Shown: piece by piece, positions 1 to 64,000 of the stretch
Layout of the letters: each line of letters opens with the position of its first letter
How positions within the stretch are numbered: position 1 is the stretch's first letter
Origin: a virus
Length of the DNA stretch: 64,000 bases
Virus genome (UHGV): UHGV-0293664
Reading direction: 5' to 3' (one strand)
The notes under the pieces: generated by a model
Told to the model about the DNA's origin: nothing
Databases searched by the model: none
What the model saw: the letters and a program-made list of their open reading frames with translations, nothing else
Position numbers and translations under genes: made by a program

Positions 1-396
1 GTGTATAAAGATGGGAACATATTTCTTATTAAAACTTACGGTCACTCAGTAACAGCTAATGAGCCAATCGCCCTCGGGCCTACTGGTAACGACGATTTTT
101 TGAAGACGGTTGGGTGGGAGCCAAACAGAGACATAGCCAGAGCCGGGGATAAAATATCTGTCAATGATGAATTGAAAGTGGTAACAGCTCCAGTGCGTAG
201 CGATGGTGTTGGGTCTGCTGTTATAGGTATATCTCCAAGACTTAGAAAACCTATTGCCGCAGGGGACACCATGAAGATAATAACTCAATCTCCGAAGGGT
301 AGGTTTCATATCAGAGATATTTATAAAATTAAGCAAAAAGTCGATGCTATGCAAAAAGGTGATAATATAGTTATCAACTTCTTTGAGGATTTTTAA
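1..396 (+). CDS. Tail-module protein, probably truncated at window edge
   Basis: ORF in frame from position 1; stop TAA 394-396 two nt before next tail gene; no motif recognised. Confidence 0.45.
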   Translation: MYKDGNIFLIKTYGHSVTANEPIALGPTGNDDFLKTVGWEPNRDIARAGDKISVNDELKVVTAPVRSDGVGSAVIGISPRLRKPIAAGDTMKIITQSPKGRFHIRDIYKIKQKVDAMQKGDNIVINFFEDF

Positions 397-397
397 G

Positions 398-949
398 ATG
401 ATCAGAGCGCCATTAGATAATTTATTTCTTGAAAAGCTGGAGCTTGATGGTGTTGAGATCTTAATTGCTGCAAAGCTGGAGCTACCGACAGGAACTGTCA
501 GGGTGTGCTCAGGCACTGGTGTTGTAGTAATTGAGGGGCAACATTTTATAGGGATAGGGGGATCAGCAACATTAACTGCTGTGTCTGAGAAAGATGCCAC
601 CAACTTCGGATCTGTGGTAGCAACATTAAACGGGTTTGATCCTAAGTATGTGGGTGATCTGCTGAAGACAGAGTATTCTGGTTGTCGTGCCACGTTGTAC
701 ATTACCGCTATGGAGAATGGTCTGCCTGTCACAACCAATGGCTTGTTTGACGGTCTTATAACAGATATGGCTATTCAGACAGGAGAGAATAGTGCTTTGT
801 CCATATCCATCTCTTCCATCTTCAACAGCTGGTTAAGAGGTTTTCCTTATCGGTACACTGAGGAAAGCCACAGCTCAAGAAACGATAACGACAGATTTTT
901 TAAATATGTGGATCAGGTGGCGAGCCGCCCGATCATTTGGGAGGTTTAA
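398..949 (+). CDS. Minor tail protein (tail-tip assembly module)
   Basis: ATG 398 just after upstream stop; stop overlaps next start (TAATG 947-951); sits upstream of gpJ-like gene. Confidence 0.55.
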   Translation: MIRAPLDNLFLEKLELDGVEILIAAKLELPTGTVRVCSGTGVVVIEGQHFIGIGGSATLTAVSEKDATNFGSVVATLNGFDPKYVGDLLKTEYSGCRATLYITAMENGLPVTTNGLFDGLITDMAIQTGENSALSISISSIFNSWLRGFPYRYTEESHSSRNDNDRFFKYVDQVASRPIIWEV

Positions 950-1374
950 TGAGCACACATCCTCGTTTAGTGGACTGGCAAGAAAGATTGTGGAAAGTGT
1001 TTGACGAAGAGGCCACCATACCTTTTGAATGGGGATTCCACGATTGTTGCACCTTTGCGGCTAAGTGTGTTGATGCCCAATACGGAACAGATTTTCTTTC
1101 TAACTTCGAAGGAACGTATAAAACAGAGTTGGAAAGCAAGAGATGGTGCATGCTTCATTTCAAAACCACACACCTGCCCACTATTTTTGATTTCTTTATG
1201 ACTCGGCTGGACACTCCTAAACAGGTTCAGCGTGGCGATATTGTTATCTTCAAAGGTCTGAACGGCCTCACAGCTGGTGTGTTCTGGAACAACCAGATTT
1301 GGGCGAAAGGTGATAAAGGGGTCTTTATGTTCGACATGAAAGATTCTATCGTTGTTGATGTCTGGAGGTATTAA
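949..1374 (+). CDS. Tail assembly protein, possibly NlpC/P60-like peptidase (gpK/gpI position)
   Basis: ATG 949; FEWGFHDCCTF Cys motif; stop overlaps start of gpJ-like gene. Confidence 0.45.
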   Translation: MSTHPRLVDWQERLWKVFDEEATIPFEWGFHDCCTFAAKCVDAQYGTDFLSNFEGTYKTELESKRWCMLHFKTTHLPTIFDFFMTRLDTPKQVQRGDIVIFKGLNGLTAGVFWNNQIWAKGDKGVFMFDMKDSIVVDVWRY

Positions 1375-4300
1375 TGCCAATTGCAATGATTGATAACATC
1401 GTTGCTTCTGCAAGATCTTCAAGTTATGACTGGAACGCATCCAAGGCAGCTCTGGCTGACAGCCTGAACACTGTTACCACCAGAACTCTGGATAAGATTT
1501 TTGAGGGCAACAAATCTTACAGAAGTCAGCAAGATAGACAAAAGCTTCTCAGATCTTCTGCTGCACCCTGCTCTGTAGTGTATGGGAAGACACGCACATC
1601 CGGATTGCTTGCGTTTTTGGAGCAGGACAGAGACAGAACCCTCCATTGTGCTATTGTTCTTGCCAATCATCCTCTAGAAGGTATAGAAGACATACTCATC
1701 GACGGTAATCCTATTTCCTCGTATGGAGATCTGGTATCGTGGGAGCTACATAACGACAGAAAAACATCTGATCCTTTCATGGGTACACACTGCCCATCAT
1801 GGTCACCTGACATGATAGGTAGAGGGATCAGTTGGCTACGTGCCAGCTTCAGGTTTGACCCTAACAAGTTTCCTTTTGGGTTGCCAAACGTTACACTCGT
1901 TAAGGTTGGTAAAAAATGCTATGATCCTCGCATCAGTAAAGAGGTGTATACCAATAACGCGGCCTTGGTGATTCTAGACTATTTAAGAACGTACCTTAAA
2001 TGTCCTGACGAAACCATCAACTGGGAGTCCTTCAAGGAGGCTGCTAACATATGCGACGAGGCGGTAAAAAACGCAGACGGAACCAGTGAGCGCCGATACA
2101 CCATTAATGGCGAGTTTGACATGGACGAGGCTCCGGCAAGCATTATGGCAGAAATGCTGAAAGCTTGTGGCGCAGATCTCAGCTATGTAGCTGGTAAGTA
2201 TGGTTTGCTGGTTGGTGCATACTATGGCCCGGCAACAATGACGCTGAGTGAGGATTGTGTCTGTGGTGAGGTTAAGATCTATCCGGAAGCCTCGTTTGAC
2301 AAAAGATCCAACACAATAACTGGCAGATTCACCAGTCCGACCAAAGGGTATTCTGAAACAGATTTTCCATCAGTGTTTGTCCCAGAGTGGATAGAGAAGG
2401 ATGGAGAAAGAAAGATAATCGATATAGACTACCGCTTTGTTACCAGCCCTTATCAAGCTCAGCGTGTTTCTGCAATATTTTTAAGACGTGCTAGAGCTGG
2501 CAGGATTATTGAAGTCACCTGCAATATGCGAGGTTTTAAATTTAAACCTGGCCGTTACGTTACAATGAATCTCCCAAGTATTGGTATAGTGGGCCAAGAA
2601 ATGAGGGTTCTTGAGTGGGAGTTCACCAAAAAGGGCGGTGTCAAGGTAAAACTTCGTCAAGATGCTAAAGAGTGGAATGATGCCACAGGGCAACTTCCGG
2701 ATTCTGGCGATGTAGATATTCCGATATCCCCATCCGGTGTAGCTCAACCGCAAAACTTCAGATACTCCGTCCTCCAAGCTGGGGAAATAACTCACGGTGT
2801 TCTGGCTTGGGACAACGTTGGGACTTACGCTCAAAATATTGTGCAGGTAAGAAAGAACGGAGAGATTGTTTGGACAGCACAGACAGTTGAGCAGTTTGTC
2901 CGAGTAGAAGGCTTGACCAAAGGGTCATACACAGCAACCGTGGTTGCAACATCCTATAAAGGTGGTGTATCTCCAGAAGCGTACTGCGAGTTTAACATTC
3001 AGGCACCTGAAGCTCCGGTTTCTGTAGAGGTTAAGCAGGGATATTTCGCTATCACCTTGATTCCGCATAGTAGGGATTTAGCAAGCGTAAGCACCCAGTA
3101 TGACTTTTGGACATCTGGTATGACAAGGTTGCCAGACACCAGTGATGCTACCGTTACTTCAAAAGCCACCCGTATGGGTGTTGGTTCAACTTGGACGTCT
3201 GAAGGTCTCCAGAACGATAAGGTTTATTATTGGTATATTCGAACCACAAACGCTTTTGGTAGCTCTCAGTTTGTAGAATGCGCTGCACGCTGCTATACCT
3301 CTATTGAGGATTTGATGCCTCAGATAGATGCTGAATTCAAAAAGACAGAAACTTATAAAGAGTTGATGAGCACTTTGGATTCCTCTATTGAAGAGGTTGA
3401 AAATCGTGTCACAGAACTTAACAGGTACATGGATGGTAGGGTAGATGAAGCGTTCCAACAACTTGGGGACAGAATAGGTGCGGTAGTTACAGAAACAACT
3501 CAGAAGTTTGAAGATGTCAATGGTAACATTACAGCGCTGGATAGGAAACTTGTTGCTGCACAGAACAAATTCACCAACGATCTGAACACTGAAAGTGGCA
3601 GACTGGCATCTCTGATCGAGACAACCAATAAAGCAACTACTGATCTTCTGAACAAAAAGACAGAGGCTTTAGATGAGAAATTGGTTGCCGCCAAAGGTGA
3701 GCTGGTAGAGCAGATAGAGGGAGTTGAGAGCGGGTATTTAGCCGGAGATAAAACTCTGGATGGTAAGATCAATACTCAGAGAACAGAACTTGACGCAAGC
3801 ATCTTGAGCACTAACCAGGCAACTGTGGATCTTTTGAACAGGACATCTGAAACTCTGGATCAAAAGATCAGTCAGACAAACGCGACGGTATCTAAAAACT
3901 ATACCACCCTGGATGGCAAGATAACCACCGCAAAAACTGACCTCAACACCTTGATTGCCAATACCAACAAGGCCACCACTGACTTGTTGAATCAGAAAAC
4001 ATCTGCACTGTCAGAGCAGATAACTTCTGCACGTGGGGAGATTTCTACCAACAAGCAGGCGATTGATGCTTTGGATGGAAAACTGACTTCCACAAAAACA
4101 GCGCTGGATGCTACAATTTCCGATACCAACAAAGCCACTGTGGACCTTATCAACGGCACAGCGTCAGCTATTCGTCAAGAACTTGCTGTTGCTAAGCAGG
4201 AGATCATTGATGATGTTGGGGATGTGTCCGAGATCAGGGCTGCAGTAGCTACAACATCTAAGGCTGTAACCGACTTGGAGGGTAAAGTAAATGCTCAGTG

Positions 4301-5213
4301 GGGTACAAAAATACAGGTGGACTCCGCAGGGAATAAATATGTTGCAGGTATCCAGTTGGGGATGGAAGGGTCTGGGGGCCAAGTTCAATCCTACTTCATG
4401 GTTAGCGCAAACAATTTTGCGGTATACAACCCCGGCAATGGAACAGCAACCCTTGCTTTCGCAATCAAGAACAACCAAGCGTTCTTGAAAGACGCTTTTA
4501 TAGAGAATGGCACGATCTCTTCTGCCAAGATCGCACAAGAAATTTCGTCAAACAACTACGATGGCAACGGGTACCATAAATACGGTTGGTATATTAACAA
4601 GAACGGGCACGCCCAATTTATGGATGTGTGGGTGAAAGGCAACATCAACGCCAGTTCTGGTAACTTCACAGGGGCAGTTAACGCCACTAGTGGTACCTTC
4701 CGTGGGGATGTTTATGCCAACAATGGTAGCTTTAGGGGCACCATAGATGCAACCGGAGGTACCTTCCGTGGGCGTGTAGAAGCTTCTGTTATCCGCGCTA
4801 ACCAGTTCGAAGGTGCAATTGTTGCACACAGGACTTACGGAGATTGTGCTCCAGTATATAACTCCCGGCAAAGGGTTTGCCGTTGGAGGTGGAGATATGT
4901 GGACAACGTGCAAGGCCAAGGTAAAAACGTAACATTCTTCTTTAAACTGAACGGTACTCGTGCCAACTCTCAACTAAATGCGTGGATAGCTGGTCACCAA
5001 CTACTTGCTGGCAAGAAGTACGGAAACGATAACGATGGCATGTGTGCAGTTGGGATAACAGGTCTAGGTGAACAAACTATAGACATTATTATCGAGATTT
5101 ACACACCATGGTCAACAGGGAACGTGACAGGCATTACAATATCTTGTCCTACAGTCGTTGTAAGTCGTTCTAACTCAAGTTTCCAAGGTCCTTGGAATGA
5201 GTCTCACGACTAA
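1374..5213 (+). CDS. Central tail fibre / host-specificity protein (lambda gpJ-like) with inserted coiled-coil repeat segment
   Basis: 1279 aa; GYFAITLIPH, YYWYIRTTNAFGSSQFVE and YVAGIQLGMEG segments align to lambda J from memory; periodic TTDLLN/ATVDLLN repeats. Confidence 0.85.
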   Translation: MPIAMIDNIVASARSSSYDWNASKAALADSLNTVTTRTLDKIFEGNKSYRSQQDRQKLLRSSAAPCSVVYGKTRTSGLLAFLEQDRDRTLHCAIVLANHPLEGIEDILIDGNPISSYGDLVSWELHNDRKTSDPFMGTHCPSWSPDMIGRGISWLRASFRFDPNKFPFGLPNVTLVKVGKKCYDPRISKEVYTNNAALVILDYLRTYLKCPDETINWESFKEAANICDEAVKNADGTSERRYTINGEFDMDEAPASIMAEMLKACGADLSYVAGKYGLLVGAYYGPATMTLSEDCVCGEVKIYPEASFDKRSNTITGRFTSPTKGYSETDFPSVFVPEWIEKDGERKIIDIDYRFVTSPYQAQRVSAIFLRRARAGRIIEVTCNMRGFKFKPGRYVTMNLPSIGIVGQEMRVLEWEFTKKGGVKVKLRQDAKEWNDATGQLPDSGDVDIPISPSGVAQPQNFRYSVLQAGEITHGVLAWDNVGTYAQNIVQVRKNGEIVWTAQTVEQFVRVEGLTKGSYTATVVATSYKGGVSPEAYCEFNIQAPEAPVSVEVKQGYFAITLIPHSRDLASVSTQYDFWTSGMTRLPDTSDATVTSKATRMGVGSTWTSEGLQNDKVYYWYIRTTNAFGSSQFVECAARCYTSIEDLMPQIDAEFKKTETYKELMSTLDSSIEEVENRVTELNRYMDGRVDEAFQQLGDRIGAVVTETTQKFEDVNGNITALDRKLVAAQNKFTNDLNTESGRLASLIETTNKATTDLLNKKTEALDEKLVAAKGELVEQIEGVESGYLAGDKTLDGKINTQRTELDASILSTNQATVDLLNRTSETLDQKISQTNATVSKNYTTLDGKITTAKTDLNTLIANTNKATTDLLNQKTSALSEQITSARGEISTNKQAIDALDGKLTSTKTALDATISDTNKATVDLINGTASAIRQELAVAKQEIIDDVGDVSEIRAAVATTSKAVTDLEGKVNAQWGTKIQVDSAGNKYVAGIQLGMEGSGGQVQSYFMVSANNFAVYNPGNGTATLAFAIKNNQAFLKDAFIENGTISSAKIAQEISSNNYDGNGYHKYGWYINKNGHAQFMDVWVKGNINASSGNFTGAVNATSGTFRGDVYANNGSFRGTIDATGGTFRGRVEASVIRANQFEGAIVAHRTYGDCAPVYNSRQRVCRWRWRYVDNVQGQGKNVTFFFKLNGTRANSQLNAWIAGHQLLAGKKYGNDNDGMCAVGITGLGEQTIDIIIEIYTPWSTGNVTGITISCPTVVVSRSNSSFQGPWNESHD

Positions 5214-5217
5214 CAGT

Positions 5218-5246
5218 AAAGCCCCGCTTCGGCGGGGTTTATTTTT
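5218..5246 (+). terminator. Rho-independent terminator
   Basis: CCCCGC-TTCG-GCGGGG hairpin followed by T-run. Confidence 0.8.
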
Positions 5247-5255
5247 ATGCTCAGA

Positions 5256-5284
5256 TTGACTATTGTTACAAAATTTGGTAAAAT
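5256..5284 (+). promoter_or_regulatory. sigma70-like promoter
   Basis: TTGACT, 17-nt spacer, TAAAAT. Confidence 0.55.
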
Positions 5285-5317
5285 ACCTTGTAGAGATTTT
5301 CATACCGGAGGAGTGAC

Positions 5318-6808
5318 GTGGCTAAGTATGGATTGACAGAGGCTGGTTTCGTTATACCAACCCTAAATGACCTAATCGTTGAAACTAAGCAAAGCCTGAT
5401 CCGTGCTTTTGGCGAAAACTTCAACGTACAGAGTAACTCCGTTGCAGATAAGCTGACCACTATCTTCAACGAGCGAGAGTATCAACTTATTCTTATGGCA
5501 GCATCTGTATACGCATCACAGACGCTGTATGGGGCAGAAGGTATTTACCTGGATGAGCTTCTTGGAAGACAAGGTATTTACCGAAGAGGCCGTTCTAAAT
5601 CATCAGGTACCTGCCAGTTGACAATCAACACAACTGTGCCGTACAATATGATTTACGATTCCAAAACTTACACACTGGACAGTGGGAACTTTGTTCTTAG
5701 CAATGACGTGCAGGTAGCGGGAAATCTTATTGCTCATAGGATAAACGCTCCAGATCTAAGAATTGGGAAATACAACTTTCAAATTACCAACCAGACAGAT
5801 GGAAGTATCAAAACAAAAAGTCTGGTTTTAACAGATAAGGCTCTGGACTCTTCTGATCTGCCAAGCTTTTACGGAGAGATTAAGCAGTTCATTGTCGATA
5901 ATACAACCCTGTTGAACGACGATTTGATTCAGATCGATATGTTGACAGGAACGTTGTGGATAGGGTACAATTCGAATCTTGATCAAGTTGGACTTAATAG
6001 TAGAGTAGATTTCAGGGTATCCCCGATTGTAGGGGAAAGAACTATTACCCTGGATGTTATCGCTAACGAGGCTGGTGAGCTGTCAAGAGAGGCAGAAACC
6101 GTGACAACAATGTCGCCTACTCCCAGCGGATTTATCAAACTCACCAACCGAGAAAGATTCAATGAGGGTAGGGATGTTGAGAAAGACTCAGAGTATCGCT
6201 TAAGAGCTTCCAGCACAAAACAGTTAACATCTAAGGCTACCCGTCCTGCAATCCTTAGCGCTGTAAGCGAGGTGAAAGGTGTTGAGAAAGTGAGAGTGTT
6301 CTCCAACAACACCGATAAAACTGATGCTAAAGGTATACCTCCTTACAAGTTCCAAGTGGTTGTGTTTGGTGGTGCAACGGAAGACATTTGCCAAGCACTT
6401 TACCAAACTATAGCCTGCACGAACAGGACTTATGGTAATATTTTCTACGATGTCACTACATCTGACGGTCAAACTGAAAGAATTTATTACTCCAAGGCAA
6501 ATACCTACCGCCTAGATGTAAGAATTACCTACTCCGGTGCTGCGCTTTCCACAACCGAAAAAGATGCCATTACAGAGGCCCTTTTGCATGTTGTTAACGG
6601 ACTAGATGTTGCAGATACGTTGTACAATATCCAATTGGTCGGTGCTGCATCTGCTGCTGTGTCGATAGGCAGATTTAATAGACTGGTAATTCAAGTTAAA
6701 CCAGTAGGAGCTTCTGATGAAGCTTACACTACAAACGATATTGTTGCGAACATGACCGAGGTGTTTGACCTCGACGAAAGTAATATAACTTTCCAACAAA
6801 CTATTTAA
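5318..6808 (+). CDS. Tail/baseplate structural protein
   Basis: 496 aa; GTG start with GGAGGAG RBS; located in tail module. Confidence 0.5.
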   Translation: MAKYGLTEAGFVIPTLNDLIVETKQSLIRAFGENFNVQSNSVADKLTTIFNEREYQLILMAASVYASQTLYGAEGIYLDELLGRQGIYRRGRSKSSGTCQLTINTTVPYNMIYDSKTYTLDSGNFVLSNDVQVAGNLIAHRINAPDLRIGKYNFQITNQTDGSIKTKSLVLTDKALDSSDLPSFYGEIKQFIVDNTTLLNDDLIQIDMLTGTLWIGYNSNLDQVGLNSRVDFRVSPIVGERTITLDVIANEAGELSREAETVTTMSPTPSGFIKLTNRERFNEGRDVEKDSEYRLRASSTKQLTSKATRPAILSAVSEVKGVEKVRVFSNNTDKTDAKGIPPYKFQVVVFGGATEDICQALYQTIACTNRTYGNIFYDVTTSDGQTERIYYSKANTYRLDVRITYSGAALSTTEKDAITEALLHVVNGLDVADTLYNIQLVGAASAAVSIGRFNRLVIQVKPVGASDEAYTTNDIVANMTEVFDLDESNITFQQTI

Positions 6809-6819
6809 GGCGGCGAGAT

Positions 6820-7506
6820 ATGGCAGAGATTAAGTCGGATGTTAACCACATCCACACTCTGCCAGATTTTGTTCAGGGAGGTCTTGACTACCTGCCTGGA
6901 GATTTTCTGGCTGAGAAGGTTAATTTAGTCACATTCTTAACCGTGTACCTTAAAAGGTTGGAGGATGTTGATAAGATGCTGGTAGGTTTGGCTGAAGGAA
7001 GATTGCTTAACAATGCCAGCGGAAGATACCTTGACGAGGTTGGTAATCAACTTGGTATTCTTAGGAATGGACTTTCAGATGCTGATTTTCGTGCCACACT
7101 AATTATTCAGCAGGCCGCAGCATCAAGGGGCGGGACTCGCGAAGATGTCATCTCCACCTTGCGACAATTGTTCGGAAGAGACAATTTCGATACGTGGAAA
7201 GGAGACAACTTCCGGTTTGACATAAATATTAGAAAAACTTGCTTTGACATATTGCAGTCTATCGATCAGATCTTAGATATGCTACCATTGCCTTGTCATT
7301 TGCGTCTTACAGAATCGCAAGGGCAAGCTTTTGGTTTTGAAGGGGACTCTACAGCTCTTGGCTTCGGATCAGTGTGGGAAGAAAACCAATTCGGAGTTGG
7401 TGGGCTGGCTACTTTGCTGTATGTTCCTGACGTAAGACCTGATTGGGACACCACAACCATTTATTGTGAAAGTATTACAGTAAACGCAACTAGACAGGAG
7501 GGTTAA
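6820..7506 (+). CDS. Tail/baseplate structural protein
   Basis: 228 aa; RBS present; stop/start coupled to next gene. Confidence 0.5.
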   Translation: MAEIKSDVNHIHTLPDFVQGGLDYLPGDFLAEKVNLVTFLTVYLKRLEDVDKMLVGLAEGRLLNNASGRYLDEVGNQLGILRNGLSDADFRATLIIQQAAASRGGTREDVISTLRQLFGRDNFDTWKGDNFRFDINIRKTCFDILQSIDQILDMLPLPCHLRLTESQGQAFGFEGDSTALGFGSVWEENQFGVGGLATLLYVPDVRPDWDTTTIYCESITVNATRQEG

Positions 7507-9578
7507 TGGCAACAGCTGTTTTTAAACCTTACCGTGATTACTCTACAATGGCTGCACAGTTTCATTACCGCACAGTTCAGGATACTGCCGTTCCTGGTAG
7601 GGATTATGATCATGTTGAGGGCGATGTAACTATCCCAGTCGGGGCAACCAGTATTGAGATTCCGGTGGAAATTGTTGACAAATTGCCCAACAGATTGCCA
7701 AGAAGCTTCTTTATGGAGTTTTCATCAAAATCTCAAGGGGTGATGATTGGGACACAAAGGGCGAAATGTACAATAGTTTCAGATGAGAATCTTGACAGGA
7801 TATCTTGGGATACTGTCGAGGAGAGAATGTTCCACCCAAGATATTGGGTTACAAATACTCAGCAGACTGAAAGTACCTGTATTGTTGCAGATAACAACTG
7901 TTGTATTAACCGTTTAGTGTCAAGAACATATGGAGGTGTGGCTGGGTGCATTTGGGAAACAGTTGACAAGTATGACCATTTCGGTATTGGGTTTGATGAT
8001 CACTATGAGATGAGAAACACCAAGCTTTGGTTCAGAATGTCAATAACCAACGCCAGCAACTTCTCCACTCCTGAAAAGATGATTATGACTGTAGACCTTG
8101 TTGATGGCACAATCATCTATGTTCCTTTAGCTCAATATGCTGTCAGCATCTCAGAGGATAAGAATGTTGCAGAAATTCATATTGATTTTGAGGACTGCGT
8201 CGGGATGGACCAGAACAACAACATGATGGGTGTTGATCCTCGGCAGGTGAGAAGGATTTTAATACCGCTCATGCCTAAAGACTGGGTAAGTAATAGCACA
8301 GACCCGAGAACGGAAAATGTAGAGTGTGAGTTGCGCCTAGATTTGCTTCAGCCAGACACAGGCTGGAAAATGATGCAACTTAACAATATTCAGGTGAGAG
8401 AGCACGACGTTGGGATCTGCACCGCATATGACGATATGTGGAACGTATCTCCTTTAAGGGTGTTGAACAATATCAAGCGTCTGGGCTATACCGGAACCAT
8501 AAACCATTATGTTGGTATGAGTCATTATTATGACTACACATGGTCAGGAACCCAATGGTCTATAAACAGAACAGGAGCGCTAAACGCTGCAGCTTATAAA
8601 TGGCATGATGATTTTATGTACAATGCCAAACGACATAACTTCGACGTTATGCAATCTGTAAGTTTTGAGCTTTTCAGCGATGCCTGCCCGTTGGAATGGA
8701 CCCAAAGAGACTGGAACGATAACTATGCTAAAACAGGCTATACGCCTTGTAGTTACCTCCTATCTCCAACCATTGAAGAGGGTATGAATTTCCTTACTGC
8801 AGTATTTAAGAATTTTGCATCAGCCGCTATGAGAAACAATCTGCCAGTGATTATGCAGATTGGTGAACCGTGGTGGTGGTTCAATACCGATACTCGTAAG
8901 CCTTGTATTTATGACTACCCTACAAAACAGGCGTTTTATGATGAGACTGGTGAATATGCACTAGACATTGGGACTATTGACGATCCTAAAACTGGCGGTG
9001 TTTATGACAAGTATGTAGCATTTTGTCGTGGTAAGCTTGGCGCTCGTATTGCGGCTATTTCAAAGGCAATAAAGGCACACGCTGCATCAGCTCAGATGAC
9101 AGCTCTGCTGTTTTTCCCAACCATTATGGAAACCGAGCTTACGCAAAAGCTGAACCTTGCTGACCAATATAAAAAAGAAGCAGGTGCTCTTGATTTCTTC
9201 TGCACTGAGTGCTACGATTGGGTGATGCAGGGAGGTATTGAAAAGGCAAAAGAGTCTGTAAACATACCTATCGTTAAGTTAGGTTGGCAACCGTCTGAAA
9301 TACAATACCTTGCAGGGTTCGTTCCTAGCAAAGAGCTTGCTCCGGTATATGGCTACGACCCAACCAGGAATTACCAAGAATTTTTATGGAGATGTATCTG
9401 CGGAAACATGGCAACCATAGAGTATAGATACCCTGAGGTAAAACAGTATGTGTGGGCATACCCGCAAGTAATGTCTGACAGCATCACTGTTACCGCTAGG
9501 GATTCTACCGTGCTTCATATAGGGCAGGTTGCTCTGAAAGGGTATGTAGAAGATGTTGTCCCGCCAGACTTCTCATAA
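7506..9578 (+). CDS. Tail/baseplate structural protein
   Basis: 690 aa; ATGA-type coupling with upstream gene. Confidence 0.5.
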   Translation: MATAVFKPYRDYSTMAAQFHYRTVQDTAVPGRDYDHVEGDVTIPVGATSIEIPVEIVDKLPNRLPRSFFMEFSSKSQGVMIGTQRAKCTIVSDENLDRISWDTVEERMFHPRYWVTNTQQTESTCIVADNNCCINRLVSRTYGGVAGCIWETVDKYDHFGIGFDDHYEMRNTKLWFRMSITNASNFSTPEKMIMTVDLVDGTIIYVPLAQYAVSISEDKNVAEIHIDFEDCVGMDQNNNMMGVDPRQVRRILIPLMPKDWVSNSTDPRTENVECELRLDLLQPDTGWKMMQLNNIQVREHDVGICTAYDDMWNVSPLRVLNNIKRLGYTGTINHYVGMSHYYDYTWSGTQWSINRTGALNAAAYKWHDDFMYNAKRHNFDVMQSVSFELFSDACPLEWTQRDWNDNYAKTGYTPCSYLLSPTIEEGMNFLTAVFKNFASAAMRNNLPVIMQIGEPWWWFNTDTRKPCIYDYPTKQAFYDETGEYALDIGTIDDPKTGGVYDKYVAFCRGKLGARIAAISKAIKAHAASAQMTALLFFPTIMETELTQKLNLADQYKKEAGALDFFCTECYDWVMQGGIEKAKESVNIPIVKLGWQPSEIQYLAGFVPSKELAPVYGYDPTRNYQEFLWRCICGNMATIEYRYPEVKQYVWAYPQVMSDSITVTARDSTVLHIGQVALKGYVEDVVPPDFS

Positions 9579-9590
9579 TCAGGAGATAAA

Positions 9591-10631
9591 ATGTCAAAAC
9601 CTAGTTTTCCATTAGAGATTTGGGCAGAGGAGGATCAGGTTCTGCCTAACACCCACAGACAGAACAGGCTACGCCCGATTGATGATTTGTGGAGAAAAGG
9701 TTGGGATCTTGGTCAAAAGCCATCCTGTGAAGAACTTAACTATATTTTCAATATGCTCGGGACTTGGGCAAAATACATTGCTGACGAGCAGATCCCCGCT
9801 CAAGAAGGCCGCTATCTGGTACGTGATAATAACTTGAGTGATCTTTTAAACATCCCTGTTGCCCGTAGAAACCTTGGAATTATTACTAAGGAAGAGGCAG
9901 ACGCCAGGTATGTAAAAGTTACAGGTGATACAATGACAGGCCCATTGGGTTTGCAACGTATCAACTTTAAAGCTGCCGAGACAGATAAGGCTTGGATAGA
10001 GACAACTATTGGCCCAGATAAGACAACTCTTGACTTTGGGTTAAGTGATAATATTGGGGCGTTCGATGATGGTGGCACATCTACAGTGGATGCGTTCCGT
10101 TGGAGATTCCAGCCAACTCAGCCGGACATTAATCCAGAGTTCACTTTAATGTACCTGAACGCAATCACGGCTAATCGTGCGTTGTTGAAAGTGGTGGGCA
10201 ATGTTGAAGTTGTTGATAACATGCGGTGTAATAACCTCACCATTAGTAGCACAGCAACATTCACTAACTGCAATGTAGCCAGTCAGTTGACAGCTGGGTC
10301 AGTATATGTCAATGGCGGTGCAAGTTGTGATAGTATGGTTGTAAGAAGCCAGCATTGTGTTGTCGGTAACAGAAATGTGGTGCGCTCTGTGAATGGAGTG
10401 ACGGCTAACGGCAACGGCGATGTAACGATCACCATCCCACAGACAGGTGTACAGGATATCAGAATCGGTGCAAGACTTGTTGATGGCGTTTCTGAATCTC
10501 CAATCCGCAACGGATACGTTGTCACAGGTTGGCATTTTGGTGACAAAAAAGAGATGCGTGGTTCAACTTACTGGGCAGGACCTTTACAAAAACTTGTAAA
10601 TGGTCAATGGATCACTGTTAATTATGCATAG
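9591..10631 (+). CDS. Tail fibre / receptor-binding protein, paralog A
   Basis: 346 aa; N-term MSKPSFPLEIWA and C-term KLVNGQWITVNYA shared with 11646..12689. Confidence 0.65.
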   Translation: MSKPSFPLEIWAEEDQVLPNTHRQNRLRPIDDLWRKGWDLGQKPSCEELNYIFNMLGTWAKYIADEQIPAQEGRYLVRDNNLSDLLNIPVARRNLGIITKEEADARYVKVTGDTMTGPLGLQRINFKAAETDKAWIETTIGPDKTTLDFGLSDNIGAFDDGGTSTVDAFRWRFQPTQPDINPEFTLMYLNAITANRALLKVVGNVEVVDNMRCNNLTISSTATFTNCNVASQLTAGSVYVNGGASCDSMVVRSQHCVVGNRNVVRSVNGVTANGNGDVTITIPQTGVQDIRIGARLVDGVSESPIRNGYVVTGWHFGDKKEMRGSTYWAGPLQKLVNGQWITVNYA

Positions 10632-10645
10632 ATCGGAGGACTAGC

Positions 10646-11230
10646 ATGAAAATACTTCAAGAGTTTAAACTTTACCAACCGGGATCTGGCGAATACCACG
10701 CCAACAAGGAAACCAAGGAGCTGACCCCTCAAGAGGTTGAGGACTACACCGCATACACTGGGTATTTTTTACGTAATGATGATGGCGATTGGTATGTGCA
10801 GTCACGAACATTACGACAAGAAAATCCGGGTTGTATCTTCCTACTTGTTGACGAGAAAGGAATTCTTAAGACATCTACAGAAGAACCTGATGCCTTATGG
10901 CCTGCTCCAGGTCTTCGTGTGGTTATCGCCAAAAAAGAAGAGGTACCAGAAAACATTATGCTTCACCACGACGCTTTGCGTTTAGTTGGTGATGAATTTG
11001 TCACAGATAATGAATTCTTTGTTCAACAGGCAGAGGGTGTCATAGAGACAGAACTTGCTTGGGCTACTGCTAGACTTGGTGCCTATCAAGACATGATTGA
11101 CCTTGAATATGATCTTACTGATGACCAGAAACGTAACATCAGAGATTTGAAAATGTACAGGGTAAAACTTCTTGAAATAGATACATCTAAAGCCCCTGAC
11201 ATTTTCTTCCCGGAGCGACCTACCCTCTAA
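10646..11230 (+). CDS. Hypothetical protein, possible fibre accessory/chaperone
   Basis: 194 aa; RBS GGAGGA; between the two fibre paralogs. Confidence 0.45.
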   Translation: MKILQEFKLYQPGSGEYHANKETKELTPQEVEDYTAYTGYFLRNDDGDWYVQSRTLRQENPGCIFLLVDEKGILKTSTEEPDALWPAPGLRVVIAKKEEVPENIMLHHDALRLVGDEFVTDNEFFVQQAEGVIETELAWATARLGAYQDMIDLEYDLTDDQKRNIRDLKMYRVKLLEIDTSKAPDIFFPERPTL

Positions 11231-11241
11231 GAGGAGGTGTT

Positions 11242-11556
11242 GTGGAGTTGGATTTGGCGGCATTGTACGGTATCTGTATGGGTACCGTTGTCCCGATCTG
11301 TGTATGGGCTTTCAACCAGTGGCACACCAAATGGAAAGGCATTTCCCAGAGGTTGGATGAACTGGAGAAAGACCTCATCTTAGTGAAAAATAGTATGGTT
11401 ACAAAAGATAGACTTGATTCCGTTATCGAGACCCGGTTAAGCAAGCTAGAGGCCGATATTAACGACCTTAAGCAGGATGTCAGGACAGATGTCTCCGGCA
11501 TCCGAGCTGATGTACAAAAGATTTTGCACATGCTCGTAGAGCATAGTAAAAGGTAA
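11242..11556 (+). CDS. Small membrane-anchored coiled-coil protein
   Basis: 104 aa; GTG start; N-terminal hydrophobic helix then heptad-like region. Confidence 0.45.
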   Translation: MELDLAALYGICMGTVVPICVWAFNQWHTKWKGISQRLDELEKDLILVKNSMVTKDRLDSVIETRLSKLEADINDLKQDVRTDVSGIRADVQKILHMLVEHSKR

Positions 11557-11564
11557 ACAAAGGT

Positions 11565-11600
11565 CAGAACGGAAAGGACTCCGTTCTTGCATTTTGTTCT
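11565..11600 (+). terminator. Rho-independent terminator
   Basis: CAGAACGG...CCGTTCTT stem followed by T-rich tract. Confidence 0.6.
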
Positions 11601-11645
11601 CTAAAGTGTTAAAATAGTCCTAAGGAATTTTCTCAGGAGAACGCG

Positions 11646-12689
11646 ATGACTAAACCAGTTATCCCTCTTGATATTTGGGCCAATCAGGATGTTGTGCTTG
11701 AAAATACGGGAGAGTTGAATAAATCTCAACCAAAAAAAGAAGAGAGATTGAAAGGTTGGGATATGACACAAAGAATGGCATGTGAAGTTGTTAACTTTGA
11801 ACTTCACATGCTTTCTGCGTGGTTGAAGCATTTAACAGAAGATGTTGTCCCAGGATGGGATAATAGATTCTTAAGGGTCACTAATAACCTAGCAGACGTT
11901 CCAGACAAAGCTGCTGCACGTCAAGTTCTCAATGTATACTCACCTGAAGAAATGGACGATCTATATGTTGACAAGTCTGGAGACATAATGACTCAGACTC
12001 AAACTTTAGGTCTTCAAAGAATCGAGTTTGCATCTGCGTCAACAGACAGTGCGGCAATATACACCACCATAACTCCAGACAAGACGACGATGGATTTCTG
12101 GATTATGGACAACATCGGTGGTGCTGACGGCACAGACCTTGATGATCCTTCTCACCAAATAGACGGGTTCCGTTGGAGATTTCAACCTTCTGGTGGGCAG
12201 CCTGTGTTTTCGGCTATGAAGCTCAATGCTATAACTGCCAACCGTGCAAGACTGGCTATCCAAGGAAATCTTGAATGTAACGATGCAAAAAGTTCCTCTG
12301 CAAATGCCAATGCGGTCACGATACCAAGAGCCACTGTTAACGGACAACAATCCTGCGGAAGCGCTCAAATAGGTGGAAGAGTTGATTGTAACGATGAAAC
12401 CGTTAGGGGCCAATATGCAACCGTTGGTGGAAGAAACGTGGTCCGCAGGGTAAATGGTAACAGCGCAGACGGTAGTGGTAACCTTACTATCCCTATGCCT
12501 AGCAGAGGGGTTGATGATGTAAGGATAGCGAACCGTTTCAAAACCACCTACAGAGAGTCAAGAGTCTACCCTGGACATGTGATGTGCTCTGGTAACTACG
12601 CCTATAAACACCCTTATCAAGGTGATTACTGGACAGGTGCTATCCAAAAACTTGTAAATGGTCAATGGATCACTATATCTTATGCTTAA
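11646..12689 (+). CDS. Tail fibre / receptor-binding protein, paralog B
   Basis: 347 aa; N-term MTKPVIPLDIWA and C-term KLVNGQWITISYA shared with 9591..10631. Confidence 0.65.
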   Translation: MTKPVIPLDIWANQDVVLENTGELNKSQPKKEERLKGWDMTQRMACEVVNFELHMLSAWLKHLTEDVVPGWDNRFLRVTNNLADVPDKAAARQVLNVYSPEEMDDLYVDKSGDIMTQTQTLGLQRIEFASASTDSAAIYTTITPDKTTMDFWIMDNIGGADGTDLDDPSHQIDGFRWRFQPSGGQPVFSAMKLNAITANRARLAIQGNLECNDAKSSSANANAVTIPRATVNGQQSCGSAQIGGRVDCNDETVRGQYATVGGRNVVRRVNGNSADGSGNLTIPMPSRGVDDVRIANRFKTTYRESRVYPGHVMCSGNYAYKHPYQGDYWTGAIQKLVNGQWITISYA

Positions 12690-12700
12690 AAAGAGGGTAA

Positions 12701-12967
12701 ATGAAACTAACTCAGTTTTTATGGGGACTGGTTGCGGCATCTGATGACCCTACGAAAGTGTCCCAATCTAAGCTATGGTCGAACATAGGTATGGCGGTGA
12801 TGACTGGGGTGTTTATTCATATGGGGTATAATGATACGCTTCCTGAATGGTATGCGTGGATATACGCGCCTTCAGTAGCTTGCCCCCAGCTTATTAGCAA
12901 ATTCATCTCGCTCCGGTGGGGTTGCCAGCACCCTGACCACGTTAAAAACGAAGAGCAAAAAGCTTAA
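12701..12967 (+). CDS. Small membrane protein
   Basis: 88 aa; two or three hydrophobic segments; RBS AAGAGGG. Confidence 0.45.
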   Translation: MKLTQFLWGLVAASDDPTKVSQSKLWSNIGMAVMTGVFIHMGYNDTLPEWYAWIYAPSVACPQLISKFISLRWGCQHPDHVKNEEQKA

Positions 12968-12976
12968 GGAGAAATC

Positions 12977-14722
12977 ATGGCGCAAGACATGACAAGCTTT
13001 GAGCAGGCGGTAGATCAAGTAATTGTTGATTCTGAACGTTTGCACCTGATTGTCAACGGTAACGCTGTGGATGAAGTTGTCGTAGAGGATGGGACCACCA
13101 TCCCTACGGTACGAAAAGCCATGCTTGACACCCTTTATTTTAAAACGCCACCGATCCCTTGGGCGTATGGTGCATCCACAACAGTTTTTAACCAGCTGTA
13201 CGAGTTTAAGGGGGACACAGGCCCTCAGTGGTGGTACGCTCCCGCAGCATCAAAATCTAACCCGGTTAGAATGCCAGCAGATCCTTCACAATCTCCAAAC
13301 TGGAGATTATATACAGATTCTGCAGTAATGGCAAAATACTACGCAAAACTTAACAGTCCGAGGTTCGAAGGTGACCCGCGAGTACCGACACCTCCAATGG
13401 ACGACAAATCCGAGTCTATAGCAAACACAGAGTTTGTTGTTGACTACGTGGATAGCATATTTGAAGCCATGGAGGGGATGAAAGTTACTGTAGGGTCTTT
13501 GGTGGTAAAAGGTCTTACAGAACTTGCTAACACCATAGTTGGTGGCACACTCACCCTACATGGGCCTGTTAATGGAGCAGATTCTACTGCACGCTTCAGG
13601 AACCTAATCCTCACGGCAAACACTTCTACACTTACTTTTGCGTGGAGCGATCCTAAGCATGCAGACTGGAGAAGTACAGAGCTGCAGCCTCATGAAGTGT
13701 CCACCCACAGGATTATAGCTGACACTATAACTTCTGGGAAACCAGTGGCTAATAATAACGATGTGCATTTTGATGGTCTAGGTAATAACTTTTTTGACTA
13801 CGTGTACATTCGTGGTAATGCCATGAAGGCAGCAACCGAACCGACATTGCAGGTAGATGGAACCACCAGGGTTAAGAACCTTGAGGTGACAGGTACTGTT
13901 ACAGGAATAACCTACTCTGTCGATGGCACCATGATCTACCCTAGCTATATTGAAAGCACGGGGGACGCATTAATAAATGGTGATTTAGAAGTTGGCGGAT
14001 CTGTAGTTATTCGAGGTACAGCCTCTATCCAAAACATAGCTCTGAATACCTTAAGAGTCAATGAGCGTGCAACTTTTGAAGGAGAAGGGCTTGCAGCCAA
14101 TAAAGGTACAATTACCGAGCTGACCACCACCACTCTAACTGCAACAACTGCAAACTCTGAAAACTGCAACGTTACCAGAAACTTGCAGGTAAATGGGGAT
14201 GTTAGTTTAAACGCAGCAGGTACTGGCACCACCTACCTGCACAACCTTGAAATATCCGGCACAGTGACTGGGTGGCTGCCAGACTTCTCTAATGTCAACT
14301 TTGTTTGTAATGGCATTAACTCTAGCGGTAAGATAACCACCTCTCAAGGAATTGAAGCTGGTAAAACCATTACTGCCCCTACTTTCCACGCAGGGAAGGT
14401 AGATTTTGATTTAGAGGAGGTTGACGCGTCCAGTGGGACATGGACACCTAACGGGCAGGCCAGTATGTATGTTGTCCACGCGAAAGGGGATTTTACAATA
14501 GGACAGTGGCCTGGGACATCAGCGGAAGATAAACCTTATCCATTCACTGCAGTTATCTATGTAATTCAGGATGCTGTAGGTCACAACGTGACTTTGCACG
14601 ATAAGTATGCCATCCTGTCGGCAACACCTGTTATTAACAACAAGGCTAACAGTGTTACCTTGCTGCAATTAACGTATTGTGGTGTTGGTGATATTGTAGA
14701 CGTAGTAATTGCACAACGTTAA
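12977..14722 (+). CDS. Tail fibre or tailspike protein
   Basis: 581 aa; Thr/Gly/Asn-rich repetitive beta-type sequence. Confidence 0.55.
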   Translation: MAQDMTSFEQAVDQVIVDSERLHLIVNGNAVDEVVVEDGTTIPTVRKAMLDTLYFKTPPIPWAYGASTTVFNQLYEFKGDTGPQWWYAPAASKSNPVRMPADPSQSPNWRLYTDSAVMAKYYAKLNSPRFEGDPRVPTPPMDDKSESIANTEFVVDYVDSIFEAMEGMKVTVGSLVVKGLTELANTIVGGTLTLHGPVNGADSTARFRNLILTANTSTLTFAWSDPKHADWRSTELQPHEVSTHRIIADTITSGKPVANNNDVHFDGLGNNFFDYVYIRGNAMKAATEPTLQVDGTTRVKNLEVTGTVTGITYSVDGTMIYPSYIESTGDALINGDLEVGGSVVIRGTASIQNIALNTLRVNERATFEGEGLAANKGTITELTTTTLTATTANSENCNVTRNLQVNGDVSLNAAGTGTTYLHNLEISGTVTGWLPDFSNVNFVCNGINSSGKITTSQGIEAGKTITAPTFHAGKVDFDLEEVDASSGTWTPNGQASMYVVHAKGDFTIGQWPGTSAEDKPYPFTAVIYVIQDAVGHNVTLHDKYAILSATPVINNKANSVTLLQLTYCGVGDIVDVVIAQR

Positions 14723-14729
14723 TATATCT

Positions 14730-14757
14730 AACCGCTCCTGACGGGGCGGTTTTCTTA
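14730..14757 (+). terminator. Rho-independent terminator
   Basis: ACCGCTCC-TGAC-GGGGCGGT hairpin followed by TTTTCTT. Confidence 0.75.
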
Positions 14758-14770
14758 TCTGGAGAACACA

Positions 14771-17700
14771 ATGCTTCCAATCCCTTTGCTAAAACTTGGT
14801 CGTCATTTCCTCGATAAGAGGGGTGGAATTAAGGAACTTGCTGTTCTGTCATACCCAATAGACAACAGTGATGGCACAAGCACTACAGTATCCTATGTAA
14901 ATAGTTTAGCTATACTTTTTGATGATGGTCAACTCAATATCACGGGCTATAACAGGTTCGGAGAGTGCCGCACTGGGGGTCTTGACACGATAAACTACCC
15001 CAACGAGGCTGCCTGGAACGTTGATCATGTGTGGAGAGCAGACCGTGCGTTTGTGATCCGAACTTTTGATAACCAGTTTTTCTACATCGGCTGCACTGCA
15101 GGGCTTATTGGGTCTGATGCTGCAGGCGGTAATGATGTTTGTGTAAGAGAGTGGACACCTCTTCCTGAACAGATCGTTAAAGGGTTGCACCTTGACACCC
15201 ACCCAGAGCGCCTTATTGAAGTAATGGGCGGTATTAACAACACTATCTGGGTTATTGCAGAGGCAGAAGGCACTGGCATACTTAACCTGTATGGATCTGG
15301 TAACAACACCTACGGATCTTTGCATGTAGATAAAAATCAGCATGCAACCCCTGTAAAGATCGGTGAGACATCGGAAAATCCTGAAACAGGCCCTTGGAAA
15401 AACCCAAGCATCAACTGCGAGGTGCATGACAACTCTGTTATTTTCGGTGGTCCTAGAGGTTTCTGGATTGCTGGATACGACTTTCTGAGAAATAACAGTA
15501 GAAACGATCTTGTTTGGCCTCCTGTGCAGATTACTCGTAACGATTTGAGGGGCATTCCTGCAGATGAGGAGTGGAAAGGGTTTATGTGTGGTCCTAACGG
15601 GGCAATAATTGCCACACAGAGGATGCATAGACCCGATGACCAGCAGCTTGTTAACGTATTCTACGGGCAAGACGTTTGGGGAGATGACACATGGCGTTCC
15701 TTAAATATCACCTACACCCATGAGGTAATAATGGCTCGTGGGTACGGCACAAGTGGCATTTTCTTCAATAATGGCACTAAGCAGTATCGTGGATTCTCTC
15801 GCAACTTGTGTAATGATATTGGCGCACAATCTGCAAACAATAGCCCTAGGGCCAATTTTATCCACTATCAAGCTCTTGCTACAGCTAAATATGTTGAGCA
15901 ACGCCTGCCAGTTAGCTGGACAGAGAGTGTTTATTTCCAAGGCATCCACAGGGAAGGTTTCTTAGGAACCTTTACTGTTGTTAATGGTAAACTTTGGTGG
16001 TCAGGCATCCCAAGGGGGAGTTTTGCAGGCTCTAACAACCTGTTTGGCGGCAGACTTAATAGTCAGGGGTTCACAGAGGTTCCTGAGAATTGGTATAAAA
16101 ATGTCCCAGTAGACAGTTGGGATGTTGATGATATTTTCGACGTTAACGGTGTTAGCAGCGTTAGCAATATTTACATTGGTGACACGGTCAAGATGAAATT
16201 GAAGCCTCAGCCAGAAGGGGCTACGTTCATTATTGACAAGATTGAACTGGTAAATGCTGCAGGCACGGTTGTTACAGATGCAAATTACCAATTCTCCACC
16301 AACTGGAACCACGGCGGGGCCAATGAAGTTGTTGTTACCCAGTATAACAGAAATGTTAACAGACGTGGCCTGTACTCTGTAAAAATAACTTATCATGACA
16401 AGCATGGCACAGGCAGAACCCATACGACAAGGACTTTGAACTGGAACACCATAGTTCCTGCGTATCCGTCTAACGGCAAGTGGCATACCGTTGGTAGAAA
16501 CAAGCAGTTCCATGTTAACGATACTGTATACTTTGGGCTGAATGGTACTCAGCCTGCAGTAGAAGGTGATACATCATATATGGTCCGACTCCACAGAATG
16601 GATGCTGGATCAGTCACTTACGATGTTACCCAAGAGATTTATGATCAGAGAAGAAATACCTACAACAACTTGGTGCAGACACAGGCCGTATGGGAGTTCA
16701 ACCCTAACGGCAGAGGTGGTAAAATGTTGCAGGTTAACGAGCAAAACGGAACGTCGTTAACTGTCCACAAACACCCAGACCCTTGGCCTGATCCTGGAAA
16801 ACCTCACCCAGGCGCTCGTACGCTGAAAATTGTCAGCCATGATGTAGGATATTTCGGAATACGCTGGGAAGCTACAGTAAGGTATGCCGACGGGACAACA
16901 AACAACATAGGGATTACACTTGGTGGCACCAGTGAAGATAACTCGCTGAAAATTGCCTACACTCCTAGAGGTATATCTATTGACAATATGGATGTTGTTC
17001 GCAATGGTTACGGCGATGTGAATGTCAAAGTTACTCTTGGCGAACATCTTGGTGGGGAAAGGATCATCATGTATGCTTTTGATCATGACCCGCGTACCAA
17101 CGGAACTTATGCAAATCAGGCATGGAGTTACCTGATAAATGCACCTGGGCCGAATACTAAAGAGTTCTACTACGGCATGAAGCGAGATGTGTGCAAGAAA
17201 ACAGGAACACATGACTGGATTGCTATCTGCGTTAAAGATGAGCGCACAGCTTGGGATGAGCCTGTTAACAGATGGTTCATAGGTATTCCTACCAGAAGTG
17301 ATAAGTATGTCGCAGAATATATTGTATGCATGGGCGGTACCAACCTGAACATGTGTTGGAACGAGGATGCAAACAAATACTCTGATTATGACTATATGAG
17401 GGACTACTCTTGTAATCAGTGGTTTAACCAATCAACAGGATACCCTCCACGTCAGGCGAGAGTAAACCCTGCAATCTTCACAGATACGCAGGTTTTCTTG
17501 ACAAAACAGGCCAACAAGGTTCAGACCTTCAAGAATAAATACGATCCTAACAAGTGGTTCTACAACTGTTACGGCGCATTTTTCTGGGGACCTGGTGAGT
17601 TACCTGGTGGAGGATCTTGCTTGAATGAGGCAACTTACGCCAGTGACTACATCATGGGGCAGGTCAAGAAGTATAAGATAATCCCCGGTCCTGAGACTCT

Positions 17701-20398
17701 GGGCAATGCCGTTGACCCTTATATCATCATGACTGCACTGAGATCAAACATGGACGGGACATCCATGTCTATGCAAATTCCGGTAACAAACGGGTACAAA
17801 CGTGTTGTGATGATCATTAAGTGCGACTTAATAGGTAAACAAGTTCTTGCAGAAAACGGGACATCCACACATCCTTTTGAGATTGCTCTGCACTATCAGT
17901 TTGCTGACTCGCCTTTTGCAGGTGATAAGAGAATATCTGATACAGATGCACAGCGTTGTAAGAAAGTATTGTTGGGTGCAGGTTGGTGGTGGTATGAGTT
18001 TGATTTAACAGACAAATTCACCGACACGTCTAAAGTTGTAACAGGACTTCGTCTAGACCTTGGCGAGAACATGCACAAAGCTGTTTGTGATGGCACCTAT
18101 GGTGACCCTACAATATACCTAAAATATATTTCTTTTGAGCATCCGGAAGATGTTGTCTACGGTCCAAAACTGAGATTGTTTGGCAGTTGGATTGCAAAAG
18201 ATAGGGTAGGCATGGGTAAGAAGGTGAGAGGGTTCTTGGTTGATGCAGGAACAGAAGACATGCTGGTTAATGCAGTATGGCCTGAATTACCTGGGACTCA
18301 GTGGAACAACTCAGCCAAATCTATAAACTGGTTTAACATCCACAGGGCTATGTGGACCACTAACTGCTACTTGTGGAGAGAGCTTAACGATCAGGCTTTT
18401 GGCTTCAGTGATGGCAGGAGGATGGCGATCATTTGCTGGACAACGCTGCAAAGATGCTATGACCATGACTACGAGATTGGTGGTAGGGCATGGAAAAATA
18501 TCAGGGACAGAATCATAACCAATTTTGCAGACGACAACGGTGGTGGAGCACATAACTTTGGCACAAGCCGACTTATCCATTTGAATGGATCCTCGGCCTA
18601 CAAGAAAGAAGGTTACTCAGGGTCCATGATCGAGTGGGGTCTGGTGAAAGATGCTCGCGTATTGATGGGCCAGCAACTTGCTGCCGCAATAGGCCCAAGC
18701 GCAGTGCAGTCGGTTAAACCAGCGTGGTTCGATATCCCATTGTGGTCACCAGGAACACCGGGAACTGCTGCAATCAACCCTACCACTGGGGATCTAGAAA
18801 TATCCTGGGAGGACTTGAAGCAGGTCGGTGGTTGGGATAAAACGGGGTATCAGGTCCAGTGGTGGAGGGCTGATGGATCTTTAGCCTCTGATGAGTTTGT
18901 TAAGGACAATTTCTACACCATGTCCTCTGCAAAAGCACAGCAATTATTTGGTCAGGCCACTCCGTCAACGATCACCATGTCTATGTGCTGTAAAGACAAC
19001 AGGACTGGAGCTTTGGGGCCAAGGGTTGCTAAGGTTTTCTCAGGTATTAAATGGAATCTCCCTGTTCAAAGTGTTTCATGGAAGCAAATAGGTGATAACA
19101 AGCTGCTGGTTACCCCTGCCTGTCAGTTCAACGCAACTCTTAACGTTGATCCTGCTGTTGCGGCAAACTCAGCTAAAGCTTCTGACTTCTCTGTGTCTAA
19201 CACTGCTATGGCAGATGTGAGGAAGATTGACACACTGAACGCCAGAATTACCTGTAAAAACACTTATGGCACATTCCAAATCATCAACAACTTCACAGAT
19301 GCTGATTCTAAGGTAGTAAGGACAGCAAGCCAGACTCTGAGTTTAGGGACTCTGGCCTATGCGGCCCTGATCACCGAACAGTCGGCAACACTCCAAGGAG
19401 GCGGTGTAGGCAAGTCCATTGCAACACCTGTGTGGAAGCCGAATGAGTGGGTTGTGTTTGATTTGACTGTGGACTTCTCCAGTGATAATAACTGGACATG
19501 GGTAAGGAATTGTTTGTCACAGTTGATGGGCGGTCCAAGCTCCATTAGCGATAGTCACGACTCTACTGACCCGAGCGTGTTCCAGGTGGGTAAAACTCAC
19601 CCAGAGACTGGAGAAACGTTGCCTGACAGGAAGTATGCTTTGGTTTGCATCTCTTACGGGAAGGCAGATGTCACCTTCTCAGGGACACACACTTATAACG
19701 GAACCTACAACTTCTCAAGGAAGTATAGTCTCAAAGCAGGGAACATTGTAGACGAGGTTGGTGTGCTGTATAATCCAGGTAACGGCATAGGGATTGTGGG
19801 TGGTCAACTGCAGATGCAGGAACCTTCTATTACACCTTCCAACGTATCCGGGATTAGAAAGACTTGGGAAAGTAGTAATACCAACATTGCAACAGTGGAT
19901 GCCACCACAGGACTGGTAACATTTAAAGCCACTGGGAATGTCACCATAAAGTTTGTAGTTACAGATGATGCAGGCCGCAAAACGTCTTCAACATCATTCA
20001 CTGTCAAACAGATGGCACCTCAGTGGTTTATTTGGGAAGGAAATCCTCTTGACGGGGCTTACCCTAGACCTGCAGGAACGTCTAATATGAGGGTCTTTAC
20101 CGGTCCGGTCATGAACAATCCGACCACAACCACCAACCCTACATTTTTTGGTGCTTACATACCTGAAATCATTGGCCTACCAAGGAACCAGATACAACTG
20201 CTTTTCGGAGCAGGTGTTGATGGTCTAGCCACCTTTGGGTACAGTGACAACATTGATGCAGCCAGAAGCTCGGGTTGGATTGGATTTAAGTTCCAGTGGA
20301 ACCCTGGTGGTAGAACATTAGGTCTTGCAAGCATAGGTGTTATGCTACCTGGTAACCAGCAATACCATCTCGAAGCTTATACAAACTTCCCTAGTTAA
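14771..20398 (+). CDS. Giant tail fibre / adhesin-like structural protein with Ig-like domain
   Basis: 1875 aa; Trp/Asn/Gly-rich; Big_2-like segment near residue 1700 (TGLVTFKATGNVTIKFVVTDDAGRK). Confidence 0.6.
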   Translation: MLPIPLLKLGRHFLDKRGGIKELAVLSYPIDNSDGTSTTVSYVNSLAILFDDGQLNITGYNRFGECRTGGLDTINYPNEAAWNVDHVWRADRAFVIRTFDNQFFYIGCTAGLIGSDAAGGNDVCVREWTPLPEQIVKGLHLDTHPERLIEVMGGINNTIWVIAEAEGTGILNLYGSGNNTYGSLHVDKNQHATPVKIGETSENPETGPWKNPSINCEVHDNSVIFGGPRGFWIAGYDFLRNNSRNDLVWPPVQITRNDLRGIPADEEWKGFMCGPNGAIIATQRMHRPDDQQLVNVFYGQDVWGDDTWRSLNITYTHEVIMARGYGTSGIFFNNGTKQYRGFSRNLCNDIGAQSANNSPRANFIHYQALATAKYVEQRLPVSWTESVYFQGIHREGFLGTFTVVNGKLWWSGIPRGSFAGSNNLFGGRLNSQGFTEVPENWYKNVPVDSWDVDDIFDVNGVSSVSNIYIGDTVKMKLKPQPEGATFIIDKIELVNAAGTVVTDANYQFSTNWNHGGANEVVVTQYNRNVNRRGLYSVKITYHDKHGTGRTHTTRTLNWNTIVPAYPSNGKWHTVGRNKQFHVNDTVYFGLNGTQPAVEGDTSYMVRLHRMDAGSVTYDVTQEIYDQRRNTYNNLVQTQAVWEFNPNGRGGKMLQVNEQNGTSLTVHKHPDPWPDPGKPHPGARTLKIVSHDVGYFGIRWEATVRYADGTTNNIGITLGGTSEDNSLKIAYTPRGISIDNMDVVRNGYGDVNVKVTLGEHLGGERIIMYAFDHDPRTNGTYANQAWSYLINAPGPNTKEFYYGMKRDVCKKTGTHDWIAICVKDERTAWDEPVNRWFIGIPTRSDKYVAEYIVCMGGTNLNMCWNEDANKYSDYDYMRDYSCNQWFNQSTGYPPRQARVNPAIFTDTQVFLTKQANKVQTFKNKYDPNKWFYNCYGAFFWGPGELPGGGSCLNEATYASDYIMGQVKKYKIIPGPETLGNAVDPYIIMTALRSNMDGTSMSMQIPVTNGYKRVVMIIKCDLIGKQVLAENGTSTHPFEIALHYQFADSPFAGDKRISDTDAQRCKKVLLGAGWWWYEFDLTDKFTDTSKVVTGLRLDLGENMHKAVCDGTYGDPTIYLKYISFEHPEDVVYGPKLRLFGSWIAKDRVGMGKKVRGFLVDAGTEDMLVNAVWPELPGTQWNNSAKSINWFNIHRAMWTTNCYLWRELNDQAFGFSDGRRMAIICWTTLQRCYDHDYEIGGRAWKNIRDRIITNFADDNGGGAHNFGTSRLIHLNGSSAYKKEGYSGSMIEWGLVKDARVLMGQQLAAAIGPSAVQSVKPAWFDIPLWSPGTPGTAAINPTTGDLEISWEDLKQVGGWDKTGYQVQWWRADGSLASDEFVKDNFYTMSSAKAQQLFGQATPSTITMSMCCKDNRTGALGPRVAKVFSGIKWNLPVQSVSWKQIGDNKLLVTPACQFNATLNVDPAVAANSAKASDFSVSNTAMADVRKIDTLNARITCKNTYGTFQIINNFTDADSKVVRTASQTLSLGTLAYAALITEQSATLQGGGVGKSIATPVWKPNEWVVFDLTVDFSSDNNWTWVRNCLSQLMGGPSSISDSHDSTDPSVFQVGKTHPETGETLPDRKYALVCISYGKADVTFSGTHTYNGTYNFSRKYSLKAGNIVDEVGVLYNPGNGIGIVGGQLQMQEPSITPSNVSGIRKTWESSNTNIATVDATTGLVTFKATGNVTIKFVVTDDAGRKTSSTSFTVKQMAPQWFIWEGNPLDGAYPRPAGTSNMRVFTGPVMNNPTTTTNPTFFGAYIPEIIGLPRNQIQLLFGAGVDGLATFGYSDNIDAARSSGWIGFKFQWNPGGRTLGLASIGVMLPGNQQYHLEAYTNFPS

Positions 20399-20410
20399 CA
20401 AGAGGAAAAT

Positions 20411-20440
20411 AAAAAGGGGCCGTTTGGCCCCTTTCTTTTT
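20411..20440. terminator. Bidirectional rho-independent terminator between convergent operons
   Basis: A-run, GGGGCC-GTTT-GGCCCC hairpin, T-run. Confidence 0.8.
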
Positions 20441-20444
20441 ATAA

Positions 20445-20645
20445 TTAGTAATATTCCCAACACGACCCATCTTCAGACGGCTGGACACGCTTACCTTCAT
20501 GATCGACATAGGTGTAACCACAGCCTTCACAGATAACAGGTGCCGCATAACCTTCCTTCCACTGCTTCTCCGTGATCAATCCTTTCAGATCTCCGCAGTC
20601 ACGACCAAACAACTCTTCAGAACAGTCTTTACAAAAATCAGCCAT
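20445..20645 (-). CDS. Small zinc-ribbon-like protein
   Basis: 66 aa; CxxC...C...CxxC pattern. Confidence 0.45.
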   Translation of the reverse strand: MADFCKDCSEELFGRDCGDLKGLITEKQWKEGYAAPVICEGCGYTYVDHEGKRVQPSEDGSCWEYY

Positions 20646-20714
20646 CTCTATCAGTCTCCATATTTAACCAATCTGTATTACATATTGCCGAAGAAACAGT
20701 ATTTCATTTCATCA

Positions 20715-20933
20715 TTACAGATCTCCAACAACTTCCCAAATACCCCAGTGAGCATCCATATCCTTGATAAAGTATCTTTCTCCACGGTTTGTCCACACAC
20801 CTATCCCAACTTTACCATCTATCCCATTGTATACATCTGCCTCATACTCTTTGCCCGGTGTAAAGTGTACACCCATCATAAGGGCTGTTATTCCGTTAGG
20901 ATTTTTAAATTTAACAAATTTTACTTTGCTCAT
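20715..20933 (-). CDS. Small hypothetical protein
   Basis: 72 aa; shares IKDxDxxWG-type motif with small proteins near the polymerase gene. Confidence 0.45.
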   Translation of the reverse strand: MSKVKFVKFKNPNGITALMMGVHFTPGKEYEADVYNGIDGKVGIGVWTNRGERYFIKDMDAHWGIWEVVGDL

Positions 20934-20934
20934 A

Positions 20935-21264
20935 TTACTTAATCCTTGCAGTTACAGTAGCGCTATACCCCATGTAGTTATGAGACATAAAGAATGTAAG
21001 CCCTTTAAGTTCAGGATTCTTTCTAAGAAATCGTTTCAATTTTCGAATGCAATTAACACCATGATCATAGTTTGAGAAATTAAATTTAATACCCTGCTCT
21101 ATCATAGTGCACACTTCTTCATGGGTATGCCATTGTCTATCGTGGTCACAAAACCAGTAACCAATACTTTCTTTTTCTTGGATATGCAACCCCCAAAATA
21201 CTTTATGCATTGGATATTTTGGTTTTCTACCATGATAATGTAGTTTAATATTCACATGTGCCAT
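20935..21264 (-). CDS. Hypothetical protein
   Basis: 109 aa; His/Cys-rich; 1-nt gap to downstream gene. Confidence 0.45.
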   Translation of the reverse strand: MAHVNIKLHYHGRKPKYPMHKVFWGLHIQEKESIGYWFCDHDRQWHTHEEVCTMIEQGIKFNFSNYDHGVNCIRKLKRFLRKNPELKGLTFFMSHNYMGYSATVTARIK

Positions 21265-21434
21265 TTTTTTGTTACTCCGTTCTGTATCTGTGATAATGAG
21301 AATAGCAAACTGGAGTGTGTGCTGTCAACAACATTTTTTAAGCGTTTTGGGGAAGTTTTTTGAAAGGTGGGTGTAATCACAAGAGGGGGTAGAGTTATTG
21401 AAGGCACAGGCCTCGTTTGAGGCCTTAAAACAGA

Positions 21435-21815
21435 TTATGATGCTTTGACGTAGCGCTCTGACAAAGCTGGGAAGCCAAAAGCAGCACCTACACTGCCGTA
21501 CGCTATCCACCATTGAAGTTCATCGTGACACCATTTTCCGATCAGAAAGGTGCTGGGGTAGCGGGTCAATATTTTGGCATAAGCTTTAGGGTCTGCATCC
21601 TCTGGGATAATGATGCTTGGAACATCTTTGTTATGACCACAGCAGCAGTTTAGAGTTTTCAATCCTGCCGCCCATAGACTCATGATAGGCTTAGCCATGC
21701 ACTTATCAAGGCACACACGTTTTTTGCCGTCTCGAAGTTTTTTAGGCACATCAACGATAACATTTGGATGCTTGGCACCTTTCACTTTCCAATTATAGGA
21801 TTTACACTTGCACAT
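21435..21815 (-). CDS. Cys-rich hypothetical protein
   Basis: 126 aa; CxC...C...CCCGH cluster; GGAG RBS 9 nt upstream. Confidence 0.45.
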   Translation of the reverse strand: MCKCKSYNWKVKGAKHPNVIVDVPKKLRDGKKRVCLDKCMAKPIMSLWAAGLKTLNCCCGHNKDVPSIIIPEDADPKAYAKILTRYPSTFLIGKWCHDELQWWIAYGSVGAAFGFPALSERYVKAS

Positions 21816-21941
21816 TTAATCAGTCTCCGTCTAGAAAGCTCTGTAACTAAAATGATGCACAAAACTACCTAGCAATGCAATCTTATGCCTGCGGTGAGTT
21901 AAGTGCGCTACAGGGACTCCTGTTGCGTTTTAAGGCATATT

Positions 21942-22112
21942 TTACTTAAAGTCTTTATCACCTGCCACGATTGCATGAATCCACTCATTGTGATGCTTAA
22001 TAGCGGTGAGATGTAACATGATGTAGTGATCGTCATTGCCAAACATGGTATGATAGGCTTTGGCAGCATTTTGATATAACTTCCACATCAGGTAATAATA
22101 TCTTCGCCTCAT
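21942..22112 (-). CDS. Small hypothetical protein
   Basis: 56 aa ORF below track cutoff; ATG with GGAG about 10 nt upstream. Confidence 0.3.
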   Translation of the reverse strand: MRRRYYYLMWKLYQNAAKAYHTMFGNDDHYIMLHLTAIKHHNEWIHAIVAGDKDFK

Positions 22113-22117
22113 GGCTC

Positions 22118-22582
22118 TTACTCCGGTTCAGGATCTGGGTAATCTTCAATAATAAAGGGCCATCCGTTCCGCTTAGCCTCAGACTTATACTCGATCTCCT
22201 TCATTGCAAACTCTAACTGATTCTTAGCCGGAATACATGCCGGAGAATCATCAATCCAGATATCTGGGTAGATATCAAACTGCGCCAGATAGGCTGCCTT
22301 CTGAACACCCCCAGTATAAAACACACCAACATCAAGCTCCTTGCGCCAATACTCAATGTCTACATTGTCTTGAGTAATGAATCGGGAAGTCACAAGGTAG
22401 ACTGTCCACCCCTCCTTCTTCAGATCCCTGATCAGGCGGGAGAAGATGAAAGGGCTCGCATTAAACGTTCCATCAAAGTCAATGGCAATGATGTGCGTGC
22501 CGTGGCGAGTCTCATATGGATTGCTCGTGGTAAGATTGCTGTAGTTAAAAGGAACTTCTTCCCCGCAGTAGCTGTAGTCCAT
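22118..22582 (-). CDS. HAD-family phosphatase (5'-nucleotidase-like)
   Basis: IIAIDFDGTF motif I (DxDxT); start ATG 22582 preferred over in-frame GTG 22588. Confidence 0.6.
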   Translation of the reverse strand: MDYSYCGEEVPFNYSNLTTSNPYETRHGTHIIAIDFDGTFNASPFIFSRLIRDLKKEGWTVYLVTSRFITQDNVDIEYWRKELDVGVFYTGGVQKAAYLAQFDIYPDIWIDDSPACIPAKNQLEFAMKEIEYKSEAKRNGWPFIIEDYPDPEPE

Positions 22583-22584
22583 AT

Positions 22585-22860
22585 TCACACCTTCTCGTTG
22601 ATAAATTTACGGGCGGTTTGGTGAGTTGTTTCTGCTGTCTTCAGAATGATGTTAATTTTATTGTCAAGATCATTCATCTCTGCAGTTAATTCAGGAATCT
22701 CTCCGGCGTGCATAGTGAAATCATACATAGACATGCCCAGAATCTCATTGATGCGGCGGTTGCATTCTGCAGCACGCTGGTTCATTTTCCAAGCTAACAC
22801 CAAAGCCTCCTGCGTAGCCTCTAGTGCAAAATCTAATACGTCGGCCTCTTCTTTCGTCAT
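22585..22860 (-). CDS. Hypothetical helical protein
   Basis: 91 aa; ATG start. Confidence 0.45.
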   Translation of the reverse strand: MTKEEADVLDFALEATQEALVLAWKMNQRAAECNRRINEILGMSMYDFTMHAGEIPELTAEMNDLDNKINIILKTAETTHQTARKFINEKV

Positions 22861-22917
22861 GTCAGTCTCTCCTGTTGTATTGTTGGTAGGTGTATGAATA
22901 CCTTATAACTCACCTTT

Positions 22918-23484
22918 TTATTCAAACTGCAATAGTAAATCCACCACCGCGCTAGGTCTGTCAACAAATTCCCCTGGTCCACATGCCCATAAAGGGTATC
23001 CGTCTACATACCGCCAAATCCAACCTGCAGTGTGGAGTTCGAGCAGGGCAGTACCGTCCTTACTGTCAACCACTCTTTCCCACAGTGTCGGGCAGCGAAG
23101 CTTGAGGATCGGATCCCCTCCCTTATACCCGTCCATGTAGATACCCATTGCAAAGTTCAGCATCATCTTTTTGTGCACCGATCTCTTACTGAGAGTGCTC
23201 ATCACTTCCTCTTTGTGAATGTTTGTAAGCTTCTCCTTGGCTATCCGCAGATCGTTGCAACCATTGTTCAGCAAATCTTCTAGACACCTGATCCGAAGGT
23301 CGTGAATGTCTTTGTCGTGTACCGTTGGCACAGGGTCGTAGCGGTATAGCACTGTTGATACAAGGTTGCTCGGGTGTGGGTCTGACAGCAACCCATAACC
23401 CCAATACTCTTCTGTATCTGAAAGGACAAGACACCCAATGTCTCTGTCAAGCTTTCCTGTGTTGTAAGCCACATTGACCGCCAT
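22918..23484 (-). CDS. Hypothetical protein
   Basis: 188 aa; ATG start. Confidence 0.45.
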   Translation of the reverse strand: MAVNVAYNTGKLDRDIGCLVLSDTEEYWGYGLLSDPHPSNLVSTVLYRYDPVPTVHDKDIHDLRIRCLEDLLNNGCNDLRIAKEKLTNIHKEEVMSTLSKRSVHKKMMLNFAMGIYMDGYKGGDPILKLRCPTLWERVVDSKDGTALLELHTAGWIWRYVDGYPLWACGPGEFVDRPSAVVDLLLQFE

Positions 23485-23486
23485 GA

Positions 23487-23732
23487 CTATAGCTCCACTA
23501 GCAAAGTGCTTTCAAAGTGCCGTTCATGCAGACCGTTGTAAGGGACCACCTCCACAACGCCATCACGAACATATGGGGTCATCATAGTGGTATAATCTCC
23601 AAACGGGTTGGTATTGTCACTAACCACAACCACCTTCTGCCCTTCCTTGGCAGAGTGCCAAATAGATCTGCACTTCATCAGGTGTTCGAGAGCTCCAGGT
23701 AAAATTTTGTTACGTTCTTTACGGGTCTTCAT
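23487..23732 (-). CDS. Hypothetical protein
   Basis: 81 aa; 2-nt gap to downstream gene. Confidence 0.45.
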   Translation of the reverse strand: MKTRKERNKILPGALEHLMKCRSIWHSAKEGQKVVVVSDNTNPFGDYTTMMTPYVRDGVVEVVPYNGLHERHFESTLLVEL

Positions 23733-24178
23733 AACAGGTATAGCTCCTTATGAAAGTGATCTTTTAATTTCTCACTGAGAAACTTCTTGATACCTTCCTC
23801 TAAAGTGTTTTCGATGTAGTCCAGCTTAACTGCTTCGATAGACATATCATAGATCGCCAGCTCTAAGCTGTCAAGTCCCATCATAGCATGAACCATAAGA
23901 TTTTCATCTTCAGATACATTCAGGGGACTTCCTATAACATCTGGAGGCAGAATAGTTTCCCAATTATTCTGGGTGGTAGTTCTCCCCCCCTCTGCTTTAC
24001 GGCGCAGTTCGAATGTGTTCTTAGTATAGAACACTTCATAAGAAACGATACGACTGTCGCTCTCATAATAAACGAAGTTCAGGTAGGAGCCTAGCCGCAG
24101 TCGGCAAACTTCCACCCCAAACCATTGTTTCTTATAAGAATTCAGGCTAATGCTGTCGCATTCACGTTTGCTCAACAC
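23729..24178 (-). CDS. Hypothetical protein
   Basis: 149 aa; GTG start with AGGAGA RBS. Confidence 0.45.
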   Translation of the reverse strand: MLSKRECDSISLNSYKKQWFGVEVCRLRLGSYLNFVYYESDSRIVSYEVFYTKNTFELRRKAEGGRTTTQNNWETILPPDVIGSPLNVSEDENLMVHAMMGLDSLELAIYDMSIEAVKLDYIENTLEEGIKKFLSEKLKDHFHKELYLL

Positions 24179-24194
24179 GGCTCTCTCCTTTTTG

Positions 24195-24428
24195 TTAATC
24201 TTCGTAAATCAGGATTTCTGCTTTAGGTTTTCGTGCTTTCAGATCCAGCTCTATCCAATGCACCATGGCTGTTTCAAGAAAAACAGCCTGGATGCATCCG
24301 TCCTCAGCGTGCCCTACCAACATAACAAGATCTTCACCTTCGTCATCTGCATCACGAACATACAGAATCTCTCCAGATTCAAAGTCTTTCACAACCTGAT
24401 TGCTGGATAATTTACGAATTTTTGCCAT
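24195..24428 (-). CDS. Small protein, tandem paralog 4 (most divergent)
   Basis: 77 aa; last of four head-to-tail small genes. Confidence 0.5.
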   Translation of the reverse strand: MAKIRKLSSNQVVKDFESGEILYVRDADDEGEDLVMLVGHAEDGCIQAVFLETAMVHWIELDLKARKPKAEILIYED

Positions 24429-24429
24429 A

Positions 24430-24693
24430 TCAGAAACCCTCTAAAAAGCTCTTGTAGAAAACAATCTCAGTGTCCACACCAGTCACAATCTTGTCGTTCC
24501 TGATTTCATCGGTAAGATAGGTGTCAAAACGCAGAACCTGTGTGGTGTTGTCACACATCCACTCAGCTGTGACCATTGCGAAAATCTTAGCATCTTCATT
24601 ATCCGGTGTAAATGTTACCACCTCACCGCATTTAAACTTTTCGATAGGTTGAGTGTTAGCTTTCGGCTCTGCGATAGTGATTTTTGTGGTCAT
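24430..24693 (-). CDS. Small protein, tandem paralog 3
   Basis: 87 aa; CGEVV and FD motifs shared with neighbours; start overlaps upstream stop. Confidence 0.5.
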   Translation of the reverse strand: MTTKITIAEPKANTQPIEKFKCGEVVTFTPDNEDAKIFAMVTAEWMCDNTTQVLRFDTYLTDEIRNDKIVTGVDTEIVFYKSFLEGF

Positions 24694-24956
24694 TATTCTC
24701 CTCCTTGTTTTGAATAGCTTGTCTCTCCAAGGATGGTAATTTTGGTATCAAGCTCTGTAACTTTCATGTTTGGTGGCAGATCGTACAACTCCTTATTTTC
24801 TAAATCGAACCCCCACACACAATGTTCTCCTGTTTTGACAATCATAACTATGTTTTGAATGCCGTCTCCGTCGCAACTTACCACGGTCCCACACGGAAAA
24901 CTATCTGCACGCTTTTTGTTCTTCACCTTAGAATTGAATACAATGCTAGTAGCCAT
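24693..24956 (-). CDS. Small protein, tandem paralog 2
   Basis: 87 aa; MAT...K.KK...GTVV...WGFDL...VTELD...ILGE shared with paralog 1. Confidence 0.55.
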   Translation of the reverse strand: MATSIVFNSKVKNKKRADSFPCGTVVSCDGDGIQNIVMIVKTGEHCVWGFDLENKELYDLPPNMKVTELDTKITILGETSYSKQGGE

Positions 24957-25219
24957 TATTGTTCCTCCACCATAACTTCGCCAAGAATTTCTATGCAGGC
25001 ATCCATTTCTGTAACAACCAAGGTGTGAGGTAGTTCTGCAAACACCTTTCTGAACAGGTCAAATACCCCAACATATATGTTTGCAGGATGTGATTTTACA
25101 ACAAGTGCTGTATTCACATCCCCAAGTTCATCAACAAACATCACCACAGTGCCTGGAGCTACTGAAGACAGATACTTCTTAGTTTTACGGTTTGATGCAA
25201 ATTTTAACTCTGTTGCCAT
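24956..25219 (-). CDS. Small protein, tandem paralog 1
   Basis: 87 aa; AAGGAGG RBS; same length and motifs as paralog 2. Confidence 0.55.
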   Translation of the reverse strand: MATELKFASNRKTKKYLSSVAPGTVVMFVDELGDVNTALVVKSHPANIYVGVFDLFRKVFAELPHTLVVTEMDACIEILGEVMVEEQ

Positions 25220-25234
25220 AAATAATCTCCTCCT

Positions 25235-26716
25235 TTATTTAGCGTACTCGATTAATTCCACAGTTTTCCCAAAGCTCGGGATATAATTTTTATTATACCC
25301 CTCGGTGAGAACCCATAAAGTATCGTACTTTTTCCACTTGTTGTCAACAGCCTTTTGTTCAAAGTTATGCTCAAAGTATAGGTCGGTCAGGACGATGACA
25401 TCTTTTGCATTCGGTATATTGGCATCCAGATACTCGAACACGCAAGCAGCTGTTGTGCCCCATGTTGAGTGGACCTCATAGTTGATCATCTCATCTATGT
25501 TACCGCGAGTGTATACTTTAACCTCTCCAACCTCAGTTGACCAACAGAACATTGTAACCTTAAACTCTTTATACAGATTGCACAATCCGGTGATTTCATT
25601 GAACATTTTCTTTAAAGTTCTTTGAGAGATCGAGCCAGAAACGTCTAAAGCCACCACAATATCTATGGTGTTTTCCGGATTACGACCAGGAACAATAACG
25701 TGCTGGTTCTTGTTTATAGCCCCAACTTTTCGCATTGTGCTGGTCAAAGACCCAGATCGGCGACCAGGTTTTCTGTAGGTCAGTTCAGCCTTTCGTTTAG
25801 ACAACATGCGTTGCTTAATGATATCTATATAGTTGATTACAGGCTTGCCTCTGTTCTTGACAAACTCACGCACCGCCTCAGGGCAACGACCTCCGGAAGC
25901 TTGCATTGCTGCCTCCAGCATGTCACCAGAATCCTGCATGGCCTGATCTTTATCAGATTGGCTGATTACAGGTTGTGGCCGATCATACCCCATAGCCTTC
26001 CCAAGATCATCGCTGGTGCCACCGTTCCCGCTCATGTGATCATCGGTTTGTCGCTTATCTCCTTGGGAGTTATCACCTTTACCGCTCTTACTTTTACCGT
26101 TATTTTGATCTCTTTGCCTATCAAGAACTGCATAGACGTTCTCAGCAATCCATCCATGAAACTTCATGTCGCAGTAGCAGCTGGCTAAGAAACCAAAAGG
26201 CTTACCTTTTACGAACGTAGTGCTTTTCCCCTTCGGGAAGAAAACACAAGGGGGCTTGCTAAAGTCAACCACAAGACCTGTGTTGATAACGTGATCACAA
26301 GCAATATTGAACAGTTCCGGCTCAAAGCTTTTGCCACGGACCAGGTGATCACAGATAATATGCCCCACCTCATGTGACAGAAGGAAAGCCACCTCTTTCA
26401 CAGATTTGGGGGAATAGAAAACTTCAGCCATCTCAAACTGCTCTCCAGTTAGAGAGGCCTTGAGAATAGCCTTGCGTTCATCAGCCAACCCCATAATGAA
26501 CTCAGGACTGTAATAGATGCGTTTATGGTCGGTTGCCATGGTGGAGCACCATGTGTGGTTTTCTACGAACTGTAACCCTGACAGCAGTGTGCCATAAAAC
26601 GGCAGCTTTTCAAGGAGATACATACGTGCAGCCTGTAACATTCTCAGGGCATCATCTTTCTGTGAGGCAATGATTTCTGAACTTCTGCTATCCATTAAAA
26701 CTCCAGAAGGGGCCAT
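25235..26716 (-). CDS. vWA-domain protein with N-terminal zinc-metallopeptidase motif
   Basis: 493 aa; HEVGH (HExxH) and VVALDVSGSIS (MIDAS DxSxS). Confidence 0.7.
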   Translation of the reverse strand: MAPSGVLMDSRSSEIIASQKDDALRMLQAARMYLLEKLPFYGTLLSGLQFVENHTWCSTMATDHKRIYYSPEFIMGLADERKAILKASLTGEQFEMAEVFYSPKSVKEVAFLLSHEVGHIICDHLVRGKSFEPELFNIACDHVINTGLVVDFSKPPCVFFPKGKSTTFVKGKPFGFLASCYCDMKFHGWIAENVYAVLDRQRDQNNGKSKSGKGDNSQGDKRQTDDHMSGNGGTSDDLGKAMGYDRPQPVISQSDKDQAMQDSGDMLEAAMQASGGRCPEAVREFVKNRGKPVINYIDIIKQRMLSKRKAELTYRKPGRRSGSLTSTMRKVGAINKNQHVIVPGRNPENTIDIVVALDVSGSISQRTLKKMFNEITGLCNLYKEFKVTMFCWSTEVGEVKVYTRGNIDEMINYEVHSTWGTTAACVFEYLDANIPNAKDVIVLTDLYFEHNFEQKAVDNKWKKYDTLWVLTEGYNKNYIPSFGKTVELIEYAK

Positions 26717-26728
26717 TGGCCCCTGTTA

Positions 26729-27718
26729 TTATTTAACGTGTTTGAAAATACCTGCCAACTCGGTCATTGTCATGCGGGTGGTCTTCATAAGATCTGTCAT
26801 AGCTTTCTCCATAATTGGGGATACTACCATAAAGTTTCCTTTAGTGAAACCTTTATTCCAGTCGGTCACCAACAGTGGTTTAAGTCCAGCTCCGAGACGT
26901 TCACCAGTTAAAGCACAACATTTTCGAATGTATGTGCTCTTAAACTGGCTGAATGACAGATCCACTTTCATACCTGCATCGTAGAACGTCTGGCAATAGA
27001 AAGTGTAAGCTTTGGCAATCTCAACATCGTCAGGCAGTGCAGGAACCTCTTCTGTAAGCTCTTCTTCGACCCCTTGAGGCTCTTTTTCCTCTTCGTAAGC
27101 CTGTTGCGTCATCTCTTCAATCTCCTCTACTACAGGCTCGTTTACAATGTCAGAAATGTGCTTGTTGGCTCCACGATTAGCCATGAAGTTTTTAAAATCC
27201 TGCATTGGTGACATATCTTCCTCCCATTCTTCGTCAAAGAGTGCCAGTTTATCCTCTTCCGTTCCATATTGCAAGATGAAATCTTCAAAAGTGTAATCAC
27301 CTTTCAATTTCTCCATACGCTCTTCGCTCAGGTGGAGCATCATCTGCTGGACAATTTTTCGATCAGTTTTGTCTTTAATCAAGACTGCGGTCTTTTTATC
27401 TACCAGACAGTCCTTTAGAGAGTTGCATCTCAACCCTACCACACAACAGTTATCAACCGCATAAGGGCCTTCATCATCTATCCGCTCTAGAGATGGGTAG
27501 AAAGGATTTCCCAGTCCGTTTTCATCCGTGTGCATGTCGAAAGGTATAAGGGTATAGTCGCATACTCCATCTCCTAAAAGTTTTTTACCAAATAGGAGAT
27601 ATTCTTCCCATGACAGGTTGAACTCTATATCTCGTTTCCGTGCATTATTCTGTTTGCGTCTGTATTTTTTGAGCAAGCGCTCTAACTCTTCTGGTGTATA
27701 ATATTTTTCAAGATTCAT
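26729..27718 (-). CDS. Putative HNH-like (endonuclease VII-type) nuclease with acidic linker
   Basis: FNLSWEEYLLF...C...ERIDDEGPYAVDNCCVV module, weaker second copy; ATG 27718 preferred over in-frame TTG 27784. Confidence 0.4.
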   Translation of the reverse strand: MNLEKYYTPEELERLLKKYRRKQNNARKRDIEFNLSWEEYLLFGKKLLGDGVCDYTLIPFDMHTDENGLGNPFYPSLERIDDEGPYAVDNCCVVGLRCNSLKDCLVDKKTAVLIKDKTDRKIVQQMMLHLSEERMEKLKGDYTFEDFILQYGTEEDKLALFDEEWEEDMSPMQDFKNFMANRGANKHISDIVNEPVVEEIEEMTQQAYEEEKEPQGVEEELTEEVPALPDDVEIAKAYTFYCQTFYDAGMKVDLSFSQFKSTYIRKCCALTGERLGAGLKPLLVTDWNKGFTKGNFMVVSPIMEKAMTDLMKTTRMTMTELAGIFKHVK

Positions 27719-27749
27719 GAGTTGTCTCTTGTGCTCTGTGGGTGGAGAA

Positions 27750-27778
27750 ATCTTACCAAGGGCCTGGGAAGATGTCAA
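27750..27778 (-). promoter_or_regulatory. sigma70-like promoter for leftward operon
   Basis: On minus strand TTGACA, 17-nt spacer, TAAGAT. Confidence 0.5.
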
Positions 27779-27791
27779 CCTCAAAAACGTG

Positions 27792-27820
27792 TTGACTTTA
27801 CTCTAAATCCTCGATATAGT
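27792..27820 (+). promoter_or_regulatory. sigma70-like promoter for rightward operon
   Basis: TTGACT, 17-nt spacer, TATAGT. Confidence 0.6.
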
Positions 27821-27860
27821 GCACCCATTCGAAAGAAAACTAGCATAGGAGTACTTATTC

Positions 27861-28760
27861 ATGGCAAATCTTAACAGTTTTAGCACCAGGTGGCAACAGG
27901 ATATAACAACCAATCTTTCAGCTGGAGATATCCTTTCTGCAATTTACGAGGCTTTGGATGATAAAGCTACTTCAAGATCGGTTTGTACTAATCCGCTAAT
28001 TCCTATAGTGATGAAGGTAATTGAGCGGAGGTTGGTATCCGGGTCTGATAAGTGGACATACCTTGATAATGGAGGGCATACTTACTCCAACGGATATGTT
28101 GATATAAAAGTGGAATACGCAGTATCATACCGCCGGAGCGGTTCTGTAACTTTCAACTTCTCTGGAGGTTTTCGATCTCTGGCTACTTCACCTTTTGTTT
28201 CCTCAGAGGAGAAGTATGAGCTGCCATTTCTTTGGATGATGGCTAACGCGACAGGAAAAACCCCCGTTAGCATCCGAGTAAAATACAACTACAACGGATC
28301 TAGTAAGATCTATGCCGAAAGTGCCTCAGCAAGTTTTTATTTTGTGATGGGGGATGGAATCCTCAAACATATAAAGATGTGCGATATGCATGATGTTATA
28401 AATGAAGTGACTGATAAGAATGTTCTAGTGAAAGACCTCAATAATTTTTATACACCTGGAGACTATTACGTCAACCGCCCACTGTGCATCTTTAATGCCG
28501 CACACCCTTTAGGTGAGTATTTGATCGCCAATAGCGATATTGCCAATAACCGCTTCGAGGTAGCAAGAGTACAGAATGAGGTATTGACATCTTGCAAGAG
28601 CGGTGATAAGTTTACCGAAGAAGAGATGGGTGTTTTAGAAATGATGGGATATAAGTGTAGCCTTTGGGTAGATGAGGTGTTTAATGACTGCATCTATGGA
28701 CAGGATATTTACCCGTTAAAGAAGTATACTGATTCCAGTTTAATTTACGCGGAGATTTGA
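27861..28760 (+). CDS. Hypothetical protein
   Basis: 299 aa; AGGAG RBS. Confidence 0.55.
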   Translation: MANLNSFSTRWQQDITTNLSAGDILSAIYEALDDKATSRSVCTNPLIPIVMKVIERRLVSGSDKWTYLDNGGHTYSNGYVDIKVEYAVSYRRSGSVTFNFSGGFRSLATSPFVSSEEKYELPFLWMMANATGKTPVSIRVKYNYNGSSKIYAESASASFYFVMGDGILKHIKMCDMHDVINEVTDKNVLVKDLNNFYTPGDYYVNRPLCIFNAAHPLGEYLIANSDIANNRFEVARVQNEVLTSCKSGDKFTEEEMGVLEMMGYKCSLWVDEVFNDCIYGQDIYPLKKYTDSSLIYAEI

Positions 28761-28762
28761 CT

Positions 28763-29035
28763 ATGATGAAGTCATGTGGTAGTGTATATTATGTTGGTGA
28801 GAATGTTCAGGCAGACAGCGTGTGGAAATCCATTAAGTCTACCACCGACGATGCCTTCTTGAGCGGGTTATGTTTTCCCAGCCCTGGGGACACTCTCCCT
28901 TACCCTGGAGATTTTGTTGTCAACAAGATGGACGGTTATACCGTGTGCCTGATGGTTGAAAAAATCTTTTTAGACACTAGACACAATCACCGTCTTGTGT
29001 TAAAATTTCAAGAATGTAAAATGACAATTGCCTAA
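28763..29035 (+). CDS. Small hypothetical protein
   Basis: 90 aa; ATG 28763 preferred over track TTG 28757. Confidence 0.45.
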   Translation: MMKSCGSVYYVGENVQADSVWKSIKSTTDDAFLSGLCFPSPGDTLPYPGDFVVNKMDGYTVCLMVEKIFLDTRHNHRLVLKFQECKMTIA

Positions 29036-29048
29036 GGAGGCCTTGCCT

Positions 29049-29405
29049 ATGTCTAAAGTTACGTATCGTGCAGCTATTTACTGCAATGAACACCCAATCA
29101 ATAATGATGGTCACTGCCTTTTTAAAGAAAATCAGTTGGGCTGTATTGTCCTCCCTGATGAAGGGAAAGGTTATCTGATTGCATTGACAGGGTTTGAGCC
29201 TGAAGCTTTGGAAGCCAATCTGGACTACCTGGTAGAAGAGGGTGCTGCAGACCTGGTTGCCAATGGCCTCTCCATAAACCTTGACGAAGTGGAGCGCTTC
29301 ATGGGCAATTACCGTGTAGTGCGTGAGTTTACTATCGAGGTGGAAACTCCAGAGTGGGGTAGCCCTGAAACTAATACCGAAGAAAAAGAAGAGGAGGTAG
29401 AATAA
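29049..29405 (+). CDS. Small acidic protein
   Basis: 118 aa; ATG 29049 with AAGGAGG RBS; Glu-rich C-terminus. Confidence 0.5.
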   Translation: MSKVTYRAAIYCNEHPINNDGHCLFKENQLGCIVLPDEGKGYLIALTGFEPEALEANLDYLVEEGAADLVANGLSINLDEVERFMGNYRVVREFTIEVETPEWGSPETNTEEKEEEVE

Positions 29406-29662
29406 TGAAAGTGCAGATTTTGACTAATGCCGAGAAGATGTTTATTGAAGATACACCTTTTGAAGCTGGTGAGCTACAGTTCGTTTATTTTGTTGACTTA
29501 GATAAGGTGTTCCCTGCACTGAATCTGGGTCTGGATGAAGTTCCTCATAAGGTTTTGTGCCAAGTTGTTCGTGCTTTAGCGGCAGATGGGGAGTTCCACA
29601 CTCTTGAAGATATCCAGACCTACGGGTATCTTGAACTACAACGAGAAGAAGAGGTGGATTGA
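29405..29662 (+). CDS. Small acidic protein
   Basis: 85 aa; TAATG overlap with upstream gene. Confidence 0.5.
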   Translation: MKVQILTNAEKMFIEDTPFEAGELQFVYFVDLDKVFPALNLGLDEVPHKVLCQVVRALAADGEFHTLEDIQTYGYLELQREEEVD

Positions 29663-29664
29663 TA

Positions 29665-30045
29665 ATGGCCCGATGGAAGACAACGGTTGACCTGCATGAT
29701 CAGTGGTTAGGACGCATCACTGAAGACGGGAAACTAGTAGAGTGGGACAATAAACATGTCAGCGAGTTGGCAAGTATTGTGGCTGGCAAGTTACGCTCCA
29801 AGTTCCCTGAACAACTGGATCCTGATAATTCAAAGTTCGATCCTGAGTTGGAGGATGTTGTATACTACTTCGATACCGTGGATGACTACGATGCGTGGTT
29901 TGCAGCACGGGAGCTTTACCCACAAGGCTCCGCTATGCGTCAGATGGAAGAAGATTATCCTCCGTGCGAGCAATTCAATAGCGCAATGACTTGCCTCTAT
30001 GATTGGGCAGATAAGAACCTTGTCTGGATCCGGACTGCATTCTAG
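29665..30045 (+). CDS. Small acidic protein
   Basis: 127 aa; ATG 29665 with GAGGTGG RBS. Confidence 0.5.
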   Translation: MARWKTTVDLHDQWLGRITEDGKLVEWDNKHVSELASIVAGKLRSKFPEQLDPDNSKFDPELEDVVYYFDTVDDYDAWFAARELYPQGSAMRQMEEDYPPCEQFNSAMTCLYDWADKNLVWIRTAF

Positions 30046-30051
30046 CAGGCT

Positions 30052-30354
30052 GTGGCAAGGATGCCACTTAAAAGAGTAATAAGCATGTTATACCAGAAAC
30101 ACAAACTTTGTGCAGAAAAAGAGTTAAATTTTGACAAAGTTATCCACAGATATTGTTATGGGAAAACCGGAAGACAACTAAGAAGGTGTACCCCAACATT
30201 CTTTCACCCCAGTAGACGGCTAAGTCCTGAAGAAGCAACAGCAGAAAGGGTTGCATACAACTGGGAAGTTGTGTACGATATTGACAGATCCGATGTGGCA
30301 TCTGTTTTGGAAAACTTTGAAAACACTTACACACAAGTAGAGGACTTTTACTAA
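30052..30354 (+). CDS. Hypothetical protein
   Basis: 100 aa; start uncertain (GTG 30052 or ATG 30061); stop overlaps AAA gene start. Confidence 0.4.
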   Translation: MARMPLKRVISMLYQKHKLCAEKELNFDKVIHRYCYGKTGRQLRRCTPTFFHPSRRLSPEEATAERVAYNWEVVYDIDRSDVASVLENFENTYTQVEDFY

Positions 30355-31538
30355 TGTCAAGAAACGTATTTGAAAGTGGTCAAATCACTGTCCGTGAGTT
30401 GCCAGCTATCATTCAGTTTGCCCAGCGTCATAACCGATCTGTCCTGATTTTAGGACCAATGGGCGTGGGGAAGAGCCAGGTGATGAAGCAGATTGCCGAT
30501 AATATGTTCGGTGAGCGAGATGACAACCTGGTTGACGTGCGACTGTCAGATAAAGATCCTGCCGACTTATCTGGGCTACCTATCCCTGTAGAAGCGGATG
30601 GAACTACACGTACAGTGTTTGCAATTCCAGAATTCTGGCCTGCAGATCCAGACTGGAGCGGGATTATCTTTCTGGATGAGCTTACTCATGCAGATAACTA
30701 TCTACAAAAGGTTGCAATGCAGATTATGCTCGACCACAAGTGCGGCACCTATGCATTCCCTAAAGGCTCTGTTTTTGTGGCTGCGGGTAACCGTTCTACA
30801 GATGGTGCGGTTCTTTCGGCGCTCGAAGCCCCTCTGGCTAACCGTTTTATCATTGTAGAAGTTACAAGCAATGCAGAGGTGTTTATTGAGGACTACGCAT
30901 TCCTTAATGGGGTGCATTCCTCTGTAATTGGGTATCTGAAAAGAGTTCCATCAGCTATCGATAATTATGAGGCTATGGCTGAGATTAATTGTCCATCTTT
31001 TGCCACACCGCGATCTTGGGTTGCTGCATCTGACATCTTGCACGATTTTGACAGCGGTATTATTTCTGACGCTATGGCCCGTGTTCTTCTGCAAGGTGCT
31101 ATTGGTCACACTGCAGCGGTAGAGATCTGGACCTACCACACCAAGAAACGCAACTTACCGGAAATCGGTCGGATTATGGCAGGGGGTTGCAAAGAATACG
31201 TAGGTCCTAAACAGCCAGACATTTTGTGGATTCTTGGATCTGAAGGTTGTATCGCTATTCGTAATATGATGGAAAATGCAAGTATCTCCGACGAAGATCT
31301 TGTCAGCTGCGTGGCAAACTTCCTCGATTTCCTTTGGGAAAACTTCAAAGACGAGAACCGAGATTTTGTATTCTCAGTCTTTATGGCGATGATGAAACCT
31401 AATGCCTTAGGAAATGCCTTGCTTATCGGTAAAGGGCGTGACAAGATTGTTGCTCAGCTGATCAAAGCATACCCAAACCTGATGAAGATTGTAAAAGAGT
31501 TTGGTGAAGAGTTTAGCGCCATTTTGGCTAAAGCTTAA
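30354..31538 (+). CDS. AAA+ ATPase, MoxR/CobS-like
   Basis: Walker A LILGPMGVGKSQ, Walker B IIFLDELTHA. Confidence 0.7.
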   Translation: MSRNVFESGQITVRELPAIIQFAQRHNRSVLILGPMGVGKSQVMKQIADNMFGERDDNLVDVRLSDKDPADLSGLPIPVEADGTTRTVFAIPEFWPADPDWSGIIFLDELTHADNYLQKVAMQIMLDHKCGTYAFPKGSVFVAAGNRSTDGAVLSALEAPLANRFIIVEVTSNAEVFIEDYAFLNGVHSSVIGYLKRVPSAIDNYEAMAEINCPSFATPRSWVAASDILHDFDSGIISDAMARVLLQGAIGHTAAVEIWTYHTKKRNLPEIGRIMAGGCKEYVGPKQPDILWILGSEGCIAIRNMMENASISDEDLVSCVANFLDFLWENFKDENRDFVFSVFMAMMKPNALGNALLIGKGRDKIVAQLIKAYPNLMKIVKEFGEEFSAILAKA

Positions 31539-31547
31539 GGGGGTTGT

Positions 31548-31928
31548 ATGGCTAAAGTAGGTAAGCGGGGAAACTACCTGGTGGTATTGACCGAGGAGCC
31601 AGAGAAGGAGTACGAATGCAGCTCCACTTGCGTGATCGATATCCGAGAAAAAGATGTAGATGAAATCTGGTTTGAAATATTAGACGCTTGCGACAGCAGT
31701 GATTATTTCTTCATCTATGTCAACGATAAGGCTGGGTTCTTCCATGACGACGGAGAGTTGCCGTATGAAATCTATGAACTTGTAGAGGCTTGCCATCGCG
31801 GAGATGCGGAGTTGTTTGGCCTACGGCTGAAAAGCGGTAAATTCTTCTATCAAGATGAGTGCATGAATCTTCATAACTTTGTAGAGGGAACTTGCAACGA
31901 TGGAGAGATTTTGGCACACTACGATTAA
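31548..31928 (+). CDS. Small acidic protein
   Basis: 126 aa; Asp/Glu-rich. Confidence 0.5.
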   Translation: MAKVGKRGNYLVVLTEEPEKEYECSSTCVIDIREKDVDEIWFEILDACDSSDYFFIYVNDKAGFFHDDGELPYEIYELVEACHRGDAELFGLRLKSGKFFYQDECMNLHNFVEGTCNDGEILAHYD

Positions 31929-31937
31929 TTTCTAAGA

Positions 31938-31965
31938 CACCCCGCTTCGGCGGGGATTTTCTATT
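31938..31965 (+). terminator. Rho-independent terminator
   Basis: CCCCGC-TTCG-GCGGGG hairpin then T-rich tract; same hairpin as at 5218. Confidence 0.7.
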
Positions 31966-31975
31966 TGGAGTTATT

Positions 31976-32476
31976 GTGAAAATTAAGATCTTTGCTATTA
32001 TTTTGAGCGCATTTTTATCGCTGCCTGTTGTTGCAGCACCAAAACAAAAAGTATATCATACTTGCAAGCCCTCAGATACTAAGGAAAACATTCTGGCATG
32101 CAATATCTACAGGGAAGCTAGAGGGGATGGCACGATGGGTATGCTGGCATCTGGGTTTGCCACACTAAACAGGAAATCTCACCCCAAATACCCAGACACT
32201 ATAAGAAAGATCGTCTACCAACCTAACCAGTTTTCGTGGACAAACCACGGCAAAACTTTTAAGGTGACAGAAAAAGATTCATGGGATCACGCTAAAAGTC
32301 TTGCAAAGATGCTTCTAAAGGTCTATAATAACAACCATGTTGCATACATGGCTATGGATATAACAGGTGGAGCAACACACTACCATACAACCAAAGTACG
32401 ACCGAAATGGGCAAAAAAGATGCAGAGGACAGCTCAATTCGGGAACCATATCTACTACAAGGAGCGCAATAAATGA
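31976..32476 (+). CDS. Secreted cell-wall hydrolase, SleB-like
   Basis: GTG start after GGAG; signal-peptide-like N-terminus; YREARGDG...NR...YQPNQFSW motif. Confidence 0.55.
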   Translation: MKIKIFAIILSAFLSLPVVAAPKQKVYHTCKPSDTKENILACNIYREARGDGTMGMLASGFATLNRKSHPKYPDTIRKIVYQPNQFSWTNHGKTFKVTEKDSWDHAKSLAKMLLKVYNNNHVAYMAMDITGGATHYHTTKVRPKWAKKMQRTAQFGNHIYYKERNK

Positions 32477-34455
32477 TCGTAAACAGTAATGAAACTAAAG
32501 CGGTACTGACCGGGAATATGGAGGTCACCAGGGGCTCAATTTCTCTGAACAAAGAGACTTTTGGGCTAATCATTAAAGGGATTTACGAAGATAAGGTGCT
32601 GGCAAGCTGCCGTGAACCAATCTTCAATGCTGTGGACTCCCATGTTGAGTCTGGACGGGGTGATGTACCGATCATCATTCACTCTCCTACAGACCTTGAA
32701 CCATACTTCTTTGTGCAGGACGTTGGATTGGGCATGTCAGAAGAGATGGTCCGTAACACTTTCATGAACCTCGGGGAGTCAACCAAGCGCAACAGCAACG
32801 CCCTGGTTGGCAATAAAGGTGTTGGTTCAAAGGCCCCGTTCAGCATGGTGGACACTTTCGATGTGATCAGTGTGCACAATGGGGTTGAAAGCACATATCT
32901 ATTGTTCTTGGATCAGGGTATCCCAAACGTTACCAAGATCCGCGAGCGGAAGACCGAAGAGCACAATGGGGTAAAAGTTCAGTTCCATGTTAAGAAAGAG
33001 CATGTTCTGAAATATCGCACTGCTATTGCGTCATGCCTACGCTATGCAAAGTTTCCGTTTACCGTTACCGACCCTATGACCAGTAAGATGCTGGAAGGTG
33101 ACAAGGTTGAGGCGCAGTATCACTACGAGAAGGATGGTTGGAAAATGACCATCCTGAAAGGTTATACCAGCTCTGATGAGAGCCGTGTGGTGATGGGACA
33201 CCAACCTTACCGCTCTAAGTTCCTGGAAACATTGACAGACTACCCTGCAATCTGTGTGGAGATCCCTATCGGGGATTGCAATATTAACCCTGGGCGCGAA
33301 TGGACCATAGAGGGTCACGACGATGGTGGATTCCAAGAGCGTCTGGAGGCTTTTGTCAAAGAGGGTATCCGTCTTCGTGGGGCAGAAGTTGTTGCGGAAT
33401 TGGAAACAGCAAAAACATCCTCAGAAGCACGCGAAATGATGAAGAACAGCGGAGTGTTCGGGCACATCTTCGGTAAGAATTTTATGTGGGAACGATGGGA
33501 AGAGACAGGCCTAGGAAATTTGGGGGACTGTGAGATCTTCGCTGGCGGCTTAAATAAAGGCCGCATAGGTTACGCTTGTTACGGAAAGGTAGAATTCTTA
33601 CGGGGAGTCTATTTAGTATTTAACGACGGAGACGGCAAATATAACCGAAATAAGTGTAACTACTTAAGCGAGATCACCGGACGCAACGTTTTCTATTGCC
33701 GGAACACGGATCTGGTGAAAGAGTTTAAAGAGGCGGCACACCATCCGTTCTTTGCAGATACGATCAAATTGTTATCAGAGCTCCCTCGCCGACCTGCGAA
33801 GAAAGGTGAAACAAAAACTCATTATGAGCCAGGCTATTGGGTTAAAAAACTTGAGGATGATGGTTACTTCCGTCGTGAGCGTATTACTAAGGCAGAGTTC
33901 AAGAAGATTAAGCACTGCATTCCTTATGAGGGCGATATCCAACGTGGAAGTTGTTGGCTGGGACAGCTGAGTAACATCTACCAGCAAAATTATGACCGTG
34001 TGCGTGCGGCACTCCAAATTCCTGAAGGTGAAGATCTGTACTTGGTATCAGAATCTCGTCTGCTTTGGACTGATCCTGATTGCCAGTATGTTACAGAGAA
34101 GAGTGTGGAACATTTGTTGAAAGAGGATGCTTGGAAATTCTTACTGACTCGCGCAGCAAATGAAACCTCATATGACAGCCTGTATAGACAATTAGGGAAA
34201 ATTATCCCCATGCAAGATTTTGGAAATTATCGGCCACATTTCCACAAGTGGGAAGGTAACACCGCGTGGAAGCACAGTGAGCTAAATCATCGTGCCAAAA
34301 TCTTAATCGCCAACCGAGTTAAGTGCGGGAAGGCCTATATTGCAAGATTGGAAAAGAAATATCCACTTTTGAAGCATGTGGGCTTGAAATATTGGGACAC
34401 TCCTGCTATGATTGAATACCGTGAACTGATTGATACAAAGAATAACACCAACTAA
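32473..34455 (+). CDS. rIIA: rIIA-like protein with GHKL ATPase domain
   Basis: REPIFNAVDSH resembles T4 rIIA RELITNMIDAH; DVGLGM and GNKGVGSKA G-boxes. Confidence 0.6.
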   Translation: MIVNSNETKAVLTGNMEVTRGSISLNKETFGLIIKGIYEDKVLASCREPIFNAVDSHVESGRGDVPIIIHSPTDLEPYFFVQDVGLGMSEEMVRNTFMNLGESTKRNSNALVGNKGVGSKAPFSMVDTFDVISVHNGVESTYLLFLDQGIPNVTKIRERKTEEHNGVKVQFHVKKEHVLKYRTAIASCLRYAKFPFTVTDPMTSKMLEGDKVEAQYHYEKDGWKMTILKGYTSSDESRVVMGHQPYRSKFLETLTDYPAICVEIPIGDCNINPGREWTIEGHDDGGFQERLEAFVKEGIRLRGAEVVAELETAKTSSEAREMMKNSGVFGHIFGKNFMWERWEETGLGNLGDCEIFAGGLNKGRIGYACYGKVEFLRGVYLVFNDGDGKYNRNKCNYLSEITGRNVFYCRNTDLVKEFKEAAHHPFFADTIKLLSELPRRPAKKGETKTHYEPGYWVKKLEDDGYFRRERITKAEFKKIKHCIPYEGDIQRGSCWLGQLSNIYQQNYDRVRAALQIPEGEDLYLVSESRLLWTDPDCQYVTEKSVEHLLKEDAWKFLLTRAANETSYDSLYRQLGKIIPMQDFGNYRPHFHKWEGNTAWKHSELNHRAKILIANRVKCGKAYIARLEKKYPLLKHVGLKYWDTPAMIEYRELIDTKNNTN

Positions 34456-34465
34456 GGAGACCAAG

Positions 34466-35671
34466 ATGATTTTCATCTACGAACATTTCAAAACTCGTAA
34501 AGAAGCACGTGACCGCCGTGCAGAACTTGAGAAGAAGGGTTTCACATGTGCCATTGAGAAAGGTGATACAACCTGGACACTAGCAGTTGGTGCCCCAGAG
34601 CTGTTCGATCCTGACCGTGACAGCGTCTGCTACACCCGTGAGGATTTTGAAACCCGTGAAGAGGCCCGTTTATTTCGATATGGGCTGGAAGATAACGGTA
34701 AGTACGCCATGATCTTAGACTTAGGCGAAGGTTCCGTTAAACGTTGGGGCGTGGTATACCCACTGTGTGTTGTTCACGGTGTGGGGTTCACTGGTGTAGC
34801 AATCAAGTCAGAAGAACCTTTAGTAGAAGTCAAAGATCCGGTGCTGGAGGTGGTGAGCAGTGTGTCTCAGCAACAGACTCGAAGCATCGAGCCTTTGGTA
34901 GTTATTTGCGGAGAACTCCTCCAGATCACCTGCAACGAAGGCATTTTTGAAATTCGCCGCAGTGAAAGTGAGGAAGTTTACCAGAAAGTCTTTGACCATA
35001 TCTCTGTTCAGGAATATGACGAGGCAATTGGTGAAATCCTTGTCTGGCTGGAACGCAAGAATGAGTTCACCACACTTGCAGACAACTTGATCATGAAAGA
35101 TGGCAAGCTCTACTACTACGGCGTAGAGATGCGATCCACTATTGCAAAGAAAATTGAGAAAGACTATGCAGACGGAACATTGGATGACCGCTATGTGAAA
35201 TTCCTCGTTCGACTGCTACGCAATCCATCTGCAAAATCTGTAAACATGCTCTACGATTTTATGCAGGCCAATGATATTCAGATTGCAGAAGATGGTCGAA
35301 TCATTTGCTACAAAGGCGTTCAGTTTAACGGCAGCAAGTGGGTGGATTGGCACAGTGGTAAAGTCCCACAATACCAAGGTGCTTTTGTATCCATGCCTCG
35401 TAACTTTGTAGAGGATGATCCTGAAGCTGCGTGCTCCTATGGCTTACACTGCGCCAGCAAAGAGTATGCAAAGAGCTACGGCACTGTAATGACTGTTATG
35501 GTTGACCCTGCAGATGTGGTTAGTGTGCCATACCAACACAATAGCGCTAAGTGCCGTGCATGCCGCTATGAGATTGTGGTAGCTCCGGAAGCACGCAAGG
35601 ACGGCGACCCGATTGAATACGTGGTTGACCGAGACGGTAACACTATCGACATTCTTTACGAGGAGGCGTAA
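34466..35671 (+). CDS. Putative rIIB-like protein
   Basis: 401 aa directly downstream of rIIA-like gene; call is positional only. Confidence 0.35.
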   Translation: MIFIYEHFKTRKEARDRRAELEKKGFTCAIEKGDTTWTLAVGAPELFDPDRDSVCYTREDFETREEARLFRYGLEDNGKYAMILDLGEGSVKRWGVVYPLCVVHGVGFTGVAIKSEEPLVEVKDPVLEVVSSVSQQQTRSIEPLVVICGELLQITCNEGIFEIRRSESEEVYQKVFDHISVQEYDEAIGEILVWLERKNEFTTLADNLIMKDGKLYYYGVEMRSTIAKKIEKDYADGTLDDRYVKFLVRLLRNPSAKSVNMLYDFMQANDIQIAEDGRIICYKGVQFNGSKWVDWHSGKVPQYQGAFVSMPRNFVEDDPEAACSYGLHCASKEYAKSYGTVMTVMVDPADVVSVPYQHNSAKCRACRYEIVVAPEARKDGDPIEYVVDRDGNTIDILYEEA

Positions 35672-37041
35672 TGGAAAAAGGGCAGTATGATGTAGGCACA
35701 GATGCTGCCCTTGTTGCAATCATGAGCGGTGAGAATGTCTTCGTTTCAGGACCCGCAGGTTGTGGGAAGACGTACCTCATCAACATGATCCAGTCAATGT
35801 ATGGAGACTCTTGCATAACGGTTGCCCCGACAGGGGTAGCCGCTTTAAACGTTAATGGAGCAACAGCACACCGAACCTTCGATCTTGCAGCAGGTGTGAG
35901 CATGGAGTCAGACTGGACCGCAATAAGGGCAAAAACAGCAAAGCCTTTGAAAAGCAAGGCATTTACCATCCTAATTATCGATGAAATCTCTATGATCCGT
36001 GCTGATAAGTTTATAGAGATGGATAGGAAACTCCGCTTCCTTCGAAAAAATGACAAACCTTTCGGAGGCATACAGGTCATATTGTTTGGCGATTTTTACC
36101 AGGCACCTCCTGTTGTCTCTTCTATGGAGAAGGAGGCCTACTTCAACTTCTACCACACAGACCTATGTTGCTATACCGAATCTTGGAAAGAGCTTGACCT
36201 TCACAACATAGCCCTAATAGACCAGTTCCGACAGGAGTCTATTCGATTTGCCACAATGCTCAACTGTGTTCGTGAGGGTCGTCGCATAAAAGAGGTTGTA
36301 GCAGAACTTAATGCTCGCTGTTACAAAGGCGGTGTACCAACAGACGCTCTCACAATTTGCGCCACCAACAAACAAGCAGAGGAAGTGAACAGAAGGTTCT
36401 ATGATGCCATCAACGCCCCAGAGAAGGTATACACTGGTGAAATGAAGGGTAAGTTTCCCTCCACCCTGCCAGTGGAGCAGGAGATGAAGTTGAAAATTGG
36501 CATGAAAGTTATGATAACCGCCAACGATGTTGACCCGACGCACAAAGTACCTTATTATGTTAACGGAACACGTGCCACAATTGTTAAATTTAAGAACAAG
36601 GCGGTGGTGGTAGAGCTTGAAGATGGAACACAGGTTGACATAGAGCAGAGGTTGTGGGAGAATAACGAGTATAAGCCATCTCAGAGATACAACATTGCAG
36701 AAAGGAAGATGGAGAAGTTTATAGAGAGGGTAGTGATTGGGTCATACAAGCAACTTCCTCTGAAATCTGGGTACGCCGTAACATCTCATAAAAGTCAAGG
36801 ACTTACGTTAGATTGTTACAACCTAGACCTTGGAAAGAACGGAGCTTTCTCTCCTGGTATGACGTATGTTGCTTTGAGTAGAGTTAAGACAATACAAGGA
36901 ATAAACTTGTTGCGTCCACTAAGAGAGGTTGACATTATTGTTGACCCGCGAGTCGTAGAGTTTTACAATACAACATTCCCTGACTTAGACAAAATTGTCA
37001 GGAAAGATTTTGAAACCAGAGCAGAAGAGGGGGACGTATGA
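35671..37041 (+). CDS. Pif1/RecD/Dda-like SF1 DNA helicase
   Basis: Walker A GPAGCGKTY; ILIIDEISM; TSHKSQGLT; ALSRV motifs. Confidence 0.75.
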   Translation: MEKGQYDVGTDAALVAIMSGENVFVSGPAGCGKTYLINMIQSMYGDSCITVAPTGVAALNVNGATAHRTFDLAAGVSMESDWTAIRAKTAKPLKSKAFTILIIDEISMIRADKFIEMDRKLRFLRKNDKPFGGIQVILFGDFYQAPPVVSSMEKEAYFNFYHTDLCCYTESWKELDLHNIALIDQFRQESIRFATMLNCVREGRRIKEVVAELNARCYKGGVPTDALTICATNKQAEEVNRRFYDAINAPEKVYTGEMKGKFPSTLPVEQEMKLKIGMKVMITANDVDPTHKVPYYVNGTRATIVKFKNKAVVVELEDGTQVDIEQRLWENNEYKPSQRYNIAERKMEKFIERVVIGSYKQLPLKSGYAVTSHKSQGLTLDCYNLDLGKNGAFSPGMTYVALSRVKTIQGINLLRPLREVDIIVDPRVVEFYNTTFPDLDKIVRKDFETRAEEGDV

Positions 37042-37379
37042 GTTTGTGGAGAAATATCGTTAACTACGTGTGTGGCAATCCAACCCCTGAAGAGAAGGAT
37101 GTTGTGATTCACGATTTTACTAAAAGATCTCGTGAAAAAGATCTACTGCTAACAAAGGTGACTGATAAAGATCCCGCAGTAGGGGACTGGGCAGGTTTTG
37201 CATTTACATCGGACAAATACACCTTTAACAAAGGTGACTACCTTGTTGTGGATTTTAACGAAGACATTGAGGGTGCTGAACCTTACTATCAGACCCTTAT
37301 TGTTGCAGGGTGTGTTGATCTCTCTGCAGGTATGCACAGTTTGATTCTTTTTGAGCTTGACTCTGAAGACCTTGAGTAG
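37038..37379 (+). CDS. Hypothetical protein
   Basis: 113 aa; ATGA-type overlap with helicase stop. Confidence 0.5.
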   Translation: MSLWRNIVNYVCGNPTPEEKDVVIHDFTKRSREKDLLLTKVTDKDPAVGDWAGFAFTSDKYTFNKGDYLVVDFNEDIEGAEPYYQTLIVAGCVDLSAGMHSLILFELDSEDLE

Positions 37380-37395
37380 TAAGATGTGAGTCTAA

Positions 37396-37413
37396 AGGGG
37401 AGGCACTCCTCCC
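37396..37413 (+). promoter_or_regulatory. Leader or attenuator hairpin
   Basis: GGGGAGG-CACT-CCTCCCC followed by ACAAAAA, no T-run. Confidence 0.35.
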
Positions 37414-37439
37414 CACAAAAACTAAGGAAGCACTAAACG

Positions 37440-37742
37440 ATGAAACGTTATAAACCATACACTTTTGAAATCGATTTCGAACTTGACGATATGTTTACTG
37501 TGGAGGCTCAGGCAGTTGTCCAGTTGCCAGACCCGGAGTGCCGTGATTCTGATGTTGACTATTACGGATTTAGACAAATTACCGATGTGCATGTTTACCA
37601 CAACGGTGAAGAGGTGGACTTCTACAAATTGCCAAACGATATGCGCCACTCAATTTACAAACGTGCAGCCCGTGAACTAGATTCCTATCTGGATGCAGCG
37701 ACGACAGCAGCTGCATTTGCCGAAGAAGTGGGAGGTTTCTGA
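37440..37742 (+). CDS. Small acidic protein
   Basis: 100 aa; Asp/Glu-rich. Confidence 0.5.
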   Translation: MKRYKPYTFEIDFELDDMFTVEAQAVVQLPDPECRDSDVDYYGFRQITDVHVYHNGEEVDFYKLPNDMRHSIYKRAARELDSYLDAATTAAAFAEEVGGF

Positions 37743-38137
37743 TGATTACAGGTGTGAAGATTATCCAATACCACTTAACTAAATTGGAAGATGCTGAAAA
37801 AGAGCTTGCAGAAGTTCTGAACAGTGGATATACTTTGCTATCATGCGCCTGCTCAGACACCTACGCTGTGTGGACACTTACCCGGAAGGAAGAGCCTGCA
37901 TGGATCTTGGTGCCAAACCCTAAGATTATTAGTGAGGTGGATGACTACCCCCAGGACGGCCTGCCAGAAGGCTGGGAAGTATGGGAAGGTGGTGAAAACC
38001 CTGCACCAGGTAAGTGGGTAAAATACAAACTACGTAGTGGTGCACAGTACGCTGACTACTCTGATGACCTAGACTGGAGTCATTCTTCACCAGGATCATC
38101 TGCAAGTTCATATGATATCGTTGCTTTTCAGGAATAA
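37742..38137 (+). CDS. Hypothetical protein
   Basis: 131 aa; ATGA overlap with upstream gene. Confidence 0.5.
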   Translation: MITGVKIIQYHLTKLEDAEKELAEVLNSGYTLLSCACSDTYAVWTLTRKEEPAWILVPNPKIISEVDDYPQDGLPEGWEVWEGGENPAPGKWVKYKLRSGAQYADYSDDLDWSHSSPGSSASSYDIVAFQE

Positions 38138-38149
38138 GGAGAGAGCGCT

Positions 38150-38632
38150 ATGTCAGATTTTATGTGGAAAGTAGGCTATGCCACTCCTGAAATGTGTGAG
38201 GCTTGCTTTGTGAAAATAGGCCGCGAGGATATCGACAAAGTGATCCTTAAGTTTCGTGATGTAGCTGTGATCGGCAACCGAGTGCTTAAGCACTTAAAGA
38301 ATCTGAAGCTAACCAAAAAGAAGTTCTTCGGACTTTTCGAAGAGAAAGTTGATGCTTGGACCCATTGCATTCAGGAAGCGAAATCTCACTACAGTGCTAT
38401 CGTTACTCCAGAACGGGTAGCTAAGATGGAAGGATTCATCAACAGCACAGAATTTGAGTGTCTGAAAGCTGCACTCGATAGTTATCCGAAATGCCTCAAG
38501 CACTTGGACAAGTATGTAGAAAAGGATGGGGAAATGTATCTCACCCTAGACGCATATTATGAGATGCAAGAAATTTTAAATTTAGATTTGACATTGGTAT
38601 CCACCGAGTATACAATAGGTATCCGGGTTTAA
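38150..38632 (+). CDS. Hypothetical protein
   Basis: 160 aa; AAGGAGAGAG RBS. Confidence 0.5.
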   Translation: MSDFMWKVGYATPEMCEACFVKIGREDIDKVILKFRDVAVIGNRVLKHLKNLKLTKKKFFGLFEEKVDAWTHCIQEAKSHYSAIVTPERVAKMEGFINSTEFECLKAALDSYPKCLKHLDKYVEKDGEMYLTLDAYYEMQEILNLDLTLVSTEYTIGIRV

Positions 38633-38637
38633 CACTA

Positions 38638-38666
38638 GGCCCTGCCCGAAAGGGTGGGGCTTTTTG
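38638..38666 (+). terminator. Rho-independent terminator
   Basis: CCCTGCCC-GAAA-GGGTGGGG hairpin then TTTTT; duplicated at 49350. Confidence 0.75.
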
Positions 38667-38683
38667 CATTAGGAGACAGCAAA

Positions 38684-39295
38684 TTGAAATTTATATACAA
38701 AGAACACTACCACAAAGGTGTTGTGTGGAGTCTATTTGACGGGTCTGGTGGTGCAGTCATTGACTGGGCAAAAGCTGGGTACCTGTGCCTGTGCTTTAAT
38801 GCAGAAGGTGCTGATCACGGCAGTTATGCAGAGGTGATCACCGATCATCCCAACATTCACTATGTTGATTATTGGATTGACCCATGGTTCCCTCAGGAAA
38901 CTTTTTGCATGTACCCAGCTCCAGACTTTATTCTTGCATTTCCTCCGTGCACGCATTTAGCGGTGTCAGGTGCTGCACATTTTAAGAAAAAGCTGGCTAA
39001 GGACCCCCTGATCCAAATTAATGCTGTAAAGGATGCTCGGGTTGCGGAAGAGCTGGGAGAGATTTACGATTGCCCGTGGCATGTAGAGAATCCTGTGGGT
39101 GTTATGTCCACACTGTGGCGCAAACCTGTCCCGCAAATAGTTGACGTGGTTAGCGGGTATTCCATGCAACACGCCAAGCTGGGTGGAAAGAGTGCAAGAA
39201 CGAAGATGATTCGAAGCCTCACACCACGTGGCTGGGCAAAAGCCGTATTCTTAGCAAACGAGCCTGTAGTAAGGAGCAGAATTAATGGGAAGTAA
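38684..39295 (+). CDS. Small C5-cytosine methyltransferase-like protein
   Basis: TTG start after AGGAGA; motif I LFDGSGG, motif IV-like FPPCT, motif VI-like HVENP; about 203 aa, no obvious target-recognition domain. Confidence 0.5.
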   Translation: MKFIYKEHYHKGVVWSLFDGSGGAVIDWAKAGYLCLCFNAEGADHGSYAEVITDHPNIHYVDYWIDPWFPQETFCMYPAPDFILAFPPCTHLAVSGAAHFKKKLAKDPLIQINAVKDARVAEELGEIYDCPWHVENPVGVMSTLWRKPVPQIVDVVSGYSMQHAKLGGKSARTKMIRSLTPRGWAKAVFLANEPVVRSRINGK

Positions 39296-41363
39296 ATTTA
39301 TGGCATCTGCATACAACCGTTTCGGCGAGCCAAACCCGAAAGCAACTAAGTATAAAAGTGGGGGAAGTGTGAAACGAGACTATCGTGATGAAAAAGAAGT
39401 TGAAACTGTAGAGACTGTTTTAGAAAATACTAAAATTGTCCCTGTCCCACAACAGAATATCGGTCTGATGGCTGCACAATATTTTGGTGTGCGATCAGCA
39501 TTGTCCCAAGAAGACGGTGTGACAGTCACTGCAACATATTTCCCATATTACGACCGCTACGGAAATCTGTCCGGTTTCAAAAAGCGTGACTGGACTATTC
39601 CTAAAGAGCAAAGGGGCCATTTCTCCGTTGTTGGCATCGTAAAGGCCAACTCCCAGATGTTTGGTCAAAAGCTGTGTGCATCTTCCAACAACCGTAAGCA
39701 GATCAACGTTTGTGAGGGAGAAGGTGATGTTATTGCAGCATGGCAGGCTGCATATCAGATACAAGTAAAAGGGATTCTCACCAATGCTAAAGCCCCGGCA
39801 AAGGTGAAGCAGTGGGCTAAAGAGGTCCAGGACGGGATCGATGCAGTTATCAACGGCGGTGATCTGGCAGGAAAACCCTGCCTGCCTTTTGTTGGAATTA
39901 ACTGTGGATGTGCAAACGCAGTAGATACTTTTGCAAACAATGAGAAGTTTATCCGTAGCTATGGAACAGTTGTGCTGGCAATGGATAACGATGCAGCTAA
40001 CGAGGTAGAGAAGCAAAAACACGTCATTAAAGGTGTTGAGGCCACGCACAATATCGCAGCATTTTTAATGGCTGATAACGTTTACCACGTAGAATACCCT
40101 GGTGAAGTAAACGACCCTGACGGTGTAAAAGATATCCGAGACATGCTGAAGGCTAAAAAGCTGGAAGATATTGTCAACATGTTCCGGCATCCTGTTAAAT
40201 ATGTGCCTGATGCTGTGTCGGATTTAGAAGACTTCTCTATCGAGTCTTTGCGGAAAAAGACTTCCAACGGGGTAGATATCAGTGCAGAGTTCCCAAAACT
40301 GCAAAAAATGCTAAAAGGCTTGCACAAAGGGACACTTGTAATGCTTACAGGTCCATCAGGCGGCGGTAAAACAACCGTGGCTAAAAAACTGGAACACTGT
40401 ATTGCAAGATACCTAATGGACCCGACATGCCAGAAGGCTGATGACTATGAAGAGGATGATCGTCTATGTATGATCCATCTTGAGGAGGACCCAGAGGAAG
40501 CAATTAACTCCTTGTATGCAAACCAGTTAGGGTTTGATGTTAAAGAGTTTGTTGAAGATCCTAGCCAGTTTTTAACTGATCAAGAACACGCAGAGATTCA
40601 CCAATCATGGGCAAAAGCTGGAAAAATCAAAGTGTTCAAACATTTCGGATCTATTCCGGTGGACGAGTTGATTACCAAGCTTAAGCAAATGGTTTGCCTG
40701 TACCATTGCCGTTATATTGTGCTGGATCACCTGTCCATGGTAATTTCAGGGCTTAATGTTAAGGATGAGCGAAAAGAACTGGACATGGCTATGACTCAGC
40801 TGGCTGCGTTTTGTAAGCAGTTTAACGTGTTTATCTTGGTGATCGCTCACCTCAAACGTACAGAGATTGTGCCTCCTAAGGACAAGGATGGTAACCCGTT
40901 ACCTTTCTGGTATCCTGTGCGAAAAGAGAATTTGCGAGGATCGGCGGGGCTTGAACAGTTGAGTTGGGTAGTCATAGGTGTCGAGGCCGAAGAAATGGTG
41001 GATCGTTCTCGTGGACGTGTCCGTCTGGTAGGTCTTAAAAACCGTCCAGCAAAAACTCTAGGTATTGCTGACACTTTGGTTATGGACCCGCACACAGGTA
41101 AGTTCCATGATGCCAGTAATTGGTACTGGGACAAAGAAATGCAAATGTTTACAGACGGAGAAGGTGGGGAGGTTGTTTGGAGACCTCAGGCTATGTTTGA
41201 GGATCAGGAGCATGCAGTTGTAGAAACACCTATGGGCAAGGTTGTGGCTGATAAGGTTGTAACTCCTACTGTTAAGTCTGTTGACACGCAGGAAGACCTC
41301 CAGTACGATGATCCATCCTCTGACCCGGTCCCCGGTTTTGAGGATGATGAAACGCCTTTTTAA
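39285..41363 (+). CDS. Primase-helicase (TOPRIM plus DnaB-like)
   Basis: CEGEGD and AMDNDAANE TOPRIM-like; Walker A GPSGGGKTT; acidic C-terminus EDDETPF. Confidence 0.75.
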   Translation: MGSKFMASAYNRFGEPNPKATKYKSGGSVKRDYRDEKEVETVETVLENTKIVPVPQQNIGLMAAQYFGVRSALSQEDGVTVTATYFPYYDRYGNLSGFKKRDWTIPKEQRGHFSVVGIVKANSQMFGQKLCASSNNRKQINVCEGEGDVIAAWQAAYQIQVKGILTNAKAPAKVKQWAKEVQDGIDAVINGGDLAGKPCLPFVGINCGCANAVDTFANNEKFIRSYGTVVLAMDNDAANEVEKQKHVIKGVEATHNIAAFLMADNVYHVEYPGEVNDPDGVKDIRDMLKAKKLEDIVNMFRHPVKYVPDAVSDLEDFSIESLRKKTSNGVDISAEFPKLQKMLKGLHKGTLVMLTGPSGGGKTTVAKKLEHCIARYLMDPTCQKADDYEEDDRLCMIHLEEDPEEAINSLYANQLGFDVKEFVEDPSQFLTDQEHAEIHQSWAKAGKIKVFKHFGSIPVDELITKLKQMVCLYHCRYIVLDHLSMVISGLNVKDERKELDMAMTQLAAFCKQFNVFILVIAHLKRTEIVPPKDKDGNPLPFWYPVRKENLRGSAGLEQLSWVVIGVEAEEMVDRSRGRVRLVGLKNRPAKTLGIADTLVMDPHTGKFHDASNWYWDKEMQMFTDGEGGEVVWRPQAMFEDQEHAVVETPMGKVVADKVVTPTVKSVDTQEDLQYDDPSSDPVPGFEDDETPF

Positions 41364-41378
41364 TGTTTAACAAAGAGT

Positions 41379-41403
41379 GGGAGGGGTAGTACAACCGCCT
41401 CCC
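41379..41403 (+). promoter_or_regulatory. Hairpin, possible weak terminator or leader structure
   Basis: GGGAGG...CCTCCC stem followed by CTTT. Confidence 0.3.
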
Positions 41404-41421
41404 CTTTAAGGAGAACACTTC

Positions 41422-42156
41422 ATGAACGAGTTCAGAGATCACTGTGTAGCCAATCACTTGTGGTCAGAGATATTGGAGTATGACGGTCAAAATCTTTTTT
41501 GGAAGATAGACATTCTGGCAGGTAGCGGTGTAGGATATGTTAAAACTTCAGCAGGCTCTAGAGCTGACAAGGGGCAAGATGCTGATGGCAGGCCTGTGGT
41601 CAGTCTAGGAAAGCATTGCACTAAAGGTGCCCACGTCATAATTTGGGAAATGTTTAACGGTCCTGTACCGGAAGGGTATGAGGTTGACCACATCAAGGAG
41701 ATAAGAGAAACAGGTGGTGTGGCTGATAACAGTATTCAAAATTTGCAACTGCTCGAGCCTACAGATAACAAAAAGAAAAGTTGCAAGATACCTCGTAGTA
41801 ACAACAAGTCTGGTAGGGTCGGGGTGCACTATTCTGAAGAAAGAGAGGCATGGATAGCTCAAGGCACAGATTCTGCAGGTGAAAGAGTCTGGCTAGGCCA
41901 GTACAGAACTTTTGAAGAGGCAGAGTGGGCAAGAAAGTTCTTCGAAGATAATGGTTTTTCGCACAAGAGTGGAAGAGCCGTGCAGTATAATAACACCAGC
42001 GGTTGCTCAGGGGTGAATTGGGATAAAACCCATGAAAGATGGGTAGCCAGAATTTATGTAGATGGTAAAAGGAAATGCCTTGGGTATTTCAAGAACAGAG
42101 AAGATGCAATAGCTGCAAGAAAGAGTGCTGAGAAGAAACAGGAGGAGACAGTATGA
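41422..42156 (+). CDS. HNH homing endonuclease with AP2 DNA-binding domains
   Basis: EVDHIKEIRETGGVADNSIQNLQLL HNH motif; two AP2-like repeats; inserted between primase-helicase and polymerase. Confidence 0.7.
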   Translation: MNEFRDHCVANHLWSEILEYDGQNLFWKIDILAGSGVGYVKTSAGSRADKGQDADGRPVVSLGKHCTKGAHVIIWEMFNGPVPEGYEVDHIKEIRETGGVADNSIQNLQLLEPTDNKKKSCKIPRSNNKSGRVGVHYSEEREAWIAQGTDSAGERVWLGQYRTFEEAEWARKFFEDNGFSHKSGRAVQYNNTSGCSGVNWDKTHERWVARIYVDGKRKCLGYFKNREDAIAARKSAEKKQEETV

Positions 42157-44930
42157 GTAATTGGTGCTTCGACTTGGAGGCCTCCGGGCTTTTGGAAGAC
42201 CCAGATCTTTATTATCACTGCGGTCTGTTTAAAGAGCTGAATAAGAACCGTTTTATGCTGTTCCTTCCTCTAAATGACCGCACACACTACTCCGAGGAGG
42301 ATATAGAGAAGGCTAAGAACTTTATTCTGGCAAAGAAAACTCTTTATAAAGATTTTGAAGTTCGCATAGCAGATTTTTCGGAGTTGGAAGGTTGGCTTAC
42401 AGGCAATTCCGACTGGTCACCAACAGCTTTGAACTGCCATAACTGCTACAGTTATGACTTTATGCTAATGGAAAGATTGTCCGGTATTCATTTTGATATG
42501 TTCCGTGATCCTAAATGCATGGGGACTATCAACGACCACCAGGTTAACCTGTTTGATACGTTGGCGATGAGCCGAATCTTGTGGCCTGATCGCCCTTTAC
42601 CAAAAGGTTGTCCGGACTCTGTATTCAACCCGGTTACTAAGAAAATGCAGCCTGTTGGTCCTCACGGCCTTATGGCATGGGGCTACGCCCTTGGTAACCA
42701 GAAAGTTCAAATTGATGACTGGCGTGATCTTCCGTTGTGGAAGTATGTGGATCGTGTATTCGAGGACGTTATCATCCAAGAGCTGCTCTGGAAAGAGCTG
42801 GTAGCGGAATCAAAAGGTGTATTCTACGGCAAATCTGACATGCAGAACTTTATGTACGATCCTGCCAAAGAGAAGCCGAAAGGGTTCAAGAAGATCACCT
42901 GGAAGAACGCATTACGCCGAGGCATGCTGCAGCACTTCCTGATGGAGCTGCAGGCCCGTCAGGGTGTGTATTTCGACATAGATGGAGCTATTGCTTTACG
43001 TGACCGTTGCGATGCGTGGATGAAAGAGATCGCTGATCGTGTTGAACCTCAACTTCCTTTAAAAGAGTTGTCAATGTCTCAGCGGCCCAAGTTCCCTGAA
43101 AAGCCGTTTAACCAAGATGGGACAATCTCCAATAATGGTTGGAAATGGTTAAAAGATAAGCTTGGCTATCCTGTGGACATGAGCGCTTTAGAGTTCAAAG
43201 CCCCGCCTAAGCGAGCATTTACCTCCACAGGGGATGTCAGTAAGATGGGGATAAAGTGGTGTGAAGAGATGGGCTGCAAAGACCCAGATAAGATGGCTGA
43301 TTTCTTGAGAGGCTATATTAAGGGCACCTCCACACCACAACCTTTACCTAAAGAGCTAATGGATCAGGCAATAAGTGATCTACAGCAGAAGCGAATGCCG
43401 GACTGCAAGATACCTATGAAAATCAGCAATCAGGACGACATTAAGAGATACCTGATCAGTGCTGGTTGGCTTCCGACAATGTGGAGAACTAAGGATGTAA
43501 CTAAAGACAGCAAGAAGAAAGCTCTACCTGATGCAGATGTTGATGCACGAGTGTATGCATATATGGACGAGCTTTTAGAGTCAGAGTATTGTGACCTAAT
43601 TATCAACTTCTGGAACAAAACTGATGCTAAGTTCCAGACAACCGTGCACAAGTTCCGAAGCTTTCCTAACTCTGAAAGGATTAAAAAGGAAGTATTCGGG
43701 AAAATACGTAGAAAAGCTAGGACACTTATTACTTCTCCGCAGCTGAAAGATACGTTTGGACACCTATGCCCGAATCTTGAAAAATTGAACGGGGAGATGG
43801 CTAAAGATATCGTCTTGTGGTTATCATTGCGAAACCGCAGATCGGTCCTTGATCCAATCAAGGAGGATAAGGTTGATACTGGTCTTCTTAATCACCCACG
43901 TTTGAAGATTGACCATAAGCTTCCGGCTAAAAGCTCTGGATTAACAAACACTTCCAGACAGAAACACAGTATTTGTGCAAACATGCCTAAACCATCTCCT
44001 AAAGTGGTTATGGGTAAAGAGATGCGCAGTCTGTGGGGTGTTCCTCCAGGATACTTTGAGATCGGTATTGACGGGTCCAACTTAGAGCAGCTTATCGGGG
44101 CTTGGGGTGCCTTTGAGTTCGACAACGGCTTGTATTATGATGTTGTAAGTAACGGGGACGCACACCAAAACAATGCTGAGGCATATACAAAAGTAGCAGG
44201 CAGAGAGGTGTCTCGTAACGACGGTAAACCTATCACGTATGGGGTTATGTATGGGGCACAAAAAGACAAAGTTGCAGACATGCTGGATATCTCCCCAGAG
44301 TTGGGACAAAGGGTAATCGATGCACTTTGGGATGCCAACCCCGGTCTTAAGGGGCGTAAAGAAGATCTGGAGAAATTCTGGGAAGCAACGGGTAAGAAGT
44401 TTATCTACTCTTTTGATGGTCATGCTATCTGGACCCGATCTAAACACTCTTTACTTAATGCATACCAACAGAATGGTGGTGCATCGTTGTGTGACTTAGT
44501 TGGGATACTCATGCACCACCAAATGGTGAAGCGCGGGTGGTACGATGAAGGTGTTCGTCGTATTATTTATTACCATGACGAATATCAGCTTCAAGTCCCT
44601 GACACACCTAAGTATAAGACTGTGTACACCTTCGACACAATTGAAGAACTGGAAGCATTTAAGGCAGAGCAGGAGGCCAAACTTCATGTGTTCGACGGTC
44701 ATAAGTACAAAAAGGCACGCAAGGATGAGGACGGAAACGAAGTGGTTGACAGAGACGGAAACACGGTGTACGATCCTATCCTGAACGATGACGGAAAGCT
44801 TGAACTTATCTGGAGCCCTGTGGGTGAAATGGTGGTGCATTGCTTCTGGCAAGCTTCTAAAATGATGGGAGTCCCGTTCCAGATCACAGGTGAATACTTG
44901 TGCGGTCGTAATTGGGGTGATTGTCACTAA
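42153..44930 (+). CDS. Family A DNA polymerase with 3'-5' exonuclease domain
   Basis: Exo I FDLEASG; K...YGVMYG motif B-like; YYHDE motif C-like. Confidence 0.8.
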   Translation: MSNWCFDLEASGLLEDPDLYYHCGLFKELNKNRFMLFLPLNDRTHYSEEDIEKAKNFILAKKTLYKDFEVRIADFSELEGWLTGNSDWSPTALNCHNCYSYDFMLMERLSGIHFDMFRDPKCMGTINDHQVNLFDTLAMSRILWPDRPLPKGCPDSVFNPVTKKMQPVGPHGLMAWGYALGNQKVQIDDWRDLPLWKYVDRVFEDVIIQELLWKELVAESKGVFYGKSDMQNFMYDPAKEKPKGFKKITWKNALRRGMLQHFLMELQARQGVYFDIDGAIALRDRCDAWMKEIADRVEPQLPLKELSMSQRPKFPEKPFNQDGTISNNGWKWLKDKLGYPVDMSALEFKAPPKRAFTSTGDVSKMGIKWCEEMGCKDPDKMADFLRGYIKGTSTPQPLPKELMDQAISDLQQKRMPDCKIPMKISNQDDIKRYLISAGWLPTMWRTKDVTKDSKKKALPDADVDARVYAYMDELLESEYCDLIINFWNKTDAKFQTTVHKFRSFPNSERIKKEVFGKIRRKARTLITSPQLKDTFGHLCPNLEKLNGEMAKDIVLWLSLRNRRSVLDPIKEDKVDTGLLNHPRLKIDHKLPAKSSGLTNTSRQKHSICANMPKPSPKVVMGKEMRSLWGVPPGYFEIGIDGSNLEQLIGAWGAFEFDNGLYYDVVSNGDAHQNNAEAYTKVAGREVSRNDGKPITYGVMYGAQKDKVADMLDISPELGQRVIDALWDANPGLKGRKEDLEKFWEATGKKFIYSFDGHAIWTRSKHSLLNAYQQNGGASLCDLVGILMHHQMVKRGWYDEGVRRIIYYHDEYQLQVPDTPKYKTVYTFDTIEELEAFKAEQEAKLHVFDGHKYKKARKDEDGNEVVDRDGNTVYDPILNDDGKLELIWSPVGEMVVHCFWQASKMMGVPFQITGEYLCGRNWGDCH

Positions 44931-44946
44931 TGTAAACTATCAACAC

Positions 44947-45264
44947 ATGGAAGTGTTGTTGAGCAAAGAGGAGACTTTTATGGTAGTAGAACCAACAAAA
45001 ACATTTACATCCATGACTATTCCTGTTATTATGCAGGTGGAGTGTGTTCAGGTATCTCAAGTGTGGCCTGGCACCAAAATCCCGACAGGGCCTGATTTCT
45101 TTCAGGTTGGCAAAGTGTACAATGTCTGGAAGGCACCAGATTGTTACCCTTTCATCAAAGATGACCGTGGGATGCTGTGGTATCTTGGAAATGATTTGAC
45201 ACTGCACCTTGGGAATGCTATTATTGCAGTATTCAGACTTAACAAGAAGGAGACTGATCAATGA
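44947..45264 (+). CDS. Small protein, dispersed paralog family
   Basis: 105 aa from ATG 44947; IKDDRGMLWYL motif. Confidence 0.5.
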   Translation: MEVLLSKEETFMVVEPTKTFTSMTIPVIMQVECVQVSQVWPGTKIPTGPDFFQVGKVYNVWKAPDCYPFIKDDRGMLWYLGNDLTLHLGNAIIAVFRLNKKETDQ

Positions 45265-45488
45265 CGACTTTGGTTAAAGCTACCTTTGTAGAAGAAAAGA
45301 TGACAGACCTGTCATTCTTTAAAGAAGGAAAGACCTACGAGGTTTATTACGATAAAGCTCGTGCAAATAAAATGATTAAAGACGAGGAAGGGGTTGCCTG
45401 GCTTATCTCCCATCTGGCAAACGGTGAGTATCATATCTACGGAACCACCCTGCTTGCCAAGTTTGTAGCTGTTGAAGAGGACCTATGA
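45261..45488 (+). CDS. Small protein, dispersed paralog family
   Basis: 75 aa; ATGA overlap; IKDEEGVAWLI motif. Confidence 0.5.
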   Translation: MTTLVKATFVEEKMTDLSFFKEGKTYEVYYDKARANKMIKDEEGVAWLISHLANGEYHIYGTTLLAKFVAVEEDL

Positions 45489-45679
45489 AAGTAAAGTATC
45501 TGGCTGAGGGTATGAGTAGGTATTTCACCCTTGGTGAAGAATATTGGCCATTTACAAGCAACGGCGATGTCTACGTGAAAGATAATTTCGGCACGCCATG
45601 GTTTTTGCACTCTAACGGGTTAGGGTATTCTATTTATCGCAGTGCAATGAGCGACACAACCCTTGCAGAGTTTGTATAG
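45485..45679 (+). CDS. Small protein, dispersed paralog family
   Basis: 64 aa; ATGA overlap; VKDNFGTPWFL motif. Confidence 0.5.
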   Translation: MKVKYLAEGMSRYFTLGEEYWPFTSNGDVYVKDNFGTPWFLHSNGLGYSIYRSAMSDTTLAEFV

Positions 45680-45689
45680 AGGAGGTAGA

Positions 45690-46061
45690 ATGTTAGTAAA
45701 AGGTACTCACACAGTCAAACAGCGTATTGAAGTTGAGATTGATGATTGTGAGCTGAAGCATATTCTACGGTCATGCTCCAACGTTTTGCTCCTTGGTATT
45801 CTCCAGGAGCGAGCGGAGAACGAGTTCTTAAATGCATTGGCAGGCCGCCCTGGTGACTTCTGTGTGCGTAAGCGTGGTGACAACAAGTCATGGCTGTGGG
45901 AGATAGACGCAGAATGGGATTACCACAAAAATGAGGGTATAGATGAGCCTATTCGTGAATTGACAGACAAAGAGATTCAGATGTACAATGAAGTTTGTCA
46001 TTGGGCAAGACGTCAACAAATTTACCTCGACCCTGTGTGGATGATTGAAAATAGCCATTGA
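45690..46061 (+). CDS. Hypothetical protein
   Basis: 123 aa from ATG 45690 with GAGGAGG RBS. Confidence 0.5.
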   Translation: MLVKGTHTVKQRIEVEIDDCELKHILRSCSNVLLLGILQERAENEFLNALAGRPGDFCVRKRGDNKSWLWEIDAEWDYHKNEGIDEPIRELTDKEIQMYNEVCHWARRQQIYLDPVWMIENSH

Positions 46062-46086
46062 CAAGAAGTAAGATTAGATATAAGAT
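46058..46086 (+). promoter_or_regulatory. sigma70-like promoter
   Basis: TTGACA, 17-nt spacer, TAAGAT. Confidence 0.5.
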
Positions 46087-46137
46087 GCTTCACACAAACA
46101 GAGCGTTGATTTTTAAATAACTAAGGAGACTGCCAAG

Positions 46138-46392
46138 ATGAAAATTACTTTGAAGCCAGAATGCGTTGCAAATGACCGAGCTTTTAAAGATTGCACAGTC
46201 GGTGCAATTTATGAAGCGGAGTTTTGTGAGAACCCTCTGGTAAAAGCCCTTCTGGAAGAAGGGGCCCCTTTATCACAAGAAGAGATTGATGAGCTGGAAA
46301 ACTCAGCACAGTGCCTTACCTTTAAAGATGACGAAGGAGATTCTGTCTGGTGCACTGTTAATGAAGTAGTTTTTGTAAAACCTGAACATTAA
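46138..46392 (+). CDS. Small acidic protein
   Basis: 84 aa; AAGGAGA RBS; FKDDEGDSVWC motif. Confidence 0.5.
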   Translation: MKITLKPECVANDRAFKDCTVGAIYEAEFCENPLVKALLEEGAPLSQEEIDELENSAQCLTFKDDEGDSVWCTVNEVVFVKPEH

Positions 46393-46395
46393 TAC

Positions 46396-46424
46396 TTGAC
46401 AACAGTGATGGGGCCTAATATAAT
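46396..46424 (+). promoter_or_regulatory. Consensus sigma70 promoter
   Basis: TTGACA, 17-nt spacer, TATAAT; -10 flanked by GGGCC/GGCCC inverted repeat. Confidence 0.6.
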
Positions 46425-46455
46425 GGCCCTATCGAAACGAAAGGGGACCACAGCA

Positions 46456-46716
46456 ATGACCAAACAATATCAACGAATTAAAGCCAAGGTTAAGCCAGAC
46501 TATCTGGAAAAGGACTCTGCTTTTCGGGACTGCACAGCCGACAAAGTTTACACAGGGGCTGTCCTGTTGAACGATAAACTTGAAGTAGATGTGCTGGGTA
46601 AAGAGGCCGTTATCGAGGATGACAACGGTGACTGTGTTTTCTGCACCACACGGGAGCTAGAAGTCTTAGAATACTTCGGTGAAATCTTCAACTCCTTAGA
46701 CGACGAGGAAGCGTGA
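46456..46716 (+). CDS. Small acidic protein
   Basis: 86 aa from ATG 46456; track ORF start lies inside the promoter; IEDDNGDCVFC motif. Confidence 0.5.
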   Translation: MTKQYQRIKAKVKPDYLEKDSAFRDCTADKVYTGAVLLNDKLEVDVLGKEAVIEDDNGDCVFCTTRELEVLEYFGEIFNSLDDEEA

Positions 46717-47105
46717 TGAAAAATATTTGGGATATTGATATCTTTGAAGCCTCTAAGCTTGACGGTGCTGATGGAGTGATTATGGTGTCTGACGGCAAGG
46801 CAACACTAACTTCCGGAGATATCATCTATGCCTTGGACGAGCTGGCGCTTCTGAAATCTACCGGTAACACTTTGGAGGAGCGTCTTCAAGGCTTCGCTTT
46901 CAAAGAAGGTACAAATACCGCCATGATGTGCACCACACGGACAGTTCAGGTTGGTAACGGTGTCTATATGATCATTGCGGTGTGTCCTAAATTCAGCAAC
47001 GTCAACAAAGATGATGCTGACGCTGTCAACGATGTGGTTGTTCTCTTCGTGGGTGACGCTATGGCAGATCTGATGAATGCAGGAGAAGCAGCAAATGAAG
47101 ACTGA
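46713..47105 (+). CDS. Hypothetical protein
   Basis: 130 aa; ATGA overlap. Confidence 0.5.
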   Translation: MMKNIWDIDIFEASKLDGADGVIMVSDGKATLTSGDIIYALDELALLKSTGNTLEERLQGFAFKEGTNTAMMCTTRTVQVGNGVYMIIAVCPKFSNVNKDDADAVNDVVVLFVGDAMADLMNAGEAANED

Positions 47106-47397
47106 AAACATCACCCCCGCAGGGTTCTTAAAAGTATACCGTGAACTGCTATATACTACAGAGGACAGCGTTCTAGAGTATCCAGAATATCTTTTGCTGT
47201 ATAAGTATCTGCAGGAGGCTGGTGAAAATCTGCCAGTTAGTGCAGAAGGTGGTCCGAACTGGATATACAGCGCATGGAGAAAGGTTGACATTCTCCCAGA
47301 CCCAGGTAAAGATATGGTAGTTTGGCAGCTTATCAACAACATCGGGATTCCAATCTTTGATGAAGCTGTTAAAATCTATTTTGAACTTGACGATTAA
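47095..47397 (+). CDS. Hypothetical protein
   Basis: 100 aa from ATG 47095 with GGAGAAG RBS. Confidence 0.45.
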   Translation: MKTENITPAGFLKVYRELLYTTEDSVLEYPEYLLLYKYLQEAGENLPVSAEGGPNWIYSAWRKVDILPDPGKDMVVWQLINNIGIPIFDEAVKIYFELDD

Positions 47398-47414
47398 TAT
47401 CAGGAGACCTTAAG

Positions 47415-47660
47415 ATGACTGAAGTAGTTGCTCGCGCAGGACAGAAAGTACGTTGTGTTGAAGTAGGTTTTGGTGGCAAAGGGTGTCAAAACTTGACTCA
47501 AGGTAAGGAATACGCTGTTATTTCTGGTGGTGGCGACGAAAGTATTGTGTTCGAGGGCCACATCCTGGATGCTGAAAACTTTGAAATCTTTGACGACGAT
47601 GGGGATCCGATCACCTGCCTGCTGGACGGGAATTGGGGAACTTTTGAAGTGATTGGCTAA
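47415..47660 (+). CDS. Small protein, dispersed paralog family
   Basis: 81 aa; AGGAGA RBS; FDDDGDPITCL motif. Confidence 0.5.
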   Translation: MTEVVARAGQKVRCVEVGFGGKGCQNLTQGKEYAVISGGGDESIVFEGHILDAENFEIFDDDGDPITCLLDGNWGTFEVIG

Positions 47661-47743
47661 CAAATACCTATTGTAATTTGCAGAAGGGGATGCTAAAATA
47701 GTGTCTCCTTTTATGTTGTTCAAATAAAATCGGAGATTCCATA

Positions 47744-48109
47744 ATGGAACAAATGAACGATCAAACGTCGGTTGCGATGAACGAGCAAGAACAACCTCAA
47801 GAATTTTTCTTAGGGTTAAGTAAAGATCAAGTGTCTCTTCTGCTAGTGCTTTCTTCTTTCATGGGAAGACTTCAGGAGCTTACACAACAGCCAGAGGCTG
47901 AACAATTATTCCAGGCTCTGCGTGAAGAAGAAAAATATCGTCGTTTGGACTATGCCTTAGGTTGGGTAGCTCAACAACGAGATATGCTGATGGCCCTCTC
48001 TGGGACCACAAGTTTTGCAATGGGCCTGTTGGCTCAAGTTCAGGACAAATTAATTCAAGCAGGGTTTGCACACACGGCAAACACTAACGAAGAACAAGGA
48101 GACAAATAA
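47744..48109 (+). CDS. Hypothetical protein
   Basis: 121 aa; stop overlaps SSB-like start. Confidence 0.5.
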   Translation: MEQMNDQTSVAMNEQEQPQEFFLGLSKDQVSLLLVLSSFMGRLQELTQQPEAEQLFQALREEEKYRRLDYALGWVAQQRDMLMALSGTTSFAMGLLAQVQDKLIQAGFAHTANTNEEQGDK

Positions 48110-49335
48110 TGAGCGTTATTCAACAATTCGCTAACCCGATGAATCCGCGTGAAACTGTTTTACTGGCTCACGGCATGATTAAACGTGTCAGCATCAAGCC
48201 TATCAAGGGTGCTGATCCTACAACAGGTATTAAAACCACTGTGTGGCAAGGTAAGAAAATTGAATCCAGCCACACCATCTCTTTACTGATTTCTGAACTG
48301 GATTCCTCTGATAACCTGCTTCAAGGTGGTGAAGAAGTTTGGATCAGTATGGGTGATAAGCTGCTTAAACCTGGTCATCAAGACTCTGTCTCTGTTAAAA
48401 TTGATGACAAGTGGGAAACCGTAACGCCGGGATGGATCGTAAATATCCCTTTGAAGGCAAACGAGCATAAAGGTAAGACCTATTACAAAGGCTCACTGGC
48501 TAAGATGGTCAAGCTGGGTGCAGGAGAGGCTCCAGCAGCGACTCAGCAGCAAAAACAGCAACAAGGTGCACAATCACAAGGCCAGAAGCAGAAACCTCAG
48601 CAGAATGCCAATCAGGACGTTTTACGCATCTATGGTGATGTGACTCAGATTGTTGGCAACGTGGTTACTGTTAATGACCACAAGATTGGCGAAGGTGCTA
48701 TGGTTGTCACTGATGAGCAGCTTAAAGACCTGGTGGTAGGTGGTCGTGTTGCAGCCATTGTTGACAAAGACACCGGAAACATTATCAGTGGTTTCAAAGC
48801 CTACCCACCTAAGGAAGAGAACGGCACTCAAGGCTCTGGTGGCAAGCGTAAATCCTCTTACGACCCTATCGGTGTGGAAACGGGGCATAGCATCAATGCG
48901 TTGCAGATCATCCTGGATCGCGGGTTTAAGGTAGACGACCCACTGGGCGTGGCTAAAACACTGCACGTAGTCACCATTGAGCTTAAGAAAGAGTATGCTC
49001 AAGCCACCAACCGAACTGAAGATGAAGTAGGTGCCAGTGTCGGTAATGCGGTGTTGAACGCTTGTCGCCGTATTGACAAGAAAACGAAAGTTGATGATTT
49101 TGCAGCGGCAATTACTGCAGAAGCAAAAGATGTCTTGACTAATCTGGCTGAGCCGTTGTACGATTGGATCAAGAACGGTGCTGGGTCAACTGACCATCAA
49201 GAACCTCAGGCTGCCAAACAGGAAGCAGCTCCACAGCAAAACACTGTAGACGCTCCTCCTGTAAATGATGAGGAAGATGACCCAATGGATCAGAATCCAG
49301 CACAGTACGCCTTTGATGATGACATCCCTTTTTAA
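48109..49335 (+). CDS. Single-stranded DNA-binding protein-like
   Basis: 408 aa; Gln-rich linker; C-terminal DDDIPF matches the E. coli SSB tail tip. Confidence 0.55.
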   Translation: MSVIQQFANPMNPRETVLLAHGMIKRVSIKPIKGADPTTGIKTTVWQGKKIESSHTISLLISELDSSDNLLQGGEEVWISMGDKLLKPGHQDSVSVKIDDKWETVTPGWIVNIPLKANEHKGKTYYKGSLAKMVKLGAGEAPAATQQQKQQQGAQSQGQKQKPQQNANQDVLRIYGDVTQIVGNVVTVNDHKIGEGAMVVTDEQLKDLVVGGRVAAIVDKDTGNIISGFKAYPPKEENGTQGSGGKRKSSYDPIGVETGHSINALQIILDRGFKVDDPLGVAKTLHVVTIELKKEYAQATNRTEDEVGASVGNAVLNACRRIDKKTKVDDFAAAITAEAKDVLTNLAEPLYDWIKNGAGSTDHQEPQAAKQEAAPQQNTVDAPPVNDEEDDPMDQNPAQYAFDDDIPF

Positions 49336-49349
49336 CAATTAGTTAACAT

Positions 49350-49378
49350 AGCCCTGCCCGAAAGGGTGGGGCATTTTT
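49350..49378 (+). terminator. Rho-independent terminator
   Basis: CCCTGCCC-GAAA-GGGTGGGG hairpin then T-run; same as 38638. Confidence 0.75.
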
Positions 49379-49397
49379 GTACAAGGAGATCTGAAAA

Positions 49398-49814
49398 ATG
49401 ACATTAGAAGATATCATTGTTAAACCTGAGAACTATGACCAATACAACCTGTCAACTCAATCTGTAGACCTCGGATGCGCCACAGTCAGTGCATGGCTGG
49501 TTAACGGAAAAGAGCTTGACGAGTGCCTGGAAGCACACATGTCGGTGAATAAATTTCTTGATGAAAATACCCACTGGCTAGAGGGTGCAGGAGTATATGC
49601 TTCATGGTTGGAGAGTATGGGATTCGACTACCAATCTGAAGAGGGGTGGTGGAGCTATTTAGCTATCTGCCCAGAGACGCTGCAATGCTTCATGAAATAC
49701 TCTGAAGATTTGGAGTACCGGGCGGTGGTTGATAGTGCTATTGCCCGTTATAGCCGTAAACCTTTTTCCCACGACATTAAAACTGTGGAAGAATTTGTTG
49801 AAGTTTTCTGTTGA
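49398..49814 (+). CDS. Hypothetical protein
   Basis: 138 aa; AAGGAGA RBS. Confidence 0.5.
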   Translation: MTLEDIIVKPENYDQYNLSTQSVDLGCATVSAWLVNGKELDECLEAHMSVNKFLDENTHWLEGAGVYASWLESMGFDYQSEEGWWSYLAICPETLQCFMKYSEDLEYRAVVDSAIARYSRKPFSHDIKTVEEFVEVFC

Positions 49815-49910
49815 CACAGGTTGAAAGGCGTGCAATTATAACTTCATATAACGGGAGGACGCGATGAACGAAGAAAACTGGGATGTATAACTAACAGGAG
49901 GCCACTGCCC

Positions 49911-50108
49911 ATGATTTATCGAATCCGTGTAAGAGAAGATGCACCAGGCTGTTACTTTGACTGGCGTGGGTGGTGGTTTCTCCACCCGATGGATGGACTC
50001 ACAGATAGAATGCTGGATGCTGCCCTTTATACAGATACCGACATAGAATATAATCTCTATCTGAAGGACGGTATAGATAACGGTCTATTTGAAGCAATTC
50101 CTGTGTAA
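49911..50108 (+). CDS. Small hypothetical protein
   Basis: 65 aa; AGGAGG RBS. Confidence 0.45.
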   Translation: MIYRIRVREDAPGCYFDWRGWWFLHPMDGLTDRMLDAALYTDTDIEYNLYLKDGIDNGLFEAIPV

Positions 50109-50176
50109 GAGACTGTGATAGCCATGTTTTATGATCTTCCTGTAGCACCACCACCTGTTGAACCCGGAGAACTAAG

Positions 50177-50602
50177 ATGACCTATGAAATGCCAAAACTG
50201 ATTCGTGACGATGCCCAAAACGCCCACACCTTTATCATGGGCAAACGCATGGATATTATTTGTCATAAAGATTTCTGGGAAGGAAGTTACTTCACAGAGT
50301 ATTTTGGTAAACTGGACAATGGTCTGCTGATCCAGTTCTACACCGATGCGGAAAACAACATTCACTGGGAGTTCGAAACTGAAGATATCCATAAACTTTT
50401 CACCTTCCTCGGTATTAAGGTTGAGGCCAAGTTTGAAGAAGGTGAGTGCGACGATTGTGGATTCTATGAGGTAACAGATTTCTATCTCCCGAGTGGTGAG
50501 AACCTTTACTATGAAAGCCACTTCGGTAACTCCAATATGCCACAGTGCTGGACTGAGTTTTTTGAAATTGCGGAAGAGGAGCTGGCATACCGTGATTATT
50601 GA
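50177..50602 (+). CDS. Hypothetical protein
   Basis: 141 aa; GGAG RBS. Confidence 0.5.
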   Translation: MTYEMPKLIRDDAQNAHTFIMGKRMDIICHKDFWEGSYFTEYFGKLDNGLLIQFYTDAENNIHWEFETEDIHKLFTFLGIKVEAKFEEGECDDCGFYEVTDFYLPSGENLYYESHFGNSNMPQCWTEFFEIAEEELAYRDY

Positions 50603-51050
50603 TACTGTAGAGGGGGATTTAATCTCCCTTTTTAAGAGCGGTGCTGGTCACCTGATCCACGGTTGCAACTGCTTCCACACAATGGGCAAGGGGATAGCAA
50701 AACAGATCGCCCGTGAGTTCCCTCAAGCACTGGCAGCTGACAAAGAGACCAGACATGGTTGCCTAAGTAAACTGGGCGCGTTCTCAAGATGGGAGCACTT
50801 ATCTCCGATAGGTATTGTCTACGGAATAAATCTGTATACTCAGTTCTACCCAGGGCCTAATGCTGAATATTTCTCAATCCTGAAAGGCTTTGAGCGAGTC
50901 AATGAGGTATTCGAGGGATCGACTTTACCATTCTACATCCCTAAGATCGGGTGCGGCATAGGCGGTTTGAAGTGGGAACACGTAGAGGACGTTATTAACC
51001 TTGCCACTTTCGACATAGATATTGTCGTGGTGGAGTACAAAAAGTGTTGA
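50592..51050 (+). CDS. Macro-domain (ADP-ribose binding/processing) protein
   Basis: GTG start after GAGGAG; GAGHLIHGCNCFHTMGKGIAKQI and IGCGIGG resemble macro-domain glycine-rich motifs. Confidence 0.5.
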   Translation: MIIDTVEGDLISLFKSGAGHLIHGCNCFHTMGKGIAKQIAREFPQALAADKETRHGCLSKLGAFSRWEHLSPIGIVYGINLYTQFYPGPNAEYFSILKGFERVNEVFEGSTLPFYIPKIGCGIGGLKWEHVEDVINLATFDIDIVVVEYKKC

Positions 51051-51075
51051 CGACAATCTTCTGAGGTGATATAGT
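51047..51075 (+). promoter_or_regulatory. sigma70-like promoter
   Basis: TTGACG, 17-nt spacer, TATAGT. Confidence 0.55.
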
Positions 51076-51104
51076 TTCCACAACAACTAAGAGAGGAGAG
51101 CACT

Positions 51105-51275
51105 GTGGAGACTAAAATCTTAATTCTTGCTGTGGTAGATACAACCGAAGGAGCTATATTCGAATCTGCAGGAGGGTATTTCTACCTACCATACGGAAAA
51201 AGAACTTCCGAGCCAAGTAAAGATTCAATCCTCAAAGTGTTCCCGTGTGCTTTCTGGCTGGAGATTTTGGTATAA
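51105..51275 (+). CDS. Small hypothetical protein
   Basis: 56 aa ORF below track cutoff; GTG start after AAGAGAGGAGAG. Confidence 0.3.
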   Translation: METKILILAVVDTTEGAIFESAGGYFYLPYGKRTSEPSKDSILKVFPCAFWLEILV

Positions 51276-51301
51276 GATTGCAGAGGATTTGGGAGAGAAT
51301 T

Positions 51302-51496
51302 ATGAGAAACAAGAAAGAACTTTACTCTGGTGAGTGGATCAACGATCAACAGGTGGGAGAGGTAACCTGCTTCCGATGTTTTACCAGGTACAATCTTAAA
51401 ACTGCACCAAAAAGTGTTCCAAAGACTGACGGTTATTACATAAAAGAACCTCATTGCCCAAAATGTAAATGCCGATTGTACTGGAGCAATCTGTAA
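51302..51496 (+). CDS. Small zinc-ribbon protein
   Basis: 64 aa; CFRC...CPKCKC pattern; GGAG RBS. Confidence 0.45.
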   Translation: MRNKKELYSGEWINDQQVGEVTCFRCFTRYNLKTAPKSVPKTDGYYIKEPHCPKCKCRLYWSNL

Positions 51497-51500
51497 GAGG

Positions 51501-51529
51501 TTGACATCTGAAAACTGCAGTGTATAATA
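51501..51529 (+). promoter_or_regulatory. Consensus sigma70 promoter
   Basis: TTGACA, 17-nt spacer, TATAAT. Confidence 0.6.
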
Positions 51530-51762
51530 TACGCATAAACTAACAGAGAGCGATGTATTATGGTAATTTTTAACCGGGATGGTATCATAGTTAGACAGCA
51601 CCCGTTCCTTGAATACTATCAAATTGAGCAATGGTGCTACGGGGATTGCAGTCACTCCTATGGACAAAGTTGGGGGGTATCGCACAGTTTTTGAATCAAC
51701 AGATCTTGACAAAGTAAGACAGAAAGTTTTAGAACTTCTTAACAACAAGTGAGTATCGTGCC

Positions 51763-52095
51763 ATGGTAACATTGGAAAGACGTAAAGCTATCGCCGCCAC
51801 ACTGGCAGACATCTTTTGGGATTGCAACTTAAAAGATACCCGAAATTGTGGCGCATCTGTAGATGTATTATTCCCACGGCCCACCATTGTTGCAATGGGC
51901 AACCTGCTCGATGTGGTATATGGAGCATGGGACAAGGAAGGTGGATTCTATATCTGGCAACCTGACTACGGGACCTGGAAAGAGGTTAGTGGTTCTGCGG
52001 ACTTCACTCCTGCAGAGGCTAAAATGGATGGCTGGAAAATCTATGTCGGTAACGACATGGAACTGAAAGGCGAAATTGTTTACTGGTTACCTTAA
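51763..52095 (+). CDS. Hypothetical protein
   Basis: 110 aa; weak RBS. Confidence 0.45.
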   Translation: MVTLERRKAIAATLADIFWDCNLKDTRNCGASVDVLFPRPTIVAMGNLLDVVYGAWDKEGGFYIWQPDYGTWKEVSGSADFTPAEAKMDGWKIYVGNDMELKGEIVYWLP

Positions 52096-52115
52096 GAAAG
52101 TGCAGGAGATAAAGT

Positions 52116-52361
52116 ATGAACAAAGGGTGGACATTTGTAGACGGCGTTAAAAACATGCCTCTAGGAAAGTATATTGTAGCCATGGCAGATGAGAATGGCA
52201 AGGTGGATTTCGGAGTTTGCGAGGTTGTTCTTGCAGGATCTGGTGACTATGCTCACAAAACTGGGATAATTAACGGTCATTTCTACTTTGATTACAACCC
52301 TGTTGTGGCGTATATGGCTATGCCAGAGTTAGAGCTCCCAAAGGAGGGTGCAGATGTTTAA
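52116..52361 (+). CDS. Small protein, dispersed paralog family
   Basis: 81 aa; CAGGAGA RBS; ADENGKVDFGVC motif. Confidence 0.5.
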   Translation: MNKGWTFVDGVKNMPLGKYIVAMADENGKVDFGVCEVVLAGSGDYAHKTGIINGHFYFDYNPVVAYMAMPELELPKEGADV

Positions 52362-52551
52362 GCTTAAATCTGCATGGAACATCGCTGTGGGGGACGAGAT
52401 CCGTATCCCAGGTGGAAAGACCATTATGAAGATATCTCGTATCGAGTACGAAGGTGATCGTGTATTTCATATCTTTGCAGAAGATGGTCGAGAAATTTAT
52501 ATACAGGCAGGCTCTCACATCTATATCTGTAAGAAAGGGGACGACAAATGA
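52354..52551 (+). CDS. Small hypothetical protein
   Basis: 65 aa from ATG 52354 with AAGGAGGG RBS. Confidence 0.45.
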   Translation: MFKLKSAWNIAVGDEIRIPGGKTIMKISRIEYEGDRVFHIFAEDGREIYIQAGSHIYICKKGDDK

Positions 52552-52880
52552 CAGAGATCATCGTTTCAACTGCAGGGTATGTATTCCTGACAATCATTGC
52601 GTTGGCTATTCTGGTGGCGGTGTATGGATTTGTTATCCTGCCTATTCTTGAGACATTTAGTTTGTGTCGGTGTTGGAGAAAAGCTTACGGACCACAACCG
52701 TGGAAAGACTGGTTCCATTTGGTGCGTATAGCGTTCTCTTATGCCTATGACCACTCTAGCAGTGCATGCGTAACTGGGTACCATGCCTACAACTGGAACT
52801 GGGAAGGGCTGGGGAGATGGACTGTTACAAAAACTATACCCTTACGGTTGTACAAAGGAAAGAACACACTGGGAGCCTGA
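52548..52880 (+). CDS. Small membrane protein
   Basis: 110 aa; two N-terminal hydrophobic helices; ATGA overlap. Confidence 0.5.
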   Translation: MTEIIVSTAGYVFLTIIALAILVAVYGFVILPILETFSLCRCWRKAYGPQPWKDWFHLVRIAFSYAYDHSSSACVTGYHAYNWNWEGLGRWTVTKTIPLRLYKGKNTLGA

Positions 52881-52909
52881 TATTTTAAGTTATCAGGTTG
52901 CCAGAGATC

Positions 52910-52945
52910 AGGAGGATTTCTAAAATGGATTTCCTCCTTTTGATA
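52910..52945 (+). terminator. Possible terminator at operon end
   Basis: AGGAGGA...TCCTCCT stem with 15-nt loop then TTTTG. Confidence 0.35.
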
Positions 52946-53191
52946 TTTTACCTGCCAGGATATTTTAAAATCCTTAGAAAATCAGAAAATGGATCGAAAA
53001 CTAAAATGGATTTTTCAGGGCAGGCACGACGAGATGAACCACTCATCCTGTCGTTTGCACCATATTCCAGACCACCATTACAGATTTCCCGCACATGCTT
53101 ACATCCTTCTACTGGAACTTCCTCCGCTTGCCCTTGACCTTTTATGGTAATAATCCAACCACTATCTTGAAGTTGCGATGCAGCTTTTCAG

Positions 53192-53354
53192 GTACTCGAT
53201 CTGTTTTTCGTTTCAAAGATTGAATTTTCTGAAAATTTTTCTCGATAAATTTCTCAGTACTCGATCTGTTTTTCGTTTTCTGAATCGGATTTTCTGGAAA
53301 TCGTTCCGGCTCTCGACCTGAAATTTTTGGGGACGAAATCGATTTTTCGTTTTC
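53192..53354. repeat. Iteron-like direct repeats, three copies
   Basis: Repeat unit TCGATYTKTTTTTCGTTTTC at 53192-53214, 53257-53280 and 53334-53354 in AT-rich non-coding DNA. Confidence 0.7.
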
Positions 53355-53481
53355 AGAAATGGATTTTTAAAATTTCTATATGGGAATATTTTATGGGATA
53401 CTGTTTTATAGGAAATTGTTACGGAGGGTAATTAGCGTGCTAATTAAATTTATGAAATGCGAGGAGTTCTCATTTAGAATT

Positions 53482-53500
53482 TTGAATGATAATCATTCTC
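53482..53500. promoter_or_regulatory. Fur-box-like palindrome A
   Basis: TTGAATGATAATCATTCTC matches 15 of 19 positions of the E. coli Fur consensus; contains perfect palindrome GAATGAT-A-ATCATTC. Confidence 0.4.
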
Positions 53501-53514
53501 GTTTGCAGAATAAC

Positions 53515-53538
53515 GGGCACCCCCGGTGATTGTCTCCC
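53515..53538. repeat. GC-rich conserved element, copy 1
   Basis: GGGCACCCCCGGTGATTGTCTCCC; related copies at 53655 and, inverted, 62331. Confidence 0.6.
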
Positions 53539-53617
53539 GGCCCCTGTTGCCCCGGCTTGTTATTATAGTATCACACAGGACAAAGAAAGCAAGGACTTTT
53601 TGCATAAATTTTTAGAC

Positions 53618-53636
53618 GATAATGATAATCGTTCTC
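53618..53636. promoter_or_regulatory. Fur-box-like palindrome B
   Basis: GATAATGATAATCGTTCTC matches 17 of 19 positions of the Fur consensus. Confidence 0.5.
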
Positions 53637-53654
53637 ATTTCATGCAGCGCCCAT

Positions 53655-53692
53655 CCCCGGTGGTTGTCTCCCCCGTCACCGGTGCCTGCCGT
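53655..53692. repeat. GC-rich conserved element, copy 2
   Basis: CCCCGGTGGTTGTCTCCCCCGTCACCGGTGCCTGCCGT; reverse complement of 62331-62378 is near-identical. Confidence 0.6.
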
Positions 53693-53844
53693 CCTTTCGA
53701 TATGTATATTGTGCCACCTGGCGGGGCCGCTGTCAACACTTTTCAAAAAATTTTTCTAACCTGATGCGCTAACCGTTGCAACCTGGCGGGGCCAGCCTGG
53801 CAGGTCCGCGTTATAAAGTAAACAGCTACGGAAGAGGTACAAAA

Positions 53845-53994
53845 ATGAAAGGTAATGCTACTCGCCTGGAAAATGTAGTAATTGATGATACGGAAGCTAT
53901 CGCCCTGGTCGAGAAGGTTGAAACGGAAGCGCGGGAACATAAAGAAGAGTACGAAAAAATGGTAGTTAACCTGGCGGGGGCGATTCTATCATAA
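53845..53994 (+). CDS. Small hypothetical protein
   Basis: 49 aa from ATG 53845 with GAAGAGG RBS; first gene after the non-coding island. Confidence 0.4.
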   Translation: MKGNATRLENVVIDDTEAIALVEKVETEAREHKEEYEKMVVNLAGAILS

Positions 53995-54013
53995 AAATAA
54001 TTTAAAATAATCG

Positions 54014-54042
54014 TTGACAGCTCGGACAGCTATTGTTATTCT
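54014..54042 (+). promoter_or_regulatory. sigma70-like promoter
   Basis: TTGACA, 17-nt spacer, TATTCT. Confidence 0.5.
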
Positions 54043-54094
54043 TATCCTCGCAAGGTGAACAACACCACACCAATTAACAGAGAGGATAAAAATC

Positions 54095-54292
54095 ATGAAC
54101 GCCTACGGAATTAAAGTACGTCGCAACACCCGCCAGGTGGTCACCGATCAAATGGTTTGCCGGGTGGATGTAACCATCAACAACGGGCAAGGCCTTTATA
54201 AATTTCGTCGCGGTCATAGCTATACCCTGCAGCAGCTTAATCGTTGCGCCCTGACAAAAGGTCAGATCAACCACTGGTTTAATAAAAAATAA
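54095..54292 (+). CDS. Small basic protein
   Basis: 65 aa; GAGAGGA RBS. Confidence 0.5.
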   Translation: MNAYGIKVRRNTRQVVTDQMVCRVDVTINNGQGLYKFRRGHSYTLQQLNRCALTKGQINHWFNKK

Positions 54293-54295
54293 ATA

Positions 54296-54324
54296 TTGAC
54301 ATGTAGTCTGAAACAAAATATACT
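54296..54324 (+). promoter_or_regulatory. sigma70-like promoter
   Basis: TTGACA, 17-nt spacer, TATACT. Confidence 0.6.
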
Positions 54325-54356
54325 GAAAGCACAAAAGACACTAAGAGGATAAAATC

Positions 54357-54755
54357 ATGAAAACCACAACCTTTAATTTTGACAATGCTAACTTCTCTTT
54401 TTCTGATGTTAAAAGCTGCCGCCGTGATCGCGGATTCTACAAGGCCTATAATCTGGTTGTCTTGGACGATGATAATAATTTGCACGAAGTAGCGGAGATC
54501 CGGTACTATGCCGCCGCCAGCGGTAACACTCACTACTGTGTATTTTGGATTCACGACAACAAGAACAATAAGTACGGTTATACTGGCGGCAAGGCGAGCG
54601 GTCACGGTTATGATAAAGCCAACGCTGCACTTGAAAGCGCATTAAGTGCCATGGGAATCACTGCCGACGGCTGGATCTATGAAGAAGAGTTTTTGGCGGC
54701 ACTTGCTAACCGCTTGGGCTATAAAAAGCACATTGTAACGTGCGCCCACGAATAA
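54357..54755 (+). CDS. Hypothetical protein
   Basis: 132 aa; AAGAGGA RBS. Confidence 0.55.
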   Translation: MKTTTFNFDNANFSFSDVKSCRRDRGFYKAYNLVVLDDDNNLHEVAEIRYYAAASGNTHYCVFWIHDNKNNKYGYTGGKASGHGYDKANAALESALSAMGITADGWIYEEEFLAALANRLGYKKHIVTCAHE

Positions 54756-54768
54756 AAAAAAAAAATTA

Positions 54769-54796
54769 TTGACACGCTGCAAAATTAAAGTAAACT
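54769..54796 (+). promoter_or_regulatory. sigma70-like promoter
   Basis: TTGACA, 16-nt spacer, TAAACT; followed by GGCGGGAATATTTCCCGCC leader palindrome. Confidence 0.5.
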
Positions 54797-54844
54797 AGAC
54801 ACAAAAGGCGGGAATATTTCCCGCCAACACAAAGGAAAAAGATC

Positions 54845-55249
54845 ATGAATAAGAACGTACGCCGCATCATGAACGAGTTGGCAAACGATGAAAAAATTAT
54901 TGACATGCATTTGATCAACATTTGCCGCCGTTGTGTAACATATAACAACCGCGCCGCAAAAGCGCGTGAGATGAACGCAAAAGGTACCTTAAAGCCATTC
55001 CAGGTGGTGGTAAAGGCCATTAAAGATGTAACTAATACGGCAAACCAGGTACAGGGGAACACCAACGAGAGTACCAATATTGATCCGTCTTACGTAATGA
55101 AACGGATCCGGACTTGCAAGAATAAAGAGCAGGTGTATAACGTCATAGATTGGCTGGACTCCCTGGGTGATGTGGTTTACAATAGGTTTTCTGCAGCTAT
55201 CGAGATCCAGCTTGACAGATTAGACGGGAAAGTACTAAAAACTTATTGA
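54845..55249 (+). CDS. Hypothetical protein
   Basis: 134 aa; AAGGAAAAAG RBS. Confidence 0.55.
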   Translation: MNKNVRRIMNELANDEKIIDMHLINICRRCVTYNNRAAKAREMNAKGTLKPFQVVVKAIKDVTNTANQVQGNTNESTNIDPSYVMKRIRTCKNKEQVYNVIDWLDSLGDVVYNRFSAAIEIQLDRLDGKVLKTY

Positions 55250-55252
55250 GTT

Positions 55253-55297
55253 TATTTTTAGATGGCCTTGACTTCAGGGCCATCAATAAAGTAAACT
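55253..55297 (+). promoter_or_regulatory. Promoter with -35 inside palindromic operator, copy 1
   Basis: GATGGCC-TTGACT-N-GGCCATC then TAAACT; near-identical copies at 55875 and 59620. Confidence 0.6.
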
Positions 55298-55329
55298 AAC
55301 CACAATTGAGCGGAAAAGGAGGCTTAAAG

Positions 55330-55449
55330 ATGAGCACTACACGCCAGCACACAAAGGTAACTATTATCGTTTGCATCATTGGTTACATCCTGGCGCAAAT
55401 GTTGATGAGTAGCGCCAACAGTTTTGCAAAATTTTTCTTAAATTTTTAA
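55330..55449 (+). CDS. Small hydrophobic peptide
   Basis: 39 aa ORF below track cutoff; AAAGGAGG RBS; one predicted transmembrane helix. Confidence 0.4.
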   Translation: MSTTRQHTKVTIIVCIIGYILAQMLMSSANSFAKFFLNF

Positions 55450-55478
55450 TTGACAAGCTAACCCAAATCGGTATACTT
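55450..55478 (+). promoter_or_regulatory. sigma70-like promoter
   Basis: TTGACA, 16-17-nt spacer, TATACT; followed by GGGAAAACTTCCC leader palindrome. Confidence 0.55.
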
Positions 55479-55528
55479 AAACACGTAAACGGGAAAACTT
55501 CCCAAAACACACAAAAGGAGAAAACACC

Positions 55529-55870
55529 ATGACTACTATGACCGCCGAAGAAAAAGCCCTGCAGATCGCCGCTCTGAAAAAACAGATCGCAGACCTTGAG
55601 AATAAGATCGATAACTTTGAAATCGACGAGGACAAGTACGACGAAAACTATGATGAATGGCTAGACGAGGTTTATGGCGAAATTATGATCGGAAACATTT
55701 CTTTTCTTCCGTCGCGTATCCTCAAGGAGTTAGATCCTATCGCTTACCGCTGCGGATTTAGCGACTACATCGACAGCCTGGATATTGAGGACGATGAAGA
55801 GTACCAAGAATTGCAGACAGAGATTGAAGAAGTGAAAGAAGAGCTTTCAAAGCTGGAAGAAAACGAGTAA
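55529..55870 (+). CDS. Strongly acidic coiled-coil protein, candidate DNA mimic
   Basis: 113 aa; runs of Asp/Glu (IDEDKYDENYDEWLDE, DIEDDEEYQELQTEIEE). Confidence 0.55.
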   Translation: MTTMTAEEKALQIAALKKQIADLENKIDNFEIDEDKYDENYDEWLDEVYGEIMIGNISFLPSRILKELDPIAYRCGFSDYIDSLDIEDDEEYQELQTEIEEVKEELSKLEENE

Positions 55871-55874
55871 AATT

Positions 55875-55919
55875 TATTTTTAGATGGCCTTGACTCCAGG
55901 GCCATCAATAAAGTAAACT
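55875..55919 (+). promoter_or_regulatory. Promoter with -35 inside palindromic operator, copy 2
   Basis: Near-identical to 55253-55297. Confidence 0.6.
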
Positions 55920-55960
55920 TTATACTGTTAACACTGAACTACTGCAAAGGAGTTAAAACC

Positions 55961-56206
55961 ATGGCAGCACTAATCACCAAGTATTATGCCCCTACTAACA
56001 CCAAAAGCGCCCGTATCATGGTAAAAGGCTTCGGACGTAAAAAGGTTTACACCTGGGATTATGCCTTAGATACGGAAGACAACTACACCAACGCGATGAC
56101 CGATTTTATTAATGAGCTGAACACGCGGATCTTGACAAATTATAAAATTACCGATATTGCCTATATAGGGGAAGGCGGGATCTGTTTTGTCGGTATCGTC
56201 AAATAA
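55961..56206 (+). CDS. Small hypothetical protein
   Basis: 81 aa; AAGGAG RBS. Confidence 0.5.
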   Translation: MAALITKYYAPTNTKSARIMVKGFGRKKVYTWDYALDTEDNYTNAMTDFINELNTRILTNYKITDIAYIGEGGICFVGIVK

Positions 56207-56281
56207 ACTATTTTTTCGGTGGTCCTGGCTGCAGGGCCATCTATAAAGATAATTTATTAACACCGTGAAAGGAGAAAGTAC

Positions 56282-56635
56282 ATGATCAGCGGGGCTAGTT
56301 TTATTATTGGCGCTATTGCTACGGCTTTAATTGTAAACAAGATCCAATCTAAAAACGAAAAAGATAGCAACGCGCTCACAGAATACCCATTTTGGGTATT
56401 CAACGACAACGAAGACTACATAATCAAGTACAAGAATGAGAAGGGCGACCAGGTAACACCGCGACCGATCCCGGCTTACAAAATGCAAGAAACACTATAC
56501 CGCCTAAAGGCTGGAGGCGCAAAAATCGTAGACTTTTGGGGATATGATTGCAAGGATCAGGAGGTTATAAAACGGCGTATCCGGGCGATTCAGGCAAATA
56601 TCGAGATCAGTAAGGGGGGAAGTTATGAAAATTAA
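56282..56635 (+). CDS. Small membrane-anchored protein
   Basis: 117 aa; N-terminal hydrophobic helix; AAAGGAGAAAG RBS. Confidence 0.5.
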   Translation: MISGASFIIGAIATALIVNKIQSKNEKDSNALTEYPFWVFNDNEDYIIKYKNEKGDQVTPRPIPAYKMQETLYRLKAGGAKIVDFWGYDCKDQEVIKRRIRAIQANIEISKGGSYEN

Positions 56636-56822
56636 TTTCGAAAAAATTGTAAAGCGCCCCCACGATTCCGAAGAGCTGCCGGAACGCCGCCAGCGCAACA
56701 ATAAACTGAATAAACCGAAAAGATTTGGGAAGATCTGGCGGAATCATTATGATCGTAAACTGCCTGGCCTACTCTTGGAACGTGAACGACAGGCGGAACG
56801 ATACCGCCACAAAGGCAAATAA
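56625..56822 (+). CDS. Small basic protein
   Basis: 65 aa; Arg/Lys-rich; overlaps upstream gene by 11 nt. Confidence 0.45.
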   Translation: MKINFEKIVKRPHDSEELPERRQRNNKLNKPKRFGKIWRNHYDRKLPGLLLERERQAERYRHKGK

Positions 56823-56828
56823 CAACCA

Positions 56829-56858
56829 ACGCCCCGCCATTGTGCGGGGCTTTTTATT
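56829..56858 (+). terminator. Rho-independent terminator
   Basis: CCCCGC...GCGGGG hairpin then TTTTTATTT. Confidence 0.75.
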
Positions 56859-57002
56859 TCTATCCTACGAATAGCGCCCCTGGTTGGTCCCACAAACGCC
56901 ACAAAAGCCCCTACCTATGCAATCCCCTTTCTTAGTCTGAAAACATCGCCCAGGGCCGTTTTATGGTGTTAAAAATAGCATTGACAGTGATTTTATTTAA
57001 AG

Positions 57003-57031
57003 CTTGACACCTTGGAATAGCCCAGATATAC
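57003..57031 (+). promoter_or_regulatory. sigma70-like promoter
   Basis: TTGACA, 17-nt spacer, TATACT. Confidence 0.6.
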
Positions 57032-57067
57032 TAACCACATCAAAGCAAGAAGGAAGGAGTAAACGCC

Positions 57068-57328
57068 ATGCGTAAATTAAAAAATTTTGATAAAGTCGAT
57101 ATTGTCCTGAATAATTTTTACTACTGCAATAATAAAGCCGTTTGGTGGCGTGATAGTTCCACCGATAAAGTTAAAGCGCGCTTTCTCCAGGGGCACTGGC
57201 AAGGCCGCCCAGTGATTAAGATCCTGGGGCAATCGGTAGCGTTTAAAAATTGCCGCCGTGTTGATGACGTTGAAGAGATTCTAAACATTTTACGCCACAA
57301 TAATTTAAAAAATAGTGTTGACAAGTAA
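57068..57328 (+). CDS. Small hypothetical protein
   Basis: 86 aa; AGGAAGGAG RBS. Confidence 0.5.
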   Translation: MRKLKNFDKVDIVLNNFYYCNNKAVWWRDSSTDKVKARFLQGHWQGRPVIKILGQSVAFKNCRRVDDVEEILNILRHNNLKNSVDK

Positions 57329-57346
57329 ATCTTGATAAGTATACTT
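57318..57346 (+). promoter_or_regulatory. sigma70-like promoter
   Basis: TTGACA, 17-nt spacer, ATACTT; followed by GGCGGGAAAACTTCCCGCC leader palindrome. Confidence 0.55.
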
Positions 57347-57402
57347 AAACACACAGGCGGGAAAACTTCCCGCCACTAACAAAGAAAATAGGAGAAAATA
57401 TC

Positions 57403-58026
57403 ATGACCACCGTTAACATTACCGCAGGTTACAATTTATCTTTCGACGTGCTGACCGACGAACAAAAAGAAAAAGCTATTGAAATGGTCCGCGAAAGAGA
57501 AGAACACAGCGGAGAGGATTTTTTCGCAGAAAGTGTAATTGAATATTATAAAGAACAAGTTTTTCCAGAGTACGGCCTTGAAGATACCGAAGTACATTGG
57601 TCCGGATTTTGGTGTCAAGGCGATGGCGCGTCAATTAGTGCTGAAAATGTAGACTTAGAAAAATTCTTGCGTAAAGTAAAGGCCCTGACCAAGTTCCGAT
57701 CAATTCGTCACTTGTTCGGCACAATGCACGATGGCGAGTTATCAGCCAGTATTGAACGCGACAAGTACAGCCATTACAGCCATGAAAACACTGTAAACGG
57801 ATACATTGATACCACCTGGATAAATCTGACCGCCAAACAAGAAAACAAAGTGGAAGACCTGGAAGAGCTGATCACCGAGACGGCACGGGAGCTATCCCGT
57901 AAGGTTTACGTAGACCTGGAGGAGGCCTATCTAGAACAGTTCACTACCGAAAACCTGATCGATCTTATTAAGGCTAATGATTGGCGGTTTGATGTAGATG
58001 AACATGGCGAGATGACTTTTTCATAA
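57403..58026 (+). CDS. Acidic protein, candidate anti-restriction or DNA-mimic protein
   Basis: 207 aa; Asp/Glu-rich throughout; no confident family assignment. Confidence 0.55.
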   Translation: MTTVNITAGYNLSFDVLTDEQKEKAIEMVREREEHSGEDFFAESVIEYYKEQVFPEYGLEDTEVHWSGFWCQGDGASISAENVDLEKFLRKVKALTKFRSIRHLFGTMHDGELSASIERDKYSHYSHENTVNGYIDTTWINLTAKQENKVEDLEELITETARELSRKVYVDLEEAYLEQFTTENLIDLIKANDWRFDVDEHGEMTFS

Positions 58027-58034
58027 ATAAAGTG

Positions 58035-58062
58035 TTGCAATAACCTAAAAACCTGCTATATT
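58035..58062 (+). promoter_or_regulatory. sigma70-like promoter
   Basis: TTGCAA, 16-nt spacer, TATATT; followed by GGGGCAAGACGTTTGCCCC hairpin. Confidence 0.45.
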
Positions 58063-58115
58063 AAAACTCAAGGGGCAAGACGTTTGCCCCCACACAAAAC
58101 AAAGAGGAAAACATC

Positions 58116-58496
58116 ATGAAAAACACTACTAAAGCTATTGACACCGTTATGTTTAACCTGGTTACCTTTCGCGAGGATATGAAAGATCTTCCGCGTGAAA
58201 CAGTGTGCGACCATATCGAAAACTATCGCAAACTAATCAAAAAGTTGCCTTTAAAACGTGATCAGTATGCGGCTAACGCCATGCTTAATGCCATGATCAA
58301 AAAGATGATCCAGTGTGATTTAACTCTGGCCTATGATTATGCAGGTGGTCGTTTTGCAGTATACAATCAGCCCGTGCCTGGTATGAGCACCACAGAAGAA
58401 TTGCACGCGTTAAATCTAAAACAAGACGTGTGGGATAGCATGCCTCGCGTGGTGGTATGGGTAGAAAGCGGGAAGATTTACGGCGATAATTTTTAA
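58116..58496 (+). CDS. Hypothetical protein
   Basis: 126 aa; AAGAGGAAAAC RBS. Confidence 0.55.
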   Translation: MKNTTKAIDTVMFNLVTFREDMKDLPRETVCDHIENYRKLIKKLPLKRDQYAANAMLNAMIKKMIQCDLTLAYDYAGGRFAVYNQPVPGMSTTEELHALNLKQDVWDSMPRVVVWVESGKIYGDNF

Positions 58497-58504
58497 TCAG
58501 ATAA

Positions 58505-58538
58505 CAGGCGGCGGCATATTTGCCGCCGCCTTATTGTT
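58505..58538 (+). terminator. Rho-independent terminator
   Basis: GGCGGCGGCA-TATT-TGCCGCCGCC hairpin then T-rich tract. Confidence 0.75.
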
Positions 58539-58566
58539 AAACAGAACTGCAAAAGAGGTACATAGA

Positions 58567-58938
58567 ATGGAATTTATTATTTTGGCTGTATTGGTTGCCT
58601 TGTTTAACGCCTGGATTGCTGGCAAGATGGGCAGATCCGCCTTTTTATGGTTTATTATATCTATTTTCCTGGGGGTGGTTGCAACTATTGTATTGGTTAT
58701 CCTTGCAATTGTTGACAAGGGGAATAATAGAAAGGGTAAAGTATTTTCAGACCTGTACGACGCTCAAACGTTTGTCAACGCATATTATAGTGATCTTCCA
58801 GTCTCCCTACGCTGCAGCCTGGCACAACAAGTTTTCGATGAGGCTAAAACCAGAGATCAAGCCCATGAGATATGTTTAACTGAGGCGGATCGCCTATTTG
58901 AGAGGAATAGAAAATATGTGGGCCAACCGTTTAAATAA
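58567..58938 (+). CDS. Membrane protein with two transmembrane helices
   Basis: 123 aa from ATG 58567 with AGAGG RBS; two long hydrophobic segments. Confidence 0.5.
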   Translation: MEFIILAVLVALFNAWIAGKMGRSAFLWFIISIFLGVVATIVLVILAIVDKGNNRKGKVFSDLYDAQTFVNAYYSDLPVSLRCSLAQQVFDEAKTRDQAHEICLTEADRLFERNRKYVGQPFK

Positions 58939-59161
58939 TGCCACGTTAATTAATCCCTTTAGTGAAGATTTGAAGCCAGCCGCCTGGCGTGATGGATTCA
59001 ATACCGAACGCTTTATTTTCAGGCCTGATCTTGAGGAATTTTATAACAATGGATCGAACAACGACAGAGATAATTTTTCTTGTGATGTGCGTGGTGATGG
59101 TACTCCTGGGGGCCATTGTAAACCACGTCACTACTACCAGGGGGAAAGGGGGAGACGATGA
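58916..59161 (+). CDS. Small hypothetical protein
   Basis: 81 aa from ATG 58916; overlaps upstream gene end. Confidence 0.4.
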   Translation: MWANRLNNATLINPFSEDLKPAAWRDGFNTERFIFRPDLEEFYNNGSNNDRDNFSCDVRGDGTPGGHCKPRHYYQGERGRR

Positions 59162-59277
59162 CACCCAAGGATAAGCCACGCACCAATAAGGCGCGCCGTG
59201 TTATGGTGTGGCTGGAGATCATCGCCCTTGAAATATTGCTAGGCGTAGGGATGTACTTTATCGCTGTAAGTAACTAA
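59158..59277 (+). CDS. Small hydrophobic peptide
   Basis: 39 aa ORF below track cutoff; GGGGGAGA RBS; ATGA overlap; one hydrophobic helix. Confidence 0.35.
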   Translation: MTPKDKPRTNKARRVMVWLEIIALEILLGVGMYFIAVSN

Positions 59278-59279
59278 GA

Positions 59280-59315
59280 ACGGCCCCCCGATCATGGGGG
59301 CCTATCTTTAAAAAA
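59280..59315 (+). terminator. Rho-independent terminator
   Basis: GGCCCCC...GGGGGCC hairpin, then A-run and T-run. Confidence 0.65.
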
Positions 59316-59332
59316 ATTTTTCTTCCGGGGTG

Positions 59333-59361
59333 TTGCAATCCGGTCCGGAATGTGGATAATA
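59333..59361 (+). promoter_or_regulatory. sigma70-like promoter
   Basis: TTGCAA, 17-nt spacer, ATAATA; TGTGGATAA overlaps the -10. Confidence 0.45.
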
Positions 59362-59415
59362 ACAATCAACGGGGAGCTAATCCCACCACCACAAAAACCA
59401 GAAAGGAGAAACAAA

Positions 59416-59616
59416 ATGAGCAACAATATCCGCGTTATTAACTTCAAAAAAGAAGAAAAAATTGCCGTGCTGATTGACGGTCAAGAAATCTTCAAGGGCG
59501 ACTATGAAGATCATCAAACGGCGATTAGTATCACCCGCGTGATTGGTTACCATAATTTCTACCCCCAAGGTGCTGAGGCAGCAGTTAAACGAATCAAAGA
59601 GATTGTAGGCCTGTAA
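59416..59616 (+). CDS. Small hypothetical protein
   Basis: 66 aa from ATG 59416 with AAAGGAGA RBS. Confidence 0.5.
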   Translation: MSNNIRVINFKKEEKIAVLIDGQEIFKGDYEDHQTAISITRVIGYHNFYPQGAEAAVKRIKEIVGL

Positions 59617-59619
59617 AAT

Positions 59620-59666
59620 TTATTTTTAGATGGCCTTGACTCCGGGGGCCATCAATAAAGTAAATT
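59620..59666 (+). promoter_or_regulatory. Promoter with -35 inside palindromic operator, copy 3
   Basis: GATGGCC-TTGACT-N-GGCCATC then TAAATT. Confidence 0.55.
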
Positions 59667-59708
59667 TAAACCCTGTTAAAATAATCAGTGCAAAAAGGAG
59701 TAATGATC

Positions 59709-60008
59709 ATGTTTATACCCGCCAATAATCTTTATTTCTTTGATGGTCAAATCGTAGACGGCGTGGAAGTTGAGATCACCGGGTGCCCTGGTGGTCAGGC
59801 TATGACTTTTCGGAATAATGCTTTTGATGATTCTCATATCGTTATGAGAATGGAAGTTACGAAGCTGGACGACAAGAAAACACTTATTGACTATTCTGTG
59901 AAAGATCATCCAGACTACCGCATGATCCATGGCGATTTGTGCAGTGTTGACCGTGACAAGGTGGGCGGCATTGTGATCGCTATTGTGAACGATGTTTTCT
60001 CAAACTAA
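59709..60008 (+). CDS. Small hypothetical protein
   Basis: 99 aa from ATG 59709, 8 nt after AAAGGAG; ATG 59703 also possible. Confidence 0.5.
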   Translation: MFIPANNLYFFDGQIVDGVEVEITGCPGGQAMTFRNNAFDDSHIVMRMEVTKLDDKKTLIDYSVKDHPDYRMIHGDLCSVDRDKVGGIVIAIVNDVFSN

Positions 60009-60025
60009 TTTCAGCAGGTGATTTT

Positions 60026-60376
60026 ATGAAAGTCAAACTATATTACCTTAATGAGCTTAACCCCCTTGCCCAGGTCCGCGCCCTGGCTAATACCTTGATT
60101 TGTGAGAAATCTGCATATTGTGTTGAGCTTAACGCCATGCGTGAACGTCTCAAAGGGGGTTACTTCGACATCCATGCTGCAATCAACGGCCTGAATATGG
60201 AATTTATACGCTTACGTAACAGCCGCCGGAATCTGGCAAGAATGGAACAAGATCCGGCCCACCTTCGTAAGCTGGTTATTGAAAATCATCTGATGTTTAA
60301 TGCCGAGGGTGATTATTACCATTTTCACCGCAAACGCTGGTACCGTGGCGGCAATACAGGCAAGAATGCAAAATAA
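60026..60376 (+). CDS. Hypothetical protein
   Basis: 116 aa; weak RBS. Confidence 0.45.
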   Translation: MKVKLYYLNELNPLAQVRALANTLICEKSAYCVELNAMRERLKGGYFDIHAAINGLNMEFIRLRNSRRNLARMEQDPAHLRKLVIENHLMFNAEGDYYHFHRKRWYRGGNTGKNAK

Positions 60377-60411
60377 GGCCCCAGGCAGGGCCTGCAGCGA
60401 TATAATCACAT

Positions 60412-60445
60412 AAAGGCTATGCGGTTGCATGGCCTTTATTATTTT
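60412..60445 (+). terminator. Rho-independent terminator
   Basis: AAAGGCTATGC...GCATGGCCTTT stem then ATTATTTT. Confidence 0.6.
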
Positions 60446-60493
60446 AGCGTTACAGCGACCCCCAAGGCGCTTAAAAAAATTTTAAAGAAGTAC

Positions 60494-60522
60494 TTGCATC
60501 AAGCCCTACAATATGGATAATA
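60494..60522 (+). promoter_or_regulatory. sigma70-like promoter
   Basis: TTGCAT, 17-nt spacer, ATAATA. Confidence 0.45.
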
Positions 60523-60577
60523 GGACGTGTCGGGGGGCGGCCCCCAATCATTAACCGGATAGATAGGAGTTAAAACC

Positions 60578-60862
60578 ATGGCTATTGTTACCGCTGGCGA
60601 TGTAGTAGAAATGGAAGCAAAATACTTAAAAGCGGGTATGCATATCCTACGCAACGATCTTGAACTGGTCCTGACAATGGTTGACTATAACCCAGGGCAA
60701 GATTATCCAAGTGTTGACTACTTTTTTAGGTATGTTGATGAAGAATTAAAAGAGGATGAGGCTTATCAGGGCGAATTCTGTAATTTCTTTTGCTCTGATG
60801 AGGTTGTAAAAGTTATCTATCAACCTGGCGTACCTTTCCCGTTGCACGCTATCAATAAATAA
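60578..60862 (+). CDS. Small acidic protein
   Basis: 94 aa; TAGGAG RBS. Confidence 0.5.
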   Translation: MAIVTAGDVVEMEAKYLKAGMHILRNDLELVLTMVDYNPGQDYPSVDYFFRYVDEELKEDEAYQGEFCNFFCSDEVVKVIYQPGVPFPLHAINK

Positions 60863-60917
60863 ACCTGGCGGGGCCGAAAAGGCCCCCAATTATGAAAATA
60901 AAGAGAGGTAAATCATC

Positions 60918-61151
60918 ATGATGGAACAAATTAAACGCGCTGAGGCTATTAATGGCAATGTGATCTACTTTGTCAGCAAAAACGAAAAAGGCGTACCATA
61001 TGCGGCGGTAATAGTACAGCCTGACGGTGATTATTGGTTTACTGTGTACGGCGCTTATTCTTTCGGGCGTCCGGTGCATGATAGAATTTTGAAAGTAGCG
61101 AACCCCACCGGGAAGAATATCACGGCAGAAAAATTTTTTGAAAATAATTGA
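60918..61151 (+). CDS. Small hypothetical protein
   Basis: 77 aa; AGAGAGG RBS. Confidence 0.5.
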   Translation: MMEQIKRAEAINGNVIYFVSKNEKGVPYAAVIVQPDGDYWFTVYGAYSFGRPVHDRILKVANPTGKNITAEKFFENN

Positions 61152-61176
61152 CAACGTTTTAAATTAGTTTAAGATG
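61148..61176 (+). promoter_or_regulatory. sigma70-like promoter
   Basis: TTGACA then TAAGAT; shares TAAGATGTATCACGTAGGG with promoter at 61997. Confidence 0.5.
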
Positions 61177-61232
61177 TATCACGTAGGGGAGACAAGCGCC
61201 CTATTAAACGCAACAGGAAGAGGATAAACACC

Positions 61233-61472
61233 ATGAAAAGCAATAAAGGTTATAACGGTTACAAAAACAAAACTCATTGGAATGTAAGCCTTTGGATTAA
61301 TAACGATGAGTCATTGTACCGGTTGGCCCAAGGCTTTATCAACGCTAATGCTAATCGTAATGATGCGGCGCGGGATATGATGCTTTTTCTGGAGCTAACC
61401 GGACAAGATAAGACCCCGGACGGCTTCAAGTACAGCACTACGGCGATCCGTGCCGCGATGGTTGGAATGTGA
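61233..61472 (+). CDS. Small hypothetical protein
   Basis: 79 aa; GGAAGAGGA RBS. Confidence 0.5.
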   Translation: MKSNKGYNGYKNKTHWNVSLWINNDESLYRLAQGFINANANRNDAARDMMLFLELTGQDKTPDGFKYSTTAIRAAMVGM

Positions 61473-61481
61473 TAAAATAGC

Positions 61482-61509
61482 TTGACACTGTTTTTTATTC
61501 TGGTATAGT
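61482..61509 (+). promoter_or_regulatory. sigma70-like promoter
   Basis: TTGACA, 16-nt spacer, TATAGT. Confidence 0.55.
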
Positions 61510-61651
61510 TTATCACATAGGACGGCACGACAGAGTACTACGGATTCGAGGGTGTCCGGTGCGGTGAACTTGCTCGCGACCTTAAGGAAGATCCAGACCT
61601 GGAAGATCTGCCCATCACCGTAAACGGGAAAACTTACGTAAACCGTTAACC

Positions 61652-61786
61652 ATGAGAAAGATAATCATCACCTTGGGGATTGTGGCGGGATCGCTGGCGC
61701 TCTTTCCCCTTATGGTTAGATATGTGCTGATCAGTATTGTCCTGATAGTTAGTGATTTATTGGAAACGGTTGGCACCTTGTTTTAA
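61652..61786 (+). CDS. Small hydrophobic peptide
   Basis: 44 aa ORF below track cutoff; almost entirely hydrophobic; weak RBS. Confidence 0.3.
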   Translation: MRKIIITLGIVAGSLALFPLMVRYVLISIVLIVSDLLETVGTLF

Positions 61787-61798
61787 AGAGCGGTAAAA

Positions 61799-61990
61799 AT
61801 GAATATCGAACAAGTTAGAAAGGTATTGGCGGTACTGCGTTATCATAATCATAGAAAGGTCATAGACGATCCTGATTATGTCGATTCAAGCCTGGAAGGG
61901 GATACACTACAAGCCATAAGCAACATGCAAGAATTGCTAAAGCGCATGACAGAGAAAAACAGATCTGATTATATAGGTGACGAGATCTAA
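61799..61990 (+). CDS. Small hypothetical protein
   Basis: 63 aa; weak RBS. Confidence 0.4.
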   Translation: MNIEQVRKVLAVLRYHNHRKVIDDPDYVDSSLEGDTLQAISNMQELLKRMTEKNRSDYIGDEI

Positions 61991-61996
61991 AATAGC

Positions 61997-62024
61997 TTGC
62001 ACAATGTATCTGATAGTGTAAGAT
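61997..62024 (+). promoter_or_regulatory. sigma70-like promoter
   Basis: TTGCAC then TAAGAT; paralogous to promoter at 61148. Confidence 0.45.
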
Positions 62025-62074
62025 GTATCACGTAGGGCGGCAATAGTGCCGCTCACAACTGGAAGGAAAACACC

Positions 62075-62278
62075 ATGACTACAGCTAACCGCCTGATCGC
62101 CGTCCTGAACAAAGCAAAGGCTAACCGCCTGGATGTTCAAATCAAAGAGCAAGCAAATGGCGAGATCCTTGCTACGGTGTCCGATGGCGGTTATGTATCG
62201 GAATCATTTTTATCAGGGAGCTTAGATCATCTTGTTTGGAAATTAGAAATTATCGTGGAGGATATGCAGATCATCTAA
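62075..62278 (+). CDS. Small hypothetical protein
   Basis: 67 aa; GGAAGGA RBS. Confidence 0.5.
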   Translation: MTTANRLIAVLNKAKANRLDVQIKEQANGEILATVSDGGYVSESFLSGSLDHLVWKLEIIVEDMQII

Positions 62279-62283
62279 TCTTT

Positions 62284-62318
62284 ACAAAACAGGGCTTGTT
62301 TTTATCCTGTTTTTTGTT
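62284..62318 (+). terminator. Possible rho-independent terminator
   Basis: AAAACAGG...CCTGTTTT stem with long loop then TTTTTGTT. Confidence 0.4.
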
Positions 62319-62330
62319 ATACTTGTTTCA

Positions 62331-62378
62331 CGGCAGGCACCTGGCGACGGGGGGAGACAATCACCGTGGGTGCCTGTC
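62331..62378. repeat. GC-rich conserved element, copy 3 (inverted)
   Basis: Reverse complement aligns closely with 53655-53692; GGCAGGCACC...GGTGCCTGTC can form about a 10-bp stem. Confidence 0.6.
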
Positions 62379-62399
62379 ATGTAAGAACTATAAAAACCG

Positions 62400-62428
62400 T
62401 TGACATCTGCCAGGGGGTGGGGTAACAT
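62400..62428 (+). promoter_or_regulatory. sigma70-like promoter
   Basis: TTGACA, 17-nt spacer, TAACAT. Confidence 0.5.
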
Positions 62429-62482
62429 TTATCTTGAAGGGGCAAAAGTGCCCACACAACAACCAGAAGAGAGGAAAACATT

Positions 62483-62755
62483 ATGTCAAGCTGGATTAAT
62501 CAAGAAGTCGAATCACGTTTTAATGCTATTTGGGATCTCATCGAAAAAGAGGACGGAACATCAAGCCCCTACCTCAACAATTTGGAATTCCATTTTGTGG
62601 AAGCGATGAACGCAGAACATGATCACGAAGGTGGTGCGGATGAATTCGCTAAAGGATATGGCTTCAACAATGCCAACGAAATGATCGAGGCGGTTGTACT
62701 CCAGGCTGAGGAAGATTATCAATTAAAAACGCTTGAATTCTGCCGCCGTAAGTAA
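62483..62755 (+). CDS. Small acidic protein
   Basis: 90 aa; AGAGAGGAAAAC RBS. Confidence 0.5.
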   Translation: MSSWINQEVESRFNAIWDLIEKEDGTSSPYLNNLEFHFVEAMNAEHDHEGGADEFAKGYGFNNANEMIEAVVLQAEEDYQLKTLEFCRRK

Positions 62756-62817
62756 TAAGATAATGACACGGGCCAAAAGGCCCACTAAACAAAAACCACA
62801 TAAAGAGGAAAAACATC

Positions 62818-63081
62818 ATGAAACGCCTTGATCAGCTCAAATTAGTTCAATATATGGCTTATCGTGTTCTTGAAGTCCAGAAAGGTAGCAAAAAAGAGGT
62901 TTGCGAGAAAGCTTATAAGATCTTCACTCGCAAAAAAGATGACTGGATGCTACGCCAGACCAAAAAGGCTGACATCTTGGGGTACCTGGAAGAAGAGATC
63001 CGACTTGAAGAGCAAGAAGAGATCCGCCGTAGTGAGGCAGATTATCAGGCCGCTTGGGAAAACTGGATGAGCAACAAATAA
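62818..63081 (+). CDS. Small hypothetical protein
   Basis: 87 aa; AAGAGGAAAAAC RBS. Confidence 0.5.
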   Translation: MKRLDQLKLVQYMAYRVLEVQKGSKKEVCEKAYKIFTRKKDDWMLRQTKKADILGYLEEEIRLEEQEEIRRSEADYQAAWENWMSNK

Positions 63082-63100
63082 TACAACAAGGTGCACGGTC

Positions 63101-63117
63101 AGGGGCTTAAAGCCCCT
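63101..63117 (+). terminator. Hairpin, possible weak terminator
   Basis: AGGGGCT-TAA-AGCCCCT; no clear T-run; same core as 63663 hairpin. Confidence 0.35.
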
Positions 63118-63146
63118 TGATCACATAAAAATTATGCTATCCCTGG

Positions 63147-63175
63147 TTGACAGGGATCGGCAGTTTTGCTATATT
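63147..63175 (+). promoter_or_regulatory. sigma70-like promoter
   Basis: TTGACA, 17-nt spacer, TATATT. Confidence 0.6.
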
Positions 63176-63224
63176 CTTTTTTGAAGGGAAGTTGTAAGAA
63201 AATTAACTAAGAGGTAAAAACACC

Positions 63225-63644
63225 ATGAACATTAAATCTAATAATCCGGCATATAGCTTTGATAACGCTTTTTGTCACGGTCCGGCGGCGAAAGGATTCG
63301 AAATCGATGGTAAACTAATTATTGTCAATGTTGACGGGGAAGAGGTTGCAGTATATCCGGTGGCAGACGTAAAAAGCCGTTTACAATGCCGCATGGATGT
63401 TACCGCCTATCAGCTTGATCCGGTCCGCATAGTTGCCCTGGTCCTGGAGGAAGAAATTAAAGCCATGCACCATAGCAACAGGTTTATTGGTGACGCTCAG
63501 GATAATATGAAGGTGTGCCGCCATAAAGTTAATGAAGTGCTTAAAGAGTACGGCTATAAGGATTTAATGATCAAGCGTGATGAAAAATTCCGCTACCGTA
63601 ACGACCTGGCAAATCGGATTTTTGAAATATACGAATCATTATAA
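63225..63644 (+). CDS. Hypothetical protein
   Basis: 139 aa; AAGAGGTAAAAAC RBS. Confidence 0.55.
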   Translation: MNIKSNNPAYSFDNAFCHGPAAKGFEIDGKLIIVNVDGEEVAVYPVADVKSRLQCRMDVTAYQLDPVRIVALVLEEEIKAMHHSNRFIGDAQDNMKVCRHKVNEVLKEYGYKDLMIKRDEKFRYRNDLANRIFEIYESL

Positions 63645-63662
63645 TTTCTTAACTGAATTATC

Positions 63663-63690
63663 AAGGGGCTTAAAGGCCCCTTTCTTTTTG
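63663..63690 (+). terminator. Rho-independent terminator
   Basis: AAGGGGC-TTAAAG-GCCCCTT hairpin then TTTCTTTTT. Confidence 0.7.
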
Positions 63691-64000
63691 TCTGCTCTTC
63701 TCCTACCATAAACGGCCCTACCTGGCAAGTGGAATAATTGACTAGCCATCAATCCCACACACTGTACAAATATACATGGAAAATAACTATTGCATAATTT
63801 TTCATTGTGTGGTAGCAAGTCCATTTTTACCCGTTTTCTCTCCCAAAATTGCACGTAATGCCGCTATTGCACAAATTTTAACCTGATGCACATCTCCAAT
63901 ATCTTGTCAACAACTAAAAATCTTTATAAGTCATACACTTACACAGCATCGAAAGCGTGTTCTACGCGAAAAATCGAGTATAACTATAGCCGCCAGATCT

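Follow-up and report, generated by a model that had tools for sequence, protein, structure and literature searches.

Which protein coats single-stranded DNA (ssDNA) during replication of the rV5-like phages, and what do the acidic, phenylalanine-terminated tails of two of their replication proteins stand for? The rV5-like phages (Vequintavirinae) and their relatives are common on Escherichia coli, Klebsiella, Salmonella and Cronobacter, and several papers have studied rV5-like phages for the biocontrol of E. coli O157. [quoted passage not shown] We have addressed both questions for a stretch of 64,000 nucleotides of the virus genome UHGV-0293664, referred to here as the window, which derives from a Vequintavirus, an rV5-like myophage of E. 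coli. Phage JohannBauhin, which is 99% identical to the window phage, served as the complete genome for comparison.

Two acidic tails in one replication module

The gp4-like primase-helicase and the family-A polymerase of the window are encoded together and represent a replisome set of the T7 type (Table 1). The gene for a 408-aa protein lies in the same replication module, 3.2 kb downstream of the polymerase gene, and its product is 99% identical to many Vequintavirus proteins, among them those of rV5_ev146, FFH2 and BASEL phages such as JohannBauhin. The start of this gene overlaps the stop codon of the preceding 121-aa gene in an ATGA sequence. A phrog_7310 gene is located directly upstream of the SSB-like gene also in the related loci L001-L015 and L021, down to 26% identity, and the 121-aa protein may be a functional partner of the SSB-like protein. 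On the other side, the terminator-like hairpin 3' of the SSB-like gene is kept in L001, L002 and L026.

A reading of the window made from its sequence alone (the sequence-only reading) had pointed out that the 408-aa protein and the primase-helicase both possess an acidic tail with a C-terminal Phe, and the translated open reading frames (ORFs) bear this out. The 408-aa protein ends in NPAQYAFDDDIPF, its final residues being YAFDDDIPF, and the claimed identity of DDDIPF with the tip of E. coli SSB is correct; the primase-helicase terminates in VPGFEDDETPF and thus has the EDDETPF end ascribed to it. Among the 461 ORFs of at least 40 aa in the six frames of the window, these two are the only real genes in which an acidic stretch is combined with a PF end. 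One antisense ORF of 60 aa also ends in PF, but lacks acidic residues. When the complete JohannBauhin genome was scanned in the same way (ORFs of at least 40 aa, six frames), again only these two real proteins were returned. The window polymerase is a candidate docking partner of both tails; a charge scan locates its most basic 25-residue stretches at residues 239-263 (net charge +7) and 500-524 (net charge +8).

Table 1. Features of the window, in ascending order, and loci of relatives discussed in the text.
Feature	Position	Strand	Description
gp4-like DNA primase-helicase, 692 aa	39285..41363	+	Pfam DnaB_C, AAA_25; phrog_239 'DNA primase/helicase', E 9e-160
Primase-helicase tail tip PGFEDDETPF	41331..41360	+	Acidic residues, then terminal PF, in 112/120 homologues
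HNH-AP2 homing endonuclease	41422..42156		Between primase-helicase gene and polymerase gene
Family-A DNA polymerase, 925 aa	42153..44930	+	Pfam DNA_pol_A; phrog_8888, phrog_17
121-aa protein, phrog_7310	47744..48109	+	Paired with, and directly upstream of, the SSB-like gene
408-aa SSB-like protein	48109..49335	+	phrog_4477, E 8e-173
Domain 1, aa 1-139	48109..48525	+	Basic, all-β; putative ssDNA-binding OB fold
Gln-rich disordered linker, aa 140-169	48526..48615	+	pLDDT <50 in both models
Domain 2, aa 170-236	48616..48816	+	Small five-strand barrel, OB-like topology (predicted)
Domain 3, aa 250-358	48856..49182	+	Four-helix bundle (predicted), pLDDT 84-94 in most blocks
Disordered Pro/Gln/acidic linker, aa 359-399	49183..49305	+	pLDDT <50
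Tail tip YAFDDDIPF	49306..49332	+	Last 7 residues as in the E. coli SSB C-terminus
Intrinsic-terminator-like hairpin and T run	49351..49379	+	Directly 3' of the 408-aa gene
Endonuclease loci of relatives	L003 11233-11811; L007 11232-11843; L010; L012; L015; L018; L027 5121-5666
Extension loci	L007 11198-11242; L011 7713-7757; L018; L021; L026 4210-4254; L027 5020-5064; L031-L073
Extension on canonical SSBs	L028; L029		BUCT618 SSB; Vibrio phage BT-1011 SSB

Just past their PF-stop codons, both genes have a hotspot for free-standing homing endonucleases. The HNH-AP2 gene of the window directly follows the primase-helicase gene and is absent from JohannBauhin; in relatives, EndoVII-like genes (phrog_1035, phrog_2340) directly follow the SSB-like gene, and L026 retains a 108-nt remnant of an EndoVII-like gene at this position. 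Many of the primase-helicase relatives P0057-P0059 and P0098-P0146 have a length of 975-1025 aa, compared with the usual ~670-690 aa, and these long proteins cover only ~80% of the query in one alignment, which suggests an insertion of ~300 aa, possibly an intein. The polymerase gene of the window is uninterrupted. Several relatives (L003, 3758-6199; L004; L005; L006) have a polymerase ORF that is interrupted or enlarged; the ORFs of L003 and L005 end shortly past the residues RRIIYYH, that of L004 ends near residue 607, and the ORF of L006 comprises 1257 aa. These alterations suggest introns, inteins or endonuclease insertions. A feature of Klebsiella phage vB_Kpn_K45PH128C2 (OY978796.1; L030, 778-1866) that is named 'ribonucleoside diphosphate reductase small subunit' codes for the C-terminal portion of a primase-helicase, and looks mis-annotated.

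Predicted architecture of the 408-aa protein

AlphaFold2 was run twice, with the window protein and with the 83%-identical relative P0006, and the two models agree in their architecture. Domain 1 has a pI of 9.3 and is predicted with pLDDT values of about 76-92. It is followed by a linker in which 13 of the 30 residues are Gln and which is variable in length among relatives; the Gln-rich linker described in the sequence-only reading is therefore present, and it is located between the first two domains, not ahead of the tail. The barrel of Domain 2 contains a short helix between strands 3 and 4. Foldseek returned matches of 63-71 columns to the OB domains of IF-1, RPA and YgiW, which we tentatively assign to Domain 2 because their length fits the size of this domain. 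Residues 237-249 form a short linker that connects Domain 2 to Domain 3.

Domain 3, with the conserved motifs GH..N.A and VG.AVLNA, is the best conserved part of the wider family and the best-scoring stretch in the majority of distant homologues. A Foldseek search against the PDB returned only non-specific matches for this domain, such as members of the Bcl-2 family at E ~0.3. The helical bundle may serve in oligomerisation or in partner binding. Residues 359-408, which comprise the last linker and the tip FDDDIPF, have pLDDT values below 50 and correspond to an SSB-style disordered linker with an acidic tip. The linker portion (residues 359-399) contains 10 acidic residues, 1 basic residue, 7 Gln and 6 Pro, and is comparable to the intrinsically disordered linker found in bacterial SSBs.

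Proteins of the wider phrog_4477 family are mostly 260-300 aa long, a length taken up by domain 1, the helical bundle and the tail. The majority of distant members lack Domain 2, and distant relatives match the profile with two stretches on either side of it. Domain 2, like the Gln-rich linker, has been added in the rV5 lineage. The core of the family is predicted to be a basic OB-fold domain, a four-helix bundle, a disordered linker and the tip Asp-Asp-Asp-(Ile/Leu/Val)-Pro-Phe.

Search for a known family or another SSB

The family phrog_4477, annotated as 'unknown function', matches the 408-aa protein over residues 1-408 and also matches all 115 diverse relatives. The protein bears the label 'hypothetical protein' in every GenBank Vequintavirus record listed. 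In ESCO9 and BME3, two ~145-kb E. coli phage records, the homologue is already labelled 'single-stranded DNA-binding protein'. Neither the 408-aa protein nor any of the 115 family members has a match in Pfam, DUF669 and DUF2815 included, and a profile search of PDB sequences did not match the family to the sequence of any solved structure. When the family profile was compared with E. coli SSB and T7 gp2.5 using hhalign, nothing aligned beyond the tail (the E. coli SSB sequence was entered by hand). A phmmer search with both sequences, each likewise entered by hand, returned zero matches in the JohannBauhin genome or in the window, and the annotation of the complete JohannBauhin genome contains no SSB. 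Literature searches yielded nothing relevant on an rV5 SSB or on the 408-aa protein.

A Foldseek search of the PDB with the model of the 408-aa protein produced no match below E 0.02. The weak matches obtained were to RPA, Deinococcus radiodurans SSB, the phage p2 SSB and DUF2815, a gp2.5-like family. Those in the PDB include 4klk (DUF2815; E = 0.077) and 4jg2 (E = 0.32), and weak matches in BFVD were obtained for a DUF2815 protein (E = 0.009) and the DUF669 fold (E = 0.084). Structure prediction had been proposed in the sequence-only reading as the check for an OB fold, and the model does contain a predicted OB fold, with weak Foldseek matches to RPA and SSBs. OB folds are, however, also found in proteins that do not bind DNA. 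The designation of the protein as SSB-like is further supported by its disordered linker and acidic tip, by its position in the replication module and by the fact that no other SSB is detectable in the complete JohannBauhin genome; no sequence homology of its body to known SSBs was detected.

Conservation of the tails

At the level of 50% identity, the profile search for the 408-aa family returned at least 180 cluster representatives. PF does not vary among the 28 relatives that were aligned, whose identities range from 98 to 35%, and the PF end is retained in IMG/VR loci down to 28% identity. It is also present in 110 of the 149 new family sequences listed, most of the others being fragments or carrying an extension. 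For the pooled phrog_4477 set (n = 200), which extends down to ~20% identity, PF forms the C-terminus of 149 sequences and is followed by an extension in 15 more, and the last ten positions hold 4.1 acidic versus 0.02 basic residues. The primase-helicase relatives behave similarly: PF is the C-terminus in 112 of 120, including Vibrio phage proteins at ~45% identity, with means of 4.25 acidic versus 0.03 basic residues in the last 10 positions. The strong conservation of the PF end in both families excludes chance as the source of the tails.

The hhalign alignment between the family profile and E. coli SSB is confined to the last 8 residues, which are 100% identical (D...FDDDIPF). Some relatives of the 408-aa protein end in EPPMDFDDDIPF, which we take to be the last 12 residues of E. 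coli SSB.

The two families differ at the residue before Pro-Phe: of the 149 SSB-like proteins, 141 have Ile, Leu or Val there, whereas Ser, Thr, Glu or Cys occupies this position in 109 of the 112 primase-helicases. The earlier description of the tails as matching is thus accurate for their acidic character and PF end, but not for this position. A family-specific residue before Pro-Phe argues for different affinities or different pockets, and the systematic nature of the difference weakens the idea of one shared pocket. The two tails are thus related without being equivalent, which suggests that partners distinguish between them or bind them with different strength.

A conserved peptide extension after Pro-Phe

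A minority of the phrog_4477 proteins and of the gp4-like primase-helicases, scattered among the relatives, continue past PF with a conserved peptide of 14-16 residues that has the pattern A-P-I-G-L-Q-Y-x(3-4)-hydrophobic end, as in APIGLQYGRSRIYAL and APIGLQYAKHAIYVI. P0001, which stands for a cluster of 533 sequences and shares 98% identity with the window protein, carries this extension; the window gene stops at PF. Canonical SSBs of the E. coli type bear the extension as well in small, unrelated phages, for example BUCT618 and Vibrio phage BT-1011. Plasmids of Vibrio, Salmonella and Aeromonas encode SSBs with it, and it occurs in 43 IMG/VR loci, mostly on canonical SSBs. Codon alignments of the extension contain many synonymous differences, and the peptide is therefore under purifying selection. 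In the AlphaFold2 model of P0006 the extension has pLDDT values below 35 and is disordered, with no sign of docking back onto the protein. A literature search found no description of the motif.

In L007 and L018, the extension overlaps the EndoVII-like gene at its start codon, and a truncated endonuclease start persists in L026. The idea that the extension is a by-product of homing-endonuclease cassettes was nevertheless rejected as a general explanation: a simple scan found a downstream ORF with an N-terminal Cys-x-x-Cys motif, as is typical of such endonucleases, in only 3 of the 43 IMG/VR loci, the extension is under purifying selection, and it is present on canonical SSBs that have no neighbouring endonuclease.

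Recognition of the SSB C-terminal peptide (SSB-Ct) requires the free carboxylate of the last Phe. The extension covers this carboxylate; it should therefore hide the tail from the SSB partners of the host or else build a two-part motif with it. The occurrence of one and the same extension on canonical SSBs, phrog_4477 proteins and primase-helicases independently supports the view that their PF tails form one functional class, treated by evolution as a single module. We can only tentatively suggest, as a possibility on the unlikely side, that the Pro-Phe tail is an address label that mobile elements put on unrelated replication proteins, with an optional, previously undescribed extension that switches the partners recruited.

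Discussion

The 408-aa protein is probably the replicative SSB of an rV5-like phage and a member of an undescribed SSB family, phrog_4477; the SSB-like reading as such has moderate support. Domain 1 would coat the ssDNA exposed by the gp4-like primase-helicase, an activity that we infer, as we do each of the binding partners named below. The flexible tail, whose tip copies the host SSB C-terminal peptide, would serve for docking, with the phage polymerase, or further replication and recombination proteins of the phage, as candidates for recruitment. It would very probably recruit host SSB-binding proteins as well, which should read the phage tip because it is identical to the host peptide, and phage proteins that evolved to read the same SSB-Ct peptide are further possible readers. 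The tail of the primase-helicase, which is acidic and ends in (Ser/Thr/Glu/Cys)-Pro-Phe, would probably tether the family-A polymerase to the helicase ring, as in the analogous case of T7 gp4, and the residue before Pro-Phe could allow partners to tell one tail from the other. By the same analogy, it is plausible that both tails dock on the polymerase. Since the best conserved part of the 408-aa protein is the helical bundle, which is absent from classical SSBs, the protein may do more than coat DNA.

The identity of the tip with the host peptide could also mean that the protein is a decoy, which displays the host SSB peptide in order to divert SSB-binding proteins of the host (for example ExoI, RecQ, PriA, Ung or the chi subunit) from the host SSB or to attract them to phage DNA, with coating being secondary or absent. 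The tip is an exact copy, extending to up to 12 identical residues in relatives, and no feature of the phrog_4477 family varies less than the tail. To our knowledge, however, a tail motif of the DDD(I/L/V)PF type is almost universal in bacterial SSBs, so that a genuine SSB would copy it just as well, and D-D-D-(I/L/V)-P-F is kept in metagenomic members with unknown hosts. A decoy would moreover need neither the conserved basic OB domain nor the conserved helical bundle, and would leave the phage otherwise without an SSB. We regard this reading as unlikely, and the decoy and SSB roles are in any case mutually compatible. The conservation of the helical bundle, which exceeds that of all other regions, would also suit a mediator of recombination or replication restart, or a helicase-loading adaptor, rather than a bulk SSB; the OB domain would then target the protein to ssDNA, and the bundle would carry the activity, such as loading of the primase-helicase or strand annealing. 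A conserved upstream gene that is possibly translationally coupled fits such a role, and cooperation of phage SSB tails with recombination proteins is known (PMC5928155). Neither fold search matched a known annealing protein or loader, however, and the phage would be left without any SSB. The mediators and loaders known to us (T4 gp59, UvsY, RecO, Red-beta) bind SSB tails and do not carry them, and we consider a function of this kind quite improbable.

A different objection concerns the tails only. They might be alike without a shared function, each serving a separate partner, and Pro-Phe would then reflect a general preference for acidic, aromatic-ended tails on replication proteins. The family-specific residue before Pro-Phe (I/L/V versus S/T/E/C) speaks for this separation, which we nevertheless find doubtful, since the two proteins are the only ones in the genome with an acidic stretch and PF end, and since a rare 15-aa extension, the same in both families, has been added behind PF. 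In T7, moreover, the tails of gp2.5 and gp4 converge on the polymerase. The acidic C-terminal tails of gp4 bind basic patches on gp5 (PMC12593628).

If the 408-aa protein is indeed a replicative SSB, phrog_4477 would fill a gap for a family of at least 180 cluster representatives (50% identity), and would add an SSB architecture in which an OB fold is combined with a four-helix bundle and the tail is the exact host SSB docking peptide. It would also provide an entry point to the link of a large lytic phage to the host SSB interaction network, or its competition with it. Through the paired tails of its SSB-like protein and primase-helicase, a distant myophage would come under the T7 tail-docking model, and the consistent difference before Pro-Phe would represent a natural experiment on tail specificity. 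What is new here, with moderate support, is an SSB family architecture with a host-identical tail in the T7-type replisome of a large myophage.

Comparison with known systems

The likeness to T7 that was put forward in the sequence-only reading holds in outline. As in T7, the window phage combines a gp4-like primase-helicase with a family-A polymerase, and its SSB-like protein and primase-helicase resemble gp2.5 and gp4 in that both have an acidic tail with a terminal Phe. The T7 tails end in ...DGDF and ...DTDF, whereas those of the window end in Pro-Phe, as does bacterial SSB-Ct, and differ from each other in the residue before it. Unlike T7 gp2.5, to which it has no sequence similarity, the 408-aa protein gives only weak matches to the DUF2815 fold, and neither a thioredoxin-binding loop nor a tail pocket was identified on the window polymerase, on which basic stretches were located by charge scan.

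With E. coli SSB, the window protein shares the disordered linker and the SSB-Ct tip (DDDIPF). It differs from it in a body that has no detectable SSB sequence homology and contains a conserved four-helix bundle, and in the second small barrel and internal Gln-rich linker of the rV5-lineage protein.

Similar reasoning, based on a diverged OB fold and a genome with no known SSB, has led to the proposal of N4 gp45 and DUF669 proteins, divergent phage proteins that only remote methods recognise, as SSBs (Kazlauskas et al. 2016, PMC4889955), and the tail of the HK620 SSB recruits the phage partner Sak4 (PMC5928155). The window protein resembles these in its diverged OB fold, which is predicted here, in its acidic C-terminal tail and in a genome devoid of a known SSB. 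The phrog_4477 proteins are set apart by the extra helical bundle and by the lack of a match to DUF669 or any other Pfam family. The tail of the HK620 SSB is the variant NDYPPF, whereas that of the window protein is the exact host tip.

Follow-up and report, generated by a model that had tools for sequence, protein, structure and literature searches.

An rV5-like Vequintavirus encodes a macro-domain protein related to T4 Tk.4 (AdfM) and may thereby carry a counter to DarTG2 defence

The window considered here, a 64,000-nucleotide stretch of virus genome UHGV-0293664, is part of an rV5-like Vequintavirus (E. coli phage) and carries a gene for a macro-domain protein (Table 1). The open reading frame at 50592-51050, which the sequence-only reading had described as encoding about 152 amino acids with glycine-rich segments, is present as read from the sequence (a GTG start, 152 codons and TGA), with GAGHLIHGCNCFHTMGKGIAKQI as residues 17-39 and IGCGIGG as residues 119-125. 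The GTG start is supported in three independent ways: the identical 459-nt CDS is annotated as 'macro domain protein' in phages HdK5 and HMD-6, the ATG of Shigella phage Sf20 stands in exact alignment with the GTG of the window (ATGATTATTGAT vs. GTGATTATTGAT), and codons 1-30 show 0-1 nonsynonymous vs. 2-3 synonymous changes. The GAGGAG ribosome-binding site is also kept in HdK5 and HMD-6. Because the start of the macro gene overlaps the preceding ORF (50177-50602) by 11 nt and its ribosome-binding site lies inside that ORF, translational coupling of the two is plausible. The gene is under purifying selection, with a dN/dS of about 0.1 (0.087 vs. HdK5 and 0.122 vs. HMD-6).

Table 1. Features of the macro-domain gene and its upstream region (positions are those of the window).
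Feature	Position	Strand	Remarks
Intrinsic-terminator-like hairpin, strong	49351..49372	+	Closes the preceding transcription unit; macro gene in the next unit of small genes
Sigma-70-like promoter candidate, TTGACA-17-AATTAT with TG	49811-49839	+	Consensus match
Sigma-70-like promoter candidate, TTTATA-17-TATAAT	50026-50054	+	Consensus match
GAGGAG ribosome-binding site	50576..50581	+	10 nt 5' of the GTG; inside the 3' end of ORF 50177-50602
Macro-domain gene	50592..51050	+	152 aa, GTG start, TGA stop; ortholog-level relative of T4 tk.4/adfM
G8-D9 codons, Gly-Asp after strand 1	50613..50618	+	Invariant in the 7-protein alignment
Loop 1 / catalytic loop, H23-G-C-N26-C-F-H-T-M-G32-K33-G34-I-A36	50658..50699	+	G24, N26, G34 and A36 invariant in 47 members
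N80-L-Y-T-Q84 motif	50829..50843	+	N80 and Q84 invariant in the family
Loop 2 / diphosphate-binding loop, P117-K-I-G120-C-G122-I-G-G125	50940..50966	+	P117, I119, G120 and G125 invariant

A terminator is annotated in HdK5 at the place homologous to the upstream hairpin. Sigma-70-like sites are enriched upstream of the macro gene (26 vs. 13.4 +/- 3.6 in shuffles), all of them being consensus matches only. Since the gene lies in a cluster of small genes with such promoters, downstream of the replication module, its early expression is probable. The neighbouring genes are listed as hypothetical proteins in annotated relatives, and the ten neighbour proteins that were scanned all match only PHROGs without known function; the neighbours therefore give no clue to function, and an anti-defence island at this locus was rejected. 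The same scan of ten neighbours found no darT beside the macro gene in this lytic phage genome, and neither an Rfam nor a tRNA scan of the window gave a match.

The resemblance of the encoded protein to macro domains is far beyond chance. The Pfam Macro model (PF01661) is matched with 28.4 bits, above its gathering score of 22 (E=1.7e-6), and the PHROG_335 profile with E=2.5e-60; the latter family, which bears the legacy name 'phosphatase', includes the window protein, T4 Tk.4, PhiKZ gp104 and a Thalassavirus macro protein. A profile of the family matched 16 macro-domain sequences in the PDB (E 2.8e-16 to 4.9e-5), and the top PDB sequence match is the Mycobacterium tuberculosis DarG macrodomain. 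The AlphaFold2 model (pLDDT 96.7, pTM 0.91) has the three-layer alpha/beta/alpha macro fold, and Foldseek matched it with probability 1.00 to TARG1, Poa1p, DarG, SCO6735 and viral macro domains; the TM-scores were 0.75-0.85 for TARG1 and DarG (0.76-0.85 for TARG1) and 0.63-0.76 for Poa1p. The call of a macro domain, made earlier from the glycine-rich segments, is thus right by sequence (Pfam, PHROG_335 and PDB profile searches) and by predicted fold. Of the two outcomes that the sequence-only reading had named as speaking against it, lack of a macro fold in structure prediction and lack of the ADP-ribose pocket residues, neither was found: the predicted fold is a macro domain, and G8-D9, N26-x5-G32-K33-G34 and P117-x-I-G-C-G-I-G-G125 are present.

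Conservation of these residues was followed in two alignments, one of 47 homologs, to which all family counts refer, and one of seven proteins (the window protein, T4 Tk.4, SCO6735, BT1257, M. tuberculosis DarG, PhiKZ gp104 and TARG1). The ADP-ribose pocket motifs are complete (D9; N26...G32-K33-G34; G120-C-G122-I-G124-G125) and show little or no variation among family members; the exception is K33, where Ala is the usual residue. The G8-D9 site we take to be the position that touches adenine in macro domains. In loop 1, N26 aligns with N22 of Taq DarG, N23 of PhiKZ AdfM and N27 of SCO6735, and K33 with K34 of SCO6735; in loop 2, G120 and G122 align with G126 and G128 of SCO6735, and G124 with D125 of TARG1. 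According to the alignments, the Q84 site holds the catalytic Lys in DarG, TARG1 and PhiKZ AdfM, and the essential Gln85 in SCO6735. Of the catalytic residues, N26, Q84 and the Gly loop are invariant in the 47 members; the catalytic Lys of DarG and TARG1 is absent, being replaced by Q84.

This substitution bears on how the protein relates to the better known macro hydrolases. The DarG macrodomain (M. tuberculosis, 5M3I; Taq, 5M31/5M3E) and human TARG1 (4J5R) share its macro subclass and provide its best PDB sequence and fold matches, and their chemistry is the same in kind as that proposed here, namely the removal of ADP-ribose, including thymidine-linked ADP-ribose (T-ADPr). The sole NCBIfam match is likewise to the macro half of the DarG DNA ADP-ribosyl glycohydrolase model NF048014 (E=1.2e-12). 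An identity as a DarG antitoxin was nevertheless rejected, as the match scores 47.8 bits against an equivalog cutoff of 250, which calls for the C-terminal DarT-binding domain in addition to the macro domain, covers only model positions 3-141 of 338 and goes with a missing catalytic Lys: the Lys of DarG (K80 in Taq, after a conserved Thr), which aligns with the Lys of M. tuberculosis DarG, K78 of PhiKZ and K84 of TARG1, is Q84 in the window protein. The C-terminal DarT-binding domain of DarG was not found in the NF048014 match. The Lys84/Asp125 dyad mechanism of TARG1 (human OARD1) was rejected too, since Q84 and G124 occupy those sites. PhiKZ gp104 (AdfM, a chimallivirus DarG2-like antitoxin) removes T-ADPr from DNA and counters DarTG2 (PMC13309987). 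It resembles the window protein in being a stand-alone phage macro domain of PHROG_335 with the loop-1 Asn (N23 there, N26 here), but it is only about 20% identical (hhalign probability 97.4), has K78 in place of Q84, and is a late-expressed protein, imported into the phage nucleus (PMC13309987).

A characterised enzyme with the same substitution is SCO6735 of Streptomyces coelicolor (PDB 5E3B), which, though it lacks a catalytic Lys, hydrolyses thymidine-linked ADP-ribose on DNA and rescues DarT toxicity; its Q85A and Q85E variants are inactive and G128E lowers activity (PMC9411070). All SCO6735 residues whose mutation abolishes or lowers T-ADPr-DNA hydrolysis are matched in the window protein (N27/N26, K34/K33, Q85/Q84 and G128/G122). 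Both SCO6735 and Bacteroides BT1257 (2FG1) have Gln at the catalytic-Lys site together with the conserved H, N, K and Gly-loop residues, as does the window protein; they are, in distinction from it, cellular proteins, about 24-27% identical to it, with G-Q where it has T-Q. SCO6735 also has an extended, mobile, Lys-rich loop (K89/K94) after the Gln, proposed as the source of DNA processivity (PMC9411070). This loop is absent from the window protein in the alignment (QFYPGPN vs. QHGMKTGSKGAP), where the segment lacks Lys and is shorter by about 5 residues.

The nearest characterised homolog is T4 Tk.4, to which the window protein is 40% identical over the full length (E=9e-42, 124 bits). Both are single-domain proteins of about 150 aa within PHROG_335, with the motifs HGCNCFHTMG, NLYTQF.PGPN.EY and P(K/R)IG.GIG in common. 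They differ in the family of the phage (Vequintavirinae vs. Straboviridae), in their neighbour genes and at K33, which is Ser in T4 Tk.4. The RB49-like phage Sf20 encodes, at the syntenic vs-tk.4-tk locus, a protein with 70% identity to that of the window; vs-tk.4 synteny as in T4 was rejected for the window locus, where the product of ORF 50177-50602 shows no homology to T4 Vs (E=34), and is found only in Sf20. In a bootstrapped neighbour-joining tree (28 taxa, 200 replicates), the window clade and T4 Tk.4 group as sister clades with the Adpp representative, Brizo gp167, outside (184/200 replicates, 92%). PhiKZ gp104 clusters with M. tuberculosis DarG, apart from the Tk.4 clade (195/200), so PhiKZ AdfM is, on this tree, probably a separate recruitment. 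Monophyly of the phage family relative to the cellular references is weak (82/200), and its grouping with SCO6735 and BT1257 rather than with DarG only moderate (126/200). The gene product is best explained as an ADP-ribosyl hydrolase that consists of a single macro domain and belongs to the Tk.4/AdfM lineage of phages, in the TARG1/ALC1-like class.

A clean knockout of tk.4 renders T4 sensitive to DarTG2, a phenotype specific to that system, and the gene was for this reason named adfM (anti-DarT factor Macrodomain); the evidence there is genetic only, with T-ADPr DNA hydrolysis inferred (bioRxiv 10.1101/2025.11.20.689424). Homology to a protein required against DarTG2 thus lends support to the anti-defence role against DarTG that had been suggested for the window protein, though 40% identity to T4 Tk.4 is no guarantee of a common substrate. 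From these comparisons, we infer that the substrate would be T-ADPr DNA, the role one against DarTG2 and the expression early; the removal, by an enzyme expressed early, of the ADP-ribose that DarT2 puts on phage DNA appears the most likely function, and a somewhat probable one. Under this proposal, the enzyme would probably be made early from promoters read by the host RNA polymerase. Once host DarTG2 is triggered, DarT2 would block replication by ADP-ribosylating thymidines of single-stranded phage DNA. The enzyme would then bind this ADP-ribose, using D9, the N26-GxG loop and the P117-G125 diphosphate loop, and would hydrolyse the bond between thymine and ribose, so that ADP-ribose is set free and the DNA can be replicated again. 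Catalysis would follow a Lys-independent, Gln-type route as in SCO6735, with Q84, held by N26, positioning the distal ribose, rather than the route used by DarG, TARG1 and PhiKZ AdfM, whose catalytic Lys is lacking here.

A rather unlikely alternative is that the enzyme acts chiefly as an ADP-ribose-1''-phosphate (ADPR-1P) phosphatase of the Adpp type (Poa1p-like), converting the ADPR-1P made by RES-domain NADases such as aRES to ADPR. The legacy name 'phosphatase' of PHROG_335, shared by the window protein, T4 Tk.4 and the Thalassavirus macro protein, points this way, as does Brizo gp167, a further member of that PHROG, whose gene is flanked by Adps- and Namat-like genes; it shares 37% identity (73 bits) and the H-x-C-N-C and N..Q motifs with the window protein. 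In the related phage Gary, Adpp was shown to remove the phosphate from ADPR-1P in vitro (bioRxiv 10.64898/2026.01.28.702374), and Poa1p is among the top fold and sequence matches, with its H23 aligned to H23 of the window protein; the site of Poa1p F152, however, is Gly here. From homology to Brizo gp167 and Poa1p, an ADPR-1''-phosphate phosphatase activity of the window protein is plausible. Such an activity within the same family also fits the other option of the sequence-only reading, the degradation of ADP-ribose-derived molecules. The setting speaks against Adpp as the chief role: the Adpp of NARP1-AP (Vibrio phage Gary gp137, represented by Brizo gp167) has Adps and Namat on either side and acts only with both, defeat of aRES having needed all three (bioRxiv 10.64898/2026.01.28.702374), whereas the macro gene of the window is not in a NARP1 operon and its neighbours are unrelated small genes. 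When the window and the whole genome of the close relative HdK5 were searched by tblastn with Brizo Adps and Namat, no homolog of either was found (best E 0.27), so a purely Adpp-type role would be without its pathway, and an expected presence of NAMPT/Prs genes in rV5-like phages was not borne out by this search. The window protein is also nearer to T4 Tk.4 than to the Adpp representative, at the 92% bootstrap support given above. The active-site signature cannot tell AdfM from Adpp activity, because Brizo gp167 has the same HxCNC and N..Q motifs. Positions 24, 30, 33, 83 and 124, which differ between the Tk.4 clade and Brizo Adpp, were considered as discriminators and none is diagnostic, because the G-Q and Ala variants of Brizo also occur in SCO6735, a DNA T-ADPr hydrolase.

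About equally improbable is that the enzyme erases another kind of ADP-ribosylation, be it on protein or RNA (e.g., uracil-linked ADPr) from host toxins or defence ARTs, or deals with the products of phage NAD-using enzymes, such as O-acetyl-ADP-ribose or the ADP-ribosylation made by a sirtuin-like protein that relatives encode beside RNA ligase and Pnk. TARG1-like macro domains, SCO6735 included, also act on protein-Glu-ADPr and U-ADPr RNA, and soluble ADPr derivatives were argued, in a survey by comparative genomics, to be the targets of most phage macro domains (PMC9503650). In HdK5, an 'NAD-dependent protein deacylase' adjoins RNA ligase A, Pnk and a phosphoesterase; this sirtuin-like gene is, however, about 85 kb away and not co-transcribed with the macro gene, near which no ART partner stands among the ten neighbours. 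The DarTG2-specific phenotype is, moreover, the only experimental one for T4 Tk.4. There is very little probability that the protein is a non-catalytic binder of ADP-ribose, serving as a sponge or sensor of immune signals (Thoeris-type gcADPR, His-ADPR) or as a stoichiometric DarT-binding inhibitor. Macro domains can be pure binders, as the ThsA macro domain binds His-ADPR, and catalytically dead SCO6735 still inhibits DarT in vitro by interaction (PMC9411070). Against this, the invariance across the 47 members of N26, Q84 and the Gly loop, which are catalytic in SCO6735 and DarG, favours an enzyme over a binder, and the match to NF048014 (positions 3-141 of 338 only) leaves out the DarT-binding domain of DarG.

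The finding of a macro gene is correct yet fairly ordinary. Macro domains are reported from about 40% of medium-sized phages (PMC9503650), and homologs of this protein were found in 2,723 of 50,697 phage records; since the label 'macro domain' already stands on the gene in several GenBank relatives, the gene itself is no surprise. A wider, tentative reading is that Tk.4-type macro domains form a Lys-less, Gln-type lineage recruited independently of the DarG-type PhiKZ AdfM, in which one active site may serve two counter-defences, the removal of T-ADPr from DNA against DarTG2 and the dephosphorylation of ADPR-1''-phosphate against RES-type NADases, with the presence or absence of NARP1 deciding which of them matters. 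The rV5-like enzyme would then be bifunctional, and AdfM of T4 and Adpp of Vibrio phages, both recently named as counter-defence enzymes, would be one enzyme family with one active-site signature, a Gln where DarG, TARG1 and PhiKZ AdfM carry the catalytic Lys. This raises the testable question of whether the family is bifunctional and whether phages acquired anti-DarT macro domains twice. If the proposed function is true, rV5-like phages (Vequintavirus) would carry a built-in counter to the DarTG2 toxin-antitoxin defence; as these phages are candidate agents for the therapy and biocontrol of E. coli O157 and related strains, such a counter would help to explain and predict their host range.

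The open reading frame proposed in the sequence-only reading exists, and its translation from the GTG start includes both peptides quoted there. The start is supported by three independent lines of evidence: an identical 459-nt CDS is labelled "macro domain protein" in two close relatives, HdK5 and HMD-6; the ATG of the more distant Shigella phage Sf20 aligns as its codon-for-codon partner; and codons 1-30 show 0-1 nonsynonymous versus 2-3 synonymous differences. With dN/dS over the entire gene at 0.087 against HdK5 and 0.122 against HMD-6, the macro-domain gene is genuine and shaped by purifying selection. Public phage records annotate it inconsistently. In the relatives Alma (9582-9950) and 241Ecol014PP (20583-20951), the CDS begins at an internal ATG (Met31), yielding 122 aa and dropping strand 1 and the invariant Asn26; additionally, the label 'Putative macro domain protein' is placed in Alma on the next small ORF (10005-10175).

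Coordinates of the macro-domain gene and surrounding features in the window
Feature	Position	Strand	Remarks
Macro-domain gene	50592-51050	+	GTG start, 152 residues (ORF list and sequence)
GAGGAG Shine-Dalgarno	50576-50581	+	Read from the sequence, 5' of the GTG
Upstream ORF, 141 aa	50177-50602	+	11-nt overlap between its stop and the macro-domain gene start
Strong terminator-like hairpin	49351-49372	+	Ahead of the macro-domain gene's unit
Gene for 408-aa protein	48109-49335		Two transcription units upstream of the macro-domain gene; PHROG_4477, unknown function
Next small ORF	51105-51275		PHROG_15268; counterpart of Alma 10005-10175
Perfect sigma-70 consensus	51501-51528		TTGACA-16-TATAAT, just 5' of the split 63-aa gene
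Overlapping ORFs	51560..51694 and 51609..51752		Split conserved 63-aa gene (PHROG_6957; HdK5_00035)
G-run	about 51672-51677		One G longer than in HdK5 and HMD-6
ORF-poor stretch	about 52900-54050		About 1 kb, dense direct repeats
Three repeat copies of about 50 nt	53192, 53257, 53331		Spacing 65 and 74 nt
Paired repeat elements	53485/53621 and 53518/53652		About 135 nt apart
17-mers	53712, 53777, 53965

A megablast query covering 50100-51300 matched 119 phage records (115 of them with at least 80% query coverage), which were rV5-like Vequintavirus genomes with identity up to 96.8%, including EdH4, rV5_ev isolates and BASEL-type isolates. In the annotations of relatives, a long run of small, co-directional genes, this gene among them, lies downstream of a helicase/primase/DNA polymerase I module. 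Sigma-70-like promoter motifs are enriched nearby (26 observed vs 13.4 +/- 3.6 expected), and the region would fit early or middle transcription by the host polymerase. All ten neighbouring proteins matched solely PHROGs of unknown function. The 408-aa protein, with a long Gln-rich low-complexity middle and an acidic C-terminus, is conserved among relatives, and the terminator-like hairpin comes after its gene; in 241Ecol014PP an additional 'endonuclease' gene is inserted directly after its counterpart. Downstream, the extra G that splits the 63-aa gene may reflect either an error in sequencing the homopolymer or a true pseudogene. Gene content around the repeat stretch varies among relatives, Rfam and tRNA scans of the stretch gave no match, and an iteron-like or regulatory role is conceivable for it.

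The resemblance to ADP-ribose-binding macro domains was borne out by a Pfam PF01661 match above the gathering score (28.4 bits vs 22, E=1.7e-6), alongside a match to PHROG_335 (E=2.5e-60). Searched against the PDB, the family profile matched the macrodomain of Mtb DarG, the DarTG antitoxin (E=2.8e-16), the cellular macro domains BT1257 (E=7.5e-16) and SCO6735 (E=1.6e-15), human TARG1 (E=3.7e-15), yeast Poa1p (E=9.6e-15) and Taq DarG (E=7.9e-14). An AlphaFold2 model built from the 47-sequence family alignment (pLDDT 96.7, pTM 0.91) had TARG1 as its top Foldseek match in the PDB (E=5e-10, TM 0.78/0.84), followed by Poa1p, Taq and Mtb DarG, Thermosipho DarTG, BT1257 and SCO6735; the predicted fold thus places the protein among the TARG1/ALC1-like macro domains. 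Invariant across the alignment are G24, N26, G34, A36, N80, Q84, P117, I119, G120 and G125. The motifs of the ADP-ribose pocket are in place, and neither objection foreseen in the sequence-only reading, an absent macro fold or missing ADP-ribose pocket residues, holds.

Within the active site, the invariant Q84 (motif N-L-Y-T-Q) stands where Taq DarG (K80), TARG1 (K84) and PhiKZ AdfM (K78) have their catalytic Lys, with profile and multiple alignments concordant, and G124 is the counterpart of TARG1 Asp125. T4 Tk.4 has the same T-Q, and SCO6735 (Q85) and BT1257 likewise carry Gln at this position. For SCO6735, PMC9411070 demonstrates hydrolysis of ADP-ribose bound to thymidine in DNA as well as rescue of cells from DarT; mutants Q85A, Q85E, N27S and K34E are nearly or fully inactive and G128E is impaired. 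The aligned counterparts of Q85, N27, K34 and G128 are all present (Q84, N26, K33 and G122), whereas the longer Lys-rich loop of SCO6735 is not. The protein therefore fits best among TARG1-like hydrolases of the Gln type, rather than those of the DarG type. Membership of DarG itself was rejected: the sole NCBIfam match is to the macro half of that model and scores 47.8 bits, where the cutoff is 250.

Homologs were found by tblastn in 2,723 of 50,697 phage records, among them T4-like phages, whose tk.4 genes show 39-45% identity; compared directly, T4 Tk.4 is 40% identical across its full length (E=9e-42). According to a November 2025 preprint (bioRxiv 10.1101/2025.11.20.689424), a DarTG2 host makes a single T4 gene, tk.4, conditionally essential, and a clean knockout becomes DarTG2-sensitive; the gene was named adfM, and removal of ADP-ribose from DNA was the authors' inference without biochemistry. 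This homology supports the anti-defence role against DarTG put forward in the sequence-only reading. A second AdfM, PhiKZ gp104, was shown biochemically to strip T-ADPr from DNA and counter DarTG2 (PMC13309987), but is only ~20% identical to the window protein. Sf20 is a Krischvirus of the RB49-like kind. At its syntenic tk.4 position (regB-vs.1-vs-[tk.4]-...-tk; 3001-3456), the encoded protein shares 70% identity with the window protein and only 44% with T4 Tk.4, which links the rV5-like gene with the tk.4 locus and points to horizontal exchange of the macro gene between Vequintavirus and Krischvirus coliphage lineages.

The main alternative, an Adpp-type ADPR-1''-phosphate phosphatase, is improbable. 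According to a January 2026 preprint (bioRxiv 10.64898/2026.01.28.702374), extended NARP1 operons carry, between Adps and Namat, the gene for Adpp, a Poa1p-like phage macro domain that dephosphorylates the ADPR-1''-phosphate produced by aRES defence, and counter-defence needed all three genes. Vibrio phage Brizo (genus Thalassavirus) has its macro gene flanked by Adps and Namat in this arrangement, and its protein, also in PHROG_335, has 37% identity to the window protein, with the H-x-C-N-C and N..Q motifs in common; therefore, the active-site signature cannot tell AdfM from Adpp. Phage Gary presumably belongs to the same genus. Two results nonetheless speak for AdfM in this gene. A tblastn search with the Brizo queries found no Adps or Namat in the window or the entire HdK5 genome (best E-value 0.27), so the pathway giving Adpp its function is absent there. 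In the NJ tree, moreover, T4 Tk.4 forms the sister branch of the window clade, and the two group apart from Brizo Adpp in 184/200 bootstraps; Mtb DarG pairs with PhiKZ gp104 in 195/200, and deeper nodes are weak (82/200 and 126/200). PHROG_335, generically named 'phosphatase', covers T4 Tk.4, PhiKZ gp104, the Adpp representative Brizo gp167 and the window protein, and since its members differ in catalytic residue (Gln or Lys) and documented activity, automatic labels from it are uninformative.

It is equally doubtful that the protein erases another ADP-ribosylation or serves a sirtuin-like partner. Protein-Glu-ADPr and RNA-borne uracil-ADPr are further marks that TARG1-like enzymes remove, and in relatives a sirtuin-like protein adjoins RNA ligase A, Pnk and phosphoesterase genes, but a scan of the neighbouring proteins found no partner gene close to the macro-domain gene. 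A non-catalytic role as a pure ADP-ribose binder is unlikely because the catalytic residues are invariant. In HdK5, the cluster at 99258-101821 (polynucleotide kinase, phosphoesterase, RNA ligase A and a sirtuin-like 'NAD-dependent protein deacylase') is a further NAD/ADP-ribose-linked module of these phages.

Overall, the protein is a further member of the Tk.4/AdfM-Adpp phage macro-domain family, and its most likely role, held with moderate confidence, is that of a predicted DNA ADP-ribosyl glycohydrolase reversing DarT2. Where the PhiKZ-type AdfM has Lys, the T4-type lineage has Gln, and phages appear to have recruited the two separately; T4 AdfM and Adpp belong to a single family with a common active-site signature. 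Neither the split nor the kinship was found in the consulted parts of the literature on these enzymes, and both are mildly novel points. The shared family and signature of T4 AdfM and Adpp raise the possibility of a bifunctional enzyme combining the two activities.

What the first reader, a model, noticed from the sequence alone, without database searches (positions are those of the whole stretch)
51501..51762. Consensus promoter followed by a roughly 230-nt leader without a convincing ORF
A perfect TTGACA-17-TATAAT promoter at 51501-51529 is followed by about 230 nt before the next well-supported start at 51763. Only short ORFs without an RBS are present. This could be a small RNA, a regulatory leader or a micro-peptide gene.
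Basis: seen in the sequence. Interest (0 to 1): 0.4.

Follow-up and report, generated by a model that had tools for sequence, protein, structure and literature searches.

The report
Known phage promoter, frameshifted small gene
The "empty leader" behind this consensus promoter is an ordinary, already catalogued 63-codon phage gene (rV5 ORF205 family) that looks ORF-less here only because one extra G in a run of Gs breaks its reading frame.

Summary
The window is a Vequintavirus (rV5-like E. coli myophage). The promoter is real as sequence: TTGACA 51501-51506, a 16-nt spacer (not 17), TATAAT 51523-51528. It is conserved in relatives and is already annotated in phage rV5 as sigma70-type promoter "P205". 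The ~230 nt behind it are not a leader or small RNA. They are the homolog of rV5 ORF205 (rv5_gp200; phrog_6957, function unknown; also RB49ORF258c in Krischvirus). This is a 192-nt, 63-aa gene with a GAGAG Shine-Dalgarno-like motif 9 nt before ATG 51560, ending at TGA 51750-51752, 10 nt before the next gene. All 12 homologous loci I read keep one frame. In a spread sample of 60 of 178 phage records, 59 have the 192-nt length. Substitutions are mostly synonymous in that frame (117:50, against 18:152 and 21:151 in the other two). In the window a private extra G (G6 at 51673-51678; the closest relative has G5, most have GGGGA) splits the gene into a 44-aa and a 47-aa ORF. No Rfam hit, no unusual RNA stability and no terminator-like site support an RNA element. 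I cannot tell whether the extra G is a real inactivating mutation or a homopolymer miscall. Verdict: already known, low interest.

The parts
51501..51528 (+). Sigma70-type promoter, equivalent of rV5 'P205': -35 TTGACA 51501-51506, 16-nt spacer, -10 TATAAT 51523-51528. The inferred transcription start is near 51535, which would give a 5' UTR of about 25 nt.
   Evidence: 2 perfect sites against 0.08 expected. The identical sequence is annotated as 'Sigma70-type promoter; P205' in NC_011041 and listed in Table S4 of PMC3606486. Both hexamers are kept while the spacer sequence differs in L007 and L011. The start site is inferred, not measured.
51546..51550 (+). Shine-Dalgarno-like GAGAG, 9 nt upstream of ATG 51560.
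   Evidence: It reads GAGGG in DrSchubert and APECc02, and GAGAG in FFH2, EC22.5-2 and V18.
51560..51752 (+). Homolog of rV5 ORF205 / rv5_gp200 (phrog_6957; 63 aa in relatives). Here it is 193 nt instead of 192 and is frameshifted. Removing one G restores MVIFNRDGIIVRQHPFLEYYQIEQWCYGDCSHSYGQSWGYRTVFESTDLDKVRQKVLELLNNK.
   Evidence: Relatives annotate a 192-nt CDS at this position. Alignment. Translations. Synonymous:nonsynonymous codon differences are 117:50 in this frame, against 18:152 and 21:151 in the others. Variable columns by codon position are 15/10/34.
51673..51678 (+). G6 run holding the extra base. Most relatives read GGGGA; the closest, EC22.5-2, reads GGGGG.
   Evidence: No phage record reaches 99% identity over the 58 nt around the run. 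No related IMG/VR or metagenome contig carries the G6 allele.
51560..51694 (+). The 44-aa reading frame that this DNA would actually yield. It is the N-terminal 39 residues of the family plus VSHSF.
   Evidence: This exact product is not on record in the public gene collection.
51609..51752 (+). The 47-aa TTG ORF. Its last 25 codons (YRTVFESTDLDKVRQKVLELLNNK and the stop) are the C-terminal part of the family in its native frame. It is not an independent gene.
51302..51496 (+). Upstream gene, homolog of rV5 ORF206. It is a small zinc-binding protein whose stop lies 4 nt before the -35 hexamer.
   Evidence: Pfam PF23903 Phage_zn_bind_2 at E 8.1e-23; phrog_4864; annotation in relatives.
51763..52095 (+). 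Next gene downstream, homolog of rV5 ORF204 (110 aa, phrog_11918). It starts 10 nt after the ORF205-family stop codon and is probably on the same transcript.
   Evidence: Co-transcription is inferred from the absence of a terminator-like site.

Best explanation
This is a standard early-type phage transcription unit. A host sigma70 promoter (the rV5 'P205' equivalent) starts an mRNA with a 5' UTR of about 25 nt. That mRNA encodes the 63-aa ORF205-family protein, followed by the ORF204, ORF203 and further homologs. In this genome one extra G in a G-run (G5 to G6 at 51673-51678) shifts the ORF205 frame after codon 39. Translation from ATG 51560 would therefore end at 51694 as a 44-aa truncated product. 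The region looks ORF-less for that reason alone. Shown here: the sequence features, their conservation, the coding-type substitution pattern, and that the extra G is private to this sequence. Inferred: promoter activity, the transcription start, co-transcription with downstream genes, and the function of the protein. The protein is predicted to be a four-stranded beta-sheet plus a C-terminal helix. It has no characterised relative, so the likeliest role is a small, dispensable accessory protein. Whether the extra G is a genuine mutation (I estimate about 55%) or a single homopolymer miscall (about 40%) cannot be decided from sequence.
For: The window is a Vequintavirus, with 119 phage records at 90-98% identity. 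Relatives annotate a 192-nt CDS exactly at window 51560-51752. The alignment shows a single extra base in the G-run. All 12 homologous loci read are uninterrupted (11 of 63 aa, plus V18 with an altered C-terminus), and 59 of 60 sampled records have a 192-nt span. Synonymous:nonsynonymous differences are 117:50 in the ORF frame, against 18:152 and 21:151; third-position variation dominates both upstream and downstream of the G-run. The promoter is annotated in rV5 as P205, with the same spacer sequence. Perfect consensus sites are enriched, 2 against 0.08 expected. Both hexamers are conserved with different spacers in L007 and L011. Evidence against an RNA element: no Rfam match, fold z = +0.96, no terminator-like site in 51529-51763. 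The G6 allele is private. It is the only private frameshifting indel in an annotated CDS across the roughly 61 kb aligned with DrSchubert; the other three candidates are shared with other phages.
Against: There are no transcript or protein data for this phage or for rV5 at this locus. P205 is a prediction in the literature, not a mapped start. The function of the ORF205 family is unknown: no Pfam hit, no PDB fold match (best E = 1.0), and only uncharacterised viral proteins in BFVD. The structure model rests on 5 sequences (pLDDT 80.9). Only 60 of the 178 records were inspected for length.
Confidence: 0.9

Rival explanations
1. The extra G is a sequencing or assembly artefact, a homopolymer miscall. 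The real phage would then carry an intact 63-aa gene identical to that of EC22.5-2.
For: The ORF differs from EC22.5-2 by this one base only (99.5% over 193 nt). The change lies in a homopolymer. The allele occurs in no other phage record and in no related contig. The family is otherwise conserved under purifying selection.
Against: The rest of the window shows no other private frameshift in an annotated CDS across about 61 kb. That argues against an error-prone assembly. Independent, apparently real disruptions of the same gene exist in metagenome contigs: G4 to G3 at the same run in L018, and a 2-nt insertion in L019 seen on 3 contigs. Loss of the gene is therefore tolerated or recurrent.
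Confidence: 0.4
2. The extra G is a genuine mutation. ORF205 would then be a recently inactivated pseudogene, an accessory early gene that is dispensable on the isolation host.
For: The assembly is clean elsewhere. The same gene is broken independently in other lineages. V18 has a 2-nt shorter version with an altered C-terminus. No substitutions have accumulated relative to EC22.5-2, which fits a very recent event.
Against: It cannot be told apart from a single miscall. The allele is seen only once.
Confidence: 0.55
3. The region is a functional non-coding RNA or a structured regulatory leader for the gene at 51763.
For: A strong promoter is followed by 234 nt without an intact long ORF in this particular sequence.
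Against: There is a coding substitution pattern in one frame across the whole stretch and an intact ORF in relatives. There is no Rfam match at E up to 1. The MFE is no better than shuffles: z = +0.96, with 166 of 200 shuffles folding at least as well. There is no terminator-like site. In Krischvirus the gene sits without this promoter, directly behind another CDS, so what is conserved is the ORF and not a leader.
Confidence: 0.02
4. The G6 run is a site of programmed or phase-variable +1 frameshifting. Full-length protein would then still be made at a regulated level.
For: A P-site tRNA-Gly on GGG can re-pair perfectly one base downstream in GGG_G. The shifted reading gives exactly the family sequence ...SWGYRT... 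(mechanism from general knowledge of +1 slippage). The same run also varies in length in another lineage (L018).
Against: The shift is not conserved. The other homologs examined encode the protein in one frame, mostly with GGGGA, which is not slippery. The 0-frame A-site codon GUA is not a rare or stop codon of the kind that usually drives efficient +1 shifts (general knowledge). No stimulatory element was found.
Confidence: 0.03

Closest known systems
Escherichia phage rV5 promoter P205 and ORF205 (rv5_gp200, YP_002003702.1); Kropinski et al. 2013, Virol J 10:76 (PMC3606486)
   Same: The promoter sequence is the same (TTGACATCTGAAAACTGCAGTGTATAAT). The gene order is conserved, with the ORF206 homolog (zinc-binding) upstream and the ORF204 homolog downstream. 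The nucleotide identity over the gene is 96.4%.
   Different: The window carries one extra G in the G-run, so the 63-aa frame is broken into 44-aa and 47-aa ORFs.
Escherichia phage EC22.5-2 contig OR845172.1 (closest sequence)
   Same: It is identical over the gene except for one base. The promoter and SD-like motif are identical.
   Different: EC22.5-2 has G5 and an intact 63-aa ORF. The window has G6.
RB49ORF258c / RB49p260 and homologs in Krischvirus (T4-like Straboviridae)
   Same: It is the same 63-aa family at 83-85% nucleotide identity, among small early-region genes. The similarity was already noted in the rV5 paper.
   Different: There is no consensus promoter immediately upstream. 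The gene follows another CDS at 23 nt with its own GAGG motif.
phrog_6957 (PHROGs v4, unknown function)
   Different: The family has no assigned function. The window copy is frameshifted.

Membership tests
Sigma70-type promoter (rV5 P205 equivalent) | -35 TTGACA and -10 TATAAT hexamers with a 16-18 nt spacer | tested here: met
   12 of 12 hexamer matches with a 16-nt spacer. There are 2 perfect sites in the window against 0.08 expected.
Sigma70-type promoter (rV5 P205 equivalent) | Intergenic position upstream of a gene on the same strand, conserved in relatives | tested here: met
   The site lies between the stop at 51496 and ATG 51560. It is identical in rV5, where it is annotated P205. The hexamers are kept in L001-L003, L006, L007 and L011-L013, with differing spacers in L007 and L011.
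Sigma70-type promoter (rV5 P205 equivalent) | Experimentally mapped transcription start or RNA polymerase binding | not testable with these tools
   The rV5 paper predicted its promoters by consensus search only.
rV5 ORF205 / phrog_6957 small-protein family | Full-length sequence similarity to the family profile | tested here: met
   E 6.7e-43, residues 1-63 of 63, for the sequence with one G removed. Identity to the proteins of relatives is 84-98%.
rV5 ORF205 / phrog_6957 small-protein family | Conserved genomic position (synteny) | tested here: met
   The flanking genes are the same in DrSchubert, APECc02, FFH2 and rV5.
rV5 ORF205 / phrog_6957 small-protein family | Uninterrupted reading frame of about 63 codons | tested here: not met
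   The extra G at 51673-51678 shifts the frame; the ORFs are 44 and 47 aa. The locus is a family member by descent, but as written it is a pseudogene or a sequencing error.
Small RNA / cis-regulatory leader (riboswitch, attenuator) | Match to a described RNA family | tested here: not met
   Zero Rfam matches at E up to 1 in 50500-53000 on both strands.
Small RNA / cis-regulatory leader (riboswitch, attenuator) | Thermodynamic stability above background, or a terminator or attenuator hairpin before the downstream gene | tested here: not met
   z = +0.96 against 200 shuffles. No terminator-like site in 51529-51763.
Small RNA / cis-regulatory leader (riboswitch, attenuator) | Conservation pattern that is not codon-like | tested here: not met
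   Variation is concentrated at third codon positions (15/10/34). Synonymous changes dominate in one frame only.
Programmed ribosomal frameshift site | Two-frame arrangement conserved among homologs | tested here: not met
   All 12 homologous loci read are single-frame. In the sample of 60 records, 59 have a 192-nt span.
Programmed ribosomal frameshift site | Slippery sequence that allows tRNA re-pairing in the new frame | tested here: inconclusive
   GGG_G permits +1 re-pairing in principle (sequence). There is no pause codon, and no stimulator was identified.

The most novel reading that the evidence does not exclude
The G-run inside the ORF205-family gene is a recurrent length-variable switch: G6 here, G5 in EC22.5-2, and G4 to G3 in an independent Krischvirus-like contig. 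It would turn an early accessory gene on and off within phage populations, or allow low-level +1 frameshifting. That would be a phase-variation-like mechanism in a lytic phage.
Probability: 0.04. Interest if true: 0.35.

Novelty: already known. Interest (0 to 1): 0.07.

Why it matters
It matters little biologically. Both the promoter (P205) and the gene (ORF205) were described for the type phage rV5 in 2013, and the gene's function remains unknown. The practical value is for annotation. This genome should carry a frameshifted or pseudogene ORF205 homolog at 51560-51752 rather than an empty intergenic region or two spurious micro-ORFs, and the G-run should be checked against the reads. It also illustrates that a "promoter followed by ORF-less space" in a densely coding phage genome is most often a broken small gene.

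Tried and rejected
1. Exact 18-mer scan of IMG/VR for the G6 allele. The two hits, L004 and L005, proved to be unrelated sequences that share only the 18-mer by chance.
2. A 30-nt degenerate G6 pattern in JGI metagenome contigs gave 0 hits.
3. An exact-product look-up of the 44-aa truncated ORF found nothing on record.
4. Rfam at a permissive threshold gave no hit. tRNA/tmRNA scan of the whole window found none.
5. The RNA fold of 51535-51765 was not more stable than shuffles.
6. Pfam for the 63-aa protein gave no hit.
7. An AlphaFold model (pLDDT 80.9) was searched against PDB. Nothing reached E <= 0.001 and the best E was 1.0. BFVD returned only uncharacterised small phage proteins, so no function could be assigned.
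8. The long minus-strand ORF 51182-51772 (196 aa) was considered as an alternative gene and rejected. Its stop-free run is 201 codons here but only 83-97 in rV5, FFH2, L006 and L007. The variable sites also fall at plus-strand third codon positions.
9. I tested whether the window is generally rich in homopolymer errors. The other three in-CDS non-3n indels against DrSchubert (20144, 53745, 57307) are shared with other phages, so they are not private.
10. Two family searches failed on a coordinate slip and were repeated. One script failed on a file name.

Full report
**What the window is.** A 901-nt stretch around the finding matches 119 phage records at 90-98% identity. Nearly all are Vequintavirus, the rV5-like E. 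coli myophages. The same holds for a 20-kb stretch. The neighbourhood is a run of small plus-strand genes, as annotated in DrSchubert, APECc02, FFH2 and rV5.

**Checking the observation.**
- The promoter is present: TTGACA at 51501-51506 and TATAAT at 51523-51528.
- A perfect TTGACA-N16-18-TATAAT occurs twice in the window (the other is at 46396). Shuffles give 0.08 on average, and none of 100 shuffles had two.
- The next intact annotated start is ATG 51763, as stated.
- Between promoter and that start, this sequence holds only a 44-aa ORF (51560-51694, ATG) and a 47-aa ORF (51609-51752, TTG) on the plus strand.
- The claim that these ORFs lack an RBS is not accurate. GAGAG lies 9 nt upstream of ATG 51560, and reads GAGGG in DrSchubert and APECc02.

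**What the region is.**
- Relatives annotate a 192-nt CDS (63 aa) that maps exactly to window 51560-51752. It is bas50_0096 in DrSchubert, APCEc02_031, FFH2 ORF186 and rV5 ORF205 / rv5_gp200.
- The alignment shows that the window has one extra base in a G-run. The window reads GTTGGGGGGTATCG and most relatives read GTTGGGGATATCG.
- The closest relative, EC22.5-2, reads GTTGGGGGTATCG (G5). It is otherwise identical over the whole gene.
- The simplest history is therefore a synonymous GGA-to-GGG change, followed by insertion of one G.
- Removing one G restores a 63-aa protein that matches phrog_6957 over its full length at E 6.7e-43.
- The 44-aa ORF is the N-terminal 39 codons plus five out-of-frame codons. 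The last 25 codons of the 47-aa ORF are the native C-terminus.

**Is the 63-codon frame really coding?**
- All 12 homologous loci I read keep one uninterrupted frame. They comprise six phage records and six IMG/VR contigs, at 84-98% protein identity. Eleven encode 63 aa; V18 has an altered C-terminus (see below).
- In a spread sample of 60 of the 178 matching phage records, 59 have a 192-nt span against the window's 193. The exception is V18, with 190 nt and a 67-aa annotation.
- Codon differences from the repaired window sequence are 117 synonymous to 50 nonsynonymous in the ORF frame. In the other two frames they are 18:152 and 21:151.
- Variable columns fall 15/10/34 by codon position. The third-position excess holds both before and after the G-run.
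- The gene also occurs at 83-85% nucleotide identity in Krischvirus (RB49ORF258c). There it directly follows another CDS and has no consensus promoter. What is conserved is therefore the ORF, not a leader.
- The rV5 paper already lists ORF205 as a conserved hypothetical protein similar to RB49p260.

**The promoter.** The identical 28-nt element is annotated in the rV5 RefSeq record as "Sigma70-type promoter; P205". It also appears in Table S4 of Kropinski et al. 2013. That paper predicted 33 such promoters by consensus search, not by experiment. Across relatives both hexamers are kept, even where the spacer sequence differs (L007, L011), which supports function. A start near 51535 would give a 5' UTR of about 25 nt; this is inferred.

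**Tests of the RNA reading.** Rfam gives no match at E up to 1. The 231-nt stretch folds no better than its shuffles, with z = +0.96. There is no terminator-like site between promoter and 51763. The long antisense ORF (51182-51772, 196 aa) is not conserved as an open frame in rV5, FFH2, L006 or L007.

**Is the extra G real?**
- The G6 allele is private. No phage record reaches 99% identity over the 58 nt around it.
- The two IMG/VR 18-mer hits were unrelated DNA. A metagenome scan found nothing. The 44-aa product is not on record.
- I aligned the window to about 69 kb of DrSchubert sequence; roughly 61 kb of the window aligned. There were 56 indels, almost all intergenic or multiples of three.
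- The only non-3n indels inside annotated CDSs were a compensated pair at 4273/4278, 20144, 51672, 53745 and 57307.
- The alleles at 20144, 53745 and 57307 are shared with other phages.
- The G6 is therefore the single private frameshift, which argues against a generally error-prone assembly.
- The same gene is broken independently elsewhere. One case is G4 to G3 at the same run in a Krischvirus-like metagenome contig (L018). Another is a 2-nt insertion in a 137,975-bp Vequintavirus contig (L019).
- I put a real, recent inactivating mutation slightly ahead of a lone homopolymer miscall, at about 55:40. Only the reads can decide.
- Programmed +1 frameshifting is mechanistically conceivable at GGG_G. 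It is not conserved and has no supporting features, so I give it about 3%.

**Function of the protein.** Function is unknown. There is no Pfam hit. The AlphaFold model (pLDDT 80.9, built from only five sequences) shows four beta-strands and a C-terminal helix. No PDB fold match reaches significance; the best E is 1.0. BFVD returns only uncharacterised small phage proteins. From its position among small promoter-proximal genes shared with T4-like early regions, it is most likely a small, dispensable accessory protein. This is inference only.

**Verdict.** The sequence observation is essentially right, with the spacer corrected to 16 nt and an SD-like motif present. The interpretation as a leader or small RNA is not supported. 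The locus is the already described rV5 P205 promoter plus an ORF205-family gene, which carries a private one-base frameshift in this genome. Novelty: already known. Interest: low.

Noticed in passing
window 46396-46424 (+): This is the second perfect consensus promoter in the window (TTGACA-N17-TATAAT). It lies in the gap right after ORF 46138-46392 and ahead of the next plus-strand gene.
   Followed up: partly
window 41422-42156 (+): A 244-aa ORF sits between the primase/helicase and the DNA polymerase gene. It has no counterpart in DrSchubert: about 735 bp are present only in the window. It looks like an HNH/AP2-type homing endonuclease by eye, and APECc02 annotates an H-N-H homing endonuclease in this region. 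I did not run it against Pfam.
   Followed up: partly
window junctions near 37440 and 49330: DrSchubert carries a putative N6-adenine methyltransferase (bas50_0071) and a putative homing endonuclease (bas50_0089). Neither has a counterpart in the window at these junctions. This suggests presence/absence mosaicism of mobile or accessory genes.
   Followed up: no
window 51182-51772 (-): A 196-aa antisense ORF spans three plus-strand genes. Its stop-free run is 201 codons here, 167-181 in close relatives, and only 83-97 in rV5, FFH2, L006 and L007. It is therefore a shadow ORF and not a gene.
   Followed up: yes
L018 1501-1671 (ENA ERZ27284560 contig) and L019 1501-1659 (ENA ERZ27290372, 137,975-bp contig): These are independent frameshifted copies of the same small gene in public metagenome assemblies. 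One has G4 to G3 at the very same G-run in a Krischvirus-like context. The other has a 2-nt insertion after codon 26 in a Vequintavirus contig and is seen on 3 contigs.
   Followed up: partly
L014 1501-1692 (RB49) versus window 51560-51752: The ORF205-family gene is shared between Vequintavirus and Krischvirus (T4-like) at 83-85% nucleotide identity, while its upstream context differs completely. That points to horizontal exchange of a small gene cassette. The rV5 paper had already noted the similarity.
   Followed up: partly
window 52881-54356: This stretch of about 1.4 kb is poor in ORFs. It has many small indels relative to DrSchubert, several promoter-like sites and a weak terminator-like hairpin at 53323-53360. 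Only two short, weak tandem repeats were found. Gene calls here differ between relatives' annotations.
   Followed up: no
L013 401-604 (phage V18): V18 has a 190-nt version of the gene, 2 nt shorter near the 3' end. It is annotated as a 67-aa protein with an altered C-terminus that overlaps the next gene.
   Followed up: partly

Follow-up and report, generated by a model that had tools for sequence, protein, structure and literature searches.

The window analysed here, a stretch of 64,000 nucleotides of viral DNA, comes from a Vequintavirus (rV5-like E. coli myophage): it has about 95% identity to more than 100 Vequintavirus phages and is collinear with 27.3-93.1 kb of Bas54/MaxBurger. Within it lies a gene-free island of 965 bp (52881-53845). 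The + strand genes 5' of the island encode rIIA, rIIB, helicases, a T7-type primase-helicase, a PolA-type polymerase and many small ORFs; the last of these genes occupies 52548-52880. On the 3' side follows an array of small early genes, the first of which starts at 53846, and each of these genes has a near-consensus sigma-70 promoter (window scan; also rV5 Table S4). An earlier note on this DNA had described a non-coding island of about 950 bp between the replication module and the small-gene array, in close agreement with the measured length; it had also called the island AT-rich, which is accurate over the repeats (58-77% AT) but not at 53018-53190 and 53510-53810. The proteins flanking the island gave no Pfam or functional PHROG matches, and our literature searches found no description of the island module. 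A host or plasmid source for the sequence was considered and rejected, with no match in 5,426 E. coli genomes and a sole match among plasmid origins that proved to be a mislabelled phage genome.

The features of the island and its left edge, in window coordinates, are as follows.

52878-52968, + strand: three GATATTTT boxes (52879, 52942, 52960), from the repeat finder
52911-52950, + strand: terminator-like hairpin GGAGGA...TCCTCC followed by TTTTGATATTTT; folding -15 kcal/mol, z -3.16
52960-53017, + strand: left conserved block with RAAATGGWTTTY motifs at 52985 and 53003; identity 0.977 in 10 Vequintaviruses
53018-53190, no strand: variable spacer; identity 0.729, 1- and 2-nt indels, no frame open across strains
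53189-53256, + strand: repeat unit 1, with GTACTCGATCTGTTTTTCGTTT, GATTGAATTTTC and GAAAATTTTTC in order; E 9.5e-8
53255-53330, + strand: repeat unit 2, with GTACTCGATCTGTTTTTCGTTTTC, AATCGGATTTTC and GAAATTTTTG in order; E 1.4e-8
53328-53385, + strand: repeat unit 3 (degenerate), with GACGAAATCGATTTTTCGTTTTC, AAATGGATTTTT and AAAATTT in order; E 3.9e-6
53362-53455, no strand: AT-rich DUE-like stretch of low duplex stability
53456-53474 and 53485-53503, no strand: two 19-bp palindromic boxes, 29 bp apart, the second being AATGATAATCATTCTCGTT
53515-53553, - strand: GC-rich hairpin E1 with loop GAGACAAUCACC, just downstream of P_L1; homologues in all genera
53562-53592, - strand: candidate leftward promoter P_L1, TTGCTT, 19 nt, TATAAT; suboptimal spacing, read by eye
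53621-53639, no strand: third palindromic box, AATGATAATCGTTCTCATT; core matches the 19-bp Fur consensus at 17/19 positions
53650-53695, - strand: second GC-rich hairpin copy E1', from the repeat finder; z -1.76
53708-53736, - strand: predicted leftward sigma-70 promoter P_L2, TTGACA, 17 nt, TG-n-CACAAT; 10/12 plus TG extension

Repeats, boxes and leftward promoters

The three copies of a 20-mer on which the earlier note was built are real, with spacings of 65 and 74 bp given by the repeat finder. The 20-mer is found in the 64 kb at 53196 (2 mismatches) and 53261 (0 mismatches), against an expected number of 0.04; the third copy (53336-53354, ATCGA-TTTTTCGTTTTC) was missed by gapless search because it needs a 1-nt deletion, and the third unit has 60% identity in the repeat finder. 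The 20-mer is the head of a longer bipartite unit of about 45 bp, present three times (53189, 53255 and 53328), each unit carrying two GATCG-type subsites about 21 bp apart plus an A-tract/T-tract. The consensus of 23 aligned units from 8 genera is GGgttCTCGATCg.tTTTTCaattTc.aaAtcGtAtTtt, usually followed by GAAAAAATTTTT. A profile built from these units, the window's own three copies included, gives three matches in the window (53189-53234, 53255-53299 and 53328-53371), the next match having E > 1; when the window and the whole 136-kb Bas54 genome are searched, the three units are recovered and nothing further appears below E = 0.4. Apparent second places in the genome were rejected as self-offset matches of the tandem units.

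The second repeat class in that note, AAAATGGATTT, is likewise genuine, with exact copies at 52922 and 53003, one with a single mismatch at 53356, and degenerate copies at 52985, 53218 and 53282; all three exact RAAATGGWTTTY matches of the 64 kb are within the island. In both Vequintavirus and Henunavirus AAAATGGATTT makes up the latter half of every unit, and it is repeated separately in the left block (52960-53017), the position of which is taken in other genera by GAAATGGTTTTC motifs. Its first copy (52922) sits in the loop of the terminator-like hairpin at 52911-52950. In the alignment of other Vequintaviruses, compensatory or wobble changes preserve the pairing of this stem, and the hairpin probably closes the upstream replication-module operon. 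Three GATATTT(G/T) boxes are found at the equivalent place in Mydovirus, Seunavirus, Certrevirus and ABPH49, and boxes of this type recur in a second insertion-free non-coding region of Bas54. The spacer at 53018-53190 appears to be free of constraint.

In duplex stability, positions 53362-53421, directly to the right of unit 3, rank lowest among all 60-mers of the 64-kb window (-63.7 kcal/mol, compared with a mean of -79.3 and an sd of 4.1, a difference of 3.8 sd). In the 136-kb genome of Bas54 the corresponding 60-mer ranks fourth from the bottom, the four least stable falling at three loci only (132.7-132.8 kb, 93.4 kb and the island), and a low-stability segment is present at the equivalent junction of units and boxes in other genera. 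The island contains no DnaA boxes, the count for the whole window (24, with 19.4 expected) being at chance level. A resemblance of GATCTGTTTTTCG to the 13-mer of E. coli oriC was discarded, as 41 occurrences with 33.5 expected are not above chance.

The 19-bp boxes have a 29-bp period in every genus examined and resemble Fur operators in sequence. Boxes of the island type match 10-14 of the 14 core positions of the 7-1-7 Fur box (TGATAATnATTATCA; in E. coli GATAATGATAATCATTATC), the box of phage 4MG having a perfect core, and no other DNA is as well conserved between phages that infect different gamma-proteobacteria. When both strands of the 64 kb are searched, 53618-53636 is the sole place with three or fewer mismatches from the Fur consensus (2 mismatches; expected 0.01). 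However, in the box consensus, TGAGAATcATTCTCA, T/A gives way to G/C at symmetric positions (about half of the left halves, most of the right halves), a departure from the NATWAT hexamer rule of Fur, and the 29-bp arrays are unlike known Fur operators.

At the position homologous to P_L1, seven other genera have TTGCAA or TTGACC, a spacer of 16-17 nt, and TATATT or TATTAT, and promoters homologous to P_L2 are found in all 10 genus-level loci, with hexamers kept and spacers varying. The predicted leftward promoters point into the AT-rich element, which lies 100-190 nt downstream of the P_L1 start, and no conserved ORF or other coding function is found downstream of them. One GenBank record annotates the box/hairpin units as tRNA-Met and tRNA-Ile, for which ARAGORN and Rfam give no support; an apparent covariation within Vequintavirus (GGGCAcc/gtTGCCC) fails when read pair by pair.

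Conserved promoters that lead into no ORF raise the possibility that the island is a non-coding RNA locus, in which one or more functional RNAs would be transcribed from the leftward promoters and the RNA would be needed rather than the DNA. The candidates are the promoter-proximal hairpin, with its conserved loop GAGACAAWCACC, and a GC-rich element of about 110 nt in other genera (element 2); examples of a role would be a put-like antitermination leader, a sponge or a primer. The hairpin is found three times in the window behind sigma-70-like promoters (53553-53515, 53695-53650 and 62334-62378), the indel lengths in element 2 are not divisible by three, covariation is seen at one stem pair (A-U in 10 sequences, G-C in 9), and some stems, judged by eye, are kept by G-U pairs that are possible in the leftward sense only. 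Nevertheless, the structural support is weak, also for hairpin E1: one consensus fold reaches -17.4 kcal/mol (covariation term -0.28) and that of the hairpin family -0.5 kcal/mol, with single-sequence z-scores from +0.7 to -1.8. Searched with E values up to 1, Rfam had no match to the window region or to nine related loci, and ARAGORN found none; element 2 is missing from Vequintavirus, and the units are DNA-like motifs (direct repeats, A-tracts) that have no conserved RNA pairing. A functional RNA as the essence of the island is quite unlikely in our judgement.

Conservation, coding potential and transposon insertions

Among ten Vequintaviruses, mean pairwise identity is 0.955 for the units, 0.93 for the AT-rich stretch, 0.95 for the boxes and hairpins, 0.98 for the left block and 0.73 for the 173-bp spacer, with values of 0.84-0.96 for the flanking CDS; the units and boxes are therefore conserved to the same degree as coding DNA, and not more strongly. 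The flanking genes can not be aligned at the DNA level across genera, yet the motif order recurs. It consists of three GATATTT boxes, two or three GAAATGGTTTTC motifs, the variable spacer, three units 63-78 bp apart, the low-stability stretch, two to four 19-bp palindromes with a strict 29-bp period, a GC hairpin with loop GAGACAAWCACC, a leftward sigma-70 promoter, a second GC-rich element, a second leftward promoter and the first rightward early promoter. The full order is present in Mydovirus, Seunavirus, Certrevirus, Henunavirus and ABPH49, where the units are identical in number (three) and orientation and similar in spacing. In phAPEC8 (Stephanstirmvirinae) three different repeats (AAAATTTAAAGTTTA) stand at the unit location, and Aeromonas phage 2L372X has two units. 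Absence of the repeats from related phages, which would have spoken against a function, is not what is seen, as the ordered motif set is kept in at least eight genera.

That the island holds no convincing ORF is upheld by its conflicting annotation in 10 GenBank records, in which the ORFs differ, lie on different strands or are absent. The equivalents of bas54_0100, bas54_0101 and bas54_0102 do not conserve start, frame and length among relatives. The bas54_0100-equivalent ORF starts with ATG, GCG, GTG or ATA and is frameshifted by a 2-nt insertion in YP-6; that of bas54_0101 begins with TTG and is cut short by a stop codon in FV3 and YP-6. The bas54_0102-equivalent ORF has 92 codons here, is open throughout Vequintavirus and has about 88 codons in CR3, but only 7, 25 and 26 codons in Mydovirus and Seunavirus.

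Insertion data are available from HIDEN-SEQ, a Himar1 Tn-seq study of phage Bas54 (bioRxiv 10.1101/2025.11.20.689424). The entries of its gene table for the island and its neighbours are these.

bas54_0099, last gene before the island: 18/21 TA sites hit, Non-essential
bas54_0100, window 53175-53321: 1/3 TA sites hit, not classified (NA)
bas54_0101, window 53327-53431: 0/11 TA sites hit, Essential
bas54_0102, window 53486-53764: 5/15 TA sites hit, Strong fitness defect
bas54_0103, first early gene: 12/14 TA sites hit, Intermediate
bas54_0104-0109, early genes: 91-100% of TA sites hit, Non-essential

In this table the genes that flank the island have 85-100% of their TA sites hit, up to 27/27. 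All 11 TA sites of bas54_0101, none of them with an insertion, correspond to window 53368-53429, within the AT-rich stretch. Window 53200-53500 is equivalent to Bas54 81.5-81.8 kb, and a further 22 TA sites, at Bas54 81,181-81,463, fall in no annotated gene. Between bas54_0134 and bas54_0135 the authors describe about 2 kb of intergenic DNA that is free of insertions (bioRxiv 10.1101/2025.11.20.689424), and the text passages and supplement covered here contain no discussion of the island. Two “essential or strong-defect hypothetical genes” of the phage Tn-seq map, bas54_0101 and bas54_0102, are thus almost certainly not genes but a probably indispensable DNA or RNA element. The earlier suggestion of a functional array of sites has strong support: ordered motifs in at least eight genera, units unique in the genome and resistance to insertion relative to the neighbours make the repeats part of a conserved cis-acting DNA platform, which is probably essential for the phage.

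Himar1 may be biased against protein-bound, AT-rich, curved DNA, and the depletion could partly reflect protection of such DNA, for example by H-NS, and not lethality. Taken to its extreme, this bias, together with the degenerate state of the third unit, would make the repeats a product of chance or a decaying duplication without function, and the Tn-seq gap a technical artefact. We consider this very improbable, as motif order and number persist even between genera in which alignment of the flanking genes is lost at the DNA level. The 173-bp spacer next to the units is free to drift, and selection can thus be seen to act on the rest of the module.

A different use of the platform would be to control early transcription, as a hub at which a repressor or activator (a phage protein or host Fur) acting on the 19-bp boxes, the GATATTT boxes and the units would switch divergent early promoters, P_L leftward and those of the early genes rightward. 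Such a hub might pair with a second non-coding region 12 kb away, the two bracketing the early-gene array. The island is situated exactly at the start of the small-gene array with its consensus sigma-70 promoters (rV5 Table S4; CB7 paper), P_L2 and the first early promoter stand back to back in other genera, the boxes form 29-bp arrays immediately downstream of P_L1, and the only places genome-wide with 19-bp boxes and GATATTT motifs are the island and the convergent region described below. However, in the HIDEN-SEQ gene table the flanking early and middle genes tolerate insertions, and their regulator should therefore be dispensable; the strongest depletion is at the AT-rich stretch and units, not at the promoters, and the units are restricted to the island, being absent from other promoters. 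On balance, transcriptional control as the main function is unlikely.

The convergent region and the lambda-like iteron locus

Two further loci of the genome bear on the interpretation. The first is a convergent non-coding region at Bas54 92.8-95.3 kb, the second insertion-free region in the HIDEN-SEQ data. The 514-bp terminal repeat of the Mydovirus KPP-1 (PMC9862379) has its sole match in Bas54, a weak one, in this region, i.e. in a region other than the island. The convergent region also holds the only other genome copies of the 19-bp boxes, as well as GATATTTG boxes. Vequintaviruses have been reported as circularly permuted or headful, and no reported pac position for Vequintavirus was found in the literature.

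These observations allow the island to be considered as a packaging or DNA-end site, either a recognition array for the terminase small subunit or a boundary for stepwise genome entry, acting together with the convergent region, which holds the termini in Mydovirus. Two motif classes are common to the island and the region homologous to the KPP-1 terminal repeat, and insertions are depleted according to the gene table. Three bent repeats in an indispensable non-coding site are also a property of lambda cosB (R1-R3) and SPP1 pacL, and the early genes that separate the two regions, an array of 10.6 kb or about 8% of the genome, are reminiscent of the first-step-transfer DNA of T5. Unlike cosB and pacL, however, the island is far from the terminase genes (about 80 kb), the termini of the related genus are in the other non-coding region, where the KPP-1 repeat matches, and permuted or headful genomes argue against a fixed entry boundary. 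We hold a packaging role for the island to be decidedly unlikely.

The second locus, at Bas54 132.2-132.85 kb and outside the window, resembles the origin of lambda. It encodes Bas54_0212, a 116-aa wHTH protein with a PF13730 match that is named “replication initiation protein” by PHROG and RefSeq, and directly after the gene come four 21-22-bp iterons (TAACTGTCCGTGATACGGACAC), beyond which lies the least stable and most AT-rich DNA of the genome. In tblastn searches the initiator is limited to Vequintavirus (119 records), and insertions in bas54_0212 and bas54_0213 are tolerated with reduced read counts (17/20 and 4/7 TA sites in the gene table). By its sequence signature this locus is the most canonical origin candidate, and it is genus-specific and not essential. 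It also lies at the cumulative GC-skew minimum of Bas54. Skew analysis, which the earlier note had put forward as a check, finds no extremum at the island, with the cumulative minimum of Bas54 at 131-133 kb and the maximum at 95 kb; the rV5 genome paper, where the origin was sought by skew, reports that skew changes only follow the direction of transcription. An origin located elsewhere, named in the same note as an argument against its reading, is thus indicated in so far as the signature of the lambda-like locus goes. Two essential window proteins were rejected as initiator candidates: one of 408 aa is SSB-like, its family consensus ending in DFDDDIPF, and one of 117 aa is restricted to Vequintavirus.

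A candidate transcription-gated origin

When compared with known systems, the island appears most like the transcription-primed origins of T7 and T4, with some features of iteron origins added. At the T7 primary origin and T4 oriF(uvsY) and oriG, one or more promoters fire into an adjacent AT-rich unwinding element, an arrangement matched by the island, and T7 also offers a similar replisome, as Bas54 is annotated with a gp4-type primase-helicase and a PolA-type polymerase. The island differs in its promoters, which are of the host sigma-70 class with operator arrays and a leader hairpin downstream, in the three long bipartite repeats beyond the AT-rich stretch, and in that its module resists insertion, whereas the T7 and T4 origins are individually dispensable. 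With iteron origins (lambda ori and its O protein, pSC101, P1 oriR and T4 oriE) it shares direct repeats of one orientation beside an AT-rich segment, and its palindromic operators near a promoter are reminiscent of IR1/IR2 of pSC101. The spacing is not that of iterons: each unit measures about 45 bp and the next follows at 65-78 bp, in contrast to tandem repeats of 17-22 bp spaced regularly by about 20-22 bp, and a spacing of about 21 bp is seen only between subsites within a unit. Nor does an initiator gene adjoin the island, the sole wHTH initiator being about 50 kb away with its own iterons. Although the adjacent unwinding element agrees, repeat size and spacing and the lack of an adjacent initiator set the island apart, and it is not classified here as an iteron origin.

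We suggest the following mechanism. The early promoters P_L2 and P_L1 would be used by host RNA polymerase to transcribe leftward through a short leader hairpin, and the 19-bp palindromic operators with their 29-bp period would gate these transcripts, the binder being either host Fur or a phage protein. Transcripts that pass would reach the DNA that melts most easily in this region (53362-53455) and, in the manner of the T7 primary origin and T4 oriF/oriG, either separate the strands there or remain as an R-loop primer. Just beyond, the three bipartite units, with their GATCG-type subsites and A-tract/T-tract bend, may bind a protein that organises the loading of the primase-helicase, in this case the T7-like enzyme.

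According to this proposal the island is a candidate transcription-gated origin, and the ancestral one of the whole Vequintavirinae lineage, which we put forward tentatively, as a possibility with somewhat less than an even chance. Packaging is plausibly served at the convergent region, where the KPP-1 terminal repeat matches, so that replication would be the essential cis function left to assign. An origin is favoured since it accounts for all parts of the module, and since the module is as widespread as the replisome genes, both being found across the subfamily, while the lambda-like initiator is known in Vequintavirus only and its locus is dispensable. The origin reading of the earlier note thus stands in part, with a DUE-like segment, leftward promoters into it and subfamily-wide conservation on its side, and skew, a rival locus and unit spacing against it. 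More specifically, the canonical combination of wHTH protein, iterons, least stable DNA and skew minimum lies elsewhere in the genome, and the island has no skew extremum, no adjacent initiator gene and no DnaA boxes. Insertion depletion is not specific to an origin either, because phage origins are often individually dispensable. The remaining probability falls to functions beyond those considered here.

A genome with more than one origin has a precedent in the Vibrio phage ICP1, which replicates from a theta origin in mid-genome and from another one close to its packaging site (Barth et al. 2020, PMC7145576). ICP1 is, like the phages described here, a large lytic myophage with related replication proteins, and several special non-coding loci are found here too; there is, however, no sequence similarity or synteny, and the region of ICP1 around 60 kb has no comparable gene-free island.

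Cocktails for therapy and biocontrol make wide use of rV5-like phages (Vequintavirinae), the replication origin of which has so far not been defined; the island, the lambda-like iteron locus and the convergent region are three concrete non-coding loci to which attention can now be directed. Cis elements of this kind are relevant to phage engineering, where they mark places in which payloads should not go, and to minimal replicons and the timing of replication in lytic phages. The Fur-box-like arrays raise, in addition, a possible link to host iron status. In its most far-reaching form, which we regard as a long shot, the island would be the indispensable ancestral origin of the whole subfamily, its firing gated by a host Fur-type operator array; Vequintavirus would have added a dispensable lambda-type origin, and the shared operators would mark the packaging/terminus region, with one host-sensing protein coordinating both. 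If this were true, phage replication would be tied to the iron status of the host, and a single host-sensing protein would coordinate replication with packaging.

Palindromic boxes and the convergent gene-free region

Across phages of Escherichia, Klebsiella, Salmonella, Cronobacter, Pectobacterium, Erwinia, Proteus and Aeromonas, the best-kept DNA is that of the Fur-box-like 19-bp palindromes of the island, whose 29-bp period is strict in all genera. Window positions 53618-53636 agree with GATAATGATAATCATTATC at 17 of 19 positions. Palindromic 19-bp boxes, together with GATATTTG boxes, are common to the island and a convergent gene-free region at the end of the window. The published Bas54 transposon sequencing study (Himar1 HIDEN-SEQ; bioRxiv 10.1101/2025.11.20.689424) reports no insertions in this region, where the surroundings of the KPP-1 (Mydovirus) 514-bp terminal repeat also have their only match, a weak one. 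The motif ACCTGGCGGGGC is found four times, where 0.14 copies are expected, with an inverted copy at 54129.

53456-53474, 53485-53503, 53621-53639: Fur-box-like 19-bp palindromes
53716, 53781, 53969, 60863 (+): ACCTGGCGGGGC
63645-64000, continuing beyond the window: 2.5-kb convergent gene-free region (Bas54 92.8-95.3 kb; 42786-45297 of the Bas54 segment L012)

Hairpins and GC-rich elements

A GC-rich hairpin whose conserved loop is GAGACAAWCACC is present in three copies, each with a sigma-70-like promoter just upstream. These may be a family of leaders or small RNAs, for which covariation support is weak.

62334-62378 (+), 53553-53515 (-), 53695-53650 (-): hairpins with GAGACAAWCACC loop
about 2620-2760 in each of the island-homologous loci L014 (OY978796.1) and L015, and in 16 IMG/VR loci (L026-L041): conserved GC-rich element of ~110 nt, ACGCCACCCCACGGCGAAAAGGCGGGGCTAAC...GGATCGCCGGTAG

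The ~110-nt element follows the candidate leftward promoter P_L2 in genera other than Vequintavirus. The element has indels of lengths not divisible by three and one covarying stem pair, which is A-U in 10 sequences and G-C in nine; an Rfam search with it gave no match. In OY978796.1, box/hairpin units (L014 2504-2657) are labelled tRNA-Met and tRNA-Ile; these labels are probably misannotations, since neither ARAGORN nor Rfam finds a tRNA there.

Origin candidate outside the window and proteins upstream of the island

A locus in Bas54/MaxBurger, found only in Vequintavirus, comprises a wHTH "replication initiation protein" gene, then four tandem 21-22-bp iterons (TAACTGTCCGTGATACGGACAC) and, after these, the genome's least stable DNA. 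It coincides with the cumulative GC-skew minimum of Bas54 and is a textbook candidate for a lambda-type origin; the transposon study scores it as non-essential and bas54_0087 as essential. The latter, annotated as "hypothetical", is probably the phage's single-stranded-DNA-binding protein: it carries a Gln/Gly/Pro-rich linker, and its family consensus terminates in WDFDDDIPF, which in E. coli SSB forms the C-terminal tip. A gene whose product matches the Macro domain sits upstream of the island, in the group of small genes there.

Bas54 132224-132850 (32224-32850 of its segment L013): wHTH gene, iterons and unstable DNA
48109-49335 (+): 408-aa protein bas54_0087
50493-51050 (+): protein matching the Macro domain (E 3e-6) and the PHROG family "phosphatase"

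Vequintavirus sequences under other names

Between 16 and 18 GenBank records named "Campylobacter phage" (MG0656xx) have about 95% identity to E. coli Vequintaviruses, and the 137,565-bp "E. coli plasmid" CP057073.1 of PLSDB is a Vequintavirus genome.
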